From assembly GCF_009914755.1 (NCBI RefSeq), contig NC_060929.1: 64,000 bases of DNA; one strand, written 5' to 3'. The position numbers and the translations under genes were made by a program. How positions within the stretch are numbered: position 1 is the first letter of the stretch; each line of letters opens with the position of its first letter. This DNA is from the human T2T-CHM13v2.0 reference genome, Homo sapiens. The notes under the pieces are model-generated. The model ran no database searches, was not told the DNA's origin, and saw only the letters and a program-made list of their open reading frames with translations. Positions 1 to 64,000 of this stretch are shown here, one piece after another.

Positions 1-139
1 GAGACTAAGTTTAACCAAATACCAGCTGTGGTTGGAGAATGTTGTTGTATGGGGAAAAGAGGCTGATATTCCTAAGTCCTTTAGCAAGTTTAGAAGCAGG
101 CCCTTGATAGTAGAAATGTATGAGAGTCTTCAAGAGGCC

Positions 140-4850
<4,711 letters not shown>

Positions 4851-5224
4851 TCATAGTCCTTCTGAGCTCTCTGATACTCCCAGCTTTGGGAGGTGGGTCA
4901 GCACCTTAAGTCAATTTCCTACTAGTCTTATTGGTTTCCATAGACCTAAGAGAGTCAATATACCTCAATCAATAAAGCATGTCAAAATGTTTTCTCCCCA
5001 AAAACATTAAACACAATTGTATTGGCACTATTCATTTTCAATCAACAACGTCTCTCCCACTTCTTTGTTGACAGACCCTTATTATCCATTTCTCAGTGAT
5101 CCTATCCCCACCTCATCAGCTCAGAAAAAAAGCTAAATGAATTTAAGACCAGTATGTGTTCTTATGGCTTAAGCCACTGTTCATCAGGTTTTCTGTTAAT
5201 TACAAGTTAACCCTGGTAAAAGAA

Positions 5225-5490
5225 ATAATGGATAGCACTTAAAGTTTGTATTATGTGCTGAAAGCTTTCCAAGTGCTTCACGTGGACTGATTCATTCAGT
5301 CTTCACAACAATCCTAAGAGAATGATGATGATGATGATGATGATTATCATCGTCATCATCCCTATTTTACATCTGAGGAAATGGAGGCACAAAGATGTTA
5401 ACTTGTCCAGTGTGTCAGAGATAATATTTACAGAGTTAGCGTTTACATCTAGGCATATGGTTCCATCATCTGTGCTCTTTATCACTATAT
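5225..5490 (+). mobile_element. MIR remnant containing an (ATG)n microsatellite at about 5322-5344
   Basis: MIR core-like CCTATTTTACATCTGAGGAAATGGAGGCACAAAGATGTTAACTTGTCC; trinucleotide run seen directly. Confidence 0.75.
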
Positions 5491-5884
5491 TAGACTACCT
5501 GAATATGATAGAATGATTTATAATAACATATAAAAATTATCAGATTGAGTTGCCTTATTTTTGACCACAAATTAAACATTAACACATGGATTAAGCAAAA
5601 CCATGTAGTTGTCCATTATACCCAGGCTAAATTTTGTTACCTGGTCTGTGTTTTAGAAGTCATATGGCCAAGGGCTCTGCTATAATCCATTAAAACCTTT
5701 TATTCTCTGTCTGCCCTAGATTAGAGCTTGCCAGGAGAGCAATTTAACAATTGGTAACTGTTTAAACATTACCCCTGAAGGAAGCCTTCCATTCCTGCTT
5801 ATCTCTTTGTGTAGCCTTGTTCTCGTAGCCTCCTACTCAGAAATCAACTGAGATCTATCTGTAGGAATAATGCTGTTCAAAAAA

Positions 5885-6020
5885 ATATTTCCTTCTTGTA
5901 TTCAGCACTGCTAGAGACTTAGAAGTGGGTGCATGGAGAGATATTTTTTTCTTGCCTATTGCCAGCACTGCTAGACACTTAGAAGTGGAAGGTGTGAAGA
6001 GACATTTCTTTCTTGTGTCC
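5885..6020. repeat. Imperfect tandem duplication, period about 60 bp
   Basis: CAGCACTGCTAGA(G/C)ACTTAGAAGTGG at 5903 and again at 5963, with similar flanks. Confidence 0.8.
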
Positions 6021-7050
6021 ATTCTTTATTTTTGTTTATTTTGTTTGCTATCGTTGTTTGGCTTTAGGTACCTAGATTTTAAACATACCATGGGCCAAAA
6101 TCTGACCAAATTCTTTCCCAAATGCATTTATTTTCCTGCAAGGAGTGAGGTTGCAGAAAGTAAAACCAGATATCTGAGTTATTATACTCAATCAGTAGCT
6201 CTGCTGGTCTGGTCCCCAGTGGCTGAGAAATTGTGTTTTTGAGAAGCATGTGTGCTCATCAACACAACTATATAAACAACTCACCAAGTTAACACAAGAT
6301 AAGGATTGTCCCAGTGGCCAAGGTATTTCAGATAAGCTAAATAACTATGTAAAATGAACAATTAAACAAAACAATGTCATAATTTTTACACTTTTTTTCA
6401 TTTGGATACCAAAATACACACAAACACATATACACACAGAAAACAACAAGAACAACAACAAAAAGAGTATCATTTGCAAAGTCCCTGTGTTGGGGACAGA
6501 AATCTTGATGTAGATTTTCAAGGCATTTCATGAAAATAAAGATATTGAAGTCTTCCTATTTCTGAGCCCCAACTTTCTCTTTGTGAGACAAGTTTTTGAT
6601 AGACTAGAAAATTGTCTCTTAAGGTTCTTGTCAGGTCAAAAACCTTGCTCCCTCACCTCGATTCCCATGCTCTTTACAGCTCCTCCTTTTATGGTACTAA
6701 TTGCATCCCATTGTTCTGTAATTAGCAGGGAGAGTTTCTTTCTGTCTCCTACCACTTGACATGAATGCAAAGTCAGATATTAACCCAACAATGGCCCAGG
6801 ACTGAGGCTTTGAAATGAATAGATTGATGTCAAATCCTCAATCCAAATTTTGAATGCTATTGCTGTAAGAAAATTATCAAAATCATCATCATTCTAGAAA
6901 TTCACAGGAAGCAATCAGGCAACTATTACTAAAAGCTATGCTTTGATAATATGGAGATTAAGACCCTTGGGCACTTATCTAACATGTGCTGACTATAATT
7001 ACAATATGTGTACAATCTGAAAAGATGAGTGTTTTTAAAGATTTTTGAGT

Positions 7051-7621
<571 letters not shown>

Positions 7622-7688
7622 CTAAAGGGATTTAAAGGACAGATTTTTTTTGTGTGTGTTCTATGTGATTAGAAATACGCTGCTATCG

Positions 7689-8000
<312 letters not shown>

Positions 8001-8573
8001 CTATCACAGAGAAGATGTTGAAACAAACAAAAAAAGGCAAAGAATGAATGAATGCAAAATGTGTTCCTTCAAAAGAAAAAACAAAACAAAAAATGTATAA
8101 GAAAGGAACAAAAGGAAGAGGAGAGAAAGGGAGGAAGGAGCCCCTAATTCCATTAGTTGGAAGAAACTGTTGTAAGAGAGGAAAGGAGGAAAAGGAGTGC
8201 ATTTCAAGGCCAAGCAGGATACCGCGGTAGAGCTCTAAGAGAGTCTGCTCATTTCTCTACATCTCATGGATTTGGGAGAGCCTCCCCAAGCAGGTTCCTC
8301 CTGCCTTTGGGGAGAGCCTCAGAGAAGCAGGTTGGCCAAGATGTAAGAGTTTTTGAATTTTGCTTTTCAACTGCTAGATAACAGCCACATGAATGAAGGA
8401 GTTTACCAACTTAATCATGCTAATCCCCTCCACCCAGAGTGGAATTAAGTGTCTTCTTTCCAAGAGAGATAGGAGTCCTCCAATCCTCCCAGTGCTCAGA
8501 TCCTTGTCTGCAATTGATCATCGCCAAGTCTGATATGCAAAAAACAAACACAAAAAATTAAAGAACCTACTGA

Positions 8574-8973
<400 letters not shown>

Positions 8974-10569
8974 AAGCCCATCTCTTAATTAAGAGAAATT
9001 CTCTCCAGGTAGTTGTATAGTTGATTCGTTCCTTTAAGTTAAAAAAAAAATGCAGAAATAGCAGGATGAGAGATCACTATGTACCACAACTTGTCTCCTA
9101 TCCTTTCCCATCCCCCATTGCTCCAAGAGAAAATGTGCTTTGTAGAAAGCTCAAAATGTGAATGAAAGAAAAGCGCTGGAGTTGAGACAAATTTCTAGTT
9201 TGGAAACAAAAGCACCAATATCATAATGAAAATTGTTCTCTACCATAGGGGACACTGGCCCAGTGCTCCCAGCTTACAGCCCTAGGACTTCAGACAACCA
9301 CAAGGAGTTAACATTTGCTGAGTGCTTGCGGTGCAGGCTGAGCGCTTATGCACATTATCTCTTTTGAAAATCTTTTTGGAACAAAGATTTGTTACTTTCA
9401 TGCCTACAGCACAGAATCCATGATAGAGATTATTATTTTTGGAGAAATTATTTAACCGAAATAATTATAGCTACTTCACCAGCTACTTCGTAAGCCCTGA
9501 TTTAAAAAAGAAAAAAATCTTGGCTCAGAAACAAGCCAAGAGAACATAACACAGTCCTCTAAACTCAACTTTAAAGTTGTCTTTGTCTCAATTTCACACT
9601 CTTGTCTGCAAACCCAGCCTTTACATAAGAGGCCGACCTCACTGGGTGTGGCTGGCATGCCCAGACAGGAGACGTAAACATTTCTCTTTGGGGATCAGCA
9701 TTTGGGGCAACCTTAGAGCACTGTCACCATGTGGCCGGAGTCCTAGATCTCAGGAAGAAAGCTGAGGTTCTGAGTAAGTTGAATCAGAGAATATGAGGAC
9801 AAAAAAAAAGGGAGAACCTGACAACTGGTTAATGTGGAGCAATTGTCAGCTTTAGAAGCCCATTCAGGCTGGAGAGAGACCCATCCTCCTAATATGACAG
9901 CCATGGGTCATGACAGAATTAGACCTGGGTTTTCCAGGTGTCTGTAGGTGTACCAGGGAAAGCCAGGAGAGCCAACAGCAGTTCCACACCAACCCAGCTC
10001 AGGAAGGCGGACCGAACAGCGGCACAGAAAGCAGCTTGTACAGTCAGCAACCCTGAAACAAACGCTCCTCTCCAATGCAATGCCAATCGGACTCCTTCGC
10101 CAGGAGTAAACGTGATTCTTCTTGCGATTAGTTCAGAAACTTGCCTTCCAGAGATTAAAAGAAAGCAGCTTTGGAGAGGTTGGATGCAGTTGTAAAAAGA
10201 AAAATGCCTGAGCTTTGCAGAGAAAGCTGGACATGTACTTGACCCAGTTACAATCTTCCTTTCTCTTTTTTCCTGCTGGTTCAGGAGCATATCTCTTTCC
10301 TTACTTGAAAGAAATGTTTCCTTTGCAGTGGGATTTTGATTTTAAAGTTAGGTTATGTTCATTTTAATTTTCTTTTCTTCTGTGTTTTTTCTTTTAAAAA
10401 CATTATATGAAAATTAACAGTTGCTCCTTATAGAAAATATGGAAAAATACAAAAGAGAAAATTAAAATCACACCTAATTCTACCATTTGGATGATCACTG
10501 TTAATATTTTAATTTTTCTTTATTATTTTCAAGTCTTTTAAGTTTTCATTATGTTTGTGTATGTTCATA

Positions 10570-10592
10570 TGTGTGTGTATGCACACACACGC

Positions 10593-10619
<27 letters not shown>
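10570..10619. repeat. (TG)n/(CA)n/(TA)n compound microsatellite within an old L1M-like remnant
   Basis: Direct observation; the (TA)n run spans about 10593-10619. Confidence 0.85.
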
Positions 10620-10623
<4 letters not shown>

Positions 10624-13600
10624 TTTTACAAAATTGGGATTTTCCAAAATATCGTTTTGTGATCTGCTTTTTTCCACTTATTATAATGGAAACATTCTCA
10701 AGCAATTAAATGTGTTTCTTTGAAAACACATTTTTTAAATGACTACATAATTACTATTCCTTTTCAAGCTTTAACAGTCTGAGTGCAGTACATTAAATAA
10801 AATAATGTATCTATATTTTCCATTTTGATGTAACTTTAAGCCATTTGTGTTTGATTGCACTCATTTAATGTACTTCTCTATTGTTTTTGCAAGTTCAGAC
10901 GCTTTAAGTGCAGCCAATTAAATTGAAAACACTAAGCACATCAGGAAAGATTTACCGATGGTATAAGCCACTAAAGAAACCTAAGCCAGCTGTTATTTCG
11001 CAAAACAGCTGTATCTATCTACAATCAAAGTCCACCTCCTATAAATAAGAGATTGCTTATTTGTTATGATTTTAGGTGCTACAGTAGGCTGGTTTCATTT
11101 TCTGGTGATGGCACTGTGTCTTCCCAAACATTCAGAAACCTTTTAACCCAATAGATGGCATTTAATATTAGACCATCGGCCATTTAGAAAAATCTAGATA
11201 ATTGACTGCATTATTGGAAGGACTTAACTTTTGAACAGGTACTATTCCCAAAATCTGCTTTCAAGCTTGTTTGGAGCTCTTAGGAAACTTTCTCCCAAAG
11301 AAACGAGCTCTAAGAGGTGGGCAGCTGACAAGGAACCTGAGGCATCACATGCCATGCGAGGAGTTCCATCCAACAGCTCAGTGATGACTCTGGGAGAAAA
11401 TGAATTCCAAACACTTTGGTGGGATCAGTGACTCTTTCTCACCTTTCACCCCAGCTAGCCAGCAGCAGGAATGAGGATTCCAGAGGAGAAACGTGGAAAA
11501 CTCAAAAAGCAGAATTGGGAAAAGAAGGTTCCAGGGAAATCTGCCTCCTCCTCGGGGCCCTCTTGGTGTCCGTCAGCTTCTGGACACTCTTCTCTGAGCA
11601 CCTCAGGGTGGCTCTACCTGCTTCGACTTTCTGCCATCATCACCTTTTCACATGCCTCAAGCTTCACACTCTACCCTGACCCACTTCCCAATTCTCTTAA
11701 GCCATCCTTTTCTTAAAGCAAGTTCAAAATCTTTTTTGAGGCTTTCAAAAAAGCACCTTGCTAGGAAACTGGGAAAAGAAAATTCAAAGCTCCCTCCTGA
11801 GTCAACTCATAATTGTAATATTCTATAGGGAAAGACAAGGATGACAGTAGGAAATAAGGCAGGTCTTACAGCACATAGAGGTCTAAAGAAAAACATGCGT
11901 CTGCATTTCAGAGGAACATTCTATGTCAATGACCTCTCTGAATATGGAGCCCCAGAAAAAAAGAAAGAAGAGCCAGACCCTAAAGGCAGAGACTAGGAAT
12001 TCCACTTAAGGACCTCACAGGTAGCAAAGGGAGAAAACCTATGGAAGAATCAACTTCCTGTCTTCTTTTCCTCCCTTTTGCTATTATAATCGCCACCACC
12101 ATCTGGATGAAAATGAAGGTACATTAAGAAGGGAATGAACATTTCCCAAGTTCTTGTCATTGATCAAGAATTGGTCTCTTGCAGAAGAGGGAATGAGACT
12201 CAGGGAGGTTAAGTAAGAAACAAGGACAAAAGTGGAGCAGTGCGAGGATGCCATTCTTCTCAGGAGCAAAGCCAACAACCAATTGGAGGACAGAAGGAAG
12301 TCCCAAAGAGTGTCAGCTGCGAGGGGAGGGTAGCCCTGTTTCTTGACTGCCCATCCCTGATCCTGAGAAAAATAGGCTTCCATTCCAAAGACTGCCCCTG
12401 CATTTGGAATGGATGTAAGGCATGCATCTGTAAATTGGGGCTGCGATTTGATTTTCATTCAGATGTTTTGGCATCATACACACACCACCAGGGCATGTTT
12501 TAGTTTCTACCAAAACAAAAGAAGCTCAGAAGAAGTTCTTTATAATTAAGTCTTTCCAACCAGGCAGCCACTCCTCCTTCTCCAGACTTCACTGTAAAGC
12601 TCCAAATTTGGTTCCAGGATCCCACTGAAGCCTACAGTCTAGAAACAAGTCAGGATTTAAACGTGGATTCTATTATTCCCAAAAGGAATGGTGCCATGTC
12701 TTACTTTCTGTTGTTTTTATGTAAACTTAACAGGATTTTTTTTTTCTCTTTCAGGATCACCCAATTGTAAATTTCATAGCTTCTTTCTTTTCCCTTTAGC
12801 TGTTTATATCAGTTTTTCAAATGGTTCATATAAAAAGTTTATATACTCTAAAGCCTTCCAATAAATCTAAGTTGTATACACTGTGATCTCTAGAAAAGTT
12901 ACCTTTTCTATGGTAATTAACTTAGAGCTGTATTGTCTTATTTTAATAAATCATTTAACACTTGATATTCTCATTGACAAATAATATTCATTAAAAAAAT
13001 TCCTAAGCAGAAGAGATGGATTAGAAGTTCAGACAATAATTGATATCTTAATAAAGATTCCTTCATATTTAGCAGATTACATTTTATCGCTCAGTTTAGA
13101 AATTGGCATCCCAAATGTTGTAGAAACAAAAATATGAGTATTCTTGGGATAGTCTTATTTTGAAAGCGTAAGAAAACCCTTGACAATTGTACACAAAAGA
13201 TCCAGACTCTCAGCAGTGACTTGGGAGGAGGATGCAGTTCCTAACAGCAGCAAGGCAGCAAAAAAAAAAAAAAAAGGCACCTCACCTACTTATAAAGGAA
13301 AAATTATTTGGACCTATTCTTGTGCTCAATTGTCCCCTCAGCATAGAATATATGCAACTGCTTCATTAGCACCACCATCAATTAGAAGTTCTTTGCAGTC
13401 TAAACATATTGGACAACTTTATTTCTGAAGGGAAGCAGTGTCCAGTTCCCCAGGCTATTGCAATGCCAAATCCCAGAAGCAAAACAAGATTTTCTTCATT
13501 GCTCTAATGGGACGCAAGATGTTCCTGAGGTTTAAAGTTTGACTTTTACAGGCACTTTCCTTTTGCCTTCAGAACTATTTTATACTTACGTGGTATGGTC

Positions 13601-13986
13601 CTTCAATTTCCACAGGCAAATTTATTTCCTAAAACAGAAGTCAAAAGTCAAAGAAGACTAAAAGACTTCAGTCCAGAGACTTCTGAAGACCTTGGATTTC
13701 ATTTATATTTTTTGTGCCTTGGGTAATTATTTATGTGGCTTATGTTATTTTGGATAAAGAGGACTTGCTCTTAAAATTAGATGAATGGAAAAACATGACA
13801 AGTCAATGCATTTATAGAATACTGGCATGGAATATGCACTATTGCTTCACTTTCACTATTTAATCACTAATAATTAGATCTTGAAATAAGTAGATGTATA
13901 TTAGTTATATAACCAAACCTTTACCTTTCATCAGTGTTTATTTACAAGGCACGATTATTTTCAATAGATATAGTTTTTCTTTCTAA

Positions 13987-14292
<306 letters not shown>

Positions 14293-16159
14293 TCTAAAGT
14301 TTTATGTAATATTTTGCCCCTGAACCTGTTCTCTTTTTTATTATTCTGTTCCATTATTATGATTTTCCCTTATTTTCTTACTTTAAACATATTTATTTTG
14401 TAGCATTCTACATTTCATATTGCCTAAGTTTTGCGATATAAACTTTTCTGCTTTTTGTTCTATCATTTTGTTCTGTGGCATGGGGTGGGGTGTATTTTGT
14501 ATGTTGGGAATTGTAAAAAAGGACATAGAGAGTGATTTTGAGACTTCATCTAAAAGAAGCCCCCATGTTTTCATCAGGCCATAGTCAGTTTCTACATTAA
14601 TTTCTCAGCTTGGGATTCCCCAACATACCCGTAGGGTAAATTTGGATTCCACACCCATGCATGGCACACTTGTGAAGTTTCCATTTATCATGGGAAGTAT
14701 TTTTTCCATCGAAACCCAGGGTATTCTTGCATTTCCTGAGAGCTTCCCTGGGCCAGTGGGCGGTTTTCAAATTTCTCTTTTACTGAAGGAGCAGGCATTC
14801 ATGACTCTGGGTTTTGCATTTATGGAAGTAAATACAGTAGGAGAATGATAAATAAACCATGTTATATTATACAGGGATTAAAAAGTAATAATGACTTCCA
14901 AGACATAGTTTGAAGTTGCAGCATGATACATATAGTGTGATACATACCCACATATATATACATATAAGAAGCAGTACCAAATATTTTTATAGGTGCATAT
15001 ATACGTATATGAGAACAGAGAAAAGGTATGGATAGATACATGCTATAGTAGTAGTACTAGAGGTTGAGCTTAGAATTGGAACTCAGGTCAAGAAATGAGA
15101 AGAGGCTATAGCTTTATGGGTTGCATCTAATTTAGTCAATGAAAATGTAGATGTATATTAGTTATATAACTAAAAATCAATAGTTATATTTAATTATATT
15201 TAAACAGAGACCACGTAACTGAATTCACAATAGCTTCTTTTTCACCTTATGTAATTTCTCAATCAACAGATACTAAAAAGTCATGTTAATTCATGAAAAT
15301 TGTTGAGGCACAACGGGCCTCACAATGACATTCCTGATTATCTCTGTTCTTAGCCACGTGCCTGTTTATGTAATTAATGGCTATGTTCGTGAAGCTAGAA
15401 AAGTAATCTGGCATTATTATGAATCTGTAAATCCAGTATGTGTGAAGACCATGACCAAGGCAAGGAGACCACACTAAGGTACATTGAGTAGGAAAGTATC
15501 TTATGGACCTGCTGCTGCCACAAAAGTTAATGTAAGAAAGACAACATTTCAGAGGCCCTCACAGTGAAAGCTACTTTACCTGCACTTTGATCTATAAAAT
15601 GGACCAAATGGTAAGATCAAATAACCAAAAAAAGCCACCTTACCTCTTTCTTTGATATGTGTCACACAGGATTGCCTGTCTTTGGAGATTCTTACTTAGT
15701 ATGTGGTACACTTACACAGTGGCATGCCAGATATTCCTATTACCACTGAAATTTAATGCTTATCTTGTTTCCCTCTTAGATTCTCTGAGTTTTTGTTTAA
15801 AAAAAAAAAGTTAACCCAAACATATTGAGACCTACATCTCCTGGCAGGAATTTCTACAAATATAGAGTGAAGGACTTTTAGATTCAAATCATTTTAGCTA
15901 CCTACCTTAGACCCTGTGGTGTTCTAGGAAGGCTTATTTTTATAGTGAAGAGGCTCAAGAAAAGATAATAAGGAGACTTAGCAGCCTAAAACAATCTCAT
16001 GTCAACTACAAGATGACCATGGAACAGCCTATACACACTGCCGATAAGTTGGCTCAGCCCCCTTCAATCCAACTCATCCTTTAGATCACCAAGAATGCAC
16101 CTTTGCCAGAAGTGAAAAAGGAACAACAGCCAACATGTACCTTTAAAATGGGAAATGTC

Positions 16160-17869
16160 ATTGTGAATAGTGCTGCAATAAACATACGTGTGCCTGTGTC
16201 TTTACAGTAGAATGATTTATAACCCTTTGGGTATGCACCCAGTAATGGGATTGCTGGCTCAAATGGTATTTCTGGTTCTAGATCCTTCAGGTATCACCAC
16301 ACTGTCTTCCACAATGGTTGAACTAATTTACACTGCCACAAATAGTGTAAAAGCATTCCTATTTCTCCACATCCTCTCCAGCACCTGTTGTTTCCTAACT
16401 TTTTAATGATCGCCATTCTAACTGGTGTGAGATGGTATCTCCTTGTAGTTTTGATTTGCATTTGTCTAATGACCAGTGATAAGCTTTTTTTTTCTTTTCT
16501 TAATTATACTTTAAGTTCTAGGGTACATGTGCACAACATGCAGGTTTGACACATAGGTATATATGTGCCATGTTGTTTTGCTGCACCCATCAACTCATCA
16601 TTTACATTAGGTATTTCTCCTAATGCTATCCCTCCCCCAGCCCCCCACCGCCCGACAGGCCCTGGTGTGTCATGTTCCCCCGAATGTGTCCAAATGATCT
16701 CATTGTTCAATTCCCACGTATGAGTGAGAACATGCGGTGTTTGATTTTCTGTCCTTGTGATAGTTTGCTGAGAATGATGGTTTCCAGCTTCATCCATGTC
16801 CCTGCAAAGACATGAACTGATGATGAACTTTTTTCATATGTTTTTTGGCCACATAAATGTCTTCTTTTGAGAAGTGTCTGTTCATATCCTTCACCCACTT
16901 TTTGATGTTTTTTTTTTCTTGTAAATTTAAGATCCTTGTAGATTCAAGATCCTTATAGATTCTGGAATATTAGCCCTTTGTCAGACGGATTACAAAAATT
17001 TTCTCCCATTCTGTAGGTTGCCTGTTCACTCTGATGATCATTTATTTTGCTGTGCAGAAACTCCTTAATTAGATCTCACTTGTCAATTTTGACTTTTGTT
17101 GCCATTGCTTTTGGTGTTTAAGTCATGAAGTCTTTGCCCATGCCTGTGTCCTGAATGGTATTGCCTAGGTTTTCTTCTAGGGTTTTTATGGTTTTAGGTC
17201 TTATGTTTAAGTCTTTAATCCAGACTTGGAACATACCCAAATAAAGAAAATGTGGCACATATATACCATGGAATACTATGCAACCATAAACAAGGATGAG
17301 TTCATGTCCTTTGCAGGGACATGGATGAAGCTGGAAACCATCACTCTCAGCAAACTAACACAGGAACAAAAAACCAAACACCGCATGTTCTCACTCGTAA
17401 GTGGGAGTTGAACAATGAGAACACATGGACACAGGGAGGGGAACATCATACACCGGGACCTGTCGGTGAGTAGGGGGCTAGGGGAGGGATAGCATTAGGA
17501 GAAATACCTAATGTAGGTGACGGGTTGATGGGTACGGCAAACCACCATGGCACATGTATACCTATGTAACAAACCTGCACTTTCTGCACATGTATGTGCA
17601 GAAAAGCTCAAAAACAGCTAAGGGCTCCACCCGGTTGGCATTTCTAAAGTTAATGTATGTTACCTAAAAAACAGTTCTCACATTTCCACAATCCTACAAG
17701 GTTCTGGAGTCTCTGTATTTTTCACCCAATGTCTGAGAAATGACTTGCTGTATTTGCAAATTGAATAAAATGATGAAATCTGAGTGCAAATGTTTTAAAT
17801 ATAATTTTAAAACTTAAAGTATAATTTTAAAAAATTTAAAAACTTAAAGTATAATTTAAAAAAAAAGAA
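16160..17869. mobile_element. 5'-inverted (twin-primed) L1PA: antisense part about 16160-17222, sense 3' part about 17223-17869
   Basis: A single 15-bp TSD AAAATGGGAAATGTC at 16145-16159 and 17870-17884 encloses two oppositely oriented L1 segments. Sense part encodes the ORF2 end [12 protein letters not shown]. Confidence 0.9.
16490..16817 (-). mobile_element. Second short L1PA 3' end nested in the inverted part of the L1 above
   Basis: Own poly-T and 3' UTR (TTATACTTTAAGTTCTAGGGTACATGTG). The host L1 resumes at TGATGATGAACTTTTTTCATATG. Confidence 0.85.
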
Positions 17870-18570
17870 AAAATGGGAAATGTCTTTAAAACAGAGAGAT
17901 CACATTCTTCCATAAGCAAGAACCCATTCATAGATCTGGAATTAGCCAGAAAGAAAGGAGTTCTGCAATGCTAAGCCAAAGGAATCGAGACAACTTGACT
18001 CTCAGGAATGTTTCTGAAGCCGGCATCCTCTTCAGAGTATGAAGAGGCCTCAGGGGTGTGCAAGAGTCTCGTCTGTCAGACAAAATGTCACGGAGAACCA
18101 CTTCTCATTTTGAATCAAGTCATCTAAAAAGTAAAACAAAACAAAACAATTGTATCATAATGGCAATGAGGACGTCAAAACACTCACCGCTATCAGTGCC
18201 TGGTCAGTGAGGTCTAGACCCATGTTGCTGAGGGAGATTCCAAAACACAGGGTTTAAAGTAGGCAGTTTTTATTCAAAAGGAAGAAACACCATCAGAACT
18301 CATGAGAGGAATTCTCCAAATGCTTACTTTAGAAATCAATTTCCCATCAGTTTTTCAAAAACACTTTTCCTGGTACATGAACATTTGCATACAGATTTCG
18401 TCATTTTATTCAATTTGCAAATACAGCAAGTCATTTCTCAGACACTGGGTGAAAAATACAAAGACTCCAGAGCCTTGTAGGATTGTGGAAATGTGAGAGC
18501 TGTTTTTTAGGTAACATACATTAACTTTAGAAATGCCAACTGGGTGGAGCCCGTAGCTGTTTTTGAGCTT
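17604..18570. repeat. 191-bp inverted repeat (arms 17604-17794 and 18380-18570)
   Basis: Manual alignment: ungapped, 9 mismatches in 191 bp, 585-bp spacer. Confidence 0.93.
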
Positions 18571-19019
18571 CTTTATAATAGCACCATTGTACATTTGTCT
18601 ACTCAAAGTTTAATGAGTTTTAATATTATCCCTTCAAGCAAGGGAGCATCTTATATCCACAGAAACATCCTTATGAATCTAAGCATAGGAGACTCATTTA
18701 CTTTCCCCTGCTAGATAAAATCTTGGTTTAAAGGTTGCAGTGAAAAGTTGCATTGCATAGGGAGTTAAACTTTGAGTTCTCATTTTTTCAATATAGCTTA
18801 GTTGTTTTCAGGTATGCATTAATATTTCCACCTGATGCCAGATGGGTTGGCAGTTTTGGCAGGTAGAACTAAGCATAAACAAGGATTGAGAATTAGGTCC
18901 AGGATTCCATTAAGAGCACGTGTCATCATACAAGTCAAAGAGTAAGAATCACTGGGGTGTTATTGCTGGAAAGGTTTTTTATAAATCTGCTGAATTTTTC
19001 CATTTGACAGGAGAGGAAA

Positions 19020-19450
19020 CAAATGATAACAACTATAGTGACCATCAATGGAGCATTTTGCTTTAATGTATTTTCTCATTGAATTCTCAGTGCTACCTTG
19101 TGAGGGATATACTATCATTATCCCATTTAGAGATGAGGAGACTGAGGCTGGAACATATCAAGAACTTTCTCTGAATGTCTACTCAAATGTCACCTTATCT
19201 GGGAGGTATTCCCTTTGTGAAATAGCAGCACGACCTTGGCACTCCCTCTTCCTCTCATATGGCTTTGTTTTTCTTCTTGCCACTTGTTTCTATTTGACAC
19301 ACATGTATTCACTTTTATATTGTTATCTCACCCTTCTAGCACGTAAGCTTCATGGGGAAACTGATTTTGCTTTACCCACTGCTATTTTCCCAGCACAGAG
19401 AGTACCTGGCATATAGTTGGTGCTCAGTAAATATTTGCTGAATAAAGAAA
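19020..19450 (+). mobile_element. MIR remnant followed by an L2 3' end
   Basis: CCCATTTAGAGATGAGGAGACTGAGGCT (MIR core), then CCTGGCATATAGTTGGTGCTCAGTAAATATTTGCTGAAT (L2 terminus). Confidence 0.75.
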
Positions 19451-19556
19451 TTATTAAAGAAACTTGCCCAAGGCCAGCTTTTAATTGGTGGACCCAGTAT
19501 TTGCAGCTGGACTGTTGCCCTGAAGCCACACATTTTGGTTACTTGAGGTCACTTAG

Positions 19557-19914
19557 CGTCTTAGTCCATTTGGGTTGCTATACAAGATACCATGGACTGG
19601 GTGGTTTATAAACAACAGACATTTATTTCTTACAGTTCTGGAAGCTGGAAAGTCCATGATCAAGGCACTGGCAGATTAGGCGACTAATGAGGGCCTCCTT
19701 TCTGGTTCATAGATGGTGTCTTCTTGCTTCTTGATGATAGAAGGGATGAGGAGTCTTTCTGGGGCCTCTGTTGTAAGCACTAGTCCCATTCATAAGGGCT
19801 CTACCCTCATGGCCTATGTACCTCCAAAGGCTCCACTTACTAATACTAGCACTTTGGGGGCTAGGACTTCAACATATACATTTGAGGGAGACACAAAAAC
19901 TTCAGTCCATTGCG
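19557..19914 (-). mobile_element. MaLR solo LTR (MLT1A-like)
   Basis: Typical GTCTTAGTCCATTTGGG...ACAGTTCTGGAAGCTGGAAAGTCC text. 5-bp TSD CTTAG at 19552-19556 and 19915-19919. Confidence 0.85.
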
Positions 19915-22900
19915 CTTAGACTATTCATTTTCTCTTTCTTAAGGAACTGGCTTATTTCACATTAAGATATTTTGCAGGAATTCCAGGCTATCCTTAATTT
20001 TCTCCGGTTATTTCCCTTGCTGTGACTACATTATGAGGATACTTATTGAAAGACACAGAAAGGATGCCTGGGGTGGGAGTCGTAGTTCTAAACCCAGCTA
20101 ACTGGGTAACTAAGAGCAAGCTGTTGCATTGTTCTACATCTCAGCTTCTTTATTAGCAACATGCCAGCTCTGTTCTAAGTTCTTACAGCAGATATTTCTA
20201 ATATGCCAAAAAGTCCCCAGTGATTCCAAAGAAGGGCAGAAGCCTCCAAATCAATTTTAATTGAATTAAAAATTTAAATTAACTATTTATATTATATCCC
20301 ACATTCTACTCCATCCGCCCACCAAAAACAGACAAACAAACAAAAGAACTCTTAATAGAAAAATCTGCATGAAAATACACAAAAATATTAATAGAGGTGG
20401 TCTTTGGAATCAGGGATGATTTTTTTTCTTTTTACTCTTTTGTAGTTACCATAGTACTTTTGCAATGGAAAAAAATACACTTTATTTAAAAAAGAAAAAA
20501 AACCTAAGAACAAAATAAAGGTATACTCCATACAACTTTTAGGGCAAATAGAGTTTTGTCAAGAAAGTAACAATTCATTTGTTCCATAATTTGTTAAGTT
20601 CCATTATGTGATAGGCATTATTCCTCCAAAAAAGACAATAATCTTTATTTTATAAAGTTTAAAAACAGTGGGAGTCCTGAATAAAAAGTTTTGTTAGATT
20701 TTAAGTCACTTTAAGAATGGATTAGATTTAATGATAACATACAAAGAAGAGATACATAGCCACCTGCTCTGACACTTTAACGTGTACCTTGTCCATAGAC
20801 ATCATGTAACTGCTGGGTTTCATTCCAGTTCAGGGGAGTGTATTCATGTAAGAATTAACTTAACATTATTAACATGGTAAGCCATGGGTCTTGATCACAT
20901 GGTAGACAATTTTCTAGTAATACAGGGTGGCAATTCTCAGTTTAGAATTCTTCTCCTTTCCTTTTTCCTATTATATTGGTCCCCCTGGTTCTCTTACTCT
21001 CCTGGACCCTGGAGTCTCTGCCACTCATTGCTGTTTTCTTGATCAACTCATGCTCTCAGTCTCATCAGCAGCCAACTCCAATGTGCCCATTTTCTCAGAT
21101 TTATCCAAAGCAGAACAACATGCCTAATGAGAGAAGGGGTAAGAGGAAAGCAGCCAGGCTCCTCTGTAGCCCTAATTTATAGACTCATTAATAGTCTTGG
21201 GTGTCACCTAGACTTCCAAAAACAATAGGGTGGTAATTAGCTTGGCTTGGCCAGCCAGCCAGCCAGCCCACGATAAAAGGCAAGGAATGGCAATAAATGG
21301 AAAGGCAAAAAAAAAAAAAAAAAAAAACCACCAAATAGGTTTACAAGCAACATACCTTTAAACATTGTATTATCATTTAAAATGAGAAGGTTTAGACTTT
21401 TAATTACATAATTAATAGCCTAAGAAGCTACTTGTCCGGACAGAAGGCATACCAACTTCAAGCACCAGAGGATGGTGCCTAGGAGCAAGTTGAGCACAGG
21501 AAGATGCAAATTATAAATTCTTTTACAGACAGCAACAACATCTGAAATCCTCTGAGCTTCCTCATGAATCTGCTTCCAGAGAGTAGTGAGTGTTCTGTTA
21601 TCCCTGAAGGAACAACCATGACCAGCAGCCCAAAAGCCTCCTAGGACAATTTCACCTTCTGTGAAAAGGAAGGCTCTTTATTTCTGGACTGGGTGCTTAT
21701 TACAGAAACACCCTGGTTACATTTTCAGTATATGCCAAACACAAATGTCACTTTGGTATAGCATCATTTTTATATTTCAGTCTGGGTTTTCAGATTTTTT
21801 CTTAATGGTCTTCTTGCAATGTGATGATGTGGAACTGAAGAAGCCTTGGGTGTTCAAAACCAGAAGTGAGAAAGTTGGGGTCTTCTCGCCACCACTGTCT
21901 GGTTTATCTCCAAATCTGTTTCCTCATCAGCAAAAACTGGTGATACCATTGTTATTGAGAATAGCAGTCATGATGACATTGTCCCCATGGTTACATTTGA
22001 GCAGATGCTGCCACTGTATTATTTTGGGTGGGGGTAGGAGAAGTGATCTGAGACCTTAATGCCAAGCCAAAGGAAAAGGAGAGAAAACAAGACAGGAAGG
22101 AGCCAAGGTGGGTGCATAAGAAGGCAGCCCCTAAGAGGAGAGGCCAGCAGTCCAAACCACAGTGTGGCCTAACCTCAACACAGTCCAGTGTATATGGTGG
22201 TCTGAGTTGCTGAGTGCACAGAACATCTGGGGACCCCCAAACAGATGAGGTTCAGCATGCTAATTCTAGGAGGTCTTGGGTCTAAGCAGGATCCTAACCT
22301 AAAAAAAAAAAGTCTCTAGGAAGAATTAAGGAGCACGGGTAGACTCCAGGTAAGCAGGAGTCTCAGGTATGCTTTAAACCTAGTTCTAAGAGGATAATAA
22401 ATAATAAGGAAAGAGGAGAAAGACCACTGCTCATGCAGCCATGCTCAGGGCCACAGCTACATCAGGTGCATGGAGAGCCAAGTCTAAGGCAGGAAGAAGA
22501 AACAGAGTTGCTACTATCTCCAAGCCTTGACCAAGATCGGTTCAGGCACCCGATCTATTGGTGGAAATCTCCTCAATATTTTAGTAGAGCTGGAGACACT
22601 GAGAGAAATCAGGGACTGGCTTGAGATGTGTTGATTGGGGAAGGATCTCAGCATGCTGGCGTTCAGTAACTGAAAGGCCCAGGGGGAAAGAAAATGTATT
22701 GAAATAACCATGAGAGTTATTAAACCTTGGCATTCTATCCTAGCCCAAGGACCAGTGGAAAACTGCTTTTAAACACTTTTGTGTTTTCTGAAAGTGAGCA
22801 CTTGTGTGAAAAACAATACTCAATCCCTCGGTATGTCTTTGCTGTCAATAGGTAGAGAACATAACTTCTCGGGGGCCAGGCCTGGATATTGTGTCTCTAG

Positions 22901-23189
22901 ATATAAAGGATATTAGGGGCCCGGTTCTATGTGAAGGTGCCCTCCAAAACCAGAAGAGCATACTGAAGACCAGAAATTGTAGCAAGTGGTCATCTTGACA
23001 CTTTCCAGTGAAGCCAGTGGTTGCATCTGCTTCTGGCCAGAACTTTCCTAACCAGCTCCTGGATAAATGCTTAATTAACATTACTCCAAGTCCATCTGAG
23101 TCTGTGGCTAAATGGTTCCTGGTGTTTTGTTTTACACTGTGAGGGGAATTCAGTGCCTTGGAAACTAGTTGGCTAACCCAGACCATAGG

Positions 23190-24500
23190 TCAGTGGTTTT
23201 CAACTCACTCTGCACATAGAATCATCTGGAAACTCTTTATAAAAATACCAGTGCCTCAGCAAAAGAAACTACCATCAAAGAGAAGAGGCAACCTACAGAA
23301 TGGGAGAAAATTTTTGCAATCTATCCATCTGACAAAGGGCTAATATCCAGAATCTACACATAACTCAAACAAATTTACAAGAAAAAAACAACCCCATCAA
23401 AAAGTGGGCAAAGGATATGAACAGACACTTCTCAAAAGAAGACATCTATGCAGCCAACAGACACGTGAAAAAATGCTCATCATCACTGGTCATCAGAGAA
23501 ATGCAAATCAAAACCACAATGATTTTGTGATTCCATCTCACGCCAGTTAGAATGGCAATCATTAAAAAGTCAGGAAACAACGGATGTTGGAGAGGATGTG
23601 GAGAAATAGGAAGGCTTTTACACGGTTGGTGGGAGTATAAACTAGTTCAACCATTGTGGAAGACAATGTGGTGATTCCTCAAGGACCTAGAACTAGAATT
23701 ACCATTTGACCCAGCAATCCCATTACTGGGTATATACCCAAAGGATTACAAATCATGCTACTATAAAGACACATGCATGCATATGTTTATTGTGGCATTA
23801 TTCACAATAGCAAAGACTTGAAACCAACCCAAATGTCCATCAATGATAGACTGGATTAAGGAAATGTGGCACATATACACCATGGAATACTATGCTGCCA
23901 TAAAAAAGGATGAGTTCATGTTCTTTGCAGGGACATGGATGAAACTGGAAACCATCATTCTCAGCAAACTATCACAAGGACAGAAAACCAAACACCGCAT
24001 GTTCTCACTCATAAGTGGGAATTGAACAATGAGATCACTTTGACACAGTGGGTGGAACATCACACACCAGGGCCTGTTGGGCGGTGGGGGGCTGGGGGAG
24101 GGATAGCATTAGGAGAAATACCTAATGTAAATGATGAGTTGATGGGGGCAGCAAACCAACATGGCACATGTATACCTATGTATCAAACCTGCACGTTGTG
24201 CACATGTACCCTAGAACTTAAAGTATAAAAAAAAAAAAAAAACACCAGTGCCAGGGCTCCACCCTTACAGATTCTGGCTTAACTTGTCTGGAGTAGGGAG
24301 TATGTCAGGGAATGTTTTTAATGCTCTGCAGGTGATTCTTCCATCCAGCTAGGTTGAAAGCAGTGCCTCTCAAACTCTAACATGCATATGAATCCCTCCG
24401 AATCTTGCATAACATGCAGATCCTGATCTAGTAGGTCTGGGTGGAGATTTTGTGTTTTAAACTAGCTCCAGATGATACCCAAGCTGTTTGTCTGCAGGCC
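23190..24500. mobile_element. hAT-Charlie MER5-type DNA transposon split by an L1, followed by a second MER5-like copy (about 24361-24500)
   Basis: CAGTGGTTTTCAAC terminus at 23190. The element continues after the L1 with CAGATTCTG...CAGGTGATTC...GTTGAAAGCAGTG. Confidence 0.7.
23256..24237 (+). mobile_element. 5'-truncated L1PA (L1PA6/7-like)
   Basis: ORF2 C-terminus [19 protein letters not shown], 3' UTR and poly-A. TSD AAAAA(T/C)ACCAGTGCC at 23241-23255 and 24238-24252. Confidence 0.95.
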
Positions 24501-26167
24501 GTATGTCGTATGTCGAGGTATTAGAGAATGGGAAAAGTGTCAGAGCTCTCAGCAGGTGAGCCCTCCCTCACCAGGGCAGACCCCACCCACCGCAGAGCTG
24601 TGGCTCTGCCTTAGCCTTCTGTCAAGTTGAGCAGACACTTCCAGAGCTCAAAGATGGCCTTCCGAGTTAGCTATGGAAATAAGCAACAGTCCAAATAGTC
24701 CAGTAAGGCCTCAAATAAATCAGGGTGACACCAATGGGAATACAAGAGTGAGTGAATAAGAGTCAAGCAATGAAGTTTTTTTTTTTTTTAAATCAGCCTT
24801 TGTTTTGCTTTGGCTCTGTGTGTTTGTGGGGAAACTCCAGTGAGTAGAGGCTTAGCCCTGTCTTCTAGAGTAAACAAGGGCAGTGGGTGAGGAAGAGGGA
24901 GGCTGGGGAAGGAGGGCTCCGTACATGCAGAGTGGTGCAGAACACACCCCACGCTCTAAATAAAAACCTTTTCAGACCTAAGCCTTGGCCACTTCGCGAT
25001 TGGACTATGAGGGCCTCCTGCAGTGACTGCCACTCTTGTTTTGTCTTCTTCAGATACTGCTTTCCTCATCTCCCTGCCCTGATCAGAGATATCCTGCAAA
25101 ATGAACTCTACACTCTGTGTGGCCATCAGATCTGTGGATCTGCGTGATCCCTCAGCCTTACCTCCCAGGACCTTCTTTTTTCTCCTCCGAAGCACAGGGG
25201 TCAGCTCCTCACCAGGGCTTTCAGCCCAGCTTCCCCCTGCCTGGAATAGTCTCTCTTTCACATATCCAATTACTGAAATTCTCCCACCCTTCCAGGCCCA
25301 GCTCCAGTCCGGTCTTGTCCTTCAAGCCATTCCTGGTCCACCTGCCGCCACTCTTCCTGGGCACTTCTAGAGCATTTCCTCGTTGTCTATGGCTTTAACA
25401 TGCCATGTTTCTCCCAACTTAGCACCTTTTCATGAGAATATGGTGTCTCTCCCTAATCCCATCATAAACTTCTGGTGGTAGAACTGTACCTTATACTTCC
25501 TTGTATCTCCTCTACCTAGTGTAGTTCTTTGCAAATAATAGATGCTCAGTAAGATTTGTCACATATTTATCAAAGAGCTCACCACAACTAATGAACCTGA
25601 GATTCCCATAGGAAAGAGAGGTCCTTAGGAGTTTGCACTTACAGACATGACTTCCCACCAAAAAGTCCCCACCCCCTCAATGCCTTAGGTCCCTCTCTAC
25701 TCTGGGTGGGTTTTGCCCTTATGTGGCACCCGGAAGTCCCTGCTCTGGATTCCCTCAAAGCCCTGTGTTTTTGCCTCCAACAGCCCTCATGCCTAGACCA
25801 TCCCTTGTGCTGAACGTGCACCTAATTCAACACCCTAGTCTTCAGACCCGTGCAATTTTCACTCCCTGTAAGGAAGTCAAAGGTCCTTCCAGAATCAGTC
25901 TGGTCTTCAGTCTGTTCCTCTGAAGAGAAAAACAATAGGGTGTGGTCAGGAGAAAAATAGAGTCCCAGCCAAACAAATGTCTCCTGGAAAAACCACTCAT
26001 GCAGCTAGAACAAACAGGTATGGTCACTCCACTAGCTCTGGGCAGAACTCTGCACTGATTCAAGGCTGTTGATAGAGACATTGGAATGCTATCCAATGCC
26101 GTCTATCCAGGGACCACCATCAAACATCTCTATAGGGGAAAAACTTGTCCAAAAATAAATAAAAACG

Positions 26168-26253
26168 ATGGAAACTTTGAATGTGATCATTAGAGTGCAC
26201 CCATGGGAACTTTGAATGTGATCATTAGAGTGCACCCATGGGAATACTTTGAA
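26168..26253. repeat. 35-bp tandem repeat, two copies plus a partial third
   Basis: ATGG(A/G)AACTTTGAATGTGATCATTAGAGTGCACCC at 26168-26202 and 26203-26237, 34/35 identical. Confidence 0.93.
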
Positions 26254-29200
26254 AGCAGAACCTTCCTGAAGGGACCTCAGGAATGTCTTAGTGTACTGGC
26301 AGCTCCTGACAAACGGCAAAAGAGAAATGAGATGCCTTTGCCACACATTTCTGTTTCTCCCCCTGGGCTCCATGCACAAAGGCCCTGCTCCTTTCTGCCC
26401 CAGGACACGGCCAAAAATGCTGCCCTTGCTCACACATGACTTGTCTTAGCCAGGTTCTGTATTGGCTTTAGTCACTGAAGGCTGCTCTGATTCCTCCCCC
26501 ACTCCCTCAAGGTCCTCATTTATTTATTAAGCTAGATTTCTCCCAGGTCCCATTCCTCTGGCATTACATGGAGGGAAGAGTGTTAAATTCAGTCAAGGTT
26601 GAGGAGGGAGGAAAAGACTTTGCAATTAAATTGCTAATTAAGGAAGTACCAACCTGAAGAAGCTAATTTGCACTGACCTATTTAAAATATCTAGCAGCAG
26701 ATCATGCATGAATTGAGGTACAGCCCTTTTATGCGTCAGCCAACTGGCTTTCTTTCAGAGCAGCAGCTATCAATAATTCCATGCTGAGGACCATCTGATA
26801 GGAAATCAACCACTGGCCCCTGGAATGCCAGCATTCCCCACTGCTCTGTTTTCCCAGTTGTCAGCTCTGTTTATAAATTGTCCATTTATAGCAAATCCAG
26901 CACCTGCTATGAACACCTCATCCTGCCAAGTGTTGGAGTGCATCTCAGAAAGAGCCACTATAGACTTTTTCAGTTCCTTTTAACCTTTTCCCAACCCGGG
27001 AGTTTGAATATTTGCATAGGAATTCTGAAGGAGGACTTTTTCAGTGCAGAAAAGGCTAGATCGTCTATTAAAAGTTAGCATTTTGCTCCACTTTAAAAAG
27101 AAAGAGCAAATTATCATTCTCTTGGGAGATACAATGCTCTCTTTCTGAACAAGTCTGACATTGGGACACATTTAAAACAACCTCTGAAAAATTCAGCAGG
27201 GTCAAAATGCTCTGGAGAAGACTTAGGGGGGCTTTCTTTTGCACTCGATTATGCAGCTTTTTAGCTCACTGTCAACACTGAACAGATAATGCAGCCTGCT
27301 GCTTAAAACCGTTATGTAAAATATATTAAAAGATACCTTCCAGTGTTGGAAACCCAATATATGACCTAGTTTGAGTTTCTTCTTGCCAATCATCCATTTG
27401 CAAAGTGCCTAGATTAATCCTCAAAGTTCCTCTCCCAATATGCTTCTGTTCATTTTGTTCGTTGCAAAATAAAAATAAAATAAAATATGGCACACATGGA
27501 ATATTCATGGAGTATGGGCTCATGGTTTGTAGAGGATTGTGAAGGTCAAACCAGATGCTATGGCAGACAGAAATTGGCTGAGTGGTCTTGGGAAGATGGG
27601 ACAAGCCTTGATGCTTCAGTTTATACATTCCCACAGTAATCCTTCTCAAGAATAAGATTGTCACCCTTTTAAAGCCACAGAGGGAGACCCTGATTAAGAC
27701 CACGTGGCAAAGGCAGCTGAGCTGGGTGGGCAGCATTCCTGATCCCTGGTTCTGCAGTCAGCCAAGTAGGCGGCCCCATATTTTTTATGAGAGGACTCAA
27801 GGGTTTAGTATTTCTTTAAAAAAAAAAAAATTAAGGTACCTGGATGAAAAAGAATCTGTGAAAGGTTATTGTTACTAATGGTCCAGTAAAGTCAGGCCAT
27901 GAGATCAGAAAAAACAGAAGTGATTTAAAACATAGAATTAGAGGGCACGAAATGAAACACCCTACAAACGCTTCGCTTTGGGCAGTGTGTTTTCCTCTGC
28001 TAGGGCCTGGGTCCTTAGCATTCCAGTCTGGGGTGGCTTGTAGCTTTGTGGTGCAGTTTGTATAGATTAAGCTAATTTTGGAGGACACAGGCATCAATTA
28101 TTTCTTTCCAAAATAGAATTGTGCTTAATCAATTACATGTCACTCCAATGCAAATCTTCCTTGCTTACTTTTTGGTCATTCGATGGCCATCTGTTTTACC
28201 AACCTGGATTCTTTCACTCATCACACAAGTCAGGCCCCATTACTTGAGATGATCTCTGAGATGCCCCTGCTGGAGAAAGGAATGTGCAAATTAAGAGACT
28301 ACAAATCAGTTTGAAAACTCAACGACTCCTTCCCATAAATCTGTGTCCTTAATATTAAAAATCATTTGGAGGTGCTGAAAAGAAAGAGAACTGATAGCTA
28401 CAGAAAACAACAGCCCTACTCACTTCAGGGCACAGATTAGTAGTCAAGAGGGGTTATGCAGATCTAAATCCATATTCTGCTACCAAAAATAGAAAAGAGG
28501 AAATCTTTGAAGCCAAAGAAGGCCTAAGAATAACTGTCAGCAAAGAGCTAGAGCCACATGGACAGGAAGCAACGCTCAAGTGGCAGTTCTGTGCTGCCTT
28601 TTTCTTCCTCCCCAGTAGCTTTTCACATTCATTCTGTTTAAAAGATAGCTTTCAAAGGCTTCCTTCAACTTGAACACGTACGCCTGCACAGCCGGCCTTT
28701 CCACAGCAGCCTGGGGGCCGGCATTGAGCATCGCTTCCACACAGTCCTTGGGTTTAGTGTTATTTCCCCCCACGGATCATTTCAATCTGTTTAAAGCTGA
28801 ACAGTGAACTCTTCATAGACCACATTGCACAGAGAACCCTCAATAGGAAATGATCAGCTGAGCAAACATTCATTTCTTGTTTTGCTTTTAATAATTTTGT
28901 TTCAACCCAACCTAGTCTTCATCCTTTTTTCAATACTCAGGAAACTGCAACAAACCAATAAAGTTTATTTTATCTCATGTGCCTTAAATGACACTATAAA
29001 AACATGCATTTGGATATGTCCTATAAAAGATATTCAAGTTAGGAGAGGTTCTTTGGAAACACAAGGGTGAGAGACCTTTGGAATGGCCCATGGGGTGGCT
29101 AGAGAGGGGCAGAGGACAAGAAGGGTTACAGGAAGGGGACCAGTTGATGGGTGGTGATGAGGCGATTTGAAGTCCAAATAATGGAAAAGTGGAGGTGAAG

Positions 29201-30879
29201 GATAAAGGAATAAGAAAGACATTGAGGAAGACAGGGCAGGGCCTCTTCCAGCCCATACAGCACCTTCGTACAAGTTAGAAAAAGGCACCACTTCCTCTGA
29301 GCACACACAAACCCATGCAAGAGTGCATGGCTAGATTTCAGCCTGTGCTCTTCCCTTCAGCCAGGTAATCTTCCAGAAGGCACAGCTTGCATGATACCAT
29401 ACATGGGGGCCCAGGAAAAAATGTGGGTAAGAGATTGAAAGGCCAAAATGGGGAACTTTAGAAGTACTGGAAGGAAAAAAAAAAGTCATGGATGCTTCTG
29501 GTAGCATACAGGAAATCCTGTTTGAATCATAGAGCTTTGCTGGTGGGTGAGGGGCGGGGAAGAATGGTTGGCAAAATTGGTTTCTCCAAAGTAGCTATCC
29601 CGCTGAGCAGTTTATCTTTGTCATATTTCCTAGGATGAATGTAATGTTCATTTCAAAGGAACTTTGTGTTAATCATATCAATATCTAATGAATAACTTCC
29701 AGGATTAATACAATTTATGTTTATTTGTCAGGATGAAGATCTGTGCTTAGATACAAACTGCTCTGACTCATAAGCTGAGCGTAGCTCTTAACTAAGACAC
29801 AAGAACATCTGAGCTTCATATGATGAACAGTTGGGGATTCTTAACTGCTTTTATCTCAAAATTCTTGAATGTTTTACTGAAACAAACTTAAGCCAAAAGA
29901 AAAAAGATAATAAATAACCCCCATCATTGAGACAGGTTGTTCTTCCAAGGTCATAGCTTCCGTTGTACTATAAACCCTTACCAATCTATTCAGGTTAGGG
30001 CCATGATTTATATCACAGTTGGCAAAATTGATATGCAAACAATACATATATATTAAATTTGTGGCATGCAAATATTAAAACTATTTGGGGTCAAAACTTC
30101 CCCTGGCAAAACTAAAGGTGATGAAATATTAATTGCGTGTTAAGCACCTTTTATTGCATATTAAATTGGAAGTTCTCTGGTAATGGCTGAATAGAAAACC
30201 CCACTGAGTACTCTGTCTGAAGTTTATTGGGGTTTTTTGTTTGTTTAGTTTTGTTTTAACTAAATGTCCCTGCACCGGCTCTGCCAGTGGCTGTCATTAT
30301 TAACCACGCTCTTGCTCAGGGTGTGGGCCTTCATTCCATCACTGTTTACGTGACAATTTACAGATTTTACAGTTCCTCAACAACTGTGATATGGACCGTT
30401 TCATTAAATTCTCAGAACAGCCCTTTGAAGTAACTATGGTTTTGTCATCATCCTATGGTAGATGAGGAAATTGAGAATTTAGACAAGCTCAGAGACTCGT
30501 CTGAGACTATCCAAGCAGTGAGTGATAGAATGAGAACTTCATCCCAGGCCTTCTGGCTCAAATCAGTGATCTTGCTAATATAACAGCCCTCTGGTTTAAA
30601 CTGAGACGTCTACTCAGAGCCTTTTGCATCAAAGACAGGTTTGTCTACTTCTGGGATGACAAGTATTCAACCTGACTGGTGGGAGGGTGAGCAATGACCT
30701 ATTCTGACAACCTCAATGACTTAGATTTTGAATATCTAGTTTACCACTCTAAAGATTTTGTTCTATAAAACTATACTCTCTGTTGCAATTGACCCAGAGC
30801 ATAACAGTCATCTTAAAAATTTGATCAAGTCCATGGAATTATAAAAGCCAATACCAATATTATCAAAAATCATATTTTA

Positions 30880-31821
30880 TTTAAATTATAGATTCGGGGG
30901 TTCCATGTACAGGTTTGTTACATAGGTGTATTGCATAGTTCTGGGGTTGGGTTCTGGTGAACCCAAGTAGTAAACCTAGTACCAAATAGGTAGTTTTTCC
31001 AGCCCTTCTCCCCTTCCTCCCTCTCCCCTTTTGGAGTCCCCAGTGTCTATTGTTTACCTCTTTATGTCCATGTGCACCCATTGTTTAGCTCCCACTTATT
31101 AGTGAGAACACATAGTACTTGGTTTTCTATTTCTGCATTAATTCACTTAGGATAATGTCCTCCAGTTGTACCTATGTTGCTGCAAAGGACATGATTTCAT
31201 TCTTTTTATGGCTGCATAGTATTCCATGGTGTATATATACCACATTTTTTTCTCTTTTTTTTCTTTTTGAGAGCGAGTCTTGCTCTGTCACCCAGGCTGG
31301 AGTGCAGTGGCACGATCTCGGCTACTGCAACCTCAGCCTCCTGGGTTCAAGCAATTTTCCTGCCTCAGCCTCCTGAGTAGCTGGGATTATAGGTGCCCAC
31401 CACCATGCCTGGCTAATTTTTGTATTTTAGAAGAGACGGGGTTTTACCATGTTGGGCAGGCTGGTCTCAAACTCCTGACCTCAGTGATCTGTCTGCCTCA
31501 GCCTCCTGAAGTACTGGGATTACAGGCATGAGCCACCACGCTTGGTCTATGTACCACATTTTTTAAATCCAATCCACCACTGGTGAACACTTACATTGAT
31601 TCCAAGCCTTTGATATTTTGAATAGTGCTTTGATAAACATAACAGTGCAGGTGTCTTTTTGATGAAATGATTTCTTTTCCTTTGGCTAGGTACCTAGTAA
31701 TGGGATTGCTGAGTTGAATTACTATTCAGTTCTATTTTCAGTTCTTTCAGAAATCTCCATACTATTTTCCATAGGAGTGGAGCTAATTTACATTCTCATC
31801 AACAGTGTATAAGTGTTCCCT
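30880..31821 (-). mobile_element. 5'-truncated old L1PA/L1PB 3' end, interrupted by an Alu
   Basis: Reverse L1 3' UTR and ORF2 end. Degenerate TSD AAAAT(C/T)AT(A/G)TTTTA. Confidence 0.88.
31249..31547 (-). mobile_element. Alu (AluS/J) nested in L1
   Basis: Reverse Alu with TSD-like TAT(A/G)TACCACATTTTT on both sides. Confidence 0.93.
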
Positions 31822-32849
31822 AAAAATTATGTTTTAAATAGAACAGGTTTTTTTGTGGTTTTATTTTGGTTGTCTTTGGCTGATTTAGGAATGTTAGAAA
31901 GTGTGATGTTCATTTTAACGTGAAAACACTTAAGTTTAAAGCAGATCTTGCAGACTACTTACGGTCTAGGCCAGTTCTAAAGGTGCGTCTATAGTTGATC
32001 AGTTCTTATTTGTTTGAGCACCAGCATCTAGGTGAAAGGACAGCCTAGTGTGTTGGCTCCCCTTCTAGATCAATAACTTGGGTGTTAGAGGCTAAGAATA
32101 AGGTCCTTCTTCATGCAGTGCTCTGCCACATATGTTTTTGGAGAAATAAGACATTAACTGATTTCAGTTAATAACAGCCTCTGGGATATCTGCTTCTCTA
32201 ACAACCTATCTCTCTCAATCCTAATTCAGATTCCCAATTAAAAATGAAAAACTATTTTTAAAAATTAAAAATACCTTTCTATTTGTCATTGCAGGTGCCT
32301 GGAACCAATTTGGCTCCAGAATGTAATAGTTTCACTGACAAAACAATTTGAGAATGTTTTAAGGCTAAAGCTGGCAATGATCCATTAGAAGGCCTGTTTC
32401 CTAGAAATTCAGCCATGTGATCAAATGACGACACTAGACAGTCAAACTCATTCATCATCACAATATTTTTTTACAATAAAAACAGTAGCCCTTAGAATTT
32501 ATCTAGTGGAAATGAGACATATAGTGTAACCAAGTAACTAGTGATAGTTCCAATAATAAGCTCTTTGCTGCTTATACACCTCAGTCATGTTTAGGTTACA
32601 CTGTTAAACATTATCATTTTCCAATCTGCTCTATGACACCAGCAATTCCACTTCTAGTTTTCTACCCTAGAAAAATGTGTGTGTGAGAGAGAGACATGCA
32701 CAAAAATGTTTGTGGCCATGCTGTTTATTTTTTAAACCTTAGAAACAATTAACTTCTTAAGTAGACAACCTAACTGCCCCTCATTTTAGAAATGGATTTA
32801 AATACTGTGAATCAACGTGAAGCAGCGTATTAAAAAAAAACAACACCCC

Positions 32850-34150
<1,301 letters not shown>

Positions 34151-34930
34151 TTTTTTCAATCAGGGAAGGGAAAGATAATCAAATACGGTAAAATGTTAAA
34201 ATTAAAATGTCTTTAAATTCAGTAGTAGGTTTACTGATGGTTTATTAGTTCTATACTTTTCTATGTATTTGACACGTCTCCGCACACTCTTTATTAATTG
34301 TTAGAAGTTTTGAAGAAAAGTTTTTCTTAAAATCATCAGACCTTCTCTGTCAGGTAAGAACATGGGATAAGGTACCGAAGGCTGAAGGTTGTCTCTTTAA
34401 TGAAAAGATTCATTTCTTGAGGCCTAAAACAGCGCTTCTCACATCTTGTTAAAATGAAATTTCGTTGGTCTGGGGAGGGGCCTGAGGTTCTCTGACACCT
34501 AGGTGATGCAGATGCTACTGGCTCATAGATGCATTGTGAGTATCGAGGAGCTAAAGATCCACATATATCATTTTTCATCTGAAATTTCTTCTCAGTTATG
34601 TACCACTGGATGATAAAGGGCTGAAACCAGCCTTGATTACCCTTCAATGAAAAATCTATCATTTTATAACTTGTTTGATAAAGACTACAAGGCAAAATTA
34701 CAAACAATTAAACCCTAATCATTGTTAAAAATATTTCATAATGACTGCATCTCTTTTAAAAATCCTAATGGAAACTTTGGATTCAGCTGTCAGAATCCAT
34801 AATAAACGCAGTTTGGGACATACTAATTCCACTCCCCCAAATGAATTTTGAAATAGGAATTGCCATAGCACAAATTTCCACTGATGAAAAGTTAACTTTA
34901 CTTAATTAGTGATACGGTCCTTGAACAAGA

Positions 34931-35047
34931 TCTCCCCTCCCCTCCCTTCCCCTCCCCCCTTCTTCTTCTTCTCCTTCTTCTTCTTCATCTTCAACTTCTT
35001 CTTTTCTTCTTTTTCTTTCTCTCTCTCTCTCTCTCCTCACTCTCCTT
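34931..35047. repeat. Polypyrimidine low-complexity tract: (CCCT), (CTT)n, (CT)n
   Basis: Direct observation. Confidence 0.9.
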
Positions 35048-35538
35048 AATTCTAGAATAATCCAAGGTCGGGAGCTAATAATTTCACCTACTAAAATGTG
35101 ACTGATTAATTGCTTAAAATTGAAAAAGCTCCTGGGAGAAGATTTCTTGTCAGAATTGTTTAGAATCTGTTCTGTCTGATGGGCTCCCAAAGTGCCAATC
35201 TAGTTCTCTGAATTGAAGTTTTCAGGATGCTAATGTTCATATAATTGGCCTAAACATGACTCAACTAATTGCCAAAAAAGGAGAAATCTTTTGTATCCCC
35301 CAGTTAACTACCAGACCACCAGACCTCTCTTCAGAATTGAATGGTAGGGTTCTCCAAATGACTATAGTTGATTAAGAGTAAGCGGATTTCTGCCACAGTT
35401 ATTCCACTGCTGAACTTGTTTTACTCCAACATCCACCAAAGTTTTAAACAGCATAAGGCTATTTGTAACATTCATTAATCTTTCATCAGCTTGTGATTTC
35501 AGAGGCATGAATTGCCTTTAATCCAAACTGAAAATTTT

Positions 35539-36322
35539 ATATGAAAAAAAGCTCAACATCACTGGTCATTAGACACATGCAAATCAAAACTACAATGAGA
35601 TACCATCTCATGCCAGTTCAAATGGTGATCATTAAAAAGTCAGGAACAACAGAATGCTGGAAAGGATGTAGAGAAATAGGAACGCTTTTACACTGTTTGT
35701 GGGAGTGTAAATTAGTTCAACTATTGTGGAAGACAGTGTGGCGATTCCTCAAGGATCTAGAACCAGAAATACCATTTGACCCAACAATCCCATTACTGGA
35801 TATATACCCAAAGGATTATAAATCATGCTACTATAAAGACGTATGCCCACGTATGTTTATTGCAGCACTGTTCACAACAGCAAAGACTTGGAGCCAACCC
35901 AAATGCCCATCAACGATAGACTCGATAAAGAAAATGTGACACTTATACACCACAGAATACTATGCAGCTGTAAAAAAGGATGAGTTCATGTCCTTTGCAG
36001 GGACATGGATGAAGCTGGAAACCATCATTCTCAGCAAACTAACACAGAAACAGAAAACCAAACACCGCATGTTCTCACTCATAAGTGGGAGTTGAACGAT
36101 GAGAACACATGGACACAGGGAGGGGAACATCACACACCGGGGTCTGTCCATGGGTAGGGGCCTAGGGGACAGATAGCATTAGGAGAAATATCTAATGTAG
36201 ATGATGGGTTGGTGGGTCCAGCAAACCACCATGGCACATGTATACCTATGTAAGTAACAAACTTGCACGTCTGCACATGTATCCCAGAACTTAAAGTATA
36301 ATAATAATCATAATAATAAAAA
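35539..36322 (+). mobile_element. 5'-truncated L1PA (L1PA7/8-like)
   Basis: ORF 35541-35939 is the ORF2 C-terminal region ([34 protein letters not shown]), followed by 3' UTR and A-rich tail. Confidence 0.95.
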
Positions 36323-36399
36323 GAATACTTTGACATATGTCCCAGGTTAATGGTTCTTTAGAATCTGTACCCTGTTTTTCCAAACAGAATCATAGTTAT

Positions 36400-36630
36400 A
36401 ATAATACATATAGCTAAACCTATGGTGCCCTAACTCTGTGCCAAGCCCTGTTCTACACATTTTAAATGGATTATCTCATAGAATCCTTACAACAGCCCTG
36501 TGAGATAAGTGGTATTATCATCTCCAACTCACAGTAAAAAAAAAAAAATGAAGACTCAGAAAATTAAACACATCCAAAGCCACGAAGTGGCAGTTTCTGA
36601 CTCTAGAGCCCTGTTCTTTGCCATGATACT
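36400..36630 (+). mobile_element. MIR remnant
   Basis: AATCCTTACAACAGCCCTGTGAGATAAGTGGTATTATCATCTCC. Confidence 0.7.
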
Positions 36631-37729
36631 CAATTGCTAATTTTAATTATAATTGCTAATTCCAGTCATAAATGGGGTCAAACAGGGCTGTTCTTAACTG
36701 CTTGATAGAGCTACAGTAAATGAGGAAGCATGTCCCTTTCTTAGCAAGCATCCTCCTCTATAATATGTCTTTATTCACTCTCACTTGGAGTAGTCATTAG
36801 AAACATATGAGCCAGCTAGCTAATTACTGTCAAGAAAAAAAAACTTCATATTTGGCAGAGAATCTGCAATATTCAAGTGGAAGAACACTAATGCTTCTAT
36901 TGAATCCTTCAGTTCATTTTAGCTACTTAGGGGAGTTTATATCAGGAGGACTACAATCTAGGGGTATGCTGAGGTTTCTTTTTGAAGAATAGCTCAGTGG
37001 AATGCAGGCTTGATTATAAAAAGCTGGGGCTTGAATAATATCAGCACATTTTTTATTTCTAAGGCAGTTGAATTCCCTTCCAAATTACTTACATCCCTCA
37101 ATGAAAATTAGGCTCTTCCTAGGCCTGATACTTCATTAATGAGTAAAAAGGCTCTATGTATGTACAAAATATTAACAGCCCAAAAGGAGCTATTTTCACA
37201 TGGACTCAAGACTCATCTATCCATTTGCTGTGGCAATGCTGGGAGAGCTCATACTGTGGGTGGGTCAAAGGAGGAAAAGGCTGAAAGATATTGACCATAT
37301 TGAGTCAGGAAACAGAAAGCCCAATGTATTTCAATCCCATTTGCAGTCTTAAATTACAACTTTTACTGACAATGTCTCTATTTCAAAAAGACATTTCTCA
37401 ATAAAATGTAATTCAGACATAATTTGCTTGCCAAAGGCCAAATTGCTATCTTGTACCTCTGCATTTGCATAGCAAATTTCCATCAGGACCTGAAGGCACT
37501 AAACATATATTTAACTTGAGAAAGATGACCAGAGGCTTCCTAAAGGTACAGAAAAGTGAGCTTTTTTGATACTATAGCAAAACTCAATAGATAGTAGTTT
37601 CCTTAAGATTAGCTGCAATGTGTAATTTAAAATTGTATTGATGAACTTTTTATAGTCCCATTAAAATCCATCAGTCTTATGCACTTCTAACGAATCTTTT
37701 ACCCGTGTTGTCCATGTAATGCTATACAC

Positions 37730-38492
37730 TGTCATTTGGAAAGTGTTTAGTTCGCTAGTTATGAAAATCTTCCAAATGTTGATACATTAATTTAACAATA
37801 ACAAAAGGTTACATTTGTTGATATATAAAAATAATGCTACCATATAAAATTCATATTTGTTAATATAACATTAATCTCAGAAAAATCTTTAAATATTGGG
37901 AAGGTGTCAAACTCATGGTGATGGATGCGAGGTTTTTAAAATTCTAATTTTTGCTTGAAATCTTAGATTTTAACACTGATAAAAACACTGTGAGTTGTTT
38001 TTCCCAAAGTGACATTGTTCACTTCCTTTGTTCATTTTGGAGAAAATGTCTGCCAATACCCAAATTTGAACATCTATGGTTTGTCAGTTATTCCTTCAAA
38101 TAAAAGTGCTGTTCCAAAAATAAAGTTCTAACTCAAACAATTTGCTTACATTCTTTTTTTAAGACAATATACTTTGATTGACAGCAGAAGTGCTTCATGA
38201 AGCGGACTTCCCATATCATTGCACAGAATATTTAAAAATTGCACTAACTGTGTGGTGGTGAAAAATACAATGATAACTAGTACAGTTTGGCGCCCCGCCT
38301 TGATTTGCATGAAAGCATTAGCAGCCGTACCCATCATTGCTTTTGTACCAGTAGTGGAAATGACTATACAGTTAAAAAGGTGAGTTGAGTCTTTTATTAG
38401 AAACGTGGTTTTTCATGCTGTAGACTCCTGGAAGTGGTCTCAGAGATTCAGAGATGCCCGGGGGTTAGTGGGTCACACTTTGAGAACCATTG
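37730..38492. mobile_element. hAT-Charlie DNA transposon remnant
   Basis: Ends in CACACTTTGAGAACCATTG, a Charlie/MER5-type terminus. The interior resembles decayed Charlie sequence by eye; left boundary uncertain. Confidence 0.6.
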
Positions 38493-41400
38493 GAACAGAT
38501 TATAGTTCACATAAAACTGATCGAATCTAAAATGAGTTCTTTTTGAGACAGTAGCTCTGTAATTCTGTAGTATGTGGTAGCTGAGCAGATGGCCTACAAG
38601 GAGGAAGACTCTTGACTAAGGATCAAATGTTATGTGTTGAAATGCCATTTTCACTTGAAAAATTGTATTGTTCCTCCTGTATGCCATCACATGGTAGATG
38701 ATACTAACCATCAGTGTGAGGAGAGGGGAGCTGCAGCAGGAGCTCAGGCAGATATAATTGGAAGGACCCAGGAAGTTTCCATGACAGACCTGACTTAGTT
38801 GATTCGGAGCCAGTGCCCAATCCCTACACCTGGCAGGCATTAGAAATGCCAGGAGCCACTGGGAGGAAAGAAGGGCCTGATATCTGGCATTTTAGGTGGC
38901 CTGAGGCAAGAGGGAGCTTGAGCAGAGGTTGTTGGCATCTGTGAGTTGGGTATTTCCAATGAGGACATTGTTATGCCAGAGGCCACTGAAGGCCCCTCCC
39001 TGTCTCTGTGGCTTAGTTGGCAGGACTTCTTTGTCAGCATCTTTCTCTTTCCCCCAGATCCCTTTCAGCACATACCTCCATGCCCCAGTCCCATACTGAC
39101 CATGAGGTTACAAGAGAGGCACTAATTAGCAGCTCGTCCCTTTCCATCCCAAAATTGGACTCCCAGATCTCCAATAAACATCTCATAATTTGGCTCCAAG
39201 AATTCATGTTCAGAGTACAACCTTACAATTTTTATTTTTGGTGTGAATCACTTATTTTATATTTTTAACAACTCCTATTATTGAGAAGTGGCATCTCTCT
39301 TTCCATTGATTCTGATGAGATCTTTGTTGCTATTTTGGTAACAAGAAGCAACAGCTGGAGTAGGGGTCATCCAAAGTCTTTTGTGTTGTGTATAGAAAAT
39401 ACTTAAGGGACTCTGTGAAAAAGTTCTTCTGCATACCCTACATGATTTTATCTGTAATGTAATATTATTAACATTTGTAAGTAATTCCACTTTATAGATG
39501 AAGAAATTGAGGCACCCAAGGTTTAGGTGACGGCTTAAATCAGTGGACGAATGTAAAAGTTGAATACTCTCTGCCCAATGTGTTTTTTCCTAGGCCAGCG
39601 ATTCTGGGGAATTTGAGGACCCAGGCTCATATCCTACCTTCCTATCTACCACCACCTCCCACTACAGCCCCCAAAAATAAAAATTAGTCTAATTTTTTCA
39701 GTCTTATTGCTGATAACATCTGGGATGTTAGTTAAGGAGTGATCGTGACAGTGAATGATGAATAAATTATCAGTCAGCAACTAGAAAGAAAATAAGTGAA
39801 AGTTTACCAGGAAAGCTTTTCTATGGTGCCTTTTAGTTACAGGAATATATTCTAAATATGCACTGTGTTCTTCTTATAAATATTGAGTATTAGTTGACTC
39901 ATCCTATCCTACACAGCGGTCTGTAGATACCACCTTTAATAAATGCTTGGAAGAAGAGCTTTTAATTTCTTTCAATTTGATTGTTGAATCTATATTAGTA
40001 TTATAGAAAGTGTTCTCTAATTTAATACTTATAGAAAAAAATTGCTATTTTGAATTGGTCTGTGACCTCAGTTGCCTTTTCCCTGTCTTTGTTCTGTAAG
40101 AAGAGTTTCTCTTGGCTCCTGATTTACAGTACTAAATATATTCTGACGGAACCATAGCCCAAGCCCCAATGTTCTTAAGTCCTAATTCAATTAAAGGTAT
40201 AAATGATATTAAGAAGCTTCTTGTAGTGCAGAGAACATTTCTATTGGGTAAAATGTTTTATTGGAACACTGATATTTCTGCCATTGCTTACTGCCATCAT
40301 TGTTACTGAACCCTCCATCTCTTGCCCAGGTGTTTACCTCATTATGTATATTTGAATTATTGACAACTGTTGAGCACCTCATCACAGCATTGTGATAATG
40401 AGGTCAAGATTTCAGATGTATGGCTGACATCTCATTGGTTTCACTCCACTAATCCCCAGCCCCAGCTTACCATCTTGCATTAAGCTTTCCACAGACTCAC
40501 AAAGAGTCCTCAGCAAGCAGAGTTGACTTGATAAGAATCCAACACTGCTCTGCCAACTCCCAAAACACTATTGATAGAAAAGTCAAAAGTATGATCTAAA
40601 GTGCATGTAATTCTTATTATGTCTTGAATTTGTACAGGGTGTTTTCACTAAAGAAATCAAAGTACTACTAAAGCTATCTTAAATTATCTTAACCAACATT
40701 TATTCAGTGCCTATAATGATCATGACATTGTGCTCACCACTGTGGGAGATATAAAAATGAATATGGCCCTGTCTCCACCTCATGGAATCCTAAAATAGAG
40801 GTGGGAAGATAATAATAATTATAATGTGTATGACATTGTTGAAGCTTATTATGTTGAAGATATTGTTACATTGTCTTATTTGCTCTCAAACAATTTGGAT
40901 AGGTATTATTATCCCCATTTTAGTAACAAACAAGCTCAAGAAGAGTAAATAACTTACCAAAAGAGATTCATTTACCAACAGATATTTATGCTATGACTCA
41001 AATTCATGCCTTTGATTCTAAACATTTTAACACTTAACTGAATTTCTATAAAGTATAAAGACTTAAAATGGTAAAACAAAAAAGATAAAAATTAATATAT
41101 TCAAAAGTTCTTACAGTTTCCCAGTCCTTTAATACTCCCATAGGGTGTCTGGCTGCTCCCTCTGAAGTGTGCACCCCTTTCCAGTCATTTTGAGAATCCA
41201 TAAAGGGAGGCAGTTTCATATGAGCTTGCAAATCATTCTATGGGCCCTAGACCTCAGGAGGCACCTCGCTGAGACTTGATGGAACATAGAGTTAGAACCA
41301 GACAGTGAAAGAGCGGGAGTCCCACCCATTCTGACTGATAAGGTCCCTTAGTAGAAGCTCCAGGACTCTTAGCAAATTTCAGCAACCATTTTTTTTTCAT

Positions 41401-41499
41401 TGTCTGTCTTTGATATTTAGAATAATAAGCACCTGGGACTGTGGGAGACACACAGTTTTGCCACCCAAGTACCCTTTGTTGCTAAGCTCAGAAGGAGGA

Positions 41500-43065
41500 A
41501 AGAGGCTAATACCACAAAAGAGCACCAAGACCAACCTGGCATGGACCAGCAGGATCCAGGAGAGGATGTGTGAGACTGAATTCTCAGAGTCTTGATCAAG
41601 GAGGCTGGGACACAGCAAATAGTGTGTTGACTTGGAATTGTTTTTCTGAGATATGCAATTTAATATTCTGGAGAGGACCCCAAGAGATCATGCAAACTGA
41701 CTACTATCATGGCTCCCAAAAGTATGGAAAATGCACTGGGCATACTAAGTGTGAAGTGAACATTCCAGCACTTCCATGATAGATGATGGACAAAAGGATT
41801 AAGAGGCTCAGGGAAGTAGGAATGCTTGAATGGATATACTATTATATATATGACCAGAAGATAATTGTTCATAGCAAAGCCCAGAGGACACACCATTTTT
41901 CAAGCCATAAGGAACGTACTACCAAGAAGAATAAAATACTTGGTGGTGGTTCCCCTCTGTAGGCCAGGGCTGATGGCAGGAGATACCATCATAGAACTGG
42001 GCTTACTGATAGCAAAGGGAATAATAGGACTCCAAACCATAAAGTCCAGGTTGTAGCTTTTAACTGCCAGAAGCCAGAGGCTTACAATTAATACAGGAAC
42101 CAGCAAGACTGAGTGAGAATCTAGAGTGCCTAGCTCAGAAAACAGCATCCAAAAGGGCAAAAATAATAGATAGCAAGAAGGGCACTACAGGAAAAAAAAA
42201 TATGGCTGAGCTCACAGATGGCTGAGCGGCTAAGAGCACTCACCCGAGTAAAGAGGAACACTTCTTGCCCAGTTTCTGGACCTGAGTCAGTTTTCAGATC
42301 CAGAACCCACTCATTGAAGATGTGATGAGTCCCCACAAGTAAGGACCATGCTACATCATTAAGAAGAGAGCGCAATACCTGGTGAGCCTCTTGAAGTTCT
42401 AGAGACAGCATATCCCATATCTAGGGTTACTCTGCCAGCCCATAGACTGGGTGATAGAAAAGGCTACAAGACTTTTGCATGGTCCAGAAAATAAAAGGAC
42501 TCTACAGCATATTCAGGCTATAGTATAAGTATCCCTGTCACTTGGGCCATATGATCTGGCAGTCACTATGGTGTTGAAAGTATCAGTGTCTCAGTCCATT
42601 TGTGCTGCTATAATAGAATAACACAGACTTGGTAATTCATAAAGAGCAGAAATTTATTTTCTCACAGTTCTGGTGGCTGGGAATCTAAGATCAAGATGCC
42701 AGCAGGTTCAGTTGTCTGGTGAGGGCTGCTGTCTCCTTCCAAGATGGCGCTTGTTGCCGCATCCACTGGAGGGGAGGAATACCATTTCCTCACATGGTAG
42801 AAGGGCAAGATAGCCAAACACCACATAAAGAAGTCTTTTTTATAAAGGCTGTAATCCCATTCATGAGGGAGCAGCCTACATAATCATCCCTTAAAGGCCC
42901 TACCTCTTAATACCATCACACAAGCCATTGAGCTTCAACACCTAAATTTTGGAAGGGCTATATTTAAACCATAGCAATCAGTAATGGGAAAAGATGCCAT
43001 GCAGAATTTATGGCAAGTCTCAGCAGAAGAATTACACTACAGAGTACTACAGGTGTTAACCCCTC
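41500..43065 (+). mobile_element. ERVL/MaLR internal remnant (gag-like, then pol RT/RNase H linker-like), split by an LTR
   Basis: Reads GIKRLREVGMLEWI, LCRPGLMAGDTIIELGLLIAKGIIG, QFLDLSQFSDPEP and LSLGPYDLAVTMVLKVSV, resembling HERV-L Gag/Pol motifs. Many stops and frameshifts. Confidence 0.8.
42587..42976 (-). mobile_element. MaLR solo LTR (MLT1A/MST-like) inserted in the ERVL internal remnant
   Basis: TG...CA termini. Perfect 5-bp TSD ATCAG at 42582-42586 and 42977-42981. Confidence 0.9.
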
Positions 43066-43509
43066 TGTCTCAGTGTCTGCTTCCAGACAACCCAACCTGT
43101 GATTGGGGTACATGGAATTCTTCCAATATTGCACATGACCAGAATGCAATACAGAAAGAAATTGGGTAAAAATACAAACTTGATAGGAAGCATACATTGG
43201 GTCTATCTCATGACGTTATTTTAAGAAGGGCAATTACCCTCACTAGCAGGCTACTCATTATCTCCCCGTGAAAAATGTTATGAAGTATACCATCAATATC
43301 CACTCCATGTACTTTTCATAGGAGGAAGCCACTGTTCTTTATCTTTCCAAAGTCATGTAAGACTCAACACTCAAGTACCAGTGCCAAAGTCTGATCTTTA
43401 TATTCACTGATGAAGACCATCAAGGAACCATAGAATCATAGCATGTTGGACATGGGAAAGACTTTGCAGGTCTTTATTCTCACTGGTAGAGTTTGATGCA
43501 CACAGTGGA

Positions 43510-43900
43510 GCCTTCAAATGCCTGATCATTGTTTTCCCGCCTTCCTCTGGGACTATGGCATGGGACCTAAGGAGAAGTCTGCCTTTCCCAGGAAGGTTTC
43601 CTCCCCAATAAAAAGATTCACAAGAAAGCAACCCCTCATCTTCTGTGATCTTTTTGATGTCACATTGTCTATTCTTGGTGCTAGAACTATGGTAGCCACC
43701 AGCAACCATAAAGAGAGACATCAGGAACATGATACAACACAGTAAGACAAAAGGGTCCGTGTCCTTTGTTACATCATTGAGCTGTTGAACTAATCCCTCA
43801 AACAACCCTGAGTCCAGAGTTTTTTATTTTTATATAACATCCCTTATTTTTAAAGACATTTTTATATGGGTATTCTGATTTGCAGCCAAAAGCTGCTATA
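43510..43900 (+). mobile_element. Old MaLR LTR (MLT1J/K-like)
   Basis: ACATCATTGAGCTGTTGAACTAA and GGGTATTCTGATTTGCAGCCAAAAGC resemble old MLT1 3' halves. Confidence 0.6.
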
Positions 43901-44786
43901 TTAGGGATTATCTAATCCAGTATCTGTGTTTCACAGATACAGAAACTAGGACTCTGAGTGAGTAAATAACTTGCTCTACAGTCTGATTAAGTATCAGAGC
44001 TACAACTCAAATGCTAGTGTCCTGATTCTTGCACTAAAGCACTTTCCACCAACCCTTATAGAACACTCTAGCTATAATCAAAAGACAATAATAAGACCAG
44101 AAAGAGGCCTGGCAGGCTCTGAGGAGAAGCCACTTCGGCACTCAGGGAGAAGAGGGCTCCTGCCAGTGAATACAGACCAACAGGACAGGATCCTAATCAA
44201 TTGTGAGTGACTCTTCTGCCTTGTTCCTGACCTTGTGTCCCCAGAAAGCCAATTAAAAATAAGCATTGACCATGTCACTGTCCTAGATACACAAAAATAA
44301 CATTACTGTACATGACCAAAAGTGAACCAGATTCTCTGAATTTTTTTCCAACTTCCAAAAATAGTTAGGACTCCCTGCCAAAGAGTGGGGCTTGAATTCC
44401 CATGAAAAAAAAAAAATCAGTTCACGGCATTTGCTCCAGTGTAGAAATAATTAAATACACACTGAAGAATGGAATTCTCAGTGCTCTCTCACCCCATCAG
44501 CCTGTTTTCTGAAAGTAAACAAAAAAAAATTTTCCAATAATGTGGCAACTGCAATGTAATGAAGAAAGCACTAGACTTGGAACCAGGAAAACTGGCTTCT
44601 AGTCTGTAAGAAACATTTATTATTCACTTTAGTAACCCAGCATCTGACCCTTTCTTTACTGGTTTGAAGAATCCCTCATCTTAAAATATAGAACCCATCT
44701 TTCATTGTATAAGCTTAAATGGTCAGATACTTATTTCTCCCAGCTTCCCTTGCAGCTAGAATTTGGGCACATGGCCTAAACTCCAC

Positions 44787-45295
44787 TGCAATGGCTAATT
44801 GTGTGTCAACCTGACTGAATGACAGGTGCCCAGATACTTAGTCAAATGTTATTCTAGGTGTGTCTGCAAGGGCATTTCTGGATAAGATTAACATTCAAAT
44901 CAGTAGACAGAGTAAAGCAGATTGCCCTCCCCAGGATGAGTGGGTCTCATCCAATCCATTGAAGGCCTGAATAGAACAAAAAGATGAGGTAAGACAGAAT
45001 TCACTCTGCCTGACTTTTAACTGGGACATTAGTTTTGTCCTGTCTTCTGACTTAGACTGGAATTTATACTATAAACTCTCCTGGTTCTCAGGCCTTCAGC
45101 TTTGGACTGAAACTATACCATCAGCTCTCCTGGGTCTCCAGCTTACCCACTGCAGATCCTGGGACTTCTTGTCCTCCATAACCATGTGGGCCAATTCTTT
45201 ACTTAATGTGCGTGTGTGTGTGTGTGTGTGTGTATACACATATACATATATAATTCCTACTGGCTCTGTTTCTCTGGAAAACCTTATTCTCAAAA
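44787..45295 (+). mobile_element. ERVL solo LTR (MLT2-type) with internal (TG)n
   Basis: GTGTCAACCTGACTG...GTAAAGCAGATTGCCCTCCCC...CTACTGGCTCTGTTTCTCTGGAAAACC. Confidence 0.85.
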
Positions 45296-45808
45296 GTACT
45301 ATCCTCAGATTTTGAACAGAAAGCTAGTGCGGCAAAGAAAGATCCAGAGAGAGTGGGCTTTGCAAAGAGGGGAGGGGAAACAGAGTTGATTAGATACTCC
45401 TAGTTGAGGTTTGACCTGGAATCACAGGAAACAATCCTGCCGCTTTACAGAAAAGACAAGGGGTATGAGGCTTTTGTTTCCTCTCTCAGTGCTGAGGCAC
45501 TGGGCATTACAGATCCACAAGTCAGTTTTGACCCTTGGCCAGACAGGAAGCCCCATGAGGAAAGAAGCTTCATTGGCCTGTTCATTACCATCTCCCCAGC
45601 ACCTAGCTCAGTGCCTGAAGCCTAGCACCTGCTCATAGTATCTGTTGGATGAATGAAGTCTGCTGTATCTGCATACACATCAGCCATTTCTTGAAAATAG
45701 GATTGTTTTGAGATTTTTATGCTGGCCAAATGAAACCTCCCTCAGTATAGGAATATTAAAGAAACCTCAGGCTAGCAGAAGCATAATAATAACTGAAAAT
45801 AATAATCA

Positions 45809-46304
45809 TAAATCATGCTGCTATAAAGACACATGCACACGTATGTTTATTGCGGCACTATTCACAATAGCAAAGACTTGGAACCAACCCAAAAGTCCAA
45901 CAGTGATAGACTGGATTAAGAAAATGTGGCACATATACACCATGGAATACTATGCAGCCATAAAAAATGATGAGTTCATGTCCTTTGTAGGGACATGGAT
46001 GAAGCTGGAAACCACCATTCTCAGCAAACTATCGCAAGGACAAAACACAAAATACCACATGTTCTCACTCATAGGTGGGAATTGAACAACGAGAACACAT
46101 GGACAAAGGAAGGGGAACATCACACACCAGGGACTGTTGTGGGGTGGGGGGAGGGGGGAGGGATAGCATTAGGAGATATACCTAATGCTAAGTGACGAGT
46201 TAATGGGTGCAGCACACCAACATGGCACATGTATACATATGTAACAAACCTGCACGTTATGCACATGTACCCTAAAACTTAAAGTATAATAATAATAAAA
46301 AAAT
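45809..46304 (+). mobile_element. 5'-truncated relatively young L1PA (L1PA3/4-like)
   Basis: Nearly intact ORF2 C-terminus KDTCTRMFIAALFTIAKTWNQPK...HMFSLIGGN. TSD AAAATAATAATCA at 45796-45808 and 46305-46317. Confidence 0.95.
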
Positions 46305-46919
46305 AAAATAATAATCAAAGAGGTTTGGATTTGGGCTTAACTTTAGGCTTGACATTCATTGGAAGAAGTCACAATATTGAACATTTTCTAATGGTAAAGA
46401 CTCTAGGGATTGATGCCTTGGCTGGGAAAGTGACATCCTCCAGCCATGTACATTCTCATACCTCATGCCAAGATGAACTGAGATCGAAAGTGACAAGACC
46501 TACCTGAACCACCTCTAACCAGATACTCTCAGCAGGGGCTCAACTCTCGTTCCAGTCTTGCTTGTTACATTTTGCTGTTGCCATTAAAGGGTGAAAGGAT
46601 GATCCAGGGAGCAAGCAGATTCCCTTGTTACTATTTAGCTTATAACCAAATCTCTAACTCTTTAATTATTTTCTTGATGCATTTATTACAAGAGAGCTTT
46701 AGTTCAAAGGTAGCAGAGCTTGAAAGTTAGATTTGTACAAAAATTTAAAAAGCAGCTTGTTTTGCCAGAATTATCTATATTTCTTCAGACCAGCACGTGG
46801 CTGTGGTAGTAGAAAAGGCAGGGTCTAAATAGGCCCTCAACAGTCCTTTATTAGAACAGAAACTTCTCTAGGCTGATTCTTTGTGTCCTAATAGGCTTCA
46901 GTATATGACAGAAACAAGA

Positions 46920-47150
46920 GCTAACACCTGCAAATATTTATTATGTGCCAGTCACTGTCCTAAGCACTTGACCTGTATTAACTGAGAGAATCCTCACAAA
47001 TCCCTATGAGGTATGTGCCATCATACCTATTTTACAGATGAGGAAAGGCAGATACAGAGAAGTAACTAACTTGCCCAAGTTCACACAGCTAGGAGGGGAG
47101 GAACGCAAATTTGAACCCAAGCACCTGGCTCCAGAGTCTGTGCTCTTAAC
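46920..47150 (+). mobile_element. MIR
   Basis: CCTATTTTACAGATGAGGAAAGG...TAACTTGCCCAAGTTCACACAGCTAG...TTTGAACCCAAGC. Confidence 0.85.
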
Positions 47151-47315
47151 TGTGGTCAACATGAACACTAGCTGACAAACCCCACGCTGCCTGGCATAGA
47201 TTCCATGGTGTATGCTGGCAACAGAGGAACCAGAGCTAAGCACCAATGGGTAAAGAAGGAGCTGAGGAACAGAAAGCAAGTTTAAGGTATTTTTTAAAAA
47301 CACACACACATACGC

Positions 47316-48045
47316 ATGTGCATGTGTCTTTATAATAGAACGATTTATATTCCTTTGGGCATATACTCAGCAATGGGATTTCTGAGTCGAATGATATTTC
47401 TGTCTTCAGATCTCCAAGGAATTGCCACACTGTCTTCAACAATGGTTGAACTAATTTACACTCCCACCAGGAATGTATAGGGGTTCCTTTTTCTCCACAA
47501 CCTCACCAGCATTTGTTATTTTTTTACTTTTTAATAATAGCCATTCTGACTGGTGTGAGATGGTATCTCATTGTGGTTTTGATTTGCATTTTTCTACATG
47601 CCTGTGTATGTTCATTGCATCACTATTCACAATAGTAAAGATATGGGATCAACCTAAATGCCCATCAGTACTAGACTAGATAATGTGGTACATTTACACC
47701 ATGGATGTAAGAAAATGTGGTACATTTACACCATGGTACATTTACACAGGACATGGATGGAGCTGGAGACCATTATCCTTAGAAAACTAATGCAGGAACA
47801 GAAAACCGAATACTGCATGCTCTCACTTGTAAGTGGGAGCTAAATGATGAGAACACATGAACACATAGAGGGGAACAACACACACTAGGGCCCATTGGAG
47901 GGTGAAGGATGGGAAGAGGGAGAGGATCTAATGGGTACTAGGCTTAATACCTGGGTAATGAAATAATCTGCACAACAAACCCCCATGACACGTGATTACC
48001 TAAGTAACAAACCTTCACATGTACCCCAAACTTAAAAGTTTAAAA
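47316..48045. mobile_element. 5'-inverted older L1PA (L1PA13-15-like): antisense about 47316-47594, sense about 47595-48045
   Basis: Adjacent L1 ORF2 3' segments in opposite orientation, followed by 3' UTR. No clean TSD found. Confidence 0.8.
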
Positions 48046-48379
48046 CAAATCATCTTTATTATTTCTGACTATAAACATAATATGCTCATTGGAGAAAATA
48101 TAGAAAATACTCAAAAAGTATAAAAAATCAAAATCAAAAATCTCACCTGAGTTTGTCTTTTACCCCTACCCACAGGTCTCATTCATTCATTTGCTCACCT
48201 CTTCTACCACTAATTCACTATCCATTTGCCAAGTTTCATGCATGGCTCTGTGGAACAAGTAATATTGTACAGTTCACATAAACTAACCCAGCTTGATTAG
48301 CTTAGAAGAAGTAATAAAGGATATGTAAGAATGTCTTATCTACAATTCAAGGCAAATTGTAATTAAAAGTAATACAAAA

Positions 48380-48710
48380 GAGGATGTTTAGGGCAGCGAA
48401 ACAATTCTGTCTGATGCTGGAATTGTGGATGCATATCGTTATACATTTGTCCAGACCTATAGAATGTACAACACCAAAAGTGAACCGTAAGGTAAACTAT
48501 GGATTTCGGTGATAATCATGTGTCACTGTAGTATGTTCATCAGTTGCAACAAATGTACTACCGGGTGCAGGATCCCGATGGTGGGGAAGGCTCTGCTTAT
48601 GTGTGTATGCAGGCAGGATGCATATGGGAAATCTCTGTACTTTCTGCTCAATTTTGCTGTGATCCTAAGACCTTTCTAAAAGATAAAGTCTATTTAAACC
48701 AAAAAAAAAT
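48380..48710 (+). mobile_element. L1MC-like 3' end
   Basis: TTATACATTTGTCC...GTAAACTATGGA...GGAAATCTCTGTACTTTCTGCTCAATTTTGCTGTGA. Confidence 0.8.
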
Positions 48711-49812
48711 TCTCTTTTTTTAAGTAATAGAAAGTTAAAATAATGCTTTGTGAGTGTTTACTGTGGGCCACACAGAGTTCTAAAAAATTCTACATAATTA
48801 ACTCATTCAATCCTTACAACAACAGAATGAGGTGAGACTATATTTAAGTCCCCCTTTTATAGATGAGTGAACCAACATGCAAAGAAGCTTACTAACTAAC
48901 CAAAAGTCACTCAGAGAATGTGGTAAAGCCCGAATCCCAACCTGAACAGTGAGCTCAAAAACCTCACTCCTAATCTTGTCTCCTCAGCCTCTGTGGAGGT
49001 TTGGGACAACTAAGGATGGAGGGATCCCTCAGGTGAGGGAAGGTGGGGTGGGAAGTGGAATTTCCAGTGGGGAGGGGGTGGGGGAGCATCTGAGGTGGAT
49101 GAAGAGTGAGCAGTAGTCCTCCTCTTTCCTGTTCCTGAAGCAATACAGAACCTTACAATAGCTTGCGTTGGAGTGTCTATGGGGGCTGAATGCTAGATTT
49201 CGGGTCACTGGGCCCTTCCCAGAAAGAACAGTACCGTCTGAAGCGTGCCCCTCACTGCTAAGTGCTGTAGATCCGTTGTGTCTTCAAGCCAGAGATGGAG
49301 ATGTCTGTGTTCAGTTGGTCACCTCATCCCGCACCTCCCTCTTCCTTCCCCTCACAGCCCTATCTCAAATCACTTCCCAGCAATGACTTGCCCTTCTCCC
49401 TCCAGGGCTGTCCCTGCATTCCCCACACCCTCCCGGCTGGCACCTCTGCCCAGGCTGTGGTTTGGCCCCGGAGGTCTGGACTGGACAGGGACAGCCTGAG
49501 CTGAACCTCAAGGAACAGGAAAGTTCAGTGTTTGCCTGAGGCACAACGAGTCATTCAGCAGTCACTAACTCTCGCTCCTTAGCACTCCATCCCCCTGCAG
49601 AAACCTTCCCAGGGGACATGGGGACATTTAGCCCTATTGAAGAGACTAGCCTCCATTGGCCTACTTTCTTCCCTCACACTTCCTTCAAGGGGCTTTAGCA
49701 AGATTTATTTCTGACAGAAATGTCTTTCTGTAGACTTGTAAATATTCAGTCACTTCACAAGTTTGCTTAAAACTGTACCAAACTGTATTTTATTCCATTT
49801 TCAAAAATGATC

Positions 49813-50620
<808 letters not shown>

Positions 50621-50817
50621 ATGATCATTCACTTTAACCCACTAATTCTAGGAATCTAGAAAATAATCCGAAATATAATCCAATATTCATGAATAAAGAT
50701 ATCTAATACATATCATTGTTGATCATATTAAAAAAAAGAGAAAAAACATAGGGCAAGGTTAAGTAAATTGTACATATGATCTATTGTGTAACATTTAAAT
50801 AATGTAAATAATGCTAA

Positions 50818-51154
<337 letters not shown>

Positions 51155-51909
51155 TTAAAAAGAAAGAAAAGAAAATGAGTCACCAAATTATGAATTGTAG
51201 ATGATCTCTACCACATAATATACATACAAGTAGAGATGATTGGAAGTGTGTTTGCTAATGTTGTCAGCATTTTTAACTGGTGGTAAGATTGTTATATTCT
51301 TCTTTATAGTTTTCTGGGCTTTTCTAAGTTTTCTAGAACAGGATTGTGTTTTTAGATTTCTTATCATAAAAGTAATACATGCCCATTATTTTAAAAATTC
51401 AGACAATTCAAAAGGGCAGAAAGGTAAAGTGATAGTCAACCCAAGGCTACCATTATAGAGATAACCACTGTCAACATTTGAATGTTAACATTTAGAATTT
51501 AACATTAATATAAATGTGCATTTTTTAATGTTAGGATACTATATTATTTTATATTCTGATTTTTGTACCTGTTTTATAATCAAAAGAAAATACATCTTAA
51601 TACAGATAATTGTAACTTTTCTGAAAACATCTCATTGCCTTTTATCCCTCCTGTCATATAAAGTTTGCAGAGATGTGTGTATATGCACGAAAAATGCAAC
51701 CACAGGAACATACACACCATACTTCAAAATGTATTACACAGTATAACAACTCTGCCTCTAAGCAGTAATTCATATATTAGGAAAGTTGATATTTAGCAAA
51801 TTAGAGAAAAAGCTTTCTGGTACTCCCTTTCCTCTTATGATAGCTGGCCTGCCGGAAAGGAATCCTTGAACCTGAGCTCCCAGCCAGGGCCCGTGAGGCC
51901 TGGTAAGCA

Positions 51910-52120
51910 TAATGGTAACAGGCAGGGCTCTGAGCCAGCCTGCCTGAGTTGGAATCCTCCTTAACTGGTTCTCTGACCTTGGGCAAATGACTGTAAGCTT
52001 CCATTTCCTTATCTAAAAAACAGGTAATTCTACTAACAACCTCAAAAGGATGTTGTACAGATCGACTTGGGCAGTCTATATGATGAGCTTAGCATATTCA
52101 GTTAATATCTAGGTGGTAAC
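51910..52120 (-). mobile_element. MIR remnant
   Basis: TCTGACCTTGGGCAAATGACT...TTTCCTTATCTAAAAAAC. Confidence 0.7.
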
Positions 52121-52549
52121 AATGTCATTATTCTTTCTTTCCGGAAAAGGCTGTCACATTTGATTTGGCATGAACCCCACCCAGACAACCAGCATTTAGT
52201 CTTTGCACATATTCTGCATACCTTGTATTAAAATACTTGAATTTAGGAAAAAGAAAAAAAGATCAGCAGCCACTATACAGTATATAGTACTGTACCATAG
52301 TATACCATAACATCATAATAAATAATGTTCTACAGTCTATTTATATCCCATGATAAGTATTAACAAAGTTTGGAAATGGAAATAAAAGATTAGCATTTAG
52401 GTTTGTACACATTTTGTCAGGCATTAGATATAATAGCAGCAAGAACAGGAGGACAAGGGAAGAAATGAAGTGCGGCTCTGATGTTTGCATACTTTCCATA
52501 TGCCAAGCAGCACGCTCAGGGCAGCTGCAGAACTGAGTCCTCCCTGTAA

Positions 52550-52690
52550 GCACTATTACCCCTGTTTTACAAATGAAGAAACTGGGGCTTAAAGAAATTA
52601 AGTAACTTGCTTAAGGACACACAAATGGTCAAATAGACTGAACTAAGATTTGAAGCCAGTGTGTTTGATTCCAAACCTCTGAGCTCAACC
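52550..52690 (+). mobile_element. MIR remnant
   Basis: TTTTACAAATGAAGAAACTGGGGCTTAAAGAAATTAAGTAACTTGCTTAAGG. Confidence 0.75.
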
Positions 52691-55260
52691 CTAAGGATAA
52701 TCTCCCTAGCAATTCCATAAAGTAGGTATTACCTTCAACATGACCCAAGTTAATACCTCAGGGGGTTTCAATGTTGGAATTCTCAGTTCATTCCCTTGTA
52801 CCCCACATATAATTATTTCCCTGCTCAGAAGCTGATTTCATTGCTACTCGTTAAAATTACCTGGACAGGATTTTTTAATATACCAATCCTTTCCACAGAG
52901 ATTCTAATGTACTAAGTCTAGTGGCCAAGGGCCCATTGGGTGTAACGAGCCAGGATGAAGCAGCACTGGCCTCCATGGTGCTGAGGCACCCACTGCTTCC
53001 AAGGACACTCAAGTAGTTTCCCCAGCCCTTTGCCTCCCCAGGAATTCTTAGTCCATCCACCAGCACCTACAGCTCTGGTCTTAGGTCTGCCCTCGTTCTC
53101 ACCCTCGCTGACTCTGCTCCGTCACCAGTGACCTTAAGTCACTTTCCTGAATGGTCCACCCACCCTCCTCCCCGTCCCAAAGCTTCCTAGAAGGCTTTAG
53201 TGAAAGCATGTTCCATTCCTTTGTTTCAGTGAGCTTGGGAAACCACTCCTTCAGTGATTTAAACAATGGAAAGGAAAACAAAAAAGAAAACAAAGGGACT
53301 TCCAAAAATCAAACACTTATTGTTCCTAGGAACCTACCCTATCAGTGAATTTTAAGAATAAATGAAGGAAAACTTAGATACCCCTGCCCCCCAAATGCCT
53401 GGCAGACATTTGTGCTGGCTTTTGAAGAGTGTGTTCTGGAGAGAGGGTCATTCTGTATCTTGGAGGTCGGCTGGCCCTGAGGAGCTGAGGCTTTTGTTTT
53501 CTAAAAGTTACATTACACTTGGTCTGTGGAAGACTTGTATTATGTGGGTCTTTTTGCTCAGAGTTCAGTTCCTTAAAATCTCAAGCACTTTAACTGCTGG
53601 AAGGGAAAACCTCACTGATTTGTTCACTGGTAAAACCACATTAAAATGTAGCCCCCAACTGATTATCTAGGGTTTTTGCTTAAAATTATGTGCCAGTTAT
53701 TTATATTGACTACTCCCTTGTGTGTTCTATATTCACATATGGAATACAATTCTGAAAATACTAACTTCTTTTGACCTATTTAAGTCTTCAACTTCCCATT
53801 TTGGTTGTTTATCGACACCTCAAATAGCTCAGAGGCATCAATCAACGCAAAACTTTTACTACTTTTAACTGATAAACCCAGAGAAAAGGGCTTTTATTTG
53901 GGATGAATTGACAGTACTCTCTTCCTATCTCTGACAGTTGAATGTCAATGTGGCCACAAGGAAAGCTTTAAATAGTTCAACCTTCAGCTCTGTCTCTGAT
54001 GGGAACCAGGAATAAGAACGATGATCTTGTCTGAACAATCTGAAACTGATTCCAGACTCTACAGAACATTTTTGTAGTCTTACATTCCAGAAGAATCTAA
54101 GACTTTAAGCAGAATATAAGAACTGAAACCATGGTATTGCTGTTCAGGCTCCTCTTAAAAGGGCTTTGGCTCAATTCATCTGCACCTCATTATTAATTTA
54201 CCTTTTGCTGGAGCAGAGACCGAGAGAGAAATGCACAAGGACCAAATCTCCTCAGAGAGGACCTCCTGAGCCAAATGGATGGGCCTTCACCTGCTGTTTA
54301 TGAAAAAGCAGTCTCAGACTAATCCAGAATTATGAGCAAATTATTCCAGCAACACAAGACTGCTTTTTTCCTAAAGTGGCCCTAAAAAGAATACGTAGAA
54401 AAATATGGGTCAAACAGGACTTCAGAAAGTTACTAAATGCAGCAAAAGCACTAAAAATTAGATAACTAGTCACTTAGGGGTAACTTACTGACTTGAAAAC
54501 AATGTGACTGAAAATTCTGAAATCCTCAAACTTTTTAGCTATTAAAAATCACCTATAACATTATGTTTGAATTGTAATTCATTAACATCTTCTGGAGAAG
54601 ACAGAATAAGACAAATGTGATATGCTAAGATTTACAGATAAAATGGAATAAATTGGAATCAGAATAAGCAAACCAAGAGGTAGACCAAGTCATTGTATCA
54701 TTTAAATATACTTGTTTAAAACTCCTCCATGGATATAGATATATCTATCTGCACACAATTTTTTTCTGGGTTAGTAATATGAATAATGATTATGTTTAGT
54801 TTTTATGTTGTGCTCAGTTAAGCTTATTAATCATAAGCAAGTAACTAACATAACAAGTGTTACCTAGTCAGGGAGGGTATAAACCATTTTAATTTTTTCT
54901 ATATTCTTTTTTATATTAACAAACCTAATACATCACTTAAAAATTAAATATCACCCATTCCATTTTTCCAAAAATTAAGGAAGAGTTCAAAACCATCTTA
55001 CTAAAGTCAGAGCTAGTAGAAAAATATTGTGCAAGACATTTTCTAGAAATCCACATTTTTTCCCATTAGCATTTTTATTTCACTATCGATTAATGATGAG
55101 ATTTAAATGAGTTTTGTCTGTTTTTGTCCTAGTTGAAAAAAAAGTTTTGAAATTACAAAGAAAAATAAAAAGCACCTCAAGACCCACCAGAATAGGAAGT
55201 TTTCTCAATGCTAAAAAGTTGTCATATGATCATATTTTAGTTAGAACTGTGGTTAGGGGG

Positions 55261-55601
<341 letters not shown>

Positions 55602-56867
55602 CTACAGTTTCATAAACTACTGAAAATTTTGAGTATGGTATACTGTTCCTCATAGATATGGGTACTTTTGCATTTTTTTGTTCCTCACAAGGTATTACTG
55701 TTTCATTTTTTTCTATTGTCTAACCCCCAAGACCCTTGACTGAAGACCCAGCCAGCAGTCTGCTGGGTTTGAATTCACCATTAGCACCTGGGGTAACCTC
55801 AGTCCACAGAATGTAAGGAGACAAGTGAGGCAATGTTTGTGGAGTCCAGCGGCTGAACCCGCTCTGCTACAGAAGAAATGCCCCAATTGTCTTTCCTAAG
55901 CAAAAATTGCCACGACTCCCCATAAACAATCAGTTGTCCATTGACTGTTATAAATAGACTTTAATACACAACCAGCTGTCTGAGGGAGAGTTTATAACTG
56001 TTGACCAAAGACACAGTAGGGAAGGGAAATGAGAGATTTCCACATAGCAGGAGAATGACTTGTCTGCAGTCTGCAGTGAATGAGGTTGCACACAGATCTC
56101 CCATTTAAAATATGTCAGCATGCCTTGGACTCGAGTGAAAATTATGGGGACAGCACAACGGGCTTCATGTGGGAGTCTATTTCAACAGATACTGTATTCT
56201 TCTCTCATGGGCACCCTTGAATTCAGGATTGTGAAATAAGTGGCAGTTACCAGCAGATGTCCTGTAAAGTGCTGGTCACAGGAGATATTTTCGATGATAC
56301 AGTGGCAAGATGCACTAGTTTAACTGTGATAAGAACTAATCCCTTACCACATTTCTTCTCCATTTCCTGTTGTTTCCCTTTATCTTTTCCAGGATGACTC
56401 TCCTTCTTGCACAACCTCGTTGACAACCACTCTCTATGAAAGAGTGTTCCCGAGCATCTTATTTTAACCAGAACCAGTCCCTGGGGCGAGGTGGTATCTC
56501 AAAAATCTGATCAGGTGTGACAGAGAACAGGGCTCTGGGCAGCCAGCCATGGCCACAGGCCTCTCTGTACTGCAGCAGATCCACCCACGGCTGCTCTGAG
56601 TTCTGACCAGCCAGCCAGAGACAACTAGATGTGGTGGAGGTTGAAGGTGGATGCAGGTATTGTCACAAAGCTCAATAAGACTAAACAAGGAAGGATAACA
56701 TGCGTGAGAGACACAAATGTGGGAATAAAGACAGCAGCACAAAAGAAAGGCACAGGGGAGCAGGGATCCATCAGGAAAGATTTAGCAGAAAGTTTCTTCA
56801 CTCAGTAAAATAAATAGAGATGAAGAAAAGAAAAGGTCATATTTTGATAGAAAATAGTACGTTTAGT

Positions 56868-57151
<284 letters not shown>

Positions 57152-57271
57152 AAAGAGTATGTTTAGTGCATTTTAAAAATGTATTTTTTCCAAAACTGTG
57201 TGAAATATGATTTGGGACACTGAAAAATTTCAAATGCATTGCTAGTTTGATTCCCACACCTTAAGTTTTAA

Positions 57272-57587
<316 letters not shown>

Positions 57588-58079
57588 TAAATTTTCTTTT
57601 AAAAATTTACTTCCAAGATAAAAATAAGCCTATCATGGTTGCGTTTGAACTATCCAGAGTTAACACGCATCCTATGATCTCAGTTTACCTTTAAATTAAC
57701 ATAAGTGAGAAAATTCATTATTCCAGTTCAAATTAGAGAATGTCTTTTTTTTCCTTCCAGCCAAGAGACATGCAATTTAATGCCAGGGCCTAGTTTTAAG
57801 AATTAGAATTCTTCTATTTTAAAGATGGAAAAATTGTAAACTGAGTAGGTAATGTTTCTCTAGAGATGTATATAGAAGCATTTGAGATTTCTCCTACTAG
57901 GAATCTGTAGATGGCTACTTTTTACCTCAATAAACCACTGTTCCTCGGTTTCCTCTTTCATAAGACAGCACCTTCCTGATAGTAAGAGCATAGAAGAATG
58001 CCTTGCACCAGACACTCAATAGTGTAACCTATTACAAATTAATTCACTTTAAAGCTTCCCATTGCTTTTTCCTTCCAGG

Positions 58080-59180
<1,101 letters not shown>

Positions 59181-60599
59181 GCTTTTTATTAATACATTCA
59201 AGTCACCAAAGAGAAGTGATCTTTCATCTTACATGAAGGAAAGCAATTTACATATTTGAATTCACATGATGCTGTGGACTCTGCCCAGAAGAGTAAAACT
59301 GCCCACCCACTCAACTCCTCCCACCGCAAACCCCACATGCCAGCTCTATTGAGCTTTCTCTGCTTAGCTGAACAGCCGTCTCCTACTCTTTCCTCCCTAG
59401 GCCATTGTGGGTGCTGCTTCACTCAGCCTGCACCCTCTTTCTACCTGGTTTGATGGCTGTTTGTCTCTCAGACCTCAGCCCCTTTGAGAACTAGTACCAA
59501 AGCACAAAGTATGCTTCCTCAAAATGCATGTCATCACGAGTCCATTCCTGTTGGAATGTAAGTCTGAAGATGAGGCTCTGGCATTCTCCTCTTGCCCAGG
59601 TCTTGCCACTTACTACCTCTGTTTCTTTATCTTTTAGGAGTTGTCTGCACATGCAGATTAAACTTATTTTGAGCCTCCATTCTGGGTTCCCATTGACATA
59701 AAACATGATGCTTAGAATATACACAAATCCAAACCACTTAGATCGGTATCAGCAACCAGGTTCAATCCACTTTCCAATAGTTGTACATAACACCATTTTA
59801 CTGCTCTAGATGATGTCAAGTCTAAGGACTCACTAGCATTTAATAACACCTAATTCAAACAGAACAAAAAACTGCCCAGTAGCACCTTCCAAAGACTAAG
59901 TAGAATGACAGAAAGCACTGAACTCTGAGTTGGTCTTCCATGTTGGACAAAAAACAATGCTCTGAATCTACATGGTTTCATTACAGAATTGGAAGAGTAA
60001 CGTGGACTGATGCCATAAAAGTAATTCCAGTTAACAGTTCCATTTACACTAAAAACAGTAAACTAGATCACCAAGAAATAATCCAAGTAGAAATTGCCAT
60101 GGCTTAAATGAAATAAAAGTGAGGTAACTCATTCAGATCTTTTTCTCCATTAAATGTAAAGTTATATCATGTTCATGGGTGGGAAGATATAGACATTCAG
60201 ACATCTTCCATGAGAAAAACAACTTAGTGTATGGTACACATTCTTTCAGAATCCTAAGTATACATTAAAACTATAGGAATTAAGTTAATATGGACATGAA
60301 AATGAACAAAGATTAGTGGATTAGAATAGAATGTTAGAAAAAACTTATTAGGCTTAAGGAAATTTAACATGTGATTTAAAAAATAGTGCCCAAATGAAGG
60401 TGGATGAAAGTTCAAATAGTCAATAAAAGGTTAGAACAGCGGGCTATTAAAAAAAAAAAAAGACCTGTATCAGATAAGAATGTATTTGACTGCAAGTAAC
60501 CAAAAAACCAAACGAACAGTGGCCTAATTAGAGATACAATTTCTCATAAATTAGAAGTCTCTGCTAGTATTGGCCCACCTGCTCAATGATATTCTAAGG

Positions 60600-60901
60600 T
60601 GAGTTGACAGTCTACAGCCCACAGGCCAATCATTACACTTTTGTACAACTCAAAAATGAAGAATGGTCTTTACCTATTTTAAATGGTTGGAAAAAAGAAT
60701 ATTTTGTGACAAGTTACATTAAGTTTAAATATTAGGGCCCGTGAATAAAGTTTTACTGGAATACAAAGATGCTCATTTACATTTCCTCAATGGCCATTTC
60801 TATGCTTCAACACCAGAGTTGAGTAGACAGAGGTTGTATGGCCTACAAAGCCCAAGATATTTACTATCTGTCCCTTTACAGAAAAAGCTTGCCAATCCCT
60901 G
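60600..60901 (-). mobile_element. MER58-type hAT-Charlie element nested in an old MLT1 LTR (about 60465-61140)
   Basis: ATATTTACTATCTGTCCCTTTACAGAAAAAGCTTGCCAATCCCTG terminus. 8-bp TSD-like TTCTAAGG / CCCTAAGG. Confidence 0.8.
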
Positions 60902-62506
60902 CCCTAAGGAACCCGTACTCTTTCCAGCTTTGCCATCTTTGTTACATTGCCCCCAGTAATGTAGTACATTATTACTGTAAACTAGGCCCTCAACTCCAAA
61001 GTAGAAGCCTTCTTGGAAACCCTGCAGACTCCCACTTACATTTGACTGGCCAGAGATTGGCACTGCCAGGCCTAGACACAAGTGGCCTGGGCGCCTCCAG
61101 CTCTCCCTACCCAGAAGTATTAATGTATAAATAAGACCATGAACACAAGAACTACAAGAGGCAGAGTGTGTATGATCTTTTTATGGGGATGACCAAATAT
61201 GAAACCTAGAACCAATAAAGTCAGAGATGGACTTATCCATATAATACCCCCATGTAGAAAAGAAACTTAAATATATTTGTCACATTTTGTTATATTAAGA
61301 GTTTCTATAAGACAAAAAATGCTTGATAAGCTCAAAGAATTCAACTGGCTAATTTGATATGTTCAAATTTTCATTTTTAAAGATGCAACTTAACAATGAA
61401 ATGTATCCCTTATCAAAAGGACTTGCCCTGTGTGAGGAAAATGGTCTCACAGTTGAGGGAAATGTAAACTGGCATAGTTTTTGGGGAGACCAAATTGCAT
61501 CTGACATTTTCTTAGCAATTCTACCTAAATATAAGAATCTATATTCAAAGATGATCACAGCACTGTAATAATGGGTAACTTTAAAATGCCCTCTTTGAAT
61601 GTCCATCAATAAGGGAATCAGTTAAATGGGTATTGAACTGTTTAAATACTATATACAAGCTAATTTCCATGGGGGAAAAAAAAGTGTTAGGATTTTGAAA
61701 TGTCTCCACAACACCTTGTTAAGGAGCTATAGGGTCGTTTTAAGGCTATGTTCATATACAAAGAAAGCAGTCTGGCAGAGCACATGTCAAACCTGACAGT
61801 CACTACCTTTGTTTAGGATTGGGGCTGGAAAGTCAGCTTCTCATATTGCATACATTGCTATTAAAGTTAAAAGCACAAACCACTTTCATAAGTTTGTCAG
61901 AACTTCCATTGCAGAGATATAGAGAAAGGAATAAAAAAAGACAGTAGTTCATCCTTATTTCTTGAAATCCACCACACAGCCAGGACGGAGCTTGGGAAAG
62001 TCTAGAGCCAGGGATGGCTCTCTCCCTCCTCTATGCTCAGCCCTCACCCTGACCATCATTCTACAGGGATACTCTGCAAGGTGCAGGCTAATGTGAACTA
62101 TGAATGTCCACTGAGAAAGTCACATTTTAAAATTGTAAATTTAACTGATATACTCCTCCTCCCAATAGGACAGATAACATGTTACTAAGGTTCTGAGTGT
62201 CATCTAACTTTGTTTCTCTTCTGCCTCAAGAAATCTAACAAGTAGTTTTGGTATTAATATCTGCGTTGGAGTACTTCCTTATATCTTACTTTGGACGTAA
62301 GTTTTAGAACCTAAAACTAGGAGTCATTGAGTGAGTGCTATAATGACCGAATATTTGTTTCAAAGTGCATTGCGTTGCTTCTTTCCTGTGATCCTTGACG
62401 ATAGGATTTGAAACCCAACATCTATCTACTCATTCTGATTCAGAGGCTCAAGGGCATTAAGTAATAGATATCCAACATAAGAGACCCACAACAATGGTCC
62501 TATAGT

Positions 62507-62512
62507 TTTATT
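62507..62512 (-). terminator. Probable polyadenylation signal of the minus-strand TGF-beta-like gene
   Basis: First AATAAA I found downstream of the stop at 63229, followed by a GT-rich element (TTGTTGTGGGTCTCTTATGTTGG). Implies a 3' UTR of about 740 nt. Confidence 0.65.
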
Positions 62513-63228
62513 AAAGATAGTGAAAAAGCTAATATCAAGTTCCTTAAATGATAGTGAGACAAACTTTCCATGAGGCCAGAGGCCCCCTCTGTCAGTCAAG
62601 CAACATCCTCTACTCTCAGGCTCCCATCTGACACCAGGTTGTGAAGGCCTTGGGGCCCTTTACCCATGACTAGCCCATGACAGAATGCTTTCTTCCACAG
62701 AGTCTTCACTCCCTCTAAAGAGGCCAGGAGTGTTAGGTGAGGAGGAATGTACATGCTGAGGTCAGTTCTGGACCAGCCCCAGGCCAATGGTACAGAGAAG
62801 GATGATAGCAGCTGAATGGCTCAGAAAGAGTCCAAAGCCAGCTTAACACTGGTAACAATTTTACCCCTACCCCAAGAGCTGACATGCGTCCAATTCCAGT
62901 TCCTCTTTCCCCACCTAAATGATCCCAGAGGTGGCACTAAGCCCAGCCCACTCACAATCTAGGACAGCGATAGTCAGACATCTCAATGGGCCCAGCTTCC
63001 CAGTAGTAGGAGTGACTGAGAACAGCACTAGGGGGCCCCTGCCACATCAAAGAGAAGCATCTATGAGGGGTTACTGCCATAATGCCAACCTTCTTGCTGT
63101 GCTTTGAGAAACAAACCAAATCCCACCTCCCTTCAAAGAGCTCTACTTGCTATGAAAAGTAATCCCACCCCCTACTAAAGTCCTGAGACTTAGGTGGCCC
63201 TGAGGCCAGTAGGAGGCTTTGGGGTATC

Positions 63229-63375
63229 TCAAGAGCAGCCACACTTCTCCACCAAGGAAGTGTTCACATAGTGCACACTCATCTTGTGTTCGTCATCCTG
63301 GACCATCAGGGAGAAGAGTCTGACCATGGTGGGACGGCAGGTCTGGAAGAGCCAGGGACAGGTAGGTACTGCCCT
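63229..63375 (-). CDS. Last coding exon of a divergent TGF-beta-superfamily cystine-knot protein (RAVPTCPWLFQTCRPTMVRLFSLMVQDDEHKMSVHYVNTSLVEKCGCS*)
   Basis: Acceptor TTTGTTTCTGCAG|AGG at 63376/63375; 147 nt, phase 0. C-x-PT...(31 aa)...CGC-x-stop has the same spacing as BMP2 CVPT...CGCR. Confidence 0.88.
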   Translation of the reverse strand, partial: RAVPTCPWLFQTCRPTMVRLFSLMVQDDEHKMSVHYVNTSLVEKCGCS

Positions 63376-63727
63376 CTGCAGAAACAAATGGCAGAATGGT
63401 GAGTGCCTCATAGCCACAGCCTCATATCTAAGGGCATCAGTAGACTTGTCAGGGATACATGGGAAGGGAGAAGGAGGGCCTGGGGAGAAGCTGCTGGATC
63501 AGGGCTGTTTCAGAACAATCTTTAGGAAGCTGATGTTTCTTATGAATAAAGATAAGGGATAAGGTCACAGGGCGGGGAAGATGCTACACACTGCATCAGT
63601 GCTAGATTACATAATTACCAACTTCAATGGCTTCCTTGACTCAAAAGGAGCCAGGCCTAGAGAGTTGAGCACTTAGTGCTATCCCAATATGACCCCAGAA
63701 GAGAAAGAACGAGGCTCCATGTCTTAC

Positions 63728-64000
63728 CTTATAGCACTCAAAGCTGGAATGACGGAGCTCACTGTTGAGGGCCGGGCAGGTCCCCTGACAGTAAGAGAAG
63801 CTGAGAGTCTTGGGTGCAACAATACACTCGCCCCAGGCAGCTCTGTGAAGGTTCACCTTGCGATCCTGCAGATGGCAGAGCTTCTCTGCTGGAAAGATAT
63901 CCTGGCCATGGCCTATCTCCCGGCGATTCTGGCCCGGGATCCCCAGGATCAGCTGCTCCACATTAGAGATTAAGGGTTTCTGGACATAAGGCAGGTGAAA
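63728..64000 (-). CDS. Penultimate coding exon of the same gene (5'-partial), N-terminal half of the cystine-knot domain
   Basis: Frame open to the window edge: FHLPYVQKPLISNVEQLILGIPGQNRREIGHGQDIFPAEKLCHLQDRKVNLHRAAWGECIVAPKTLSFSYCQGTCPALNSELRHSSFECYK. Donor AAG|GTAAGA at 63728/63727, phase 0, 352-nt intron. C-x28-CxGxC with W-x-x-x-IVAP. The exon may start at a candidate acceptor TGTCCAG| (63979) or beyond the window. Confidence 0.85.

What the first reader, a model, noticed from the sequence alone, without database searches (positions are those of the whole stretch)
63229..64000. Spliced, intact, highly divergent TGF-beta-superfamily ligand domain that matches none of the classical human ligands I know
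Seen: joining two minus-strand exons through canonical GT-AG, phase-0 sites gives 139 uninterrupted codons ending CGCS*. The pattern is C-x28-CQGTC-x28-C-x31-CGC, and WGECIVAP and CRPT...SLMVQDDEHKM...VEKCGC align to BMP2 WNDWIVAP and CVPT...SMLYLDENEKV...VEGCGC. Established: C-x28-CxGxC and C-x31-CxC are the BMP2/4 cystine-knot spacings. Inference: the sequence is not TGFB1-3, a BMP, GDF, inhibin/activin, NODAL, LEFTY, AMH or a GDNF-family ligand as I recall them. It may be an overlooked, fast-evolving family member or a TGF-beta-like domain at the end of a poorly characterised protein. It may already be annotated under a name I cannot recall.
Basis: partly seen in the sequence, partly recalled or inferred. 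Interest (0 to 1): 0.9.

Follow-up and report, generated by a model that had tools for sequence, protein, structure and literature searches.

The report
Dead human copy, hidden Nodal-like gene
This stretch is the still-intact ligand end of a broken human gene whose open relatives in rabbit, voles, moles, aardvark and platypus form a fast-evolving, undescribed branch of the Nodal growth-factor family, possibly the second Nodal gene that mammals were thought to have lost.

Summary
Two minus-strand exons (63728-63979 and 63229-63375), joined GT-AG in phase 0, encode a complete TGF-beta cystine-knot domain (Pfam PF00019, 53 bits when spliced).

It is not a free-standing human ligand. It is the 3' part of a three-exon gene that runs past the window edge. 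In human that gene has a 1-bp insertion in exon 1 and a TAG at the third codon of exon 2. The RefSeq lncRNA starts inside the former signal-peptide region and splices into the middle of exon 2.

- **Orthologues:** open reading frames exist in rabbit, cricetid rodents, gerbil, marmot, tree shrew, moles, aardvark, Old World monkeys, platypus and echidna.
- **Retrocopy:** a processed copy on human chr10 lacks both introns exactly at the predicted junctions.
- **Family placement:** intron position, prodomain homology, motifs and an ML tree place the family with Nodal, on the Nodal2 side (95/95). AU tests reject only a GDF1/3 affinity, which is RefSeq's label.
- **Synteny:** the locus (5q11.2) does not match the published Nodal2 neighbourhood.
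- **Literature:** three papers state that mammals lost Nodal2, and I found no description of this gene.

Verdict: a human unitary pseudogene of an unrecognised mammalian Nodal-type gene.

The parts
63229..63375 (-). Exon 3 coding part: 48 codons (RAVPTC...EKCGCS) plus the TGA stop at 63229-63231. It encodes finger 2 of the ligand domain.
   Evidence: Pfam TGF_beta profile 68-104. Aligns to the last exon of the rabbit, vole and mangabey proteins.
63376..63727 (-). Intron 2, GT..AG, phase 0. It sits 16 residues after the CQGTC motif, at the same place and phase as the NODAL exon 2/3 intron.
   Evidence: It is removed exactly in the chr10 retrocopy.
63728..64000 (-). In-window part of ancestral exon 2. 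The whole exon runs to window-scale position 64392, outside the window (L009 1728-2392). It encodes the prodomain arm, the linker and finger 1 of the ligand domain. The frame is open for 219 codons after a premature TAG at window-scale 64385-64387 (L009 2385-2387), where rabbit, vole, mole and mangabey have Gln.
   Evidence: 73% identical to rabbit and 90% to mangabey over all 219 residues. The acceptor ..CCCTACAG| lies before L009 2392. The exon 1/exon 2 junction is confirmed by the retrocopy. The TAG is seen.
63979..63979 (-). Internal acceptor used by the annotated lncRNA NR_172721.1 (..TATGTCCAG|AAACCC). It skips the first 413 bases of the ancestral exon 2.
   Evidence: Hub annotation and the sequence.
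64000..64000 (-). Marker for the parts that lie beyond the window edge. Intron 1 is at window-scale 64393-64995 (L009 2393-2995), with donor AAAA|GTAAGT and acceptor CTACAG|. The exon 1 coding part is at window-scale 64996-65180 (L009 2996-3180). It has the ATG at 65178-65180 and a signal-peptide-like core (WLIPGLLALGLWCMCL). A run of seven T at 65032-65038 shifts the frame after codon 49.
   Evidence: tblastn switches from frame -2 to frame -3 at the run for 3 of 3 orthologue queries. The retrocopy has six bases there and lacks intron 1 exactly. The annotated TSS (65098, hub) lies downstream of this ATG.
62493..63228 (-). The first ~735 bases of the 3' UTR, which are also carried by the chr10 retrocopy.
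   Evidence: 732 aligned bases, 136 mismatches.

Best explanation
The finding is the 3' two-thirds of a three-exon gene of the TGF-beta superfamily. Exon 1 encodes the signal peptide and the start of the prodomain. Exon 2 encodes the rest of the prodomain and finger 1. Exon 3 encodes finger 2. The gene belongs to a divergent Nodal-type lineage found in monotremes and several eutherian orders. My best reading, at about even odds, is that it descends from Nodal2 (Nodal-related). In species with an open frame it should give a secreted, N-glycosylated pro-protein. That protein has no furin site at the usual place, a displaced fourth cysteine, two extra cysteines, and a shortened and probably unstructured wrist. 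It is therefore unlikely to signal like canonical Nodal. More likely it acts as an uncleaved or alternatively processed ligand, or as a modulator (inference). In human the gene is a transcribed unitary pseudogene. A +1 T in exon 1 and a TAG at the start of exon 2 cut off the signal peptide. The RefSeq lncRNA starts inside the former signal-peptide region and uses an internal acceptor. The intact-looking ligand domain is therefore not expected to be made as a secreted protein.
For: **Domain.** Pfam TGF_beta matches. The AlphaFold model of the rabbit orthologue has confident fingers (pLDDT 74-87). Foldseek finds activin A and the Nodal/BMP2 chimera at TM about 0.6, with 63 matches at E<=0.001.

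**Gene and lesions.** The frame stays open 247 aa upstream of the donor. The frame switch in exon 1 and the TAG appear against 3 of 3 orthologue queries. All four splice sites are present.

**Orthologues.**
- 23 proteins reach E<=1e-3 among 191 candidates, named from 14 mammals.
- Platypus and echidna were added.
- The human genome holds only two such loci: chr5 and a chr10 retrocopy.

**mRNA structure.** The chr10 retrocopy lacks both introns exactly at the predicted junctions, includes the signal-peptide region, and has six rather than seven bases at the T run.

**Nodal affinity.**
- The phase-0 intron position matches NODAL.
- Prodomain profile-profile comparison gives probability 97.1%, E 5.6e-11 over 94 columns.
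- Monotreme proteins keep FNAYRC.
- The ML tree separates (Nodal2 + this clade) from (Nodal1-like + BMP/GDF) at UFBoot 95 / SH-aLRT 95.
- Of 21 informative columns, 18 favour Nodal2.
- A Cys-Pro..Cys motif is related to the C-x-x-C seen in 116 of 120 Nodal2-type proteins.
- GDF1/3 affinity is rejected (p-AU 0.003).

**Protein features.** None of 10 eutherian proteins has RxxR within 70 residues before the first knot cysteine. All 10 have an N-x-S sequon near the C-terminus.

**Relaxed constraint in human.** Human differs at 5 of 56 sites that are invariant in 8 non-primates; mangabey differs at 1.
Against: - **AU tests.** They do not reject this clade joined to Nodal1-like sequences (p 0.30), or Nodal1+Nodal2 as one group that excludes it (p 0.37). 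A join to mammalian NODAL is only borderline (p 0.056).
- **Synteny.** The locus is at 5q11.2 beside MAP3K1. Published Nodal2 neighbours are EIF4EBP1, ASH2L and STAR (passages).
- **Shared TAG.** The chr10 retrocopy carries the same TAG codon, yet the mangabey protein has Gln there. Either this is a parallel C>T change or the stop is older than I assume.
- **Partial models.** Only rabbit, vole and echidna models include a signal peptide. Six eutherian models start at an internal Met, so full-length intactness is shown for few species.
- **Decay elsewhere.** Several unnamed relatives (P0028, P0031, P0044) and the titi monkey model look frame-shifted or disrupted.
- **Residual constraint.** Change on the human lineage is about half that of the retrocopy (16 against 31 polarised changes; pairwise omega 0.57). 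Constraint was therefore not fully lost for long, and a residual role cannot be excluded.
- **Model quality.** The whole AlphaFold model has low confidence (mean pLDDT 57.4).
- **Missing data.** No orthologue nucleotide sequences, expression data or population data were available.
Confidence: 0.8

Rival explanations
1. The lineage is not Nodal2. It is either a stem-mammal DNA duplicate of NODAL (Nodal1) or a third ancient Nodal-type lineage that survives only in mammals.
For: The AU tests leave both open. The clade joined to Nodal1-like sequences has delta lnL 5.1, p 0.30. Nodal1+Nodal2 as one group excluding it has delta lnL 3.4, p 0.37. The locus is not in the Nodal2 neighbourhood given in the literature. 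The stem of the clade is very long (about 1.8-2.0 changes per column), so the ML position could be long-branch attraction.
Against: The ML tree puts it on the Nodal2 side at 95/95. 18 of 21 informative columns favour Nodal2, and many of those states are absent from the outgroups. The Cys-Pro...Cys motif aligns with the Nodal2 C-P-x-C. BLAST bit scores for platypus, echidna and P0033 run Nodal2 > Nodal1 > GDF1/3. A join to mammalian NODAL costs 18.9 lnL (p 0.056).
Confidence: 0.35
2. The human locus still makes a functional protein, for example the 188-residue product from the internal Met (MEVVP...) of a full-length exon 2 transcript.
For: 267 codons downstream of the TAG are open and all splice sites are intact. 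The protein database holds a spliced 188-aa form identical to human (P0007). Change on the human lineage is about half the retrocopy's.
Against: Such a product has no signal peptide and only half a prodomain, so it could not fold as a disulphide-knot ligand in the secretory pathway (inference). The annotated transcript skips that Met, and no AUG in the domain's frame precedes the domain in annotated exon 2 (and hub annotation). Human has changes at four otherwise invariant sites that mangabey lacks (R178Q, F206L, P265S, L272P), plus F262L shared with mangabey. The lesions may be too young for further decay to be expected.
Confidence: 0.05
3. It is a GDF3 or GDF1 relative, as the RefSeq description and several automatic names ('growth/differentiation factor 3') suggest.
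For: GDF3 is the best non-orthologous hit for eutherian queries. Mammalian GDF3 clusters P0037-P0039 score E 4.5e-9 to 1.1e-8, and human GDF3 scores E 1.3e-7. Like GDF3, it lacks the canonical fourth cysteine.
Against: The AU test rejects a clade with GDF3/DVR1 (delta lnL 30.4, p 0.003). GDF3's ligand domain lies in one exon (full-profile single match), whereas this one is split as in NODAL. The less derived members (platypus, echidna, P0033) score higher against Nodal than against GDF1/3.
Confidence: 0.02

Closest known systems
Nodal2 / Nodal-related (chicken Nodal-related 1, Xenopus Xnr1/2/5/6, zebrafish squint and southpaw)
   Same: It has three coding exons with a phase-0 intron in the wrist region and a homologous prodomain arm. 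The displaced cysteine lies in a Cys-Pro context. The 'DM.VDF' and 'FNAYRC' motifs are kept in monotremes. The ML tree groups the two at 95/95.
   Different: The human locus is at 5q11.2, not beside EIF4EBP1/ASH2L/STAR. Monotreme and eutherian proteins have no furin site. There are four extra residues between the two cysteines. The wrist is 3 residues shorter overall and has low model confidence. In eutherians the second Trp of W..W is replaced by Cys, two extra cysteines appear, and a C-terminal sequon is present. Pfam scores fall from 109 bits (turtle) to 46-53 bits (eutherians), and no TGFb_propeptide match is found.
NODAL (Nodal1), human chr10
   Same: The exon plan, intron position and intron phase are the same. 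A sister relation is not formally excluded (p 0.30 and 0.056).
   Different: NODAL has adjacent CC and RHRR sites. The rabbit orthologue does not find NODAL at E<=0.001 in the human genome. 18 of 21 informative columns favour Nodal2 over Nodal1-like sequences.
GDF3 / GDF1 (Vg1 group)
   Same: GDF3 is the best classical hit for the eutherian proteins, and the canonical fourth cysteine is missing in both.
   Different: GDF3 has a single-exon ligand domain. A clade with GDF3 is rejected by the AU test.
Divergent non-canonical relatives such as Xenopus Xnr3 and LEFTY (recalled, not tested here)
   Same: These are precedents for Nodal-pathway ligands that lost canonical cysteines or processing and act as modulators rather than standard agonists.
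   Different: No sequence or functional comparison was made here. This is a lead only.

Membership tests
TGF-beta superfamily ligand (Pfam PF00019) | Profile match above the curated cut-off | tested here: met
   Exon 2 alone scores 36.2 bits against a cut-off of 27. The spliced human form P0007 scores 53.3 bits over profile 2-104. Rabbit scores 48.9 and platypus 68.5.
TGF-beta superfamily ligand (Pfam PF00019) | Six knot cysteines with canonical spacing (C-x28-CxGxC ... C-x31-CxC) | tested here: met
   Counted in the translations. The spacing matches human BMP2 as read.
TGF-beta superfamily ligand (Pfam PF00019) | Two-finger cystine-knot fold | tested here: met
   Rabbit orthologue model: fingers have pLDDT 74-87. 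Foldseek finds activin A and the Nodal/BMP2 chimera at TMt about 0.6, with 63 hits at E<=0.001. The wrist (residues 270-290) has pLDDT below 50.
TGF-beta superfamily ligand (Pfam PF00019) | Signal peptide and prodomain in frame with the ligand domain | tested here: not met
   In human there is a +1 T in exon 1 and a TAG at codon 3 of exon 2. The feature is met in the rabbit, vole and echidna models.
TGF-beta superfamily ligand (Pfam PF00019) | RxxR convertase site between the prodomain and the ligand | tested here: not met
   0 of 10 eutherian proteins have one. Monotremes have only RADR 45 residues upstream. P0033 has RVKR.
Nodal subfamily | Three coding exons with a phase-0 intron between the third and fourth/fifth cysteines | tested here: met
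   ECYK|RAVP here against HAYIQ|SLLK in NODAL. Both are GT-AG and phase 0. From the split profile ranges, BMP5-8 and TGFB genes also seem to have an intron near this point, so the feature is not exclusive. Their exact positions were not checked.
Nodal subfamily | Prodomain homologous to Nodal prodomains | tested here: met
   hhalign of prodomain-only alignments (10 against 28 sequences) gives probability 97.1%, E 5.6e-11 over 94 columns. Pfam TGFb_propeptide itself is not matched.
Nodal subfamily | Placement inside the Nodal clade in a tree | tested here: inconclusive
   The ML tree places it inside at 95/95. A tree with Nodal1+Nodal2 excluding it is not rejected (p 0.37).
Nodal2 (Nodal-related) orthogroup | Grouping with Nodal2 rather than Nodal1 | tested here: inconclusive
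   The branch has 95/95 support and 18 columns favour Nodal2 against 3 for Nodal1. However, the clade joined to Nodal1-like sequences is not rejected (p 0.30).
Nodal2 (Nodal-related) orthogroup | Conserved neighbourhood EIF4EBP1 - Nodal2 - ASH2L/STAR | tested here: not met
   The human locus is chr5:57.59-57.60 Mb beside MAP3K1 (hub annotation). The neighbours are taken from passages of bioRxiv 10.1101/483974. The location in monotremes could not be tested.
GDF1/GDF3 (RefSeq description) | Monophyly with GDF3/DVR1 and a single-exon ligand domain | tested here: not met
   The AU test gives p 0.003. The ligand domain is split by an intron.

The most novel reading that the evidence does not exclude
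Mammals did not lose Nodal2. In the mammalian stem it left the EIF4EBP1-ASH2L neighbourhood for a site beside MAP3K1, lost its furin site and wrist helix, and evolved so fast that Nodal2 queries no longer find it. It persists as an open gene in monotremes and in scattered eutherian orders (rabbit, cricetid rodents, moles, tree shrew, aardvark, Old World monkeys). It decayed independently in others, including recently in the human lineage, where it survives as the lncRNA LOC105378979 plus an old retrocopy on chr10.
Probability: 0.45. Interest if true: 0.8.

Novelty: new member of a known kind. Interest (0 to 1): 0.66.

Why it matters
**Effect on the Nodal2-loss account.** The loss of Nodal-related/Nodal2 in mammals is a standard example of hidden paralogy and of gene loss in early-development regulators. 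It is stated in PMC3296468, bioRxiv 10.1101/483974 and PMC12344233. The last says that no mammalian Nodal2 orthologue has been identified even after hundreds of genomes. A second Nodal-type gene with an open frame in monotremes and several eutherian orders would revise that account. It would also add an untested ligand to the mammalian TGF-beta family. Finally, it would give a concrete case of an 'elusive' gene that escaped notice because it is broken or unannotated in human, and because no annotated protein from mouse, rat, carnivores, ungulates or bats appeared among the hits here.

**Effect on human annotation.** The reading explains a lncRNA at the 5q11.2 breast-cancer risk region as a pseudogene transcript. 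It also shows that the 'growth/differentiation factor 3' description is misleading.

Tried and rejected
- **GDF3-relative reading.** Rejected by the AU test and by gene structure.
- **Simple Nodal2 orthology by synteny.** The human locus is not in the published Nodal2 neighbourhood. No Nodal-like remnant was found on chr8p with either PF00019 or turtle Nodal2 (38 matches, none at chr8p11 and none at the chr5 locus).
- **Strict diagnostic-site screen.** A screen for sites separating Nodal1 from Nodal2 gave only one usable column. A looser one gave four, of which one agreed with Nodal2 and three with neither. The frequency-difference screen was chosen after these. It is biased by the unequal and heterogeneous Nodal1-like set (8 rows, unnamed).
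- **Alignment query.** The own genome does not accept an alignment as query.
- **Literature searches.**
  - LOC105378979: one GWAS paper only.
  - 'TGF-beta superfamily' + 'unitary pseudogene' + nodal: one unrelated review.
  - nodal-related + MAP3K1 + synteny: none.
  - NR_172721 and 'nodal homolog 2-A(-like)': none.
  - Nodal2 + mammals: 19 papers hold both terms and 14 were listed. Of the two I read, one states the loss and the other does not address mammals. The rest were seen as titles and abstract openings only.
  - nodal/platypus/paralog/TGF-beta/MAP3K1: nothing relevant beyond the papers cited.
- **Not attempted.** I did not predict a complex and make no binding claim.
- **Not seen.** Supplementary files and figures of the cited papers, including the synteny figure of PMC12344233 and Table S1 of the preprint, were not seen. 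They could list a mammalian sequence that I am unaware of.
Full report
**1. Observation**

On the minus strand the frame is open from the window edge (64000) to the donor AAG|GTAAGA at 63728/63727. It resumes after TTCTGCAG| at 63375 and ends ...EKCGCS-TGA at 63229. That gives 139 codons with the pattern C-x28-CQGTC-x28-C-x31-CGC. The x28 and x31 spacings match human BMP2 as read from the genome.

- Pfam TGF_beta matches exon 2 at 36.2 bits (cut-off 27) and exon 3 at 22.8 bits.
- The spliced human form present in the protein database (P0007) scores 53.3 bits over the whole profile.
- Sequence matches to solved structures are weak; the best is inhibin beta-B at E 1.4e-3.

The domain is therefore real, complete and very divergent.

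**2. The gene extends beyond the window and is broken in human**

A PF00019 scan of the window's own genome showed the exon 2 frame open for 247 residues. I fetched the flank as L009, where L009 coordinate = window coordinate - 62000. The open frame runs upstream to L009 2384, well past the annotated acceptor at 63979.

tblastn with the rabbit, vole and mangabey proteins aligned the whole 219-residue stretch at 73%, 63% and 90% identity. It also aligned an upstream exon with an ATG and a hydrophobic signal-like core. In all three comparisons the match in exon 1 switches frame at a run of seven T (window-scale 65032-65038). The codon where orthologues have Gln (..KSSQ|FLHSYW) is TAG in human (window-scale 64385-64387).

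With one T left out, the three exons give 331 codons plus the stop, containing that single internal stop. All four splice sites look normal. According to the hub annotation, the RefSeq lncRNA starts at 65098. That is downstream of the first ATG (65178-65180). It splices into 63979, inside ancestral exon 2. In the domain's frame, annotated exon 2 has no AUG before the domain.

**3. Orthologues**

The word-index search with the 219 residues found 23 proteins at E<=1e-3 among 191 candidates. Named sources were Cercocebus, Oryctolagus, Alexandromys, Scotinomys, Galemys, Talpa, Neotoma, Marmota, Tupaia, Meriones, Peromyscus, Phodopus, Orycteropus and Plecturocebus. Their automatic names were 'nodal homolog 2-A', 'nodal-like', 'growth/differentiation factor 3' or 'uncharacterized'.

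- The rabbit (330 aa) and vole (320 aa) models have signal peptides.
- Six other models start at an internal Met, so their 5' ends are unknown.
- The titi monkey model ends in what looks to me like an Alu-derived tail (not tested with any tool), and several unnamed relatives look frame-shifted.

A profile search of 1.84 billion representatives gave only 118 hits at E<=1e-3, 16 of them at E<=1e-10. This shows how far the family lies from other TGF-beta ligands. Two of the hits, P0033 (unnamed) and P0034, match through the prodomain. P0034 is platypus 'nodal homolog 2-A-like', and an echidna protein of 365 aa with a signal peptide also exists. No protein from mouse, rat, apes, carnivores, ungulates or bats appeared among the hits. 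That is absence of evidence only.

**4. A retrocopy confirms the mRNA structure**

The weak PF00019 hit at chr10:97.708 Mb proved to be a processed copy of this gene.

- Exon 1, full exon 2 and exon 3, plus about 735 bases of 3' UTR, are contiguous. Both introns are missing exactly at the predicted junctions.
- Identity to the chr5 gene is 82-85%.
- The copy covers the signal-peptide region, so the ancestral transcript started upstream of today's annotated TSS.
- It has six bases where human chr5 has seven T, so the insertion is derived.
- It has decayed, with 1 TGA and 3 TAG in the matches.
- From shared junction residues, P0023 and P0024 look like its orthologues in other primates.
- Unexpectedly, it carries TAG at the same codon as chr5. 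I cannot explain this beyond parallel mutation or an older stop.

The human genome holds only these two loci (8 matches at E<=0.001, the others being GDF3, INHBA and INHBB).

**5. Family placement**

- **Intron.** NODAL has the same phase-0 intron (HAYIQ|SLLK) one residue from the position here (ECYK|RAVP).
- **Prodomain.** Prodomain-only profiles of this family (10 sequences) and of Nodal proteins (28 sequences) align with probability 97.1%, E 5.6e-11.
- **Motifs.** Monotreme proteins keep 'DMEVDF' and 'FNAYRC'.
- **Cysteine pattern.** Of 120 Nodal2-type proteins (205 at E<=1e-10, best 120 listed), 116 have C-x-x-C before the fifth cysteine, 1 has CC, 2 have other patterns and 1 was unmatched. 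Seven Nodal1-like sequences in that table have CC; an eighth CC sequence, P0239, falls among the teleost Nodal2 rows in the tree. This family has C-P-x5-C, which aligns as a four-residue insertion in C-P-x-C.
- **Tree.** A careful IQ-TREE run used 53 rows and 396 columns. Two very long outgroup rows of the 55-row quick tree were left out. This family was recovered at 100/100. The branch separating (Nodal2 + this family) from (Nodal1-like + BMP/GDF) had support 95/95.
- **AU tests.**

| Constraint | delta lnL | p-AU |
|---|---|---|
| With Nodal1-like sequences | 5.1 | 0.30 |
| With mammalian NODAL | 18.9 | 0.056 |
| Nodal1+Nodal2 excluding it | 3.4 | 0.37 |
| With GDF3/DVR1 | 30.4 | 0.003 |

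- **Informative columns.** States of P0033, platypus and echidna favour Nodal2 in 18 of 21 columns where the two sets differ by at least 0.5 in frequency. Stricter screens gave too few columns.
- **Bit scores.** For these three proteins BLAST bit scores run Nodal2 > Nodal1 > GDF1/3. For eutherians the scores are close to each other.
- **Pfam gradient.** Turtle Nodal2 scores 109.5 bits, P0033 95.9, monotremes 68-70 and eutherians 46-53.
- **Detectability.** A turtle Nodal2 query does not detect the human chr5 locus at E<=1. This may explain why similarity searches missed the gene.

**6. Literature**

- PMC3296468 (passages) lists Nodal-related among genes lost in mammals.
- bioRxiv 10.1101/483974 (passages) finds Nodal-related in all main vertebrate groups except mammals and cyclostomes. 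It gives its neighbours as EIF4EBP1, ASH2L and STAR.
- PMC12344233 (outline and passages) states that no mammalian Nodal2 orthologue has been identified. It also states that the gene seems to have been lost before the monotreme split.
- LOC105378979 occurs in one paper, as the gene nearest to a breast-cancer SNP.
- Other searches found no description of this gene.
- Figures and supplements were not seen.

**7. Protein features and likely action (inference)**

In 10 of 10 eutherian proteins there is no RxxR within 70 residues before the first knot cysteine. An N-x-S sequon sits just before the final CGC. The region that replaces the cleavage site (..PPLFHLPYVQEPFIPNVEQLIL..) is strongly conserved. 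A dibasic KR-D 45 residues upstream of the first cysteine is conserved in most eutherians but reads KQ-D in human.

The second Trp of W..W is Cys, two further cysteines flank the wrist, and the ligand is 98 rather than 101 residues from the first cysteine. The rabbit model has confident fingers, but pLDDT is below 50 for residues 270-290 and no wrist helix is predicted there. Its fold matches activin A and the Nodal/BMP2 chimera.

I infer a secreted, glycosylated pro-protein that is not cut at the usual site and has an altered receptor-binding wrist. None of this was tested.

**8. Constraint and timing**

- Human differs at 5 of 56 sites invariant in eight non-primates; mangabey differs at 1 (166 columns filled in all ten sequences).
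- Human and mangabey are identical at 167 of 188 positions.
- Between the chr5 gene and the retrocopy, dS is 0.233, dN 0.133 and omega 0.57 over 326 codons. Omega is 0.48 in the ligand part and 0.68 in the prodomain part. The 3' UTR distance is 0.213.
- Polarised with the other mammals, 31 amino-acid changes fall on the retrocopy and 16 on the chr5 lineage. A further 12 sites changed on both, 18 were unpolarisable and 4 had no outgroup. Eight of the 16 are human changes where mangabey keeps the ancestral residue.
- Together with recalled primate substitution rates, this suggests partial constraint after the retroposition and a fairly recent disabling in the human lineage. It remains an estimate.

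**9. Limits**

- No eukaryote genomes other than the window's own were available. Synteny, orthologue nucleotide sequences and the state of apes are therefore untested.
- The Nodal1-like rows and P0033 are unnamed.
- The family's stem branch is long, so long-branch attraction is possible.
- Gene models from automatic pipelines may hide lesions.

Noticed in passing
G000:C10:97707903-97708851 (L014 about 4223-5915, minus strand): A processed retrocopy of the chr5 gene. Exons 1-3 and about 735 bases of 3' UTR are contiguous, at 82-85% identity, with a 160-codon open stretch ending CGCS and several stops upstream. P0023 and P0024 look like its orthologues in other primates.
   Followed up: yes
L014 (retrocopy) against L009 2385-2387 (window-scale 64385-64387): The retrocopy has TAG at the same codon as the chr5 gene (TCC TAG against TCA TAG), although the mangabey protein has Gln there and the retrocopy predates the T insertion. 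Either this is a parallel C>T change or the stop is old. It remains unexplained.
   Followed up: partly
G000:C22:22599885-22600130 (L013 480-779, plus strand): A 99-codon open frame with a BMP-type ligand sequence (77 bits to PF00019). It is uninterrupted across the point where the BMP5-8 genes seem to have an intron, judging from the split profile ranges. By eye it looks like a processed BMP5/6/7-type pseudogene.
   Followed up: no
G000:C10:50261278-50261508 (L012 429-767, minus strand): A 112-codon frame with a decayed TGF-beta-like sequence (40 bits) that has lost most of the knot cysteines. It is probably an old pseudogene fragment.
   Followed up: no
window 48935-49436 and the surrounding region: The locus lies in the 5q11.2 breast-cancer risk region. 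LOC105378979 is listed as the gene nearest to rs112776581 in PMC7057957, and RefSeq marks enhancers in the window (hub annotation). No link to the pseudogene was tested.
   Followed up: no
L009 3098 (annotated TSS, window-scale 65098) against L009 3178-3180 (ancestral ATG): The present human transcript starts inside the former signal-peptide coding region. The mangabey model also begins at the second in-frame Met, which suggests a shifted start site in catarrhines.
   Followed up: partly
proteins P0028, P0031, P0044 (unnamed) and P0022 (titi monkey): Relatives whose translations switch into the wrong frame within the ligand domain, or (by eye, untested) end in Alu-derived sequence. This suggests independent decay of the gene in other mammals.
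   Followed up: no
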